Virus record (IMG/VR): IMGVR_UViG_3300011403_000023
Location: 1-38,074 of that record
DNA length: 38,074 nt
Direction: 5' to 3' (one strand)
DNA from: a virus
Lineage: Duplodnaviria; Caudoviricetes
The notes under the pieces were generated by a model. That model worked only from the letters and a program-made list of their open reading frames with translations, was not told where the DNA came from and did not search any database. Made by a program: the position numbers and the translations under genes. Each line of letters opens with the position of its first letter. Position 1 is the first letter of the stretch. This document shows positions 1-38,074 of the stretch, piece after piece.

Positions 1-734
1 ACGTCCGCCCCGACGGCGCGCGGCACCTGCGCCAACCTATCAGCCGTGTGCGCGTCGCTCGGATCGACCTCGCTGCGCGTGGCGAGGATCTCTGCTTCCC
101 GGCTGCACCGCTGCTCGGCGGTCTTCTCGCCCGTGTCGCGCTCGCACTGCGGCGCGGGGTGCATGTCGAAGGCATCCCACTGCGGCGCGGGCGGGGGCGC
201 GGCGCGGAGCTTGCGTGCCACCTCGCTCATCATCCACTTACCCACGAACAGGCCGCCCTTTTCGCGCGACAGGATCACCTGAGCCTGCTCAAGGATCTCC
301 GCATCGCTCGGCGTGGTGGCGGGTGGGGCAGCCGGGGACGCTCCGTCCGTATCCCTTGCGGGCTTTAGCACGTCCGATGTCGCCCCCGGCTGTTCCTTGC
401 CTGCCGCGCCTCGGCGCAGGGCGCGGACGATCTCGCGCGCTCGCTCCAGGCCGTCCATGTAGCGGTGGTCGTCGTAGTCGATTGGTCCGCTCAGCGCGTG
501 GCCGATGCGCTCTGCCGCCTGCTCGATCGCCTCGTCGTGGGCGCGGGCGAGAGTCGCATCACGCATATACGCCCCGCATCGCCAGCCTTCTGCGTACGCC
601 TTCGCGTGCCCGTTTGCTGCGTCCAAGTTCATCTCCTCGGTCGGCTCCCGCCCCGCGCGCAACTCGGACACGGCGGACTCCAGCGAGTGAACGCGGGACA
701 GGATCTCCTCGAACATGTCGGATGTGGTCTTCAT
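1..734 (-). CDS. Hypothetical phage protein (partial, runs off the left end)
   Basis: ATG at 734 overlaps the stop of 731..1033 (ATGA). Manual translation MKTTSDMFEEILSRVHSLESAVSELRAGREP... stays open to position 1, so it is absent from the ORF track. Confidence 0.7.
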   Translation of the reverse strand, partial: MKTTSDMFEEILSRVHSLESAVSELRAGREPTEEMNLDAANGHAKAYAEGWRCGAYMRDATLARAHDEAIEQAAERIGHALSGPIDYDDHRYMDGLERAREIVRALRRGAAGKEQPGATSDVLKPARDTDGASPAAPPATTPSDAEILEQAQVILSREKGGLFVGKWMMSEVARKLRAAPPPAPQWDAFDMHPAPQCERDTGEKTAEQRCSREAEILATRSEVDPSDAHTADRLAQVPRAVGAD

Positions 735-1033
735 GCGTTCCTCAATTCCTCGCACTCTACAGCGTGCGCCGTCAGTCCAATCTTGAGCGCCGTATCGAAG
801 CTCATCCCCTTCAGGATCCGGATGTACGCGCCGACTATCATGCGCTCGCCTTTCGTGAGCTTCTGCATGATCTCGGAGAACTCGGCCTTGACCTCGCGGT
901 ACCGCTTTACCTGATCGCGGCGCGCGTTCTTCAGCGCGTACCGCTTGACCTGGGATGCGACGTGCGACGAGAAGCCCTCGGTATCAAGGAGCCTCGCAAC
1001 GATGATCGCGCTGTTTGTCTGTCCGCCTCTCAT
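731..1033 (-). CDS. Hypothetical protein
   Basis: 100-aa ORF with ATGA overlaps to both neighbours. Confidence 0.7.
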   Translation of the reverse strand: MRGGQTNSAIIVARLLDTEGFSSHVASQVKRYALKNARRDQVKRYREVKAEFSEIMQKLTKGERMIVGAYIRILKGMSFDTALKIGLTAHAVECEELRNA

Positions 1034-1488
1034 TGTTCTACGCTCCTCGCTTGCGGCGAGACCTCGCTCCGCTCCTCGCCCGGCAGCGGGATCGGGGTGG
1101 ACCAGCGGTCGAGAGTCACGCCGATGTACGACAAGCCGGCGTAGGGCTCGGTCTCGCCATCAGAATGTCGCCACCAGAAGTACCTGACCTGCCACTTCTC
1201 CGGCACCGGCTCCCGCGTCCAGTGGCCGGAGGGGGCGTGGGTGGTGCGCCTACGGGCGTCGTCCCGCTCGTCGCGCATCATGGCGAGGTCTCCGTCCTGT
1301 CGGTGCAGAACTGCTCGCAACCGTTCAATCTCCTTGTCGCGCGCGGCGACCTCCTCCGCGCGCAGCTCGGACACGGCGGACTCCAGGACGCGGAGACGCT
1401 TGAGTGTGTCTTCCAGAGCATTCCGCACGACATCAGGCGGCAACAGCGCGTCGTCGGAGTACCAATTCACGGCTGTTTCTAGGCTCAC
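1030..1488 (-). CDS. Hypothetical protein with a coiled-coil segment
   Basis: Start placed at GTG 1488 (VSLETAVNW...) after a purine-rich GGAAGGAAACGGAGAAG tract. Heptad-like stretch LRVLESAVSELRAEEVAARDKEIERLR. Confidence 0.65.
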   Translation of the reverse strand: MSLETAVNWYSDDALLPPDVVRNALEDTLKRLRVLESAVSELRAEEVAARDKEIERLRAVLHRQDGDLAMMRDERDDARRRTTHAPSGHWTREPVPEKWQVRYFWWRHSDGETEPYAGLSYIGVTLDRWSTPIPLPGEERSEVSPQARSVEQ

Positions 1489-1513
1489 TTGCTTCTCCGT
1501 TTCCTTCCGGCCT

Positions 1514-1732
1514 TCAATCGCGGGACAGCTCTTTGGCGGCTGCCTTACCCTGCTCATTCAACTCGTGCTCCCACGCCGCGGCGGCTTCGAGCCTGAATTG
1601 GCGCGGCGTCATTCCCGCGTCGATTGCCGCCTGCACGGCTTCCCACACCTTGTCGGTGGCGCGGTCGGGCATGGTCATGCGCAGGCCGATAGCGCCGTCG
1701 CGTAGAACGAATCCGAGTCCGGGGGGCTTCAT
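1514..1732 (-). CDS. Hypothetical protein
   Basis: ATG at 1732 (MKPPGLGFVLRDG...) overlaps the upstream stop and is preceded by GGAAGG. Confidence 0.65.
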   Translation of the reverse strand: MKPPGLGFVLRDGAIGLRMTMPDRATDKVWEAVQAAIDAGMTPRQFRLEAAAAWEHELNEQGKAAAKELSRD

Positions 1733-1959
1733 GCCTTCCGTTTCCTTCCGGCCTTCCGCGCACGGGCGGGGTCGATCGGGGTGATGCTGGATCCACGCCC
1801 GCAGTCTGAGCAGAACACCTCGCAGCAGTCGCCGGGGCGATCGTCTGCCACGGTGACGTGGTGGCCGGCATCGACGCATAGCTGCGCCCAACGAGGAATG
1901 GCATGCGTTACCGCCTTCGGCACCTTCGGCTTGGGCGTCACTCGATCCATGACGAGCAC
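1729..1959 (-). CDS. Small Cys/His-rich protein (possible zinc finger)
   Basis: C..GHH..CC..CxxC pattern and basic C-terminus. Start codon uncertain. Confidence 0.5.
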   Translation of the reverse strand: MLVMDRVTPKPKVPKAVTHAIPRWAQLCVDAGHHVTVADDRPGDCCEVFCSDCGRGSSITPIDPARARKAGRKRKA

Positions 1960-1989
1960 CCCTCTCCCGTGCAGCGTACTCTCATTGAG

Positions 1990-2163
1990 CTATTGCTCCT
2001 TCGGCGTTCCGACAACTTGCCAGTCAACTGTTTCGCCGCACGCGAAGTCATCGTCGTCGTAGTCCTGAGCGTCGGCCTTGGCGCGAGCCTCCTCTTCCGA
2101 GTCGGCATCAACGGTCACGTCAACGCGAATCGTGATCTTCATAGGCACAAGCCACTCGCTCAC
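1990..2163 (-). CDS. Small acidic hypothetical phage protein
   Basis: GTG at 2163 after GGAAGAA. MSEWLVPMKITIRVDVTVDADSEEEARAKA contains the common phage 'V.A.SEEEA' motif. Confidence 0.7.
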   Translation of the reverse strand: MSEWLVPMKITIRVDVTVDADSEEEARAKADAQDYDDDDFACGETVDWQVVGTPKEQ

Positions 2164-2366
2164 TTCTTCCTCCTTCGCTTCCTTGCCTTGGGCGGGACGG
2201 GGACGTACGGAGCCTTCAGTTTTCGCAGCGCCCTCGCCGCTTCGCGGTAGATGCGGGATTGCTTGGTTCGCGTCAGAAACAACTCGAATGCGGCGAAGTT
2301 TCTGGCCTCGGCCGCCCTCGGCTTGGGCGTCCCTCGCGTGCCGGGGTGAGGCTTGGGGTGGGTCAC
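2160..2366 (-). CDS. Small basic hypothetical protein
   Basis: GTGA overlaps at both ends. K/R-rich tail. Confidence 0.55.
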   Translation of the reverse strand: MTHPKPHPGTRGTPKPRAAEARNFAAFELFLTRTKQSRIYREAARALRKLKAPYVPVPPKARKRRRKK

Positions 2367-2788
2367 GTTCGCTCTCCTCGTTTGTCGCCGCTGCGCGCAA
2401 CGTCGCGCGCAAGAGCGTCGAGCAGAGGGTCTACTCGTTTGGCGGACAACCCATCGTCGTACCGCTTCGCCTTCTCCTTCAACTCCGCGATCTCCCGCGC
2501 CGGGTCGGACATGCCGGCGCAGGCTTCCAGTGCGGCCACGGCGCGCGCGATTGGCACCGAGCACAGCGGGCACTCCTTCGGGTAGCCAAATTCTTCGCGC
2601 TTCTCGCCAGGCCAAAGGTCGCCGGGAACGGGGTGTTGCGCGTACCCCGCGCACTCGTGGTCGCACATGCCGTTGGCTATCTCCATCGGCACCGATCTAC
2701 CGCGCGGCGCCTTGTGGCGCTGGCACGTCAGGCAAATCACGCCAGCGCCGGTCATCCACTCGTTATGTTCCTTTGTCCACTCGCTCAC
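2363..2788 (-). CDS. Cys-rich hypothetical protein
   Basis: 141 aa, RBS AAGGAGG, motifs CxxC, CxxxC and CxxC. Confidence 0.7.
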   Translation of the reverse strand: MSEWTKEHNEWMTGAGVICLTCQRHKAPRGRSVPMEIANGMCDHECAGYAQHPVPGDLWPGEKREEFGYPKECPLCSVPIARAVAALEACAGMSDPAREIAELKEKAKRYDDGLSAKRVDPLLDALARDVARSGDKRGERT

Positions 2789-3252
2789 GGGGCCTCCTTC
2801 GCTGCTCGCCTCTTGGTCTTCAGAAACTCCAGCGCTTCCTCATTGGTCTTGTAGAACATATGCGCCGCCGTCGGGATCAGCATGATCCCCGCGCGAACCG
2901 GATCCATCCTGCGCAAGAGCGGCAGCGGGCAGAGCGCCTGCGCCCATCCGGCGAGGCAGTGCGCCGTGCCGCACGAGCGCTCCTCTTCGGGTGTGTGCGT
3001 CGCGTCCCACTTCAGCCCGTGCCATCCGCCCATTGCGAGCCGCTCTGGTTTTTCGAGCACGATCTTGGCGATCTCGCGGAGCATCGCGTCGGATTCTTCC
3101 GGTGTGGCGAAGTCGCCAATGGCCCAGCGCAGGTCGGCCCAGCCCAGGTCGGCCTTCGCCGAGACCGCAGCCTCGACGCACAGTTTGGGGCTTGCACACT
3201 CCAGCGAGAACAGGACGGATCCATTCCAGCGATGCTTGATCTCGAAAATCAC
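2785..3252 (-). CDS. Phage protein with a pentapeptide-repeat-type N-terminus and a CGTAHCLAGW domain
   Basis: GTG at 3252 after GGAG. The N-terminus IFEIKHRWNGSVLF...VEAAV followed by ADLGW-ADLRW resembles phage pentapeptide-repeat proteins. The C-terminus has the CGT.HC.AGW motif. Confidence 0.65.
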   Translation of the reverse strand: MIFEIKHRWNGSVLFSLECASPKLCVEAAVSAKADLGWADLRWAIGDFATPEESDAMLREIAKIVLEKPERLAMGGWHGLKWDATHTPEEERSCGTAHCLAGWAQALCPLPLLRRMDPVRAGIMLIPTAAHMFYKTNEEALEFLKTKRRAAKEAP

Positions 3253-3380
3253 TTGGTCTCCTTGGTTTCCTGCGCCGGGTGGGCGCGCTCCACTGCGGCG
3301 CGCACGGCCACGGCGGCGAAGCTGATCACGAACGCGAACACGAGGAACAGGCACAGCAGGCGACGGTCGGACTTGCTCAT
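3249..3380 (-). CDS. Small membrane or secreted peptide
   Basis: MSKSDRR followed by a hydrophobic helix LLCLFLVFAFVISFAAVAV. ATGA/GTGA overlaps. Confidence 0.6.
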   Translation of the reverse strand: MSKSDRRLLCLFLVFAFVISFAAVAVRAAVERAHPAQETKETK

Positions 3381-3568
3381 CGCACCCCCACCTTCCTCCA
3401 GAACGCCGCGACGCGCACGCGCCGGCAGGAGTCGCAGAGCGTGTTGGGCATGTCGTCGTCCTCGAGCTGGTACGCGATAGGCTGCTTGCAGTCCCGGCAC
3501 GCGGCGTCCGGTTCTGCGGTGAGGTCGCGCGCCATGTCTGTCAGCAGGCGCTCGTGGGGGGTAGTCAT
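3377..3568 (-). CDS. Small zinc-finger-like protein, first gene of the leftward operon
   Basis: CRDC...CDSC. ATG at 3568 with GGAG about 9 nt upstream. Confidence 0.6.
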   Translation of the reverse strand: MTTPHERLLTDMARDLTAEPDAACRDCKQPIAYQLEDDDMPNTLCDSCRRVRVAAFWRKVGVR

Positions 3569-3577
3569 GGCTTGCAC

Positions 3578-3694
3578 TCCATTAGGTCGAGCCCCATGCC
3601 CGACAGTAGAACCATCGCACAGGGCTCAAGGTGGACGCAAGGGGAATCCGAGAAAAGTGTAGCCATAGCCATAGCCATGCCGCAGGATGTCCAC
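3578..3694. promoter_or_regulatory. Divergent control region with (TAGCCA)x3 and an imperfect inverted repeat
   Basis: Strand switch point. TAGCCA tandem at 3660-3677 and GAGCCCCATGC/GCACAGGGCTC at 3589-3627. Confidence 0.45.
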
Positions 3695-3841
3695 ATGAGC
3701 CCTAGGAAGCGCCCCGAGAGCGGACGCCCCATCCACATCTACCTCGACGCGAAGACCATCGCCCGCCTGCAAGCCCTGCGCTCCCGGTGGAGCTGCACAT
3801 GGGGCGAGGTGGTGCGGCGGGCGCTGGAGAAGGTCAAGTGA
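3695..3841 (+). CDS. Ribbon-helix-helix (CopG/Arc-like) DNA-binding protein
   Basis: 48 aa with a beta-strand IHIYL, a helix DAKTIARLQAL and a second helix TWGEVVRRALE. First gene after the divergence point. Confidence 0.7.
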   Translation: MSPRKRPESGRPIHIYLDAKTIARLQALRSRWSCTWGEVVRRALEKVK

Positions 3842-3846
3842 CAGCC

Positions 3847-3934
3847 GCTAGCGTAGTCCCGTACGGCGCGGGGGCTGACTGTAGATCAGTTCGGGAAACC
3901 CTGCCTGCTGGTTCGACTCCAGCCGCTAGCACCA
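3847..3934 (+). tRNA. tRNA-Tyr (anticodon GTA), class II, with encoded CCA
   Basis: Acceptor stem GCTAGCG/CGCTAGC, then A73 and CCA. Anticodon stem GCTGA/TCAGT with loop CTGTAGA. Long variable arm GGG-AAA-CCC. T-arm GCTGG-TTCGACT-CCAGC. Confidence 0.9.
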
Positions 3935-3983
3935 CACACCCCTCCGCACGTCGCGGCGGGGCAACCTAGTTCGGAGAACGACA

Positions 3984-4241
3984 ATGAGTGCAAGAAGCAA
4001 AGAGGAGCGCGCCGTGCTCGCCGAGAGCAAGGCACGCGAAGCCGCCGAGCGTGCCGCATGGGCGCGCATCGAAGCCATCGCGCACACCACGCCGATCGTG
4101 GGCGTGCTGTGGACGCTGATGCGCAAGCTGGAGCGCAGCACGGACGCCGCCAAAAAGCCGGAGCATGTCGAGTTGCTCCAGAGTCTCGATGCCGCCATCA
4201 AGGACGGGTTCCGCAAGCTCGGACTGGAGGTGCCCGCGTGA
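3984..4241 (+). CDS. Hypothetical protein
   Basis: 85 aa, RBS GGAG, GTGA overlap with the next gene. Confidence 0.7.
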   Translation: MSARSKEERAVLAESKAREAAERAAWARIEAIAHTTPIVGVLWTLMRKLERSTDAAKKPEHVELLQSLDAAIKDGFRKLGLEVPA

Positions 4242-4747
4242 GCCCCATCATCGCCTCCTTCACCCGCGGCGAGTTCTCTCCCGCGCCCGAGGGTCTACAC
4301 CAGGCCGTGTGCATTGACGTGGTAGACAAGGGCATGCAGCAGACAGCCTGGGGCGAGAAGCACAAGGTACAGGTGCGCTGGGTCATCGACGCCGTGGACG
4401 AGAAGACCGGCCGGCAGCACATGGTCACCAGCTCCTACACGCTCTCGCTGCACAAGAAGGCGCTGTTGCGCCAGCACTTGGAAGCGTGGCGTGGAAAGCG
4501 GTTCACCGATGAGGAGTTGAAGGGCTTTGACCTCGAGCGCCTGATCGGCGTGAACTGCCAACTTCAGATCGTTCACTCGCTGGGCGAGGAGAACACGGTC
4601 TACAGCAACGTTCAGGCGATCGTGCCGCTCGGCAAGGGCATGCCGCAGATGGCGGCTCCGGGCGACTACGTGCGCGTGATCGACCGGGAGAACCAGCAGC
4701 AGGGGCGTTCGGCCTTCAGTCAGCAAGTCGAGGAGACGCCGTTCTAG
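4238..4747 (+). CDS. ssDNA-binding / replication protein (NGO0469-like family)
   Basis: GTG at 4238 after GGAGG. Motifs P.G.H.AVC.D.VD.G.Q, YTLSLH.KA.LR..LE.WRG, FDL..L.G..CQL. Acidic tail ending EETPF. Adjacent to an exonuclease. Confidence 0.7.
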   Translation: MSPIIASFTRGEFSPAPEGLHQAVCIDVVDKGMQQTAWGEKHKVQVRWVIDAVDEKTGRQHMVTSSYTLSLHKKALLRQHLEAWRGKRFTDEELKGFDLERLIGVNCQLQIVHSLGEENTVYSNVQAIVPLGKGMPQMAAPGDYVRVIDRENQQQGRSAFSQQVEETPF

Positions 4748-4749
4748 CC

Positions 4750-5577
4750 ATGCAACCCACATCAGCCAAGCGGCGCAGCGTCGATCAAGGGTACGGACGC
4801 ACTTCACGCGCCTACGAGGTGCCCACCGGGGAAGTCTACGACAGCGTGACTTCCATCCTCGGCGTCGTGGCGAAGCCCGCCCTAATCACCTGGTCCGCCA
4901 ACATGGAGCGCGCCTACGTCACGCAGGCCGCTGCGGACCTCTACGAAGACACCAGCCCGACGCCGAAGATGTCGCGGCAGGCGTTCCTGACTTCGCTGGA
5001 CCTCCGACTCTCGAAGGTCAAGGCGCACACGCGCGCGCTGGAGAAGGCGGGCAACATCGGCTCACAGGCGCACGCCTTGATCGAGTGGAGCCTGCGCCGG
5101 CAGCTCGGGCAGATCGTCGGCGCGCAGCCCGAGGTCGTGCCCGAGGCGGCACACAGCTTCGCCTGCTTCGAGTCCTGGGCCGAGGTCAGCGAGTTCACTC
5201 CGAAGCTGATCGAGCAGGTCGTGTGGAGCCGGCAGCACGAGTACGCCGGTACGCTGGACATCCTGGGCGAGGCGCGGTGCATGCGCTCCGAGGCCGAGGG
5301 TGAGCTGGTGCAGTTCGTGGGCGACTGGAAGACGGGGAAAGCCATCTACCCGGAAGCCAAGATGCAAAGTGCCGCCTACATCCGCGCGCTGCGCGAGATG
5401 GGGCACGTCACGGGTGATGTGTGGGGCCTTGTGGTGCGTTTGCCCAAGGTGGCGGCGGACCCTGGCTTCGAGGCTGTCTGGATCTCCCCCGAGGAGCAGC
5501 AGGAGCATTTCGATGCGTTCCTTGCCGCCAAACGTCTATGGGATTGGACGCAGCGGCAAAGGAAGTCTGGAGAGTGA
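4750..5577 (+). CDS. PD-(D/E)XK exonuclease (phage recombination nuclease)
   Basis: YDSVTSIL, GSQAH, IEQVV, YAGTLD, VGDWKTG and QSAAY match the RecB-like nuclease motifs. Confidence 0.85.
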   Translation: MQPTSAKRRSVDQGYGRTSRAYEVPTGEVYDSVTSILGVVAKPALITWSANMERAYVTQAAADLYEDTSPTPKMSRQAFLTSLDLRLSKVKAHTRALEKAGNIGSQAHALIEWSLRRQLGQIVGAQPEVVPEAAHSFACFESWAEVSEFTPKLIEQVVWSRQHEYAGTLDILGEARCMRSEAEGELVQFVGDWKTGKAIYPEAKMQSAAYIRALREMGHVTGDVWGLVVRLPKVAADPGFEAVWISPEEQQEHFDAFLAAKRLWDWTQRQRKSGE

Positions 5578-5585
5578 ATTCGTGT

Positions 5586-5649
5586 AGCTACGCGGCGCTG
5601 CGTTGCTGTCTCCCCTCTCAGCGCAGTCAAAAAGATCCGTCGCGTAGCT
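5586..5649 (+). ncRNA. Candidate structured intergenic RNA element
   Basis: A 12-bp stem (5586-5597/5638-5649) encloses an 8-bp hairpin (5598-5605/5619-5626) with a pyrimidine-rich loop. Confidence 0.35.
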
Positions 5650-5650
5650 C

Positions 5651-5697
5651 GCCGCCCCTCGCGTTTGCTTGCACTCACGCGGGGGGCGGCTTTCTTT
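5651..5697 (+). terminator. Intrinsic terminator
   Basis: 14-bp GC-rich stem GCCGCCCCTCGCGT/ACGCGGGGGGCGGC followed by TTTCTTT. Confidence 0.75.
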
Positions 5698-5725
5698 GTC
5701 AAGCAGTGCAAGGGGGTGCAAGAGC

Positions 5726-6034
5726 ATGACATTCGATGGTGAGACCTACGATGCCACGCGCGACGAGGATCGCCTTGGTTCTCAGCTCGGCGCTGTGTTC
5801 GCGCTCATGCGTGACGGGGCCTGGCGCACGCTGCCCGAGATCATCGCGCTATGCGGGGGCAACGAGGCCAGCATCTCGGCGCGCCTACGTGACCTCCGCA
5901 AGGCCCGGTTCGGCGCGCACATCGTTCAGCGCGAGTACGTGTCCGACGGGCTGCACAAGTACCGCATGCTGAAGAACAGCGTGACCGAGCAGCGCAGCCT
6001 GTACGGGCGGGAGAGCATGGGGGATCCGGCGTGA
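5726..6034 (+). CDS. Winged-HTH DNA-binding protein
   Basis: LMRDGAWRTLPEI...EASISARLRDLRK..FG.H.V.R is a typical phage wHTH pattern. Confidence 0.7.
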   Translation: MTFDGETYDATRDEDRLGSQLGAVFALMRDGAWRTLPEIIALCGGNEASISARLRDLRKARFGAHIVQREYVSDGLHKYRMLKNSVTEQRSLYGRESMGDPA

Positions 6035-6279
6035 AGGTTCTCGGAAACACAGGCGCAAAGGTGGCGTGGGTGAAGACGACGTACTCGATCCAGGCGAAGG
6101 CGTTGGCAGAGGCTCTCGTTCGCCTGTGCGGCGTCCAGCCTGATGATCTCGGCCCCCGGCTCTACGAGGTGAAGCTGATAGACCCCGAGGCAGGCACGGA
6201 AATGCTCTTCGAGTGGACCTGGATCGACGACGCCACTGAACCGATGGAGATCTCCATCGAAACCAACGAGCAGCCGTGA
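6031..6279 (+). CDS. Hypothetical protein
   Basis: GTGA overlaps at both ends. Confidence 0.6.
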   Translation: MKVLGNTGAKVAWVKTTYSIQAKALAEALVRLCGVQPDDLGPRLYEVKLIDPEAGTEMLFEWTWIDDATEPMEISIETNEQP

Positions 6280-6758
6280 TCGACTTCACCATCCCCGGCA
6301 AGGCACAACCTGCCGGCTCGAAGCGCGCGTTCCCGTTCAAACGTGGCGACGGATCGCTCGGCGTGCGCGTGACCGATGCTAACCCGAACGCTGTGGCGTG
6401 GAAGGAGCGCGTGGCCCTGTGTGCCGCTGCGGCGCACAAGAAAGCTCCCTTCGTCGGCGCGATCCGCTTGGTCGTCGCGTTCAAGATGCTCCGCCCTAAA
6501 TCGCACTTCACCGGCAAGGGCTTACTCAAGCAGAGCGCGCCAACACATCCCACGGTGAAACCTGACGCGACAAAGCTGGTGCGCGGTCTCGAGGACGCAT
6601 GCACGTCGATCCTGTGGAAGGATGATGCGCAGATCGTCGAGCAGCAAGTCACGAAGAACTACGCCGACATCGAGGAAACGCGCGTGCTCGTGTTTGCGCT
6701 GTCAGCGCAGACCAAGGAAGGCAAGCCGTTCCCGTGTGGAAGCGAGGCGCAACCATGA
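6276..6758 (+). CDS. rusA: RusA-family Holliday junction resolvase
   Basis: FTIPG.AQP.GSKR at the N-terminus and catalytic pattern KPD.TKL.R..ED....LW.DDAQIV. Confidence 0.85.
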   Translation: MIDFTIPGKAQPAGSKRAFPFKRGDGSLGVRVTDANPNAVAWKERVALCAAAAHKKAPFVGAIRLVVAFKMLRPKSHFTGKGLLKQSAPTHPTVKPDATKLVRGLEDACTSILWKDDAQIVEQQVTKNYADIEETRVLVFALSAQTKEGKPFPCGSEAQP

Positions 6759-7036
6759 TGCCCGTTCGTCGCGCCGCTAACTTCCATCTCGTGTTCCGTG
6801 ACGGCGACGAGACGCGCGGAGCCGCTGAACTTCTACCCGATCAAGACCTGATGGCGCTCGGCGTGGAGATCACATGCGCCATCACTGAACTCGTGGGGCA
6901 CGCGCCGCGCTCCATTCGCTTCACGAGCGAGCCTTACACGCTCAAGGACGATGACCCGGATGGGCGCGTCTCCACGTGGTATCCGAAGCCAAAAGAAGAA
7001 GGCCCAGCCGGGGAACTCATCCCGGCCGGGCCTTGA
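6755..7036 (+). CDS. Hypothetical protein
   Basis: ATGA overlap with rusA. Confidence 0.55.
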   Translation: MMPVRRAANFHLVFRDGDETRGAAELLPDQDLMALGVEITCAITELVGHAPRSIRFTSEPYTLKDDDPDGRVSTWYPKPKEEGPAGELIPAGP

Positions 7037-7176
7037 CCCGCTGGCCCGTGAGGGCAAGATGGGGCGCGTATGACGAAGCGCAGAACCAAGGTAGCCAACC
7101 TGCGGCGCGTTGCCAAGGGGCCTTCTCTGCGCGAATCCGAGCCTTTCGGGAGGCCGCAGATGAAGACGAGGCAACA

Positions 7177-8040
<864 letters not shown>

Positions 8041-8670
8041 TCTCCGAGCGCAGATTGACGCCTACCATGCTGCTGGCTATCCGCAGCGGCATCGGGCCAG
8101 GATGTCCGAGGCGTGGGCTGCGGCGAGCGAGGTGGAGAGGTGTAGCCCATTGCTTGTACCGGCTGGACAGGAAGATCGCGTAGACCTCGCGTGGGATGCG
8201 CTGACGTGCGATGGAGGCTCGGTGCTTCTATTGGGGAAGCGCGGCGTCGGGAAGACACAGCTCGCCGTTTCTCTCGGCCTGGCGTGCGCAGCCACCGGAC
8301 TGCTCGCGACAGAGAAGCGGCGCACACCGACGACGCAGCGGTACTACGTGCTAGGGGAACTCTTCAGGGCGGAGAAGCGCACGTTCTCACGCGAGCACTC
8401 TTCTGGCGCACGCACGCCACTCGAAGAGGCTGCGAAGGTTGACCTCCTGGTGCTCGACGAGGTGCATGTGCGCCACGAGTCGGCGTGGGAGGACATCGAG
8501 TTGACGCTGCTATTTGATCGGCGCTACCAAGACCTCCGGCGCACGATCCTGATTGCGAACCTCGAAGTCGCGGACGCACGCGAGCGCCTTGGCTCCTCGA
8601 TCTGGTCGCGGATCACAGAGACAGGCGTTGTGCTGGAGTGCGACTGGCCTAGCTTCCGGAGGGCCGGCCC

Positions 8671-8937
8671 TTGACCCCCTACAAGCTCCCGCCCTACGCT
8701 CACCCCATGTCCCGGCGCACCTCGACCGCCGCCAAAGCCGATCTGCTCTTCAAGCGCGGCTGGGTCGATGTCTGGGACACCGATCGCGCCTGCCGTTCCT
8801 GGACGCACCCCGAGCTAAACCACACCTGGACCCTCGAAGATGCTCACCAACTCCAGACCGAGGCAGACGCCGGCGAACGCAGCCTCACCGCAGCCGCACT
8901 GCGCGGGGACGAGCCACGGGCTCGCCAGGGGGCCTAG
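8671..8937 (+). CDS. Hypothetical protein
   Basis: TTGA overlap with the loader gene. Confidence 0.55.
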   Translation: MTPYKLPPYAHPMSRRTSTAAKADLLFKRGWVDVWDTDRACRSWTHPELNHTWTLEDAHQLQTEADAGERSLTAAALRGDEPRARQGA

Positions 8938-9047
8938 GATGCGTCAGGAGCGAGGCAACGCCGGAATAGGCTCAGGAGCATCCCGAGCGAGAAGTCGTCC
9001 TGTAGCGCATCCTGTGAAGCGTGGAGGGCAAGGGTAGGCTCACAACA

Positions 9048-9392
9048 GTGGACGAACAGCCCGTCAAGCCGAACCCGGCGGATCGCCTCAAGCCGTGGCA
9101 GTGGCAGAAGGGGATACCCTCACCGAATCCAGCGGGGCGCCCCAAGCGCAAGCGGTTCCAGGAGGCCCTCGAAGCCCTGTTCGAGGAGCGCCCGGAGCGG
9201 TTCGCGCAGATGATCGAGGACATCGTGGACGAGGCGGGATCGGGCAAGAAGCAGATGATGGAGGCCGCCAAGTTCGTGCGTGACACCGTGGATGGCCCGC
9301 TCGAGACGCGCCTCGCTGGGCCGGACGGTGGCGCGGTAGAGTTGAAGGTAGTGATGGAGCTGCACGACGCGCCGGAGAAGGAGTCAACGTGA
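9048..9392 (+). CDS. Terminase small subunit-like protein (DUF5681-type)
   Basis: LKPWQWQKG.PSPNPAGRPK at the N-terminus, DTVDGP and AGPDGG near the C-terminus. Upstream of TerL. Confidence 0.7.
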   Translation: MDEQPVKPNPADRLKPWQWQKGIPSPNPAGRPKRKRFQEALEALFEERPERFAQMIEDIVDEAGSGKKQMMEAAKFVRDTVDGPLETRLAGPDGGAVELKVVMELHDAPEKEST

Positions 9393-9586
9393 AGGACTAC
9401 GAGATAGCGCGCGACTACGTGCGAGCCCGTGCATCCAACGACGCGAAGGAGACGGCGCGTTTGCTGCGTGAATGGATTGCGCTGGATCGCAGCGAGTCAA
9501 CTCTCAACGACTTTTATCGCTCGGTGGAGCACATTGCGCCGCAGTTCGTGCCGCCGCCGCGCACGTTGGCGCTGGGGAACGAGTGA
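9389..9586 (+). CDS. Hypothetical protein
   Basis: RBS AAGGAG and overlapping start/stop codons. Confidence 0.6.
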   Translation: MKDYEIARDYVRARASNDAKETARLLREWIALDRSESTLNDFYRSVEHIAPQFVPPPRTLALGNE

Positions 9587-9828
9587 TGCTCACCGCGCTG
9601 CGCCTCACCTCGCGCGCCATCACGCGCGTCTACGCCGTGACCCGCACACGCACTCCGTGGTGGCTCGTGCGCTTCCACGGGTGGGTTTTGCGCCGCATCC
9701 CGGCGCGCACGATGGCCGACGCGCTCGACGGTCCTCCGGCATTCGCGCGGGGCGACACGAGTAGCCAGTGGACGCTCTCGTGGGACAAGACTGCGCACCG
9801 GTGGATTGAGCATCCGCCTGGAACGTGA
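9586..9828 (+). CDS. Hypothetical protein
   Basis: TGATG overlap with the upstream gene. Trp/Arg-rich. Confidence 0.5.
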   Translation: MLTALRLTSRAITRVYAVTRTRTPWWLVRFHGWVLRRIPARTMADALDGPPAFARGDTSSQWTLSWDKTAHRWIEHPPGT

Positions 9829-10055
9829 AGCGCCGCCGCCCTCGGGTTCACCAGTCGATGCGCACCAAGCGCAGGGCGAGGCGTGAGCGACTGTCGCGCA
9901 GCATCGCGGACAATGCGCGCCGCATTCGCGCGTGGCTGGACCTGTGGAACCGCATGGAGTTTGACCGGCCCACTGTGGCTACTGGCGTGGTGGCAAGCGA
10001 CGGTCGGCGCTCGTACACGGTCGGCGACTTCGTGAAGTACATCGCCAAGCCGTGA
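9825..10055 (+). CDS. Small basic hypothetical protein
   Basis: GTGA overlaps at both ends. Confidence 0.5.
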   Translation: MKRRRPRVHQSMRTKRRARRERLSRSIADNARRIRAWLDLWNRMEFDRPTVATGVVASDGRRSYTVGDFVKYIAKP

Positions 10056-11746
10056 CGCTCGCCGCGCCCACCGTCAAGCTGCACGGCTACGGCGCGATCA
10101 AGGCGCTCGCGCATTGCCGTGATCCGCGCATCCTCATAGAAGGGGGCGCAAACTCTGGAAAAACGAGCGGGATTTGCCGAATCATCGAGTGGCACTGCTG
10201 GGCGCATCCAGGTATCCGCGTGCTGTTCTGCCGACAGACGATGCAGAGCTTGCGCGAGTCGATCATGGTGACGCTCGAGGAGAAGGTGTGGGCGCCGATG
10301 ATGGGAGGCCGGCGACACCCGGCGATGAGCGGCACCGCATCGCGCGGCACGCGCCGCACGTACCAGTACCCGAACGGCTCGGTCATCGTCATCGGTGGTC
10401 TCGAAGATCCGGGCTGGACGTTCTCGATGGAGTACGACCTCATTGTGGTCTTCGAGGCGTGGGAGATCAGCCGCGACAGCATGGAGAAGCTGTACCGCGC
10501 CAACCGCAACCACATGCTCTGCCGCTTCAACGAGGCCAACAAGGAACTTGCGGCCAGCCTAGAGAGCGACTGGAACGATGAGCGATGGTTACGCGGGCAC
10601 CAGTGCTGGCAACAGATCATCGCGGACACGAACCCGCACAGCGAGTTTCACTGGCTGAACCAGATCGCGGCGCCCATCGGCGGCGAAGAGGTAGACCGCA
10701 TCAAGTCGGATCAGCTCCCGTCGCGGCGTGTGTTCCGCTCACCGGATCACCCGTTCACGCGCATCCTGTCGCGCCACGTAGACAACCCCGCTTGCACCAA
10801 GGACGACCTGACGCGCCTACGTGCGCTCACCGGGCACAGGTACGTGAACCTCTACCTGGCGCTGTGGGCGAGCGCCGTCGGCCAAATCTGGCCCAGCTTC
10901 GACCCGACCGTTCACATGCAGACTGGGCGCGTCTCCCGTGATGGCGACATGGACCCCGCGTGCATGAAGGATGGCAAGTTCATCGCGCCGGACCGGCGCC
11001 TGATGTACCTCGAGCTTCTCGGCGAGCGTGGCCCGCACCTACCGGCCAAGATGGATGTCAAGTGGGCGTTCGCGTCGATGGACTTCGGGTATCGCAAGGC
11101 CGGCTGCGGGCAAGTGTGGCTCGTGGACAACGAGGACCGCATGTACCGCGCGGTTGAAATCTACCGCTGCGAGATGATGGATGACTGGTGGGCCGAGAAG
11201 TTCATTCAGCTGTGCTTTGAGTTCAACCTGCACGCGATCGTGTGCGACTCGGAAGATCCTGAGCGCGTGGTGAAGTTCAACGACCGCCTGTCCAACTTCA
11301 AGAACAGGAACGGTCAGGCCATTGCGCAGGGCGTTGACAAGAGTGTGCGGCGCGGCAACCGCAGCCGCTTCGTGACGACCAAGCTCGACCTCGTGCGCGA
11401 CATGCTGGCGCCGGATCAGGTGGGCGGGCCACGCATGTACTGGCTCAGGGATGCCTTGCGCGAGGGGCGCGACCCGATCTGCAAGGACAAGATGCTGCCG
11501 ACGTGCAGCGAGGAAGAGATCCCCTCCTACGTGTTCCCGGAGCACAAGGACGGCAAGGAAGACTCAGAGGAGCCCGACGATGCCTGCGAGGACCACGGCT
11601 GCGACGCGGCGGCCTACGCCGCGGTCTACAAGTGGCTGATGGACCCGGTGGGGATTCGCCAGAAAGACCACATGCCGATCGGCACGGCGGGGTGGCGCAT
11701 GGGACACAAGGATGTGCTCAGGAAGAGCAGGAAGTGGCAGAGATGA
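10052..11746 (+). CDS. terL: Terminase large subunit
   Basis: Walker A GGANSGKT, YPNGS.I.IGGL, Walker B-like LIVVFE, coupling motif DTNP, and RNase H-like nuclease residues in SMDFG, VCDS and DHGCDA. Confidence 0.92.
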   Translation: MTLAAPTVKLHGYGAIKALAHCRDPRILIEGGANSGKTSGICRIIEWHCWAHPGIRVLFCRQTMQSLRESIMVTLEEKVWAPMMGGRRHPAMSGTASRGTRRTYQYPNGSVIVIGGLEDPGWTFSMEYDLIVVFEAWEISRDSMEKLYRANRNHMLCRFNEANKELAASLESDWNDERWLRGHQCWQQIIADTNPHSEFHWLNQIAAPIGGEEVDRIKSDQLPSRRVFRSPDHPFTRILSRHVDNPACTKDDLTRLRALTGHRYVNLYLALWASAVGQIWPSFDPTVHMQTGRVSRDGDMDPACMKDGKFIAPDRRLMYLELLGERGPHLPAKMDVKWAFASMDFGYRKAGCGQVWLVDNEDRMYRAVEIYRCEMMDDWWAEKFIQLCFEFNLHAIVCDSEDPERVVKFNDRLSNFKNRNGQAIAQGVDKSVRRGNRSRFVTTKLDLVRDMLAPDQVGGPRMYWLRDALREGRDPICKDKMLPTCSEEEIPSYVFPEHKDGKEDSEEPDDACEDHGCDAAAYAAVYKWLMDPVGIRQKDHMPIGTAGWRMGHKDVLRKSRKWQR

Positions 11747-11967
11747 ACCCAGCGAAACTATGCCCGTGGGCAACAAAGGCGTTGCGCGCAGTCGTCAACG
11801 CTCACGAGGAGCAATACTGCCGCAAGGCGGATGCTGTTGAGGTGGACCCCGCGACGATGGATCGCCTGAGTGTGGAGTTGGAAATCCCAGGGGCGTGGAT
11901 GCGCTCTGGCCGCCCGAGTGGAGAGCTAACGATCTACGGCGTTCCAGTGCGGGTGGTGCAGCGATGA
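11743..11967 (+). CDS. Mini-protein resembling an HK97-fold capsid A-domain segment
   Basis: ATGA overlap with terL. ADAVEVDPATMDRL...ELTIYGVPVRVV resembles the capsid consensus 'a.vmnp.t...L...tl.G.PV.v'. Confidence 0.55.
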   Translation: MNPAKLCPWATKALRAVVNAHEEQYCRKADAVEVDPATMDRLSVELEIPGAWMRSGRPSGELTIYGVPVRVVQR

Positions 11968-12040
11968 CGTTCCCCCTAGCGGCGCCGGCTGACCCTGCGC
12001 ATACTGGACACGTCCCCAGTCTCTCAACCGGAGTGCCAAC

Positions 12041-13267
12041 ATGATCGCGCTTCTCCTCAGCCTCGTTCTGTCCGCCCCGCAGGTCAACCGTAACGCGCTC
12101 GTCATCATCCTGGATGACGTGGCCCGCGCCGACCTCGAAGAGGTGAGCGCGCTCGGGGGCACGCCGAACCTCGATGCTCTGGCGGCGCAGGGCGTCACGT
12201 TCACGCGCTGCATGGCGTCGAGCGTGTGCTCGCCATCGCGCCGCGCCATCGTGTTCGGGCGGTACTACGCGTTCGACGCTGGTGTGTGTGGGCCGGCGAA
12301 CTGGTACACGCCGGGATTCTCGCAGACATCGCTCGCCGAGGTCGTGCCAACGTACGCGAGCGCCATCATCGGCAAGTGGCACATCGGCGGTGACGCAGTG
12401 GGTGGCGCGTGGCAGTGCGCGCCGATCTCGCAGGGGTTCAACTACTGGGTAGCGGGGCACGAGAACCTGCGCGCCTGCTCGAACATCAGTTACACGAACT
12501 GGGAGCGCGTCGATGCGTGCGACAGCGCGTTCACGGTGGAGTACGAGCCATTCGCTGTGCGGGACGCCTTCGTCGCTGGCTGGCCGGCGACGGTAGGCCC
12601 GAAGCTCGGGATCGTGGCGTCGAGCTTGGCGCACGGCCCCCACCACAAGCCGCCCGCATCGTTGCTTCCGCCGGGCTACCCGGCGCCGGGCAACGTGCCG
12701 CGTGACCAGTACCGCGCCATGATCGCGGCCTACGACACGCTCATCGGAGAGATGCTCGCGGTGGTGGACCTGCGCTACACGATGGTGTTCGTGGTGGGGG
12801 ACAACGGGACGCCGACCACCTTCGAGCCGCGCGGCAAGGCCACCTGTTACGAGCGCGGCATCAACGTTCCGCTGATCGTGGCTGGGTGGACCGTGAGGAA
12901 CCCCGGGCGCGTCACCGACGAGCTGGTGCATGTGGCCGACATCCCTGCCACGATCGCGGCTCAGTTCGCCAGCACGCTCGTGCAGGAGTGGGACGGGGCT
13001 TCGCTGCATATGACCTTGGCGGACCTCCCGCACGCGCCGCACCACAACATCGTGATCGGCGGCTCTGGCGCTGGGCCTGGTGGGCTCTATGCGCGCTCGT
13101 GGCGGGTGAAGCTGATCGACCGTGACCCACCGCTCCAGGATGAGCTGTACGACCTCGTGGGTGACGGGTACAGCGAGACGGTGAACCGGGTGGGCGAGAA
13201 CAGCTATGCGGCGGACGAGCTGGAGCTGCGGGCGGCGCTGGACGCATTCCGGGCGAGGACGTACTGA
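12041..13267 (+). CDS. Secreted Cys-type (formylglycine-dependent) sulfatase
   Basis: Hydrophobic N-terminus, then NALVIILDD, TPNLDALA..G..F, signature CSPSR, GKWH, HGPH, GDNG, GK...YE.G..VPLIV, D..ATI and ELYDL. RBS GGAG. Confidence 0.92.
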   Translation: MIALLLSLVLSAPQVNRNALVIILDDVARADLEEVSALGGTPNLDALAAQGVTFTRCMASSVCSPSRRAIVFGRYYAFDAGVCGPANWYTPGFSQTSLAEVVPTYASAIIGKWHIGGDAVGGAWQCAPISQGFNYWVAGHENLRACSNISYTNWERVDACDSAFTVEYEPFAVRDAFVAGWPATVGPKLGIVASSLAHGPHHKPPASLLPPGYPAPGNVPRDQYRAMIAAYDTLIGEMLAVVDLRYTMVFVVGDNGTPTTFEPRGKATCYERGINVPLIVAGWTVRNPGRVTDELVHVADIPATIAAQFASTLVQEWDGASLHMTLADLPHAPHHNIVIGGSGAGPGGLYARSWRVKLIDRDPPLQDELYDLVGDGYSETVNRVGENSYAADELELRAALDAFRARTY

Positions 13268-13356
13268 GACAGGGGCGCCGGGGCTGTGCTGTGCCGGGAG
13301 ATCCGGCGCGGGCCAGAGAGACCGGCGGGCCCATGAATCACCCCGGCGCCCACCCC

Positions 13357-13384
13357 TTGACAGGCCCCCCCAAAGGGCTAGTGT
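13357..13384 (+). promoter_or_regulatory. Sigma70-like promoter
   Basis: TTGACA (13357-13362), 16-nt spacer, TAGTGT (13379-13384). Preceded by an 11-bp inverted repeat at 13272-13282/13341-13351. Confidence 0.6.
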
Positions 13385-13391
13385 CTGTGCC

Positions 13392-13496
13392 GTGAGCTTC
13401 TGGGTTATCTTGTGGCTCGCTGTGGCCGCAGCCATCGGTATCGTGTCGGCGGCGGTAGGCCGGGTCATGCGAGACGATGACGAGGGATACCTGTGA
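13392..13496 (+). CDS. 34-aa single-TM peptide, probably leaderless
   Basis: GTG 7 nt after the -10 box. Hydrophobic FWVILWLAVAAAIGIVSAAVG followed by an acidic tail. GTGA overlap with the next gene. Confidence 0.55.
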   Translation: MSFWVILWLAVAAAIGIVSAAVGRVMRDDDEGYL

Positions 13497-13699
13497 GCCT
13501 GACCCGCCGCGCTCTATTCGGCCTCGTCGCCGGCCTGCCGTTCGCGTTGAAGGCTGGCGCGGTTGAGAAGCCTCATGTCTGGCCTGCACCCACGTTCAAG
13601 GGCGTGCCGTTCCTGTACGAGAAGGCCATGGAAGGTCCGCGCCTGTGGCATATGTCGAGCGTCGGCGATCCGACGGACTGGGACAGGTTGCCCCTGTGA
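13493..13699 (+). CDS. Tat-signal mini-protein carrying a major-capsid-like segment
   Basis: LTRRALFG twin-arginine motif, h-region and AxA site. WPAPTFKGVPFLY matches the MCP segment WPAPMFNGVPFVF. Confidence 0.75.
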   Translation: MSLTRRALFGLVAGLPFALKAGAVEKPHVWPAPTFKGVPFLYEKAMEGPRLWHMSSVGDPTDWDRLPL

Positions 13700-14004
13700 G
13701 CGCCCGCCCCGTCTGGAAGAAGCAGAACCAGCTCGTCGAAGCCGAGCAGCTCACGGCGCGATTCATCCCCGAGGGCCTAGAAGAGGCCCGCGCCGGGCTC
13801 ACCGAGCACATTGTATACACCCTGCGCACCCCGTTCGGGCTGACGATCGTGCCTCTCGGCGCTTGGATCATCTACGACGAGGAGGGCGTGCGTGCGGTGC
13901 CCCAAGCAGTCTTCGAGCGCCTGTACAAGCCAGTGTCGATCGCTGGGAAAGCGGTGGCGCTGGGCGAGAGGGCGGTCAGGCGCATCATCGAGGCGACACG
14001 ATGA
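13696..14004 (+). CDS. Conserved phage protein (KK...VEA.Q / G.WII...EG / FE..Y family)
   Basis: WKKQNQLVEAEQ...LRTPFG....LGAWII...EG...AVFERLYKPV resembles a widespread phage family of unknown function. Confidence 0.6.
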   Translation: MSARPVWKKQNQLVEAEQLTARFIPEGLEEARAGLTEHIVYTLRTPFGLTIVPLGAWIIYDEEGVRAVPQAVFERLYKPVSIAGKAVALGERAVRRIIEATR

Positions 14005-14393
14005 CGCGCTGGACCAAGCCATACATCAAGCCGACGTGGGATGCGATGCAGAGGCATTGGGATGAGGACGCCAAGGCGCGCGAAGACGTTCCGCCGCGCG
14101 CTCCAGCCGTCGAGTTCCGGTGGTTTCGGCATGACGGGGGTAAATGGCACTGCATCGAACGCTTCGAGGGCGAGTGCCTTGTTTCGGCGTGCGGCAACTT
14201 CTTGAGGTCCGGCTACGCCGAACTATCGAGCAGTCCGCCAGTGCAGCAGTCCTGCTTGAGCTGTTTGCGCAGGCTGTCGAAGCTCCCGCCTGGGACGTAC
14301 ACCGATGATGCGCTACCGGCCAAAGCCGAGCAGACGGCGCGCGCATGGCTTGGGGGAACATTGCCTGCTTACAAGGAGGGTCGGCGGTGCTGA
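14001..14393 (+). CDS. Hypothetical protein, possible zinc finger
   Basis: KWH...SACG...CLSC ligand pattern. ATGA overlap. Confidence 0.55.
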   Translation: MTRWTKPYIKPTWDAMQRHWDEDAKAREDVPPRAPAVEFRWFRHDGGKWHCIERFEGECLVSACGNFLRSGYAELSSSPPVQQSCLSCLRRLSKLPPGTYTDDALPAKAEQTARAWLGGTLPAYKEGRRC

Positions 14394-16447
14394 AGTTGAC
14401 CCCGGACTCCCTGTTCCACGAGTTCGAGGCCGCGCACGCCAAGACCAAATCCGTCCTCGCCAAGCACAAGGAGCAGGTCGCGCAACGCGCCGGACCGCAC
14501 TACATGGAGGGGCTGACCGCGCAGCAGCCGATGCGTCAGAACGTGATGCACCGCTGGCTCTCCTACGTGATCCCGCAGGTTGTGTGGCGGGACCCTGCGG
14601 TCGAGGTGGGCACGCTGGTCGAGAGCGAGGGCGGCGAGGACTTCGAGCTTGAGCTGGCTGCGAACCGGCTCATCGTGGACCAACAGTTCAAGAAGCTGTA
14701 CGCGGACGGTCCTGTGCAGGACATGCAGTACAACTTCGGGGTGCTCATGGTCGTGCCGGAGCCCGTGGCTGGCGCGCGTCCGATCGAGGGCGTGGGGACG
14801 GACTGGGCGCCTGGTGACACGAAGCGGGGCGCACCTCCGCCGCGCACGCCGTGGCTGCCGAAGTCCTACCGCATCCAGCAGCATCGGTACTTCGAGGACT
14901 CGCTGGCCTCCACGCGCGACGAGATCCGCTTGCAGGGGCACATCTGGGTCAAGGATAAGGACGACATCCTGAAGGAGGGCGAGAAGGGCGGCTGGGATGT
15001 CGAGACGATCGAGCGGTACGCTGCCGCTGACTCGCAACTCGAGTACCTCGGGCGCTCTGAGTCAGACGCGCAGGGTGGTGACATCGTGCGGCGCGACGAG
15101 ATCGTGGGCGCCGAGGTGTACGTGCCCGAGTACGACCTGGAGGAGGGGAACGCCTGGGGTGTCCCGGCCTCGCCCGGCCCGGAGAAGGGCTTTCACGGAA
15201 CCATCTTCACGATCCTGGTGAACCGTGCGGCGGCGCTCCAGGCGGACGCGAAGAAGGACGAGACCAACGTCTTCACGATGAAAGACGTGAAGGAGTCGCA
15301 GGCGAAGGGGACGAGGTTCCCGCGTGTCCCGCGTCCCTGGTACGGCTCGGAGCGTGGGCCTTACGTCATCTTCGGTCAGTTCACGGTGCCCAATCACACT
15401 CTCCCGCTCGGCTCGTTCAGCGCGGTCGGTGAGGAGATGATGCAGATGGGGACCGACTTCGAGATCGCGCAGAAGATGCTGCGCTCGTACAAGAAGATCG
15501 GGCTGATAGCCAAGGGGACGGACGAGGATGTCAAGGCCGTGGTCGGCGGCGAACACCTCAACCTCTACAAGATCGCGGGAATTACCAAGGAGGACGTGAT
15601 CGCCTTGGAGCTGGGCGGGCTGACGGATCAAGCCGTGGCGCACCTCGAGTTCTCGCGGCAGAACTTGGAGAGCACGCTGGGGCTGAACGAGATGCACTCG
15701 GGCAACGTGTCCGGGGTAGGCACGGCGACGGAGCAGACGATTGCGAACAACGCGGCGCAGGCACGCTTCGACGGGATCAGGCAGTCGGTCGAAGATGCGG
15801 TGATCGACCACATCTGGCGCTGCTGCTGGTTCTTGTACGAGGACAACCGCGCGGCGATGCAGCTTCCGAAGGACGCTAGTGCCGAGCTGGTGAAGCGCGG
15901 GCTGATGGAGCCGGAGATGGTGAGCTTGCCCGATGGGTCGGTGGAGCAGCGCATCCCGCAGGCGACGTACTTGGGTGGGAAGCGGGAGGGCGTGGAGCGC
16001 CTGCCATTCAACGCGCTCTCCGTGCGGATCAAGCCCTACTCGATGGAACGCACGAGCGAGGCGCGCCAGGCGGCCACGATGGCGACGGTGCTCGGCGCGG
16101 TGGGGCAGATGGTGCCGATGGCGGCGCAGTTCCCCGCGTTCCACTGGGGCGAGCTGGCCGACAAGATCGGCGATGCGATCAACTTCCCCGGCCTCGGGCG
16201 CATGTTCGGGAAACCGGACGAGATCGCGGCGAGCGGGGTCCAGGTGGCGCAGGCGATGAACGCGGGCGAGGCGGCGCCGGCGGGGAAGATCCAGCCCAAG
16301 GTGGCGAGCATGGGGTCAGGCAGGCCCGGTGGTGGCGCAGGGGCGCGTCCTCAGCGCATGCCGCAGACACGAGGTAGCGCAGGGGCGCGGCAGGGACCGA
16401 AGGCCACGGCGCAGCCTAGCAAGCCGGTGAAGGCGGGGGTGGCATGA
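14387..16447 (+). CDS. Portal protein
   Basis: GTG after AAGGAGG. About 686 aa, located between terL and the scaffold/capsid genes. G..G..TATE motif typical of P22-like portals and a disordered C-terminus. Confidence 0.8.
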   Translation: MLKLTPDSLFHEFEAAHAKTKSVLAKHKEQVAQRAGPHYMEGLTAQQPMRQNVMHRWLSYVIPQVVWRDPAVEVGTLVESEGGEDFELELAANRLIVDQQFKKLYADGPVQDMQYNFGVLMVVPEPVAGARPIEGVGTDWAPGDTKRGAPPPRTPWLPKSYRIQQHRYFEDSLASTRDEIRLQGHIWVKDKDDILKEGEKGGWDVETIERYAAADSQLEYLGRSESDAQGGDIVRRDEIVGAEVYVPEYDLEEGNAWGVPASPGPEKGFHGTIFTILVNRAAALQADAKKDETNVFTMKDVKESQAKGTRFPRVPRPWYGSERGPYVIFGQFTVPNHTLPLGSFSAVGEEMMQMGTDFEIAQKMLRSYKKIGLIAKGTDEDVKAVVGGEHLNLYKIAGITKEDVIALELGGLTDQAVAHLEFSRQNLESTLGLNEMHSGNVSGVGTATEQTIANNAAQARFDGIRQSVEDAVIDHIWRCCWFLYEDNRAAMQLPKDASAELVKRGLMEPEMVSLPDGSVEQRIPQATYLGGKREGVERLPFNALSVRIKPYSMERTSEARQAATMATVLGAVGQMVPMAAQFPAFHWGELADKIGDAINFPGLGRMFGKPDEIAASGVQVAQAMNAGEAAPAGKIQPKVASMGSGRPGGGAGARPQRMPQTRGSAGARQGPKATAQPSKPVKAGVA

Positions 16448-16599
16448 TCCGCACGCTCATCATGCGGTGGTGGGCCATGCGCAAGGCTGAGAAGCTCGAC
16501 CGCGACTATGAGCGGTACAAGCGCATTCGTGCGGAGATGTGGAAGCGCGTTGGCGGCATCGACCCCGAGGCCGTGGATAGGTTCTGGGGGACATCCTGA
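16444..16599 (+). CDS. Small hypothetical protein (51 aa)
   Basis: MIRTLIMRWWAMRKAEK... fills the gap exactly, with ATGA and TGATG overlaps. Confidence 0.55.
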   Translation: MIRTLIMRWWAMRKAEKLDRDYERYKRIRAEMWKRVGGIDPEAVDRFWGTS

Positions 16600-17060
16600 T
16601 GCCGCTCTACCTCTTCCGCTCTGAGGACGGGACCGAACGCGAGGAGCTGTACAAGGCGGGCGAGGCGCCCTCACTCGGTGAGTGGACGACGCTCGACGGG
16701 ACGCGGTATCAGCGCGTGATCGAGATGCCTCAGCTTGCGAACAGCAAGGGGACGCCAAACTTCCGGCTGCACTCGAACGCGCTGCCCGACATCAAAGCGG
16801 TTCAGTTCCAGGAGGCGCAGGCGCGCAAGTACGGACTGCCGATGCCGGTGAAGGCGAAGCGGTACGACGAGGTAGGCCGGCCGGTGTTTCGCTCGACACA
16901 GGAGCTTGCGGAGCACTGCAAGCGTGACGGGCGGTACAGCGTGGGCAACCCGAAAGAGGTGTGCCAGGAGGCGCGCCGTCCTATGGCCGAGGTACGGAAA
17001 ACGCAGCTCGCCGAGGTGGCGCAGCGCGAGAAGCAGAGCAAGGCCCCGATAGTGAGGTGA
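16599..17060 (+). CDS. FmdB-like post-portal protein lacking the zinc-ribbon cysteines
   Basis: MPLYLF...G...E...RVI pattern and typical position after the portal gene. Confidence 0.5.
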   Translation: MPLYLFRSEDGTEREELYKAGEAPSLGEWTTLDGTRYQRVIEMPQLANSKGTPNFRLHSNALPDIKAVQFQEAQARKYGLPMPVKAKRYDEVGRPVFRSTQELAEHCKRDGRYSVGNPKEVCQEARRPMAEVRKTQLAEVAQREKQSKAPIVR

Positions 17061-17064
17061 CGCT

Positions 17065-17736
17065 ATGGCAGGAACACAAATAGGCTGGCCGACCGGGGCG
17101 ACAGATGCGGCGATCATCACCGCGTGGGACGAGTTCGACGCGCACCAGACGGGCGCGTTGACGCTGGCTGAGTTCCAGGTGCTCGCCCAAAAAGCCGCCT
17201 ACGGGCACAGTCGCGGCGTGCGGTCCGGCGCCGCAGCAACGCTCATCGCAGGATATAGCGGGACAGCATCAACGCTGCAAGCGTTGCTGCCTCGTGGGGG
17301 GATGTCGGCGCCCATCACTGCCGCCAACGTTGTGGACTTTACGACGGCCGATTCGACTCCAGATTGGGTGTGGGACGAGGAGCTGGAACAGTACACGGCC
17401 ACGATCGAGATCGAGTGCGTCGTCGATGATGATCTCGTGTGGCTTGATGCAGCAATATCGCCGCATCTACCGTTCGTAGTCGAGCCGCAAGCTCCGGCGA
17501 CGGGGTGTATTCAGATTGGCGAGATTGTGAACGAGGACCCGTTCACCATGACGACTTCAATCAAGATGGCGGGAAGCGTTCCTCCAGTTCCAGGAAGCGA
17601 CGCCATTGCCGGAGTCTACGACGTTGTTCTGACGATGCTGACTGAGGCCGGCCTAGGCCAGGGGCCGCAGCTCATCCTGCCCAAGCTCGCGTTCTTCACG
17701 CTGACCGCGCCTCCGACCGAGGCGCCGCCGCCCTAG
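17065..17736 (+). CDS. Acidic protein with an EF-hand-like N-terminus
   Basis: RBS GAGG. AWDEF-DAHQTGALTLAE-F followed by a beta-rich acidic region. Confidence 0.55.
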   Translation: MAGTQIGWPTGATDAAIITAWDEFDAHQTGALTLAEFQVLAQKAAYGHSRGVRSGAAATLIAGYSGTASTLQALLPRGGMSAPITAANVVDFTTADSTPDWVWDEELEQYTATIEIECVVDDDLVWLDAAISPHLPFVVEPQAPATGCIQIGEIVNEDPFTMTTSIKMAGSVPPVPGSDAIAGVYDVVLTMLTEAGLGQGPQLILPKLAFFTLTAPPTEAPPP

Positions 17737-17776
17737 ACCAACCAACCACCACAACTAGGCCAGCCGTTCGGGCGGT

Positions 17777-19033
17777 GTGGCGAAGGCAACCCCTTCCACC
17801 CCCATGCCCGAACAACTCTCTCCCGAACGCAGCGTCGTCGTAGATCGGCGCGTCGATACCACCCTGGCCGCGCGTGACGCTGCGGCGATCATGCGCGGTG
17901 AGCGCGCCTCGAAGGTGGTCGAGGAGGCCGATCTAGCCGCAGACGACCCGAGCGCGATGGATCCCACCAAGGATCCCGCGTGGGCGGCGTACCAGCAGGC
18001 GCTCTCGGCGAACCAGATCCCGCCGCAGCGCACTGCCTCCGACGTGGAGAAGTTCATCGTTGAGCAGGTCGGCGGGCACGAGATCGCCGACGCGCTCAAG
18101 AACCTGAACAAGCCGCCCGAGGCGGCCAAGCCCGCCACGGCGCCTCAGCAGCCCGCCAAGGAGGCCGCGCCGGCACAGGCAGCCCAACCGAACACCGACA
18201 CGCCCGAGGCGCTACAGGCACGCACAAGCGCGCTCGCAGCCCTCAAGCGTGACGGGTGGACCGAAGCAGCGATCAAGAAGCTCGCCGACGATGAGCTTCT
18301 CCAGATCGGCACAGCACGTTTCAAGTCTCAGACGGATGTCGATTCCTCGATAGCGGACCTCAGGACTCGCCTTGGGCAGGCCGGCAACAAGCCGAAGCCC
18401 GACGCGGCGAACGAAGTGGATGCGACCCGGGTCAGCGGTGGCCCCGAACAAACTGCATCCCCAACCTTCGACGTCTCGGTCAAAGCAGCCGCAGAGGCGC
18501 TCGGTAAGCAATTCACCGAGCAGTTTGGAGAGGACATCGGCAAGCCGGTCGGGACGGCGATGGAAGCCGCACTGCGGCAGATTTCACAGCCGCTACTGGC
18601 TCAGAACCAGCAACTCTCGCAGGGGCTCGAGGCCGTTGCGGGATACCTGGTCGAGTCGGCAGCGCGCGACATCAAACGCGAGTGGCGTACCGAGTACCCC
18701 GCCGCGCTGGCTGGTGACACCTGGGCGAAGATCCAAGACACTCAGGAGAAGCTGGCGAAGACCGGAAGTTACCAGGGGCTAGAAGGCATCTTCGAGTCCT
18801 TCGAGCACGCGCGTCGGATCGTGCTTCCTGGTGCGCAGCCGGTATCCGTCTCTGCCCGAGACGCGCAAGAACAGCAGTTGAACGATATCAAGGCAGCCGC
18901 ACGTCCGATCGTCGGTGGGCGCACGCCTGGGGTCACTACGAAGAGCGCCGACATGGAGCTCTACGAGAAGTACCTACAGGCGAACAAGCTCTCGGCATCG
19001 GTGCAGGCCAGCCTTACCGGCGTCACGCAGTAG
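17777..19033 (+). CDS. Capsid scaffolding protein (putative)
   Basis: A/E/Q/P-rich helical protein immediately upstream of the MCP. Start may be ATG 17804. Confidence 0.65.
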   Translation: MAKATPSTPMPEQLSPERSVVVDRRVDTTLAARDAAAIMRGERASKVVEEADLAADDPSAMDPTKDPAWAAYQQALSANQIPPQRTASDVEKFIVEQVGGHEIADALKNLNKPPEAAKPATAPQQPAKEAAPAQAAQPNTDTPEALQARTSALAALKRDGWTEAAIKKLADDELLQIGTARFKSQTDVDSSIADLRTRLGQAGNKPKPDAANEVDATRVSGGPEQTASPTFDVSVKAAAEALGKQFTEQFGEDIGKPVGTAMEAALRQISQPLLAQNQQLSQGLEAVAGYLVESAARDIKREWRTEYPAALAGDTWAKIQDTQEKLAKTGSYQGLEGIFESFEHARRIVLPGAQPVSVSARDAQEQQLNDIKAAARPIVGGRTPGVTTKSADMELYEKYLQANKLSASVQASLTGVTQ

Positions 19034-19060
19034 CGCGGCGCCTCACAAGGAGACAACCAC

Positions 19061-20296
19061 ATGGCCACCGCAATGGACCCGTTCAGCATGTTCATGCTGA
19101 TCACGGGGCCGGCGTTCTTGAAGGACGACGAGTCCGTCATCAACGCCGTAGTCAAGAACAGTTATCTCTTGCCGCGCTTCATGGACGGCAAGGACATGGA
19201 TCTTCTGCTGCAAGGAGGCACGAAGATTCAGGACGTGATCTATCTCAACGAGGACTCGGACGCCGAGTTCTACAAGTCGAACGAGCAGGACTTCACCGTC
19301 CGGAACCAACAGGTGGGTACGAGCTGGGAAGCCAACTGGCGCCTGCTCAAGAACTCGACCTCATGGACGGACCTGGAGATCGGGCTCAACGGGGGCGACA
19401 GCTCCACGATGGGCGGTATCGGTGCGTTCCACCGGTACAAGCGGATCCAGAAGCTCAAGCACATGAACCTCTGGACGACCCAGATCCACAAGATGGAGGA
19501 CGCGCTGACTTCCACGCCGTCCTTCGCCGAGATGGAGACGGGCGACGGGAAGTTCCCGTACTCGCTGGGCTGCTTCATCACTGGCCCGAACAGCGCGGGC
19601 AACGTTGGCGTGCCGAACACGGCCGCTGGCGCGTGGACGACCGTCGAGCAGATCCAAGGATTCGTGGCGACCGCTGCGCCGGCTGCTGGAACCGCTGCGT
19701 CCAAGTGGCGTAACCAGAGCGCGACCTTTGCCGGCGGTGACATGACCGCTGGGCAAGAGCGATTCTGGACGGGGATGCGCGAGCTGCACCACAAGTGCAA
19801 GTTCGAGCGTCTGCCCCGCTTCGGGAGTTACTCCGAGCCTTCTCGTTCACCGTCGTTCTACGCGGTGAGCTTGTGGGGCCTGGCGCTCGCCGAAATGTGC
19901 ATGAGGTCTGAGCAGGACGCGTACCTCGCCGGCCGTCAAGACCCGGCCTGGCCCGCTCCGATGTTCAACGGCGTGCCGTTCGTGTTCGTGCCCGCGTTGG
20001 GCACATCGGTCATGTACAACAACCAGAACGGCACGGCAGTGCTCGGTTCCGAAACCACGTCGAACGTGGCCGGTCCGCGCGTGCTCGCCGTGAACGGCAA
20101 GGTGTTGAACATGATTATGCACAAGGATCGTGTGATGTACCGCACGCCTCCGGCTCACCCGGATCGTCAACCGTTCACGACGGTGATGTTTACGGACACC
20201 TGGTACAACGTCGTGTGTCAGAACCGGCGCGAGCTGGGCATCCTGACGCCGACGACCGCCGTCACCACTCCCGCCGCGCCGTCGGCCGGTATCTAG
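19061..20296 (+). CDS. Major capsid protein
   Basis: Strong RBS AAGGAG, 411 aa, follows the scaffold gene. Motifs GG.KI, W.N, FNGVPF and CQNRR..G are typical of HK97-fold podophage coats. Confidence 0.85.
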   Translation: MATAMDPFSMFMLITGPAFLKDDESVINAVVKNSYLLPRFMDGKDMDLLLQGGTKIQDVIYLNEDSDAEFYKSNEQDFTVRNQQVGTSWEANWRLLKNSTSWTDLEIGLNGGDSSTMGGIGAFHRYKRIQKLKHMNLWTTQIHKMEDALTSTPSFAEMETGDGKFPYSLGCFITGPNSAGNVGVPNTAAGAWTTVEQIQGFVATAAPAAGTAASKWRNQSATFAGGDMTAGQERFWTGMRELHHKCKFERLPRFGSYSEPSRSPSFYAVSLWGLALAEMCMRSEQDAYLAGRQDPAWPAPMFNGVPFVFVPALGTSVMYNNQNGTAVLGSETTSNVAGPRVLAVNGKVLNMIMHKDRVMYRTPPAHPDRQPFTTVMFTDTWYNVVCQNRRELGILTPTTAVTTPAAPSAGI

Positions 20297-20307
20297 GAGA
20301 GCCACCA

Positions 20308-20853
20308 ATGAGTTCCACAGGTATTGTTTCTGCTGGCGGCAACGGGCGAGGCCCGCGCTTTCCTCGCCTCGCCAGCGTGTTCATCGCACGTTCGACCGTG
20401 CTCGCAGGTGGTGTTTACATCATGTGCGAGAACAACGGCGCATCGCCTGACAGCGCCGCCGTCACGGTCTCCAACAGCAACGCCGACAACGGCACGCTGG
20501 CCAACGCCATCGCAGTCGGGACGAACGCTGCGGCCGGCATGGTGACCGCCACCTCTGGTGGTGGCGAACTGGCGGTTCTGATCCTCGCCACCGAAGCGGC
20601 GGCCACCGGGGCGCCGTTCATCGGTCTTCTGGAGGGGTACTACGTCGATGCGTTGGTCACGACCGCCGGTAGCGGTGTGCCGCGCAAGCCGTTGTATCCG
20701 CGCACGACCGGCGTGCTGCAAGACGTTGGCTCGAACGTGGGCTCTCCCGCGCACGGGCGGCTCTTGCAGGACGTTGGCACCATCACCGCGACCCTGACCA
20801 AAGTCCACTTCTGTGGACTCCCTGGTGGGTTCTCGGTGGGCCCTGGCACGTAG
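20308..20853 (+). CDS. Capsid cement/decoration protein (putative)
   Basis: RBS AGGAG. A/G/T/V-rich, directly after the MCP and before a hairpin. Confidence 0.6.
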   Translation: MSSTGIVSAGGNGRGPRFPRLASVFIARSTVLAGGVYIMCENNGASPDSAAVTVSNSNADNGTLANAIAVGTNAAAGMVTATSGGGELAVLILATEAAATGAPFIGLLEGYYVDALVTTAGSGVPRKPLYPRTTGVLQDVGSNVGSPAHGRLLQDVGTITATLTKVHFCGLPGGFSVGPGT

Positions 20854-20872
20854 GTTTCAGGTTTCTCGGCTT

Positions 20873-20914
20873 GGGGGGCGGAGGCCCGAACCTCCGCCCC
20901 TCGGCCTCTTCTCT
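20873..20914 (+). terminator. Hairpin after the capsid genes (terminator or attenuator)
   Basis: GGGGGGCGGAGG-CCCGAA-CCTCCGCCCCTC followed by a weak pyrimidine tract. Confidence 0.55.
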
Positions 20915-20930
20915 CGAAGGAGCTTCTCTC

Positions 20931-21221
20931 ATGGTTGTGGCGAGAAAAGGATCATTCGCAGGCGCCTACGAGACGCTCACCATTGCGGCCACAGCGCTTG
21001 GCCCAAGCGCGGCATTCCACACGTCCGCCTGGGCCATCTTCGGGCCAGGCGAGACGGGGGATACCGTGCGCTGGCGTGACGACGGAACGGACCCGACCAC
21101 GCTTGTGGGGCATCTGCTGGCCGCTGGTGCAACGCTCACCTACTACGGTGACTGCTCGAAGATCAAGTTCATCCGCACAGGCGCGACGAGCATGACGTTG
21201 CCAACGAGCTACTACCGATGA
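20931..21221 (+). CDS. Small virion protein, paralog 1
   Basis: RBS AAGGAG. VRWRDDGTDPT..VGH motif, beta-rich. Confidence 0.7.
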   Translation: MVVARKGSFAGAYETLTIAATALGPSAAFHTSAWAIFGPGETGDTVRWRDDGTDPTTLVGHLLAAGATLTYYGDCSKIKFIRTGATSMTLPTSYYR

Positions 21222-21520
21222 CCGTTGCACGAAAAGGCGGATGGGCGTGCGTGGGATTCGAGACGCTCACTGTTGCCGGTACGCCGATCGGCCCAACGTC
21301 AACCTTTCACACGGCGGCGTGGGCGCTGTTCGGTCCGACCGAGGGCACGTCGCCGTTCCGGATTCGATGGCGTGACGACGGGACGCAGCCGACCGGAGGC
21401 GTCGGGCACATCATCGGCGAGGGCGAGACGTTCCTGTTCTACGGCGACCTGTCGAAGCTCCAGTTCATCCGTGTGACCGCAGAGAACTCCGCCACCGTCC
21501 CCGTGAGCTACTACAAGTGA
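21218..21520 (+). CDS. Small virion protein, paralog 2
   Basis: Colinear homolog of 20931..21221 (IRWRDDGTQPT..VGH, ends in SYYK). Confidence 0.7.
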   Translation: MTVARKGGWACVGFETLTVAGTPIGPTSTFHTAAWALFGPTEGTSPFRIRWRDDGTQPTGGVGHIIGEGETFLFYGDLSKLQFIRVTAENSATVPVSYYK

Positions 21521-21528
21521 GGCCCTAG

Positions 21529-22866
21529 ATGGTGCTCGCTTCCATCGCCGGGAACATCGTCCGCTACACGCTGGGCGCACAGGCGGGCGAGCTGGAACTG
21601 ACGGCGGTGCCGCCGGTCGCCATCTTGAACTCGGCGCAGGAACTCCTGTGCAACATGCGCCCGTGGCGCTGGCTCAGGCGACACTCGGTCCCGCTATCGT
21701 TCCTGAAGGATCAGCCCTGGGTGGATCTCCCGCAGGACTTCCGCGAGCTGATCGGCGTGCAGGCGTCACAGTCGCAGACGCGGCGCTTCATGGCGACGGG
21801 CATCGACGAGATCCTCTCCTTGCGCACCGGGACCGTGCAGACGACCGGGCTCTTCTCGACGTACTTCGCGGTAGAGACGGCGGTTCCTGAGACGAAGAAC
21901 CTGCTCGGCGCGACGGAGAACTTCGCCGACGCATCGCAGTGGGACGTGTCGCTCGTCACGGGGACAATCGAATCCACGGTGGCCCCGAACGGGCTCACGA
22001 CGGCGGACACGCTGACCTCGACGAACGCGGCGGGGCGTGTGACGCAGGGTGCGCCGGCGTCGCGGCTCCTCACCGGGCGCCCCTACATCGCAAGCGTACA
22101 CCTCAAGGCGGGCACGGCGACGACGAACGATCTCGAGCTGCGCCAGGTCGGCCCTGGCTCGCCGGGCGAGACGAGCGAACGCAGCGCAGAGACGATTGCG
22201 CGCGTCACTTGGACGGGCGGCGTGGCTGCGGTGACGCTACAGGACAGTAGCGGGGATGGCGTGCACGAGGTTGGCGCGGAGGACGTGGGCGACGGGTGGT
22301 ATCGCGTCTGGCTCGCGGCCACGTACGACGCCGACGACGCGAAGCCGAGCGCGGAGATGCTGCTCCGGATTCGCCCGGACACGACCTCGGGGCTTGGGAG
22401 CGTGGTGGTGTGGGGCGCGCAGATGGAACGCTACGACGGGGACCTGACGCGCATCGCGCCGACCAGGTACGAGTCCAACGCGGGCGCGTCCCCTGAGAAC
22501 TTCGGTGAGCCGGTGCGGCGCCTCGCCGTGTGGCCCACCCCGTCCGAGGACCAGCACGGGGCGCTCTCGGTCGTCTACCGGCGCCGCCCTCGGCGCATCA
22601 TCTCGGAAACCGAGACCATCGAAATCCCGACGTGGTGCGAGGATCTCTTTTTCGACGTGTGCCGGATCACTGCACGCGGGGCGCACGAGGAGGACGACGG
22701 GCACCTGTACGCGCGCCTCGACGACCTCCGGGGATCGATGCTGTTCAACGACGCGGTGCAGCAGGACGAGAGCGAGCAGCGCAGCCTCGGGCCGATGCGG
22801 GGGCTCGCGTGGCAGAGTGGCGTAGTGGGCCGGGATTGGTCGGTAGACCGAGTGGCGATGCCGTGA
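21529..22866 (+). CDS. Head-tail adaptor (tail tubular A-like) with an inserted carbohydrate-binding-like domain
   Basis: Adaptor motifs LN.AQ..LC..RPW.WL, LP.DF and VWPTP...L.V.Y flank an inserted NLL..ENF...GWYR...WGAQ.E domain. Confidence 0.7.
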   Translation: MVLASIAGNIVRYTLGAQAGELELTAVPPVAILNSAQELLCNMRPWRWLRRHSVPLSFLKDQPWVDLPQDFRELIGVQASQSQTRRFMATGIDEILSLRTGTVQTTGLFSTYFAVETAVPETKNLLGATENFADASQWDVSLVTGTIESTVAPNGLTTADTLTSTNAAGRVTQGAPASRLLTGRPYIASVHLKAGTATTNDLELRQVGPGSPGETSERSAETIARVTWTGGVAAVTLQDSSGDGVHEVGAEDVGDGWYRVWLAATYDADDAKPSAEMLLRIRPDTTSGLGSVVVWGAQMERYDGDLTRIAPTRYESNAGASPENFGEPVRRLAVWPTPSEDQHGALSVVYRRRPRRIISETETIEIPTWCEDLFFDVCRITARGAHEEDDGHLYARLDDLRGSMLFNDAVQQDESEQRSLGPMRGLAWQSGVVGRDWSVDRVAMP

Positions 22867-22867
22867 G

Positions 22868-25800
22868 ATGCGCGAACTCGTCCCCATCGTTCCGCCGAAG
22901 CAGGGTCTGAACGACGCGAAGGCGTACAGCGAGCAGCCCCCGCAGAGCACCAGCCTCTCCCGGAACATGCGGACGCAGCAAGCCTCGACGGGCAGGCTGC
23001 GCGTCTCACAGCGCGCCGGGTATCGCCTCTGGAGCCCTCGGGCGATCCTCACCAACCGGCTCGCCTTCACCGAGGATCTTTCCCACTTCCGGGACACGGT
23101 AGAGGGGGACCGCCCGTTCCCGGTCGAGGACGGGTGGACGGTAGCCGCATCGGGCGGGGCGGGCTCGTTCTCGTCCACTGCGGACGGGACGCTCGGCCCT
23201 GACCGCGTGAGCCCCGCACAGCTCGCCAAACAGCTCCTAGCGGGCTCAGGGCGTGCCGAGGTCGGGCAGACCTTCGATCCGCTGGACCCGCCCACGTCGC
23301 TTCTGGCGAAGGCTGGGGCCACATGGCTCCGCACGGCCAGCCGAGACCTGATGTTCTCGGTCTACATGAAGGTCGGGGACGCGACGACGACGCAGCTCTC
23401 GATCCGGCAGGGTACGACCGTGGAGGTCTCCGGCGCCCCGTTCACGCGCCTCACGATCACTTGGACAGCCGGGGTGGCCTCGATCACCGCCACGAACACG
23501 GGAGGATCCGGCTCGCACCAGAGCGGGCTAACGGACGAGGGGAACGGCTGGTATCGCATCTGGGCCAGCATCACCTGGAACCTCGGGTTCGAGCCGACCG
23601 CGCCGACGCTGCGGTGCCTCGTGCAGCCGAACCTGACGGACACGACCGTCAAGGGCACGTACCTCTGGGGCGCGCAGCTCGAGCTGGTGCCCACGGCGAC
23701 GACCGAGCCGACGCGGTACGAGCCGGTCCTCGGCAAGAACGACACGCTCGGCACGCGCAAGGGCGCGGCGCTCCACGCGGTGAACCATCTCCAGCGGCGC
23801 CTCGACTACCGGCGCCGGCAGACGATCGTGGCGGACCGCAGCGTGCAGACGCCCGCGAAGGCATCGGCCTACGCCATCGCCTACGACCGGCAGCGCAACC
23901 GCTACCTCCTCGAAGCTCAGGCGGTGGTCAAGTACAGCTCGCAGGGCACGCTGATCTTTTCTATCCCGGTGCCGATCGACGACCCTAACCACGTCTGTCA
24001 AGCCCTGCACCTGGACGAGGTGGATCAGATCTACGTAGGCGTCACGTCGGGCGGGGACGCAGCGAAGGCGCGGCTCTTCTGCTTCCGGCAAGGCCCCGAG
24101 GTGGTCGGCGGTGAGGTGCGGGAGGACTCGCACCATCTGCACTGGAGCGTCCTGACGGGACAGTACGTCGTCAACATCAAGAGTCATGAGGGCGTGCTCT
24201 ACACGCTCCAGGACGACCCTACGCGCACGCGGAGCGAGCTGGTGATGTACGACGCGCTCGACTTCGCGGAGCCCGAGGTGGCGCTCCGGAAGGTGACGCC
24301 GTACCCGAGCGCGGGCATGGCCATCAAGTCCGATGGGTCGATCGTCACCTGTCACACGACGAACCTGACGCGCGGGCTCGACCCGAGCGCCAACGGGAGC
24401 GACACGCTAGGTCCGTGGCCGACGGCGGTGGGCTGGACGCCGGAGAACAATCAGGCGAACTACGCCACGGCGGCGTGGGCCAGGCTGCGGTCTGACTACA
24501 TCCTCGGCCCGGGGCGCCGCACGATCGACGACTTCGATGCGGACGAAGAGGTCACGGACTGGGTAGACCACACGGGGAAACAGCGGAACGCCTACAAATT
24601 CGGGGGGGGCCTGCACGCGGGGCCGACGGCGAACCTGCGCGGGATGTCAGGGATCCCCGGTGTCAAGTTCAACGGCATCGATCAGGCGCTCACGAGCAAC
24701 CCGAACCCTGGCACGGACGAGACGAACCTCGACTTGCACAGGACGCTCATCCCCTCATACGACGGCGCCAAGTCCACCACGTTCGTCGTGTTCCGTCCGG
24801 CGTTCAAGGCAGTGCAGGGCGCTGTGATCGGGCAGCCCATGACGGGCGCCGTGGCTGCGCCTGCAAACCACTACGTCGTGTGCGCCAACCGCGACGACAC
24901 GGACACGATTGCCGCGCCGTCCCGAGGGCGCGTGTCGCTCTACGATGACACGACCGGCAGCGCGGACGTAGCGGTCGGCACGGGGGCTCAGCCGCAGAGT
25001 GCGCTGATCGAGTCGGGCGGACTCGTCAACTTCTGCATTATGGCGATGAAGCGTTCGGCTGTTGCCGCCGAGGGGGAGATGCGCGTCAATGGCTCGCTCA
25101 TCGAGCCCACCTATGCCTCGATCGCCGCAGCCGGGGAAGGGGCCACCACGCTCGGCTACTACGAGCAGAACTCGGGCTTCGGGTTCTTCGAGGGCGAGCT
25201 GCTCGAGGTGCTCGTCTACAATTCGCTGCTCTCAACCACGGACGTTCAGCTTCACGAGGGATACTTCGCCAACTACTACGGCGGACAGGGGCGCCTCGAC
25301 GCGGCGCACCCCTACAAGCTCACTCCCGGCGCGGGCCTCCTGGTGCCATCGACGGCGCCGATCCCGACCGGGAAGGCCGATGTCAACAAGCTGAACCACC
25401 GGAGCACGATCCTCGCCAAGTTCGCCCCGGGTGGCGACCTCAAGTGGACGGTCGTGGACTATTTCGGCGTGGGCTACGACGTGGCGCTCGACCCATCCGG
25501 CAACATCTTCTCGCTGGGCGAGTACAACGCGACCGAGGGGGCGCCGAGCGTAGGGACGCCCGCGTTGCCGGCGAACCGGGGCGAGCAGGGCTGGCTGCGC
25601 AAGGTCATCGACAACGGGGAGAGCGCCGACCCGGACGACTTCGTTGCGGACTGGACGCAGAACAAGCTCCAGCTCCTCGGCGTATCGGTCGGGCGCGACT
25701 TCTCGGATGCGTTCTGGACGAAGACCAACGTAACGGTCACGACGAACACGACGGGCGACCCGATCGGGTCCAGCACGGCGGACACGCTCACGACGACCGT

Positions 25801-28492
25801 GGCCGGTGGGACGGTGCGGCGCGATTTCGCAGCCGCCACGCTCATCGAAGCATCGGATTACGTCTTCTCGGTGTACCTCAAGGTGAGCACGGCGACCGTC
25901 TCGCGCGTGAAACTCTCGCAGTCGGGCGGCACCGGCTCGATCCAGGTGGACTACACGCACGCCACGCGCGCCGCCACGCCGACGGTGGCGGGCACCGGGC
26001 ACAGATACCGCTGGGACGTGACGGACCAGGGCAACGGCTGGACGCGGATCCAGGTGTCGATGGACTACAAGGCGGCGGACTCGACCACGTTGCGCCTGGA
26101 AATTCTCCCGGACACGACCGGGACGGCTGCGTGCTTCGCCTGGGGCGCCATGTTCGAGCGCGGCCAGATCGCTACGCCGGTCTTCCTGAAGGCGCTGGAC
26201 GGCGTACACCGCCCGAAGGACTCGGCCATCCCGGTTCAGCTCGGGACGAGCTACCCGCGCATGGACGTGGACACGTTCGGCAACGTCATGGTCCCGGGCC
26301 CGTGGGCGACCGATGTCAGCTCCGCGCTCAGTCGAACGATGTTCACCGCGCGCGTCTACGACAAGAACCTCTACCTGCGCGGCGACCTCGACATCAACCC
26401 GGCGGCCTCGCACACGGTCATTCCCGGGCGCGGCATCGTCGTGAACCGTGAGCCGCCGAGCTACATCGAGAACAACCCGGGGATGATCCGGAACCTGCTC
26501 GGCTTCTCGGAGCGGTTCGACAATGCGTACTGGACCAAGACCAACGTGACCGTGACGGCGAACGCGGCGCTGGCGCCGGATGGGCTGTTCGAGGCAGACA
26601 ACCTCGCCGACTCCAGCGCGTCCGTGCAGGGCACCGTGATTCGTGAACTGACCACCGAGATCGACACGGGCGAGGTCTACACGTTCTCGGCGCACTTCCT
26701 CCCGGTGACGGCGACGACGACGCGCCTCGTGCTGGAACACACGGCCGGCGCCGCGCAGTCCACCGAAGCCCTCATCACCTGGAACGTGGCGACGGGGCGC
26801 GCCCCGATCGTGACGCTGACCAACGCTGGCAGCGGCGTGCATACCTACGAACTGGAGCCGGCCGAGAACGGGTACTTCCGGCTCTCCGTGTCGCTCACCT
26901 ACGACTCCTTGAAGGGGTCGCTGCGCGTCCGGATCAACCCGGACGGGACGAACGCCAACACGGGATCCGTGCGCGCATGGGGTGTCCAGCTCGAGCGCAG
27001 CGACGTGATGACGCCCTATCAGCGCATCGACGGGCGCAAGCCCTTCCAGCCCGTCCTGAGCACGACCGACCCGATCGAGCTGACCGACCACATGAGCGTC
27101 GCCACGCTCAACGATGACGTGGAGAGCAGCATCACCACGCTTGCGCCGACGTTGTACGAGGTGCCGCTTGTAGACAGCGACCCGAACGGGCTCGCGGCGC
27201 GCACGACCAAGATGGTCACGGTGGCGCGCGGGTCGATCGTCGTGGTGGACCGGATCGGCGAGCATCAGACGCCGCGCGGCGGCTCGTCCTGTCTCGACCA
27301 GAACGCGCGGTACATCTCCGTGACGAGCCTGTACCAGCGCCTCATTGCCACGGATGGCACTCGCTCGGTCATCTACGAGCCGCACGTAGACGGGCAGGTC
27401 CGCGCGTACAAGGCGACGACCGGCGAGGTGCCCGAGGGCGTGGAGCTGTGGACCTCCTGGCGTGGGCGTGCGGTTGCGCTCCGCACACGAGACGATCCGC
27501 ACGCCTGGTTCATGTCGGCGATCGAGGACGTGCGCGACTGGGACTACTTCACGCCCCCGCTGCACTCCTCGAAAGCCGTGTTCTCGACGACCAGCCGTGC
27601 GGGCTTGGCCCCGGACATCATCAACACGGCCATTCCCTACGACGATGAGCGCCTCATCCTCGGGTGCGACCATGCCATCTGGTACTTGCCCGGCGACCCC
27701 CTGAGCGAACGCGCACAGTGGCAGCACATCTCGGACATCACCGGGATCAGCTTCGGGAATCACTCCTGGTGCAAGGATGACAAGGGGATCCTGTACTTCT
27801 TCGGCTCGCGTGGTGGCTTCTACGCCATGCCGGCCGGTGGTGGCCCGCAGTCCCTGACCACCGAGACGATCGACCGGCGCCTCTCTGCGATCGACCTCGA
27901 TCGCTACTACGTCGAGTGCTTCTGGAACTGGCGCGAGGAGGGAGTCAACATCTACGTCATCCCCTTCGGTGCGCCGGGGACCATCGTGGCCCACTTCTTC
28001 TGGGGCCGGCGCTTCGACGAGTGGCGCACGGACGACTTCGTGAACGGGCTGATTCAGCCGACCTCGGCGGCGGTGATCGACGGGGAGAAGTCGAACGATC
28101 GGCGCCTGCTCTACGTCAACGGAAACCTAAACATCCTCCAGTGGGACGAGACCTCGAAGACGGATGACGGTACGGCCATCATCGCTCGTGAGCGGATCGG
28201 GCCCTACGACGTGGGCGGGGACATGGAGTCGCGCTGGAACGAGCTGACCGTGCTGCTCTCGGAGGATTCCGACGGGGCGCGCTTCGAGATGTTCGCGGCG
28301 GACACGGCGGACAGTCCAGGCGCGGTGAAGGTCACGGGGCTGCTAGGCCCTGGGCGCAACGGGCGGAAGTTCGGGCGCGTGCGCGGCTCGAAGTTCTGGC
28401 TGGAGCTGGTGAACGATACGGCGGGTCAGAGCTTCGCCTTCGAGGAGGGCGGGATCTACGGGGCGCGGGCAGGGAGGGCGCGCGTGCGCTAG
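22868..28492 (+). CDS. Giant tail nozzle/stabilization protein with three CBM-like inserts and a LamG-like domain
   Basis: Follows the adaptor. P..GLN...N.R N-terminus and propeller-like C-terminal part as in P22 gp10/T7 gp12-like proteins. Three WGAQLE-type repeats and a W.D.TG...F.GEL.EVLVYN domain. Confidence 0.7.
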   Translation: MRELVPIVPPKQGLNDAKAYSEQPPQSTSLSRNMRTQQASTGRLRVSQRAGYRLWSPRAILTNRLAFTEDLSHFRDTVEGDRPFPVEDGWTVAASGGAGSFSSTADGTLGPDRVSPAQLAKQLLAGSGRAEVGQTFDPLDPPTSLLAKAGATWLRTASRDLMFSVYMKVGDATTTQLSIRQGTTVEVSGAPFTRLTITWTAGVASITATNTGGSGSHQSGLTDEGNGWYRIWASITWNLGFEPTAPTLRCLVQPNLTDTTVKGTYLWGAQLELVPTATTEPTRYEPVLGKNDTLGTRKGAALHAVNHLQRRLDYRRRQTIVADRSVQTPAKASAYAIAYDRQRNRYLLEAQAVVKYSSQGTLIFSIPVPIDDPNHVCQALHLDEVDQIYVGVTSGGDAAKARLFCFRQGPEVVGGEVREDSHHLHWSVLTGQYVVNIKSHEGVLYTLQDDPTRTRSELVMYDALDFAEPEVALRKVTPYPSAGMAIKSDGSIVTCHTTNLTRGLDPSANGSDTLGPWPTAVGWTPENNQANYATAAWARLRSDYILGPGRRTIDDFDADEEVTDWVDHTGKQRNAYKFGGGLHAGPTANLRGMSGIPGVKFNGIDQALTSNPNPGTDETNLDLHRTLIPSYDGAKSTTFVVFRPAFKAVQGAVIGQPMTGAVAAPANHYVVCANRDDTDTIAAPSRGRVSLYDDTTGSADVAVGTGAQPQSALIESGGLVNFCIMAMKRSAVAAEGEMRVNGSLIEPTYASIAAAGEGATTLGYYEQNSGFGFFEGELLEVLVYNSLLSTTDVQLHEGYFANYYGGQGRLDAAHPYKLTPGAGLLVPSTAPIPTGKADVNKLNHRSTILAKFAPGGDLKWTVVDYFGVGYDVALDPSGNIFSLGEYNATEGAPSVGTPALPANRGEQGWLRKVIDNGESADPDDFVADWTQNKLQLLGVSVGRDFSDAFWTKTNVTVTTNTTGDPIGSSTADTLTTTVAGGTVRRDFAAATLIEASDYVFSVYLKVSTATVSRVKLSQSGGTGSIQVDYTHATRAATPTVAGTGHRYRWDVTDQGNGWTRIQVSMDYKAADSTTLRLEILPDTTGTAACFAWGAMFERGQIATPVFLKALDGVHRPKDSAIPVQLGTSYPRMDVDTFGNVMVPGPWATDVSSALSRTMFTARVYDKNLYLRGDLDINPAASHTVIPGRGIVVNREPPSYIENNPGMIRNLLGFSERFDNAYWTKTNVTVTANAALAPDGLFEADNLADSSASVQGTVIRELTTEIDTGEVYTFSAHFLPVTATTTRLVLEHTAGAAQSTEALITWNVATGRAPIVTLTNAGSGVHTYELEPAENGYFRLSVSLTYDSLKGSLRVRINPDGTNANTGSVRAWGVQLERSDVMTPYQRIDGRKPFQPVLSTTDPIELTDHMSVATLNDDVESSITTLAPTLYEVPLVDSDPNGLAARTTKMVTVARGSIVVVDRIGEHQTPRGGSSCLDQNARYISVTSLYQRLIATDGTRSVIYEPHVDGQVRAYKATTGEVPEGVELWTSWRGRAVALRTRDDPHAWFMSAIEDVRDWDYFTPPLHSSKAVFSTTSRAGLAPDIINTAIPYDDERLILGCDHAIWYLPGDPLSERAQWQHISDITGISFGNHSWCKDDKGILYFFGSRGGFYAMPAGGGPQSLTTETIDRRLSAIDLDRYYVECFWNWREEGVNIYVIPFGAPGTIVAHFFWGRRFDEWRTDDFVNGLIQPTSAAVIDGEKSNDRRLLYVNGNLNILQWDETSKTDDGTAIIARERIGPYDVGGDMESRWNELTVLLSEDSDGARFEMFAADTADSPGAVKVTGLLGPGRNGRKFGRVRGSKFWLELVNDTAGQSFAFEEGGIYGARAGRARVR

Positions 28493-28501
28493 GGTGTAGC
28501 C

Positions 28502-29143
28502 ATGAAGCCCTACTACGATCACGGCGGCATCACGATCTACCACGGGGACTGCCGGGAGATCCTGCCCAGCATCAAGGCGGACGTGATGGTGACGGACCCG
28601 CCGTACGGGATTGACGCCAACACACGCGGGTGGTCGGCTGGGCGTTCGGTTGCTGGCGTTGCGCGAGACTGGCCTGCTGTGCGCGGCGATGACGAGCCTT
28701 TCAATCCGGCGCACCTGCTGGCGTTAGGCTTGCCTACGGTCTTGTGGGGCGCCAACCACTACGCCGATTCGCTCCCACGCTCGCCGTCGTGGTTCGTCTG
28801 GTACAAGCGAACCAACGGGATCGAGAACGATTCTGCCGACGCCGAGCTTGCCTGGACCAACCTCGGCGGGCCTGCGCGAGTTTTCCATCATCCGTGGATG
28901 GGGATGCTGCGCGCCAGCGAGAAGGGCGAGGCTTACCATCCGACGCAGAAGCCCGTTGTGCTGATGTTGTGGTGTCTACGGCGCTGCCCGGATGGTGACG
29001 TGCTTGATCCGTACATGGGGGGTGGATCTACGCTCCGCGCCGCGAAAGACCTCGGCCGCAAGGCCATCGGCATCGAGATCGAAGAGCGCTACTGCGAGAT
29101 CGCGGCGAAGCGGCTGGCGCAGGAGGTGTTCTCCTTCTCGTGA
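28502..29143 (+). CDS. Orphan DNA methyltransferase (N4-C/N6-A, beta class)
   Basis: IYHGDC, catalytic TDPPY, HPTQKP, SAM-binding VLDPYMGGGST and IGIEI..YCEIA..RL. Confidence 0.92.
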   Translation: MKPYYDHGGITIYHGDCREILPSIKADVMVTDPPYGIDANTRGWSAGRSVAGVARDWPAVRGDDEPFNPAHLLALGLPTVLWGANHYADSLPRSPSWFVWYKRTNGIENDSADAELAWTNLGGPARVFHHPWMGMLRASEKGEAYHPTQKPVVLMLWCLRRCPDGDVLDPYMGGGSTLRAAKDLGRKAIGIEIEERYCEIAAKRLAQEVFSFS

Positions 29144-30681
29144 CCAGCCGCCACCACAATCGCCGCATCACCGAAAACGTGCAGAGCGCTGCGCGTGACG
29201 TGCTGCGCACCACCGACCTCGACGAGCGCCTGCTGATCCTGAAGCAAGGGCGCATCACGATCAACCTGGACCGGCTTGCGAGGGAGCTGAGGATCCCCGA
29301 TAGCGCCGGTACTGCTGAAGCCGTGGAGATCGACACCTTCGCCGGCCCTGGGACGACCGGGCTCGTCCCGGACCCGCTGAGTTCCTCGGGGCGCTTCCTC
29401 GACGATGCCGGGGACTGGACGGCGATCCCGGGCGGCGGGGACATGCTGAAGGCGACGTACGACGCCGACCTTGACGGGATCTCGGACGCGGCCGAGCAGC
29501 TCGAGGGCCCAACCGCTGGACTCAACATCTCCACAGCTGCATCGGTCGCGGCGCACCTCGCAACGGCGCACGTTCCCACCACGCGCCTCATCAGCACGAC
29601 GCTTCCCATTGCGGGCGGCGGCGACCTCAGCGCAGACAGGACCATCAGCTTCTCGAACTTCAGCGCGGTGTCACGCCTCTTCGGCGCCGGATCCGGTGGC
29701 GCATCGCCGGCCGAGATCACGCTGGGCACTAACCTCGCAATGGCGGGCACGGTGCTCAACGCCTCGGGCGGTGGTTCACCAACGAACGCGCAGTACGTGA
29801 CGCTCGCCCTCGATGCGACCCTGACGGACGAGCGCACGCTCGCGGTGGGTGCGGCGCTTTCGCTCGTGGACGGTGGCGCCGGCGCGGCGGTGACGCTCGA
29901 CCGTGCGGCGTTGACTGGTGACGTGACGGCGAGCGCCGGGGCCAACGCGACGACGATCGCCAACGACGCGGTGACAAACGCGAAGCTCGCCAACATGGTC
30001 GCGCACACGGTCAAGGTGCGCGCCGCTGGCACGACCGGGGACCCGTCCGACCTCGCCATCGCCGGGAATTCCACGATGCTCCGCGTCGGCACGGCGGCCT
30101 TGTCATCGGAAGCGTTCGGCGCGAACGATTGGCTTGGGCGCGGAATCTCTGGCTCGCTCGGCGCGCAGAACACGACGACGCTGCTCGTCTCCCTGCTGAC
30201 GGCGATGGTCGGCGCGGCATTCCCCGGGAGTCCGGTGGACGGGCAACCTTTCTATCACACGGGCGTAGCCACCCTGTTCGTCTACGACGACGGCGCGGGC
30301 GCGTGGCTCAGTGTCGCGGTGTACGAGATCGCCTTCGGTGACACGGCGTCGGTGGCGAGCGGCAACTACTTCCGGCAGTACCCGATCAGCTCGGCCACGC
30401 GCTACAGCGCGACGGTCGGAGAACGCTTCGGCTTCGACGTGATCGTGGTGGGGATCACGGTGGACGTGCAGGCGTCCTCGACGTGCACGATCACCGTGCA
30501 GGACGACGGGTCGGACGTGAGCGGCGGTGCGATCTCGCTCGCGGCGGAAGTGTTCAAGCGTGACGAGACGCTGCTGTCCAGCGCAATTGCGGCCGATTCG
30601 GTGATCGCCGTCGAGTGCACGAGCGGCACGGCGACGACCGGCGCGTCCGGGCGCGTACGATTTCGCAGGAGACAGACCTGA
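29140..30681 (+). CDS. Tail fibre protein
   Basis: G/A/T-rich fibre motifs GGGDMLKATYD, GGGDLSADRTI and LTGDVT...TTIANDAVT.AK, then a globular C-terminal tip. Confidence 0.75.
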   Translation: MTSRHHNRRITENVQSAARDVLRTTDLDERLLILKQGRITINLDRLARELRIPDSAGTAEAVEIDTFAGPGTTGLVPDPLSSSGRFLDDAGDWTAIPGGGDMLKATYDADLDGISDAAEQLEGPTAGLNISTAASVAAHLATAHVPTTRLISTTLPIAGGGDLSADRTISFSNFSAVSRLFGAGSGGASPAEITLGTNLAMAGTVLNASGGGSPTNAQYVTLALDATLTDERTLAVGAALSLVDGGAGAAVTLDRAALTGDVTASAGANATTIANDAVTNAKLANMVAHTVKVRAAGTTGDPSDLAIAGNSTMLRVGTAALSSEAFGANDWLGRGISGSLGAQNTTTLLVSLLTAMVGAAFPGSPVDGQPFYHTGVATLFVYDDGAGAWLSVAVYEIAFGDTASVASGNYFRQYPISSATRYSATVGERFGFDVIVVGITVDVQASSTCTITVQDDGSDVSGGAISLAAEVFKRDETLLSSAIAADSVIAVECTSGTATTGASGRVRFRRRQT

Positions 30682-31229
30682 TGCCTGCCTCCTCGCACAA
30701 CAAGACATGGGGCGCCGAGGAGTGGCTCTATGTCGGGCAGACAGGGACGGCGTTCCCGACCTCGCCGGCCGACGGGCAATCCTTCTACAGGACCGATCAT
30801 CACGCGTCCTACCACTACGATCCAACGGCGGCGCGCTGGCTCGGGGACGCGGTACATGAGGTGGAGGGCGGCGACACGGCGGCGATGGCGGTCAGCATCT
30901 ACTACCGCGAGTACACGCTCGGAGCCGGCGGCACGCGCTACTCGGCGACCTACGGGCGCCAGTTCGGATTCGATGTCGTGTGCGTCGGCATGACGATCTT
31001 TTCGGCCATCACTCCCGCAGTGTCGGCACGCGCCGTCGTGACCGACGACGGAACGGCAGTCACCGGCGCCTCGATCACGCTCACGACGCCGGCCACATCC
31101 GGCCAGTCCGAGGCGTTGCTGTCATCGGTAATCGTCGCCGGCAGCGTCATCGGCTTGCAGAACGACGCGCTGGGCGCAACGCTCGGCGCGACCAAGGTAA
31201 TCGCTCGCTTTCGGAGGGCCGAAGCATGA
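30681..31229 (+). CDS. Stand-alone paralog of the tail-fibre tip domain
   Basis: TGATG overlap and RBS AGGAG. Aligns by eye with the last ~155 aa of the fibre. Confidence 0.7.
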   Translation: MPASSHNKTWGAEEWLYVGQTGTAFPTSPADGQSFYRTDHHASYHYDPTAARWLGDAVHEVEGGDTAAMAVSIYYREYTLGAGGTRYSATYGRQFGFDVVCVGMTIFSAITPAVSARAVVTDDGTAVTGASITLTTPATSGQSEALLSSVIVAGSVIGLQNDALGATLGATKVIARFRRAEA

Positions 31230-31245
31230 ACATGAGGGCACTCTA

Positions 31246-31923
31246 ATGGGACTTTTCGGCTCTGGTGGCTTCTCGATCGGCGGGATGAATTTTGGGGGCA
31301 GTGACGCTAAGTCCGGGAGGACGATTCGAAGCAGAGGGCGCCAGGTCCTAAAGGGCATCCTCGAACCATCCGACCGCGAAGCCTTCGGGCGCGCGCAACG
31401 CGAGTTCGAGGCCGCTCCGGGGATCATCCAGGGCGGCTACAAGATGGCGCGGCGCGAGGCGGGTAACGCCTTCCGAGGCGCACAGCGGAGCATCCTGGAC
31501 CAGGGCCAGCGCGCCGAGGGGAACGCGCTCTCACAGCTCACGAACAGCGGCTTCTCGGGCGCCGGGTCGATCGCGTCGAACCTGCGGCTAGGTGTCGGCT
31601 ACGGGACGGCGCGCGCGATTCAGGACGTGCAGGATCGTGTGGCGCAGATCGGGGCGGGCCTGGCTACGGGCGAGGCGCAGGACGTGGCCAACGCACGCTC
31701 GAACCTCGGGCAGTTCTACATGAACCGAGGGCTCGCCGACCGGCAACGGAACATGCTGCACTGGTGGCTCCTGACGGGGCAGAACGGGCTTGCGGCGAGT
31801 CAGCCTCCGAACGACCTCAGCGGGATCGTGAAGCTCGGGGCGACGCTCTTCGGTGGAGGTGGCGGTGCGGCCGGTGGGGCACAGGCTGGAGCGGCGCAGT
31901 ATCCGAGCGGCGGGACTCTCTAG
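31246..31923 (+). CDS. Internal virion / DNA-ejection (pilot) protein (putative)
   Basis: MGLFG start, G/A/Q-rich composition, located after the tail genes as in podoviruses. Confidence 0.6.
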   Translation: MGLFGSGGFSIGGMNFGGSDAKSGRTIRSRGRQVLKGILEPSDREAFGRAQREFEAAPGIIQGGYKMARREAGNAFRGAQRSILDQGQRAEGNALSQLTNSGFSGAGSIASNLRLGVGYGTARAIQDVQDRVAQIGAGLATGEAQDVANARSNLGQFYMNRGLADRQRNMLHWWLLTGQNGLAASQPPNDLSGIVKLGATLFGGGGGAAGGAQAGAAQYPSGGTL

Positions 31924-33801
31924 GTGGTCATCTTCTACAAGCAAGGTCAGGGCGCCCCGCAGCAAAGCACGCGCAAGCGTGTCGCGGATGCCGTCTTCGA
32001 CTTCGCCGATCAGTACCAGGGCACGCGGCAGCGGCAGGAAGCGCACGACGCGCAGCTACAGCAGCGCCAGGCGCAGATGGAAGCGGACCAGGCCGCGCTC
32101 GCCATCCAGCAGGAGAACCAGAACTTCGTGCGCTCCGAGCGGGACCGTGTAGCTGGTGAGCGTCAGTCAGACGCGGAGATCCGGCGCTTGTTGCTCGACG
32201 AGGCGCGCGGGTCCACTACGCCGACGGCGGCGCGCTCCCCGCAGATGGGCGCTCTCGGGATGCTCGGGAATGTTCTGGGCAAGGCGTTCGGGGGACAGTC
32301 GAACGATCCCGACGCGAAGATGGCGCAGGAGGAGCAGCGCAAGTGGGACGCCTACGAGCGGTGGCTTCCGACGGCGAGCCCTGAGACGGCGAAGCTCGTG
32401 TTCTCGAAGCTGGCTGGCGAGACGCAGGAGAAGCAGAAGCAGGCGCAGTACGGGGCGCTTGCGCGGCGCGTGGCGCAGCTACAGATGCCGGCGCAGAGTC
32501 CGGGCGGCGCCGAGCTTCCCGGATTGAACCAGGAGGATCCGGAGCAGGGCGAGCTGCTCGCCAACCTTCAGGGAATGATCGACAACGGGGAGGATCCCGA
32601 CCAGATCAACGATGTCGTGGCGGAGCTGGAGGGTGAGATCCTCCGCGACCGGAAGCACCAGGTCGCGCGTGAGCGCGCCTCGGGGCGGATGATGCAGGCG
32701 CTCGCACAACCTCCGGAGTTCGTGTCACAGGAGGAGATCGACCAGGCGGATGAGATCGCCCTGAGCTTCCAGAACGACATCTCGCGTGACCCGAAGGATG
32801 CCTGGGAGGAATTCCGAGATGCTCTGTTCGCCGGCAAGGACCGCTGGCGCGCGGCTACGGAGGAGATGTCCAAGATCACGATGAAGGAGTCCCCACCGCG
32901 CCTGCCGACGCCGGAGGAGGTGATGAACGCCGGGCGACTCCTCTACCCGCACGATCCGAAGTTCCAGAACCAGACGCCGCCCCTCTCGAGCCGGGTCAAG
33001 GCTGGCGTGCCCGAGTTCCAGGATCAGCAGGCGATGGCGGGTGGGCCGATCGGTTACTCCTCGAAGTATGGGGAAACGCCCGAGCAGAGGGCCGAAGGTG
33101 ATGCGCGCTTCGGGCAGAATGGTGCGCAGCCCGCGCAGCGCGCCGTGCCGACCGAGGTACGCCAGGAGGTCCAGGCGAAGCTGACCCCGGACGTGATGGA
33201 CAACATGATGACGGCTGTGAGCGATGCGGGGAGTGTCGAGGAAGCCAACGCTGCGCTCGTGGCCGTCGCCGAGAAGGCGGGCGTCGATCCTGCGCAGCTT
33301 CCTGAGTACCTCTTGAAGGCGCTGGGTGCGCGTGTCGGCTCGATGAGCAAGATGCGGAGCACGGGCGCGCTGGGTGGTGCGCATGAGGCGTTGAAGTCGG
33401 TCACGGGCGGGCCTGCCGGGAAACCCGAAGCTGCGCCCGATGTCGAGTTCCAGGAGCAGGAAGCCTTCAAGGATGGGCCTATCGCGTACTCGACGAAGGT
33501 CGCAGAGCAGCCGGAGCCCAAGAAGGCGTACGCCGACTTGACGCCAGAGGAGCAGGACGCCAAGCGGCGGGCGAGACAGGGCGCTCCTCCAAAGACGTGG
33601 AAGCGGCTGAGCAAGGACGAGCAGACGAGTGCCAGCGCCGAGCTGCTCAATGCGGTGAAAGCGGCGACACGCTTCGACTTCCATGGAGCCCTCGCCCCGA
33701 CGTTGAGGCGTCTAGGCATCGACCTCGGGAGCATCCCCAAGAAGGAAGCTCAGGCGTTGCGTGAGGCGCTCAAGAAGGCCCGCGCCGGGGCCAAGAAGTG
33801 A
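31924..33801 (+). CDS. Internal virion / ejection protein (putative)
   Basis: 625 aa, Q/E/A-rich and helical, between the pilot gene and the giant gene. Confidence 0.6.
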   Translation: MVIFYKQGQGAPQQSTRKRVADAVFDFADQYQGTRQRQEAHDAQLQQRQAQMEADQAALAIQQENQNFVRSERDRVAGERQSDAEIRRLLLDEARGSTTPTAARSPQMGALGMLGNVLGKAFGGQSNDPDAKMAQEEQRKWDAYERWLPTASPETAKLVFSKLAGETQEKQKQAQYGALARRVAQLQMPAQSPGGAELPGLNQEDPEQGELLANLQGMIDNGEDPDQINDVVAELEGEILRDRKHQVARERASGRMMQALAQPPEFVSQEEIDQADEIALSFQNDISRDPKDAWEEFRDALFAGKDRWRAATEEMSKITMKESPPRLPTPEEVMNAGRLLYPHDPKFQNQTPPLSSRVKAGVPEFQDQQAMAGGPIGYSSKYGETPEQRAEGDARFGQNGAQPAQRAVPTEVRQEVQAKLTPDVMDNMMTAVSDAGSVEEANAALVAVAEKAGVDPAQLPEYLLKALGARVGSMSKMRSTGALGGAHEALKSVTGGPAGKPEAAPDVEFQEQEAFKDGPIAYSTKVAEQPEPKKAYADLTPEEQDAKRRARQGAPPKTWKRLSKDEQTSASAELLNAVKAATRFDFHGALAPTLRRLGIDLGSIPKKEAQALREALKKARAGAKK

Positions 33802-33911
33802 GGCGCTTCGCCCTCCTTATGGAACTCAAGTCCCTCATCTGGCGCGCGTGGAGCGACATGGAGCATGGCGAGTGGCCGGCGCTTCCCCGCTTCGATAGCG
33901 AGGACTGCTGA
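33798..33911 (+). CDS. Small hypothetical peptide (37 aa)
   Basis: GTGA and TGATG overlaps fill the gap exactly. Confidence 0.35.
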   Translation: MRRFALLMELKSLIWRAWSDMEHGEWPALPRFDSEDC

Positions 33912-36900
33912 TGCGCCTGCTCGACCCCTACGTTTCCCAAGATGTGCGTGACAAGCGCGCCGGGTCGAAGGACGTTCCGGATCTCCTGGGGCCCTACCTC
34001 GGCACGAAGCCCGAGGATCTGACGGCGGAGGGCAAGGCGCTGCTCCCCCCGACGATGGGGCAGAAGGCCAAGGGCGTAGCGCACTCGCTCGCGGGCGGGT
34101 TGCAGCATGGCTTGCGTGGCGCGCTCGAGCTGCCCGAGAAGGCGCTGGGTTCCGTGCTCCCGGAGTCGGTGATGCAGGGCCCGCTCATGGCCGGGCCGCG
34201 TGCAGCTACGCGCCTCTCCAGGGAGATGGGGGAGAGCGTGATCCGTGCAGGCGAGGGCATCCACCCACGCGCCAAGGAGGGCGTAGCGAACAAGGTGGCC
34301 GGCGCGGTGGGCTCAACCCTGCCGATGACGGGGGCCATGATCGCCACGGGCGGGGCCATGCTCCCTGCGATGGCCGTCGGCGCCCTCTCCAACGGGGCCA
34401 CGGCGTACCTGGACGGGCTGGCCCAGACCGGGGACAAGGACGCGGCGCAGTGGGCGTACGAGAAGGCGCTCGAGCGGGGCGAGGACCAGGCATCGGCGCA
34501 GACGACCTACGCCGAGGTGCTGGAGGCAACCGGGGACCAGGAGAAGGCGGTCCAGCTGGGCCTGTGGAACGGGCTCATTGGAGGCCCTACCGAGGTCTTC
34601 GGCTTGGGCAAGGCCGCAGGCGCTCTACGCGGCGTTCTGGGACGGGTAGCGGCGGGGCCTGCCCGGGAAGCCTTCGGGCGCAGCATGGCCAAGCTGGCGC
34701 TACAGGAGGGCCCTCAGGAGGCGTTCCAGGAGCTCACGGCGGTCGTTGGCGAGCACCTCGTTCTGCACCCTGAGGACAGGAAGCTCTGGGAGGAGGCTGC
34801 CAGGATCGCCGAGGCGGGGGCCTTGGGCGGCACGGTCGGCGTGCTGCTGGGTGGGGCGATGCAGGCGGCGGAGACGGCGCTACAGGCCCGGCAGGCGGGT
34901 ACGGACCGCGCCAAGGCGCCCAAGGCTCCAGGACCGCTTACGCTCGCGCCTGAGGGGGCCAAGCTGAGGACGTTGGAGGAAGCCCGGGCGGTCGAGGGCT
35001 TCGCTCCTGCGCCGTCCCAGGCGGCTCCGGCGGCCAAGGAAGCGCCCGTGCCAGACCAGCCCGCCGGTGAGTTCCCCCGCGCCGGCGAGGTGGTGGACAC
35101 GCGCCGCGTGCGCAAGGACGTGCCCAACCTCGGGTCGATCTCGTCCAGCCTGACCGAGTACGAGGAGCTTCCCGGAATCCGGGAGGTGCCGATGTCGGCC
35201 TTTACGGGGCTGACCGGCAAGCACTACTCGGTCGAGGGCACCAAGCGCATCGAGGAATTGTCCGAGCAGATCAAGGCGTCCGGTGAGATCAACCCGCTCA
35301 TCGTCGTCGTGGACGAGAAGGGGCCGTACATCCTGGAGGGCGCCACCCGTGTCGAGGCCCTGTACCGGCTTGGCGCCAAGTCGTTCCCGGCCGTGGTCGT
35401 GCGTGACACGGAGGGCGCCCAGGACGCGCCCAGCGCCGCCCAGCCGGTCACGGTGACCTCGGCTACCTCCGAGGCAAGCCCGGCTCCTGGGGCAGCGCAG
35501 GAGGCCCTAGAACCGCGCGCGCCGGTTGAGCCTGTGGCCGCCACGGAAGGCCAAGCGGAGGCCATCGAAGTGCCTGGAGTGGCCCAAGAACCGCGCGCGG
35601 CACCCACGCCCGCCCCCTCTCTCCCGCCCGCGCCGGTGGCAGCGGACCAGCGCAAACGCCTAGCCGAGGTGCGTGGGGGGCAGGAGCGCGTGACCAGCGC
35701 CTATGCCCAGCGGATGCGTGAGGATGCGAACTTCGACATCGGCCGCGCGCTCGCGCTGGACAGGGAGTACCAAGCGCTGGGCGCGGAGGAGCGGGCGCTG
35801 GTGAAGTCCATCCGCGAAACCGCGCCCGAGGCTACCGCGCCCGTCAGCCTTGGACTTCGGCTCGGCCTAACGCGCCAGTTGCGCGAGGTGACTAGCCTGG
35901 CTGAGGCGAGCGAGATCTACATGGCGTTGCGCGACAAGGGCGGGCCCGCCGGCACTAGACTCGGTGCGAGCGAACTCCCGCCGGGGACGCTCGTCGATCC
36001 GGCGACGGGCGCGACCGTGGCGACCATCAGCTACAACGGGCGCATATGGAAGGGCGCCAACGTCGCGGGCCGACAGCTCCTCTACGACCCGAGCGGCACG
36101 CGGGCCCCGGACACTTCGCTGGCTGCGGAACTGCCTCCGGCTGGTACGCCAATCGCGCCCATCAAACCTGCCCCCAAGCCGCGCCGCGCCAAGCCGCCCC
36201 CCGCGCCGGTTGAGCAGGAGGCGCCAGAAGCTGAAGCCCTGCCGCCCATCTCGCACGAGGACATCCCGACCGAACTTGCGCAGCGCGCCTTCGGCGGCAC
36301 CAGCCATGTCCCCGAAAAGCGCGGGCGGCAGGTCCAGCAGGAATACATCGACGCGATGGAGGCGGCGGAAGATGCGCTAGAGCCTCTGGCTACCACGCCG
36401 GAGAAGCGCGCACTCCTCAAGGCGGAACTGGCTCGATACCGCGCCGGCTACATCAAGCACGCGACTGCGTACCTGCATGCGCACTCCCGCGTGATGAGCC
36501 CGATGATTACCGGGCCTGCCAACTTCCCGGTGCGGCGCAACCAGAAGGCCGGAAGCGTGGCCGACAAGCGCGCTCAGGAGTTCCGCGAGTTCCAGACGCG
36601 CGCGCTTGCCTCTATCCGCTCGAAGCTCAAGGCGGACGAACGCGCGGCGGCGCGCGAAGAGAAGTACCCCGGGCGGGAGTCGCGCAGCGTCGAGTTCGAG
36701 GACGGCACGATCCACCTGAACAAGGACGCCGACCGCATCCAGCTTGTCTACGAGACGAAGCCGGACGCCGAGACCATCCAGAAGCTACGGGCAGCGGCGT
36801 TCAAGTGGGCGCCGTCCGTGAAGGCGTGGCAGCGCCAGTGGACGCCTAACGCGGAGCTGGCTACGGAGCGCCTTCTAGGCGTCGAGGTGCGTCCGCGTGC

Positions 36901-38074
36901 GGAGGTTATCCCGGCTCCAGCGCCCACGTCTGCGCCGACTCCAGCCCCACCGAAGCGCAAGGCCAAGCCCAAGCCCGACGCGCGCATGGCCGGCCTGCGC
37001 GAGTACTACAAGCCCGGCCGCATCGTCCCCACTTGGGCTGGCACGGATCGCGTCATCGCCTTCCACGAGGGCGGCGAAAGCGGCTGGAGCGTCGAGGTGC
37101 AGGAGGTCAAGAAGGACTCCGCCGGACAGTGGCAGCCAGCCGGGCCGGTGCGTTCGCACGTCACGGAACCGAGCGCGCGCGAAGTCTCGCAAGCGCGCCG
37201 GATGAACGCGGACCCGGGCATCACAGAACTGCACGCCGGCCCACCGCTGCGCGTCCCCGGCGTCATCCCGCTCGCCACGGTGCGCAAGTTTTTCGAGAAG
37301 CACATGCGCTGGCACTCCTCGGCGCCGCGCGAGGCAGGGCAGGCCCTTGAAGGTGCGCGCGGCTCCGTCAATGCCGAAATCAGCGAGATCGCCGAGCGCG
37401 CGCGCGTGCTCGACAAGGCTGTGGCGAAGGTCCACGGGAAGGGCTGGCAGGCGCAACCCATCGCGCAGGAGATTGACGAGGCGTTCGAGGATCCCGGCAA
37501 GCTCGCCGTGCTCGACCCGGAGATCGGCGTACCGCTCGCCGCGATGCGCGCGCACACGGACCGGATGACGCGCCTGATGCTGCAAGAGGGCGTCGTTGAC
37601 CCGCAATCCGAGCTGGCCGAGAAGATGCTCGGCAACCTCGGCAAGTACTCGAAGCGTGAGTACCGCGCCTTCAACGACATCGACCACGCCGACAAGGTTG
37701 GCGAGGACGTGAAGCAGCGATTCGTGGACCTCCTGATCCGCGAGGAGAAGACGCCGGACGAGGCACGCGCGATCATGGAGACGATCCTCGAAGAGGCGCG
37801 CGAGGCTGCGGCCAACCCGTTCAAGCAGATCGCTTCATCCAAGCTCGGGCGCAAGGATCTCAGCATCTTCAAGCGCCGCAAGGACGTGCCGCTCGAGCTG
37901 CGCGCGCTGCTCGGGGAGATCAAGGATCCCATCGCCAACTACGCGAACTCTGTGCTGCGCATGGCCCACGTCATCGCGCGGCACGAGGCGTACACGAAGA
38001 TCCGCGCCGAGGGGCTGCGCGCCGGGTGGCTCTCCGAGGCGCGTACGCACACGCCTGGGCACAGCGCGACCATC
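33911..38074 (+). CDS. Large polyvalent / ejection protein (partial, at least 1388 aa) with ParB-like and DUF3560-like domains
   Basis: ATG at 33911 after GAGG. The frame is open to the window end (MRLLDPYVSQD...). Contains hydrophobic G/A helices, INPLIVV...YILEGATR.EAL, SPMITGPANFP and KPD.....L....FKWAPS..AWQR. Confidence 0.8.
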   Translation, partial: MRLLDPYVSQDVRDKRAGSKDVPDLLGPYLGTKPEDLTAEGKALLPPTMGQKAKGVAHSLAGGLQHGLRGALELPEKALGSVLPESVMQGPLMAGPRAATRLSREMGESVIRAGEGIHPRAKEGVANKVAGAVGSTLPMTGAMIATGGAMLPAMAVGALSNGATAYLDGLAQTGDKDAAQWAYEKALERGEDQASAQTTYAEVLEATGDQEKAVQLGLWNGLIGGPTEVFGLGKAAGALRGVLGRVAAGPAREAFGRSMAKLALQEGPQEAFQELTAVVGEHLVLHPEDRKLWEEAARIAEAGALGGTVGVLLGGAMQAAETALQARQAGTDRAKAPKAPGPLTLAPEGAKLRTLEEARAVEGFAPAPSQAAPAAKEAPVPDQPAGEFPRAGEVVDTRRVRKDVPNLGSISSSLTEYEELPGIREVPMSAFTGLTGKHYSVEGTKRIEELSEQIKASGEINPLIVVVDEKGPYILEGATRVEALYRLGAKSFPAVVVRDTEGAQDAPSAAQPVTVTSATSEASPAPGAAQEALEPRAPVEPVAATEGQAEAIEVPGVAQEPRAAPTPAPSLPPAPVAADQRKRLAEVRGGQERVTSAYAQRMREDANFDIGRALALDREYQALGAEERALVKSIRETAPEATAPVSLGLRLGLTRQLREVTSLAEASEIYMALRDKGGPAGTRLGASELPPGTLVDPATGATVATISYNGRIWKGANVAGRQLLYDPSGTRAPDTSLAAELPPAGTPIAPIKPAPKPRRAKPPPAPVEQEAPEAEALPPISHEDIPTELAQRAFGGTSHVPEKRGRQVQQEYIDAMEAAEDALEPLATTPEKRALLKAELARYRAGYIKHATAYLHAHSRVMSPMITGPANFPVRRNQKAGSVADKRAQEFREFQTRALASIRSKLKADERAAAREEKYPGRESRSVEFEDGTIHLNKDADRIQLVYETKPDAETIQKLRAAAFKWAPSVKAWQRQWTPNAELATERLLGVEVRPRAEVIPAPAPTSAPTPAPPKRKAKPKPDARMAGLREYYKPGRIVPTWAGTDRVIAFHEGGESGWSVEVQEVKKDSAGQWQPAGPVRSHVTEPSAREVSQARRMNADPGITELHAGPPLRVPGVIPLATVRKFFEKHMRWHSSAPREAGQALEGARGSVNAEISEIAERARVLDKAVAKVHGKGWQAQPIAQEIDEAFEDPGKLAVLDPEIGVPLAAMRAHTDRMTRLMLQEGVVDPQSELAEKMLGNLGKYSKREYRAFNDIDHADKVGEDVKQRFVDLLIREEKTPDEARAIMETILEEAREAAANPFKQIASSKLGRKDLSIFKRRKDVPLELRALLGEIKDPIANYANSVLRMAHVIARHEAYTKIRAEGLRAGWLSEARTHTPGHSATI

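Follow-up and report, generated by a model that had tools for sequence, protein, structure and literature searches.

The Lit defense senses a short peptide of phage capsid protein, and the Tat export pathway carries along partners bound to its substrates. CapRel is described as a defense that recognizes capsid protein (PMC13728456), capsid and tail nozzle as the targets of the bacterial sensors Avs7/8/10 and Avs13, which recognize extended whole folds by shape through large interfaces rather than short peptides (PMC12803255), and DSAD1 as a small phage protein that inhibits DSR2 and imitates its trigger, the tail tube (PMC10973363). Tat signal peptides are characterized by a Z-R-R-x-hydrophobic-hydrophobic consensus at the border of the n- and h-regions, a hydrophobic stretch and an A-x-A site (PMC13673990).

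Here we analyze a phage gene of 68 amino acids (aa) whose product reads as a predicted Tat leader, a linker, a piece resembling the capsid protein and a piece resembling a tail nozzle, and which belongs to a wider family of small genes with twin-arginine (RR) leaders. We are highly confident of this anatomy and of the family. The window, the whole stretch of DNA that was analyzed, is an entire linear virus record of 38,074 bases, about 59% complete. Pfam and PHROG scans identified a lambda-like replication module in it, and the features used below are as follows:

10052-11746, terminase (Pfam and PHROG scans)
12041-13267, sulfatase gene (PF00884), between the terminase and the small gene cluster
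13357..13384, + strand, promoter-like site with a perfect -35 hexamer, a 16-nt spacer and TAnnnT, 7 nt upstream of the first gene of the small cluster
13392..13496, + strand, upstream hydrophobic ORF of 34 aa that overlaps the start of the 68-aa gene; no family in NCBIfam
13493..13699, + strand, the 68-aa gene, GTG start
13493..13561, + strand, predicted Tat signal peptide (residues 1-23: T-R-R-A-L-F, 13 uncharged residues, Lys, A-G-A)
13580..13630, + strand, capsid-like piece (residues 30-46)
13631..13693, + strand, tail-nozzle/head-closure-like piece (residues 47-67)
13490..13498, + strand, left copy of a 9-nt direct repeat, at a stop/start overlap and at the left end of the stretch missing in a relative
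13693..13701, + strand, right copy of that repeat, at a stop/start overlap and at the right end of the missing stretch
13696..14004, + strand, downstream gene of 102 aa (phrog_419, E 4e-4), conserved in the three closest relatives
14345-16447, portal-like gene (weak phrog_332 match)
19061..20296, + strand, major capsid protein (MCP) with the HK97 fold (NF033394, E 1.7e-11, below cut-off; AlphaFold2; Foldseek)
19949..19999, + strand, MCP segment resembled by the small gene (residues 297-313, with a predicted strand at 305-309)
22868..28492, + strand, virion protein of 1874 aa (NF048003) with head-spike-fiber repeats and a C-terminal head-closure/nozzle-like domain
27491..27544, + strand, matching segment of the 1874-aa protein (residues 1542-1559)

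Elsewhere in the window, two adjacent small look-alike ORFs (20871-21221 and 21218-21520) lie past the capsid and decoration-like genes and have no PHROG match, and a DNA methyltransferase gene (28502-29143) lies amid the virion genes. A homolog of the window's sulfatase precedes the terminase in the related loci L008 and L009. Capsid relatives at 30-37% come from assemblies labelled Acidobacteriota, Anaerolineales, Pirellulales, Conexibacteraceae and Thermoplasmatota, which are too distant to use for host assignment.

The ORF that the initial annotation had reported at 13493-13699, on the + strand with a GTG start and 68 residues, is present. Its GC content by codon position (0.66/0.50/0.82) resembles that of real genes of the window, and it shares a GTGA overlap with each neighbor. 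Scans of Pfam, PHROG and NCBIfam assigned the ORF to no family, and its ESM Atlas matches, all below 0.9, serve as leads only. The promoter-like site is the sole match to its pattern in the window (0.06 expected; found in 6 of 100 shuffles), the pattern having been chosen post hoc, after the site was seen, and a stricter promoter scan did not pick it up. The N-terminus had been called a twin-arginine signal peptide, and its anatomy does fit the Tat consensus: T4-R5-R6-A7-L8-F9 matches Z-R-R-x-hydrophobic-hydrophobic, the h-region of 13 uncharged residues has a mean hydropathy of 2.15 although it is on the short side, and A21-G22-A23 forms a predicted signal peptidase I site of the A-x-A type. 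Neither Tat HMM supports the call, however, as scans of the leader with TIGR01409 and PF10518 gave no match at E up to 1, nor up to 5. Of ten family members tested, one, other than the 68-aa gene, passes TIGR01409, and none of four did so in another run with the leader included. Both arginines are present in 3 of 3 close homologs.

Residues 30-42 had been reported to match MCP residues 297-309 at 9 of 13 positions, with the DNA at 13580-13618 and 19949-19987 agreeing at 32 of 39 nt and differing synonymously at three; all of these counts are exact. The annotation had also allowed for the similarity not being significant, an outcome that did not occur in shuffle tests. The Smith-Waterman score of 64 between ORF and MCP was reached by 1 of 20,000 shuffled ORFs, and none of 500 shuffles of residues 24-47 reached the score against all long frames of the window. 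When the window is compared in all six frames, nothing apart from the ORF itself scores as high as the MCP, and the capsid-like piece also matches a capsid profile built without the phage's own MCP (0 of 5000 shuffles). At the DNA level the identity reflects protein identity and codon bias only (same codon at 5 of 9, with 4.9 expected). Two other 39-nt pairs in the window outscore this one, at 33 of 39; these best direct repeats lie at 645/1348 and 25707/26523, the second pair inside the 1874-aa virion gene.

The resembled MCP segment is of middling conservation within the capsid family (rank 160 of 399 windows), and the phage's own MCP is tied fourth among 119 family MCPs as a match to the piece, the top ten all being near relatives. 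By this ranking, the piece tracks the capsid at the level of the clade and not strictly of its own gene. The description of the piece as a copy of the phage's own capsid segment thus holds for the similarity but not for a recent copy, and recent DNA duplication was rejected as its origin because synonymous sites are saturated. An AlphaFold2 model of the MCP, built from 50 homologs (pLDDT 78.8), has phage capsids and one encapsulin as its top Foldseek matches. In the model, the resembled segment is strand 305-309, which is followed by a long loop and then by the GPRV strand at 341-344; going by HK97 topology, both strands presumably belong to the axial domain. The full HK97 fold is found in the donor but not in the 68-aa gene, of which about 17 residues align. 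The GPRLW of the ORF had been equated with the GPRVL of the MCP, and family MCPs do read GPR(F/V/Y)W at this position, but residues 47-67 align better with a motif of a tail protein. GPRLW lies at the seam of the two pieces, and either may be its owner.

Only the capsid piece had been recognized before; it stands, but a second piece, from a tail protein, had been missed. Next after the MCP among the frames matched by the ORF comes the 1874-aa virion protein, and residues 47-67 match a profile of 32 of its homologs, built without the phage's own protein, with 19.5 bits and an E-value of 2e-8 (0 of 5000 shuffles). These homologs share the motif W-x-M-S-x-x-G-D-P-x-x-W-D, and by eye the piece has less in common with the phage's own 1874-aa protein than with the consensus of its family. 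Among 14 C-terminal regions scanned, six match phrog_578 (head-closure), with a best E-value of 1e-8 in homologs and 0.008 in the phage's own protein, and the donor region aligns weakly with the tail nozzle PDB 8ck1 (E 0.039), with the same motif aligned. From these matches, the region is likely a tail-nozzle domain.

In another run, a 217-nt contig of a close relative passes directly from 13486 to 13693 and lacks exactly the 68-aa gene, its flanks of 122 and 89 nt carrying 6 and 3 differences; as one contig with a depth of 2.5, it is modest evidence of absence. Another run contains pieces of the 68-aa gene at 98-100% identity. Among relatives for which DNA is at hand, the nearest three (capsid 64-66%) retain the downstream gene and lack the 68-aa gene, which is accessory. 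One of these three, L001, has a different, unrelated RR gene (5521-5817) between its terminase and portal genes and just upstream of the latter, whose tail corresponds to a different segment of the capsid, at profile positions 83-114 (0 of 5000 shuffles). Both the accessory status of the 68-aa gene and the presence in L001 of another RR gene, built with another capsid piece, are as expected of conflict genes. L001 also encodes a TatA-family protein (802-1011; TIGR01411 E 1e-14, PF02416 E 8e-16), directly upstream of a 239-aa ORF with an RR leader (L001:1038). A general link between TatA and RR genes was rejected, TatA being found in 1 of 69 records.

Word-index protein searches returned the ORF and its two homologs only. 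GenBank phages gave no match to the ORF, and a locus search with the three-protein alignment gave none; a third HMMER match listed (P0003) was dropped as a 225-aa repeat protein that shares a short stretch. The two homologs have the leader in common with the ORF and keep the capsid-like motif behind different linkers, such that the three-member subfamily retains T-[FY]-x-x-[VI]-P-x-x-Y-[ED] while linker lengths differ by up to about 35 residues. Against the capsid profile, the two closest homologs have motifs that score weakly, with 49 and 386 of 5000 shuffles. A DNA pattern combining leader and motif returned two loci, one of them real. Among 81 loci of the window's capsid family, only L001 has a convincing RR gene, the other matches to a loose filter being wrong-frame noise as judged by eye, and five genome loci yielded no convincing RR gene.

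Beyond this subfamily, about 200 and 160 stretches in IMG/VR match two narrow DNA patterns, chance matches included. When loci were sought by the leader M-N-R-R-G-F-[LF], without regard to the tails, 121 of the roughly 200 were returned, with 118 distinct ORFs, 100 of which were retained by a filter on length and hydrophobicity. Sixteen of these 100 tails match a PHROG (E up to 0.02), and 13 of the 16 matches are to virion proteins. A second scan used a downstream leader motif from another leader lineage, was blind to the RR itself and returned 111 leaders; RR-x-hydrophobic-hydrophobic is present in 108 of them, the other three are cut short or broken, and there is no KR or RK variant. In this sample, which overlaps the first in a few contigs, 14 of 109 tails match a PHROG, nine of them virion-structural. 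Most tails (84 of 100 and 95 of 109) have no PHROG match, and leaders are far more uniform than tails. The tails of the family also draw on portal, tail-fiber, collar and sheath pieces. An F/Y-x-G-[IV] motif like that of the ORF occurs in 5 of 214 tails (0.64 expected). One of the F-x-G-I tails matches its own capsid with an E-value of 1.5e-11, and two further ones, from records that are 50% and 23% complete, have no second match there.

Some members are arranged unusually. G025, G026, L326 and L383 carry two RR-leader genes in tandem, their tails differing (L370 is the G025 pair), and in L320 and L323 an upstream stop or a frame change breaks the leader but leaves the downstream motif and tail in place. 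The RR tail at G004:C1 (40456-40803) matches a 955-aa frame without annotation in that genome (score 79) and also, to a weak degree, the capsid; in another genome (G024:C1, 1997-2359), a small ORF without an RR leader matches its own N4-type capsid (E 5e-5).

Whether such tails follow the capsid of their own phage was assessed at several scales. With unselected queries and 10-kb flanks, outside which many of the capsid genes lie, 5 of the 68 queries, the window's among them, have their own locus as top match, where about one is expected. With whole records, from 33 phages, most of them preselected for virion-like tails, plus the window, and with one wrong-frame ORF dropped, the own genome ranks first for 14 of 38 tails (13 of 37 without the window; 1.13 expected). 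Ten of the 13 first-ranked targets outside the window are capsid proteins, from at least seven families. Capsids were identified in 17 genomes, and there 14 of 20 RR frames match their own capsid (E below 1e-3), compared with 5 of 3953 other small frames; these RR frames are selected, and only the floor, at least 13 of 100 RR-leader tails matching the capsid of their own genome, counts as a frequency. The proposal that homologs track their cognate MCP is thereby upheld in that tails resemble their own capsid family, but at clade level, not strictly for the own gene. The RR gene is on the strand opposite the capsid gene in 4 of the 17 genomes and is therefore not tied to the head operon.

Synonymous sites are saturated when tails are compared with their own donors (114 of 255 identical codons, with 136 expected), and the tails are therefore not recent copies. 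Capture from a relative's gene could give the same saturated picture, and saturation alone is no proof of selection on the piece. Among related tails of the wider family, the dN/dS comparison that the annotation had called for indicates purifying selection, with values below 1 in 25 of 27 pairs and a median of 0.28, read with the caveats that local alignments bias the ratio downward, that pairs are non-independent and that six values are saturated.

A fixed export address, short mimics under selection and patchy presence together point to a role in conflict. We tentatively favor, with somewhat less than even confidence, a bait that uses Tat export to dispose of a host protein that reads virion motifs. 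The gene would have a promoter of its own and be expressed ahead of the structural genes; its predicted leader would be recognized by TatC; the tail would bind a sensor, a chaperone or a protease with specificity for short virion motifs; and the bound partner, either exported together with the bait or trapped in the membrane, would be carried to the inner membrane or through it, and through this removal the bait itself would trigger no defense. That one 45-residue tail is made of pieces of two different virion proteins argues for this reading. Against it, pieces of 17-21 residues may bind Avs sensors poorly because these recognize extended folds, and sensors activated by binding could be triggered, not blocked, by a capsid peptide. 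The pieces might instead bind capsid or tail subunits, or assembly partners, of a co-infecting related phage or satellite, pulling these to the membrane and excluding the competitor at the stage of assembly, with the phage itself escaping by timing or by an excess of subunits. Their resemblance to the consensus of a clade or family rather than to the own gene alone fits such interference, and the promoter-like site would permit expression apart from the late operon. The copied capsid segments across the family, which include N-terminal, internal and C-terminal stretches and which we take from HK97 topology to be subunit-contact elements, fit it as well. A 17-residue internal strand would, however, have to displace the native strand, self-poisoning would carry a cost, and no integrase or lysogeny is shown for the 59%-complete record; we consider interference unlikely. 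The A-x-A site behind the hydrophobic stretch, together with the many tails from outer virion parts (fibers, collar, sheath), would suit a mature peptide that acts outside the cytoplasm, as a decoy for periplasmic or surface proteins that recognize virions or on release at lysis. Capsid protein is made and sensed in the cytoplasm, though, and the accessible literature yielded no periplasmic capsid sensor, which leaves this reading quite improbable.

The leader itself could be the working part, jamming or titrating the Tat translocon or a signal-binding chaperone or disturbing the membrane, with the tails as captured scraps of abundant late genes. The greater uniformity of the leaders and the many tails with no known source are in keeping with this, and recent capture from a relative would also leave synonymous sites saturated; but the low dN/dS among related tails and the motif that the subfamily keeps despite differing linkers speak against it, and we rank it lower again, as improbable. 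We judge it very unlikely that the gene product tethers or nucleates the assembly of the phage's own heads or tails at the membrane: the gene does map between the terminase and the portal-like gene, and it resembles structural proteins that the phage itself encodes, but it is absent from close relatives, family genes are often far from or opposite the capsid gene, and the piece used varies from phage to phage. Least credible is chance similarity or a non-coding frame, to which we give next to no weight. The matches are short, yet two independent profile matches each withstood 5000 shuffles, homologs exist, the codon pattern is gene-like and presence and absence are precise, and this reading is already largely refuted.

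If the gene is a bait for host proteins that read virion motifs, it would represent immune evasion by export and not by inhibition, and the copied pieces would mark virion motifs that bacteria recognize, including in uncultured hosts. More doubtful is the generalization of this reading to a widespread, modular counter-immunity device, in which a fixed Tat address and swappable virion epitopes would catch host sensors and expel them from the cytoplasm via Tat; were it true, a catalogue of the copied pieces would map the virion motifs read by bacterial immunity. Even under another mechanism, a large class of 'hypothetical' small phage genes would gain a shared and testable design, namely a conserved Tat-type leader joined to short, selected mimics of the phage's own structural proteins. 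The annotation had known of no described system of this kind, and our search of the literature, outside which most subscription papers lie, agrees in returning no description of a family of RR leaders with virion mimics. The 68-aa gene is apparently one member of an undescribed and widespread design.

Compared with known systems, the gene shares with Tat signal peptides (TIGR01409, PF10518) the RR motif, the hydrophobic stretch and the A-x-A site; unlike them, its leader has no HMM match, has a short hydrophobic stretch of 13 residues and is encoded by a phage, and instead of a folded enzyme it carries a 45-residue passenger pieced together from virion proteins. The source families of the two pieces are the HK97-fold MCPs (NF033394-like) and, probably, the podovirus head-closure/nozzle proteins (phrog_578), of which the gene holds 17 and 21 residues, respectively, so that neither fold can form. 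The pieces come from classes of protein that Avs7/8/10, Avs13, CapRel and Lit recognize, but these defenses act on the host side, unlike the 68-aa gene. DSAD1 occupies a defense sensor by imitating a virion protein, the same role that is proposed for the 68-aa gene. It is described as filling the pocket of the trigger, and the accessible part of the source mentions neither an export signal nor copied virion sequence (PMC10973363); the comparison is by description only. In the 68-aa gene, the resemblance to a trigger lies in its sequence likeness to capsid and nozzle-like proteins, and by analogy DSAD1 would be its closest functional precedent.
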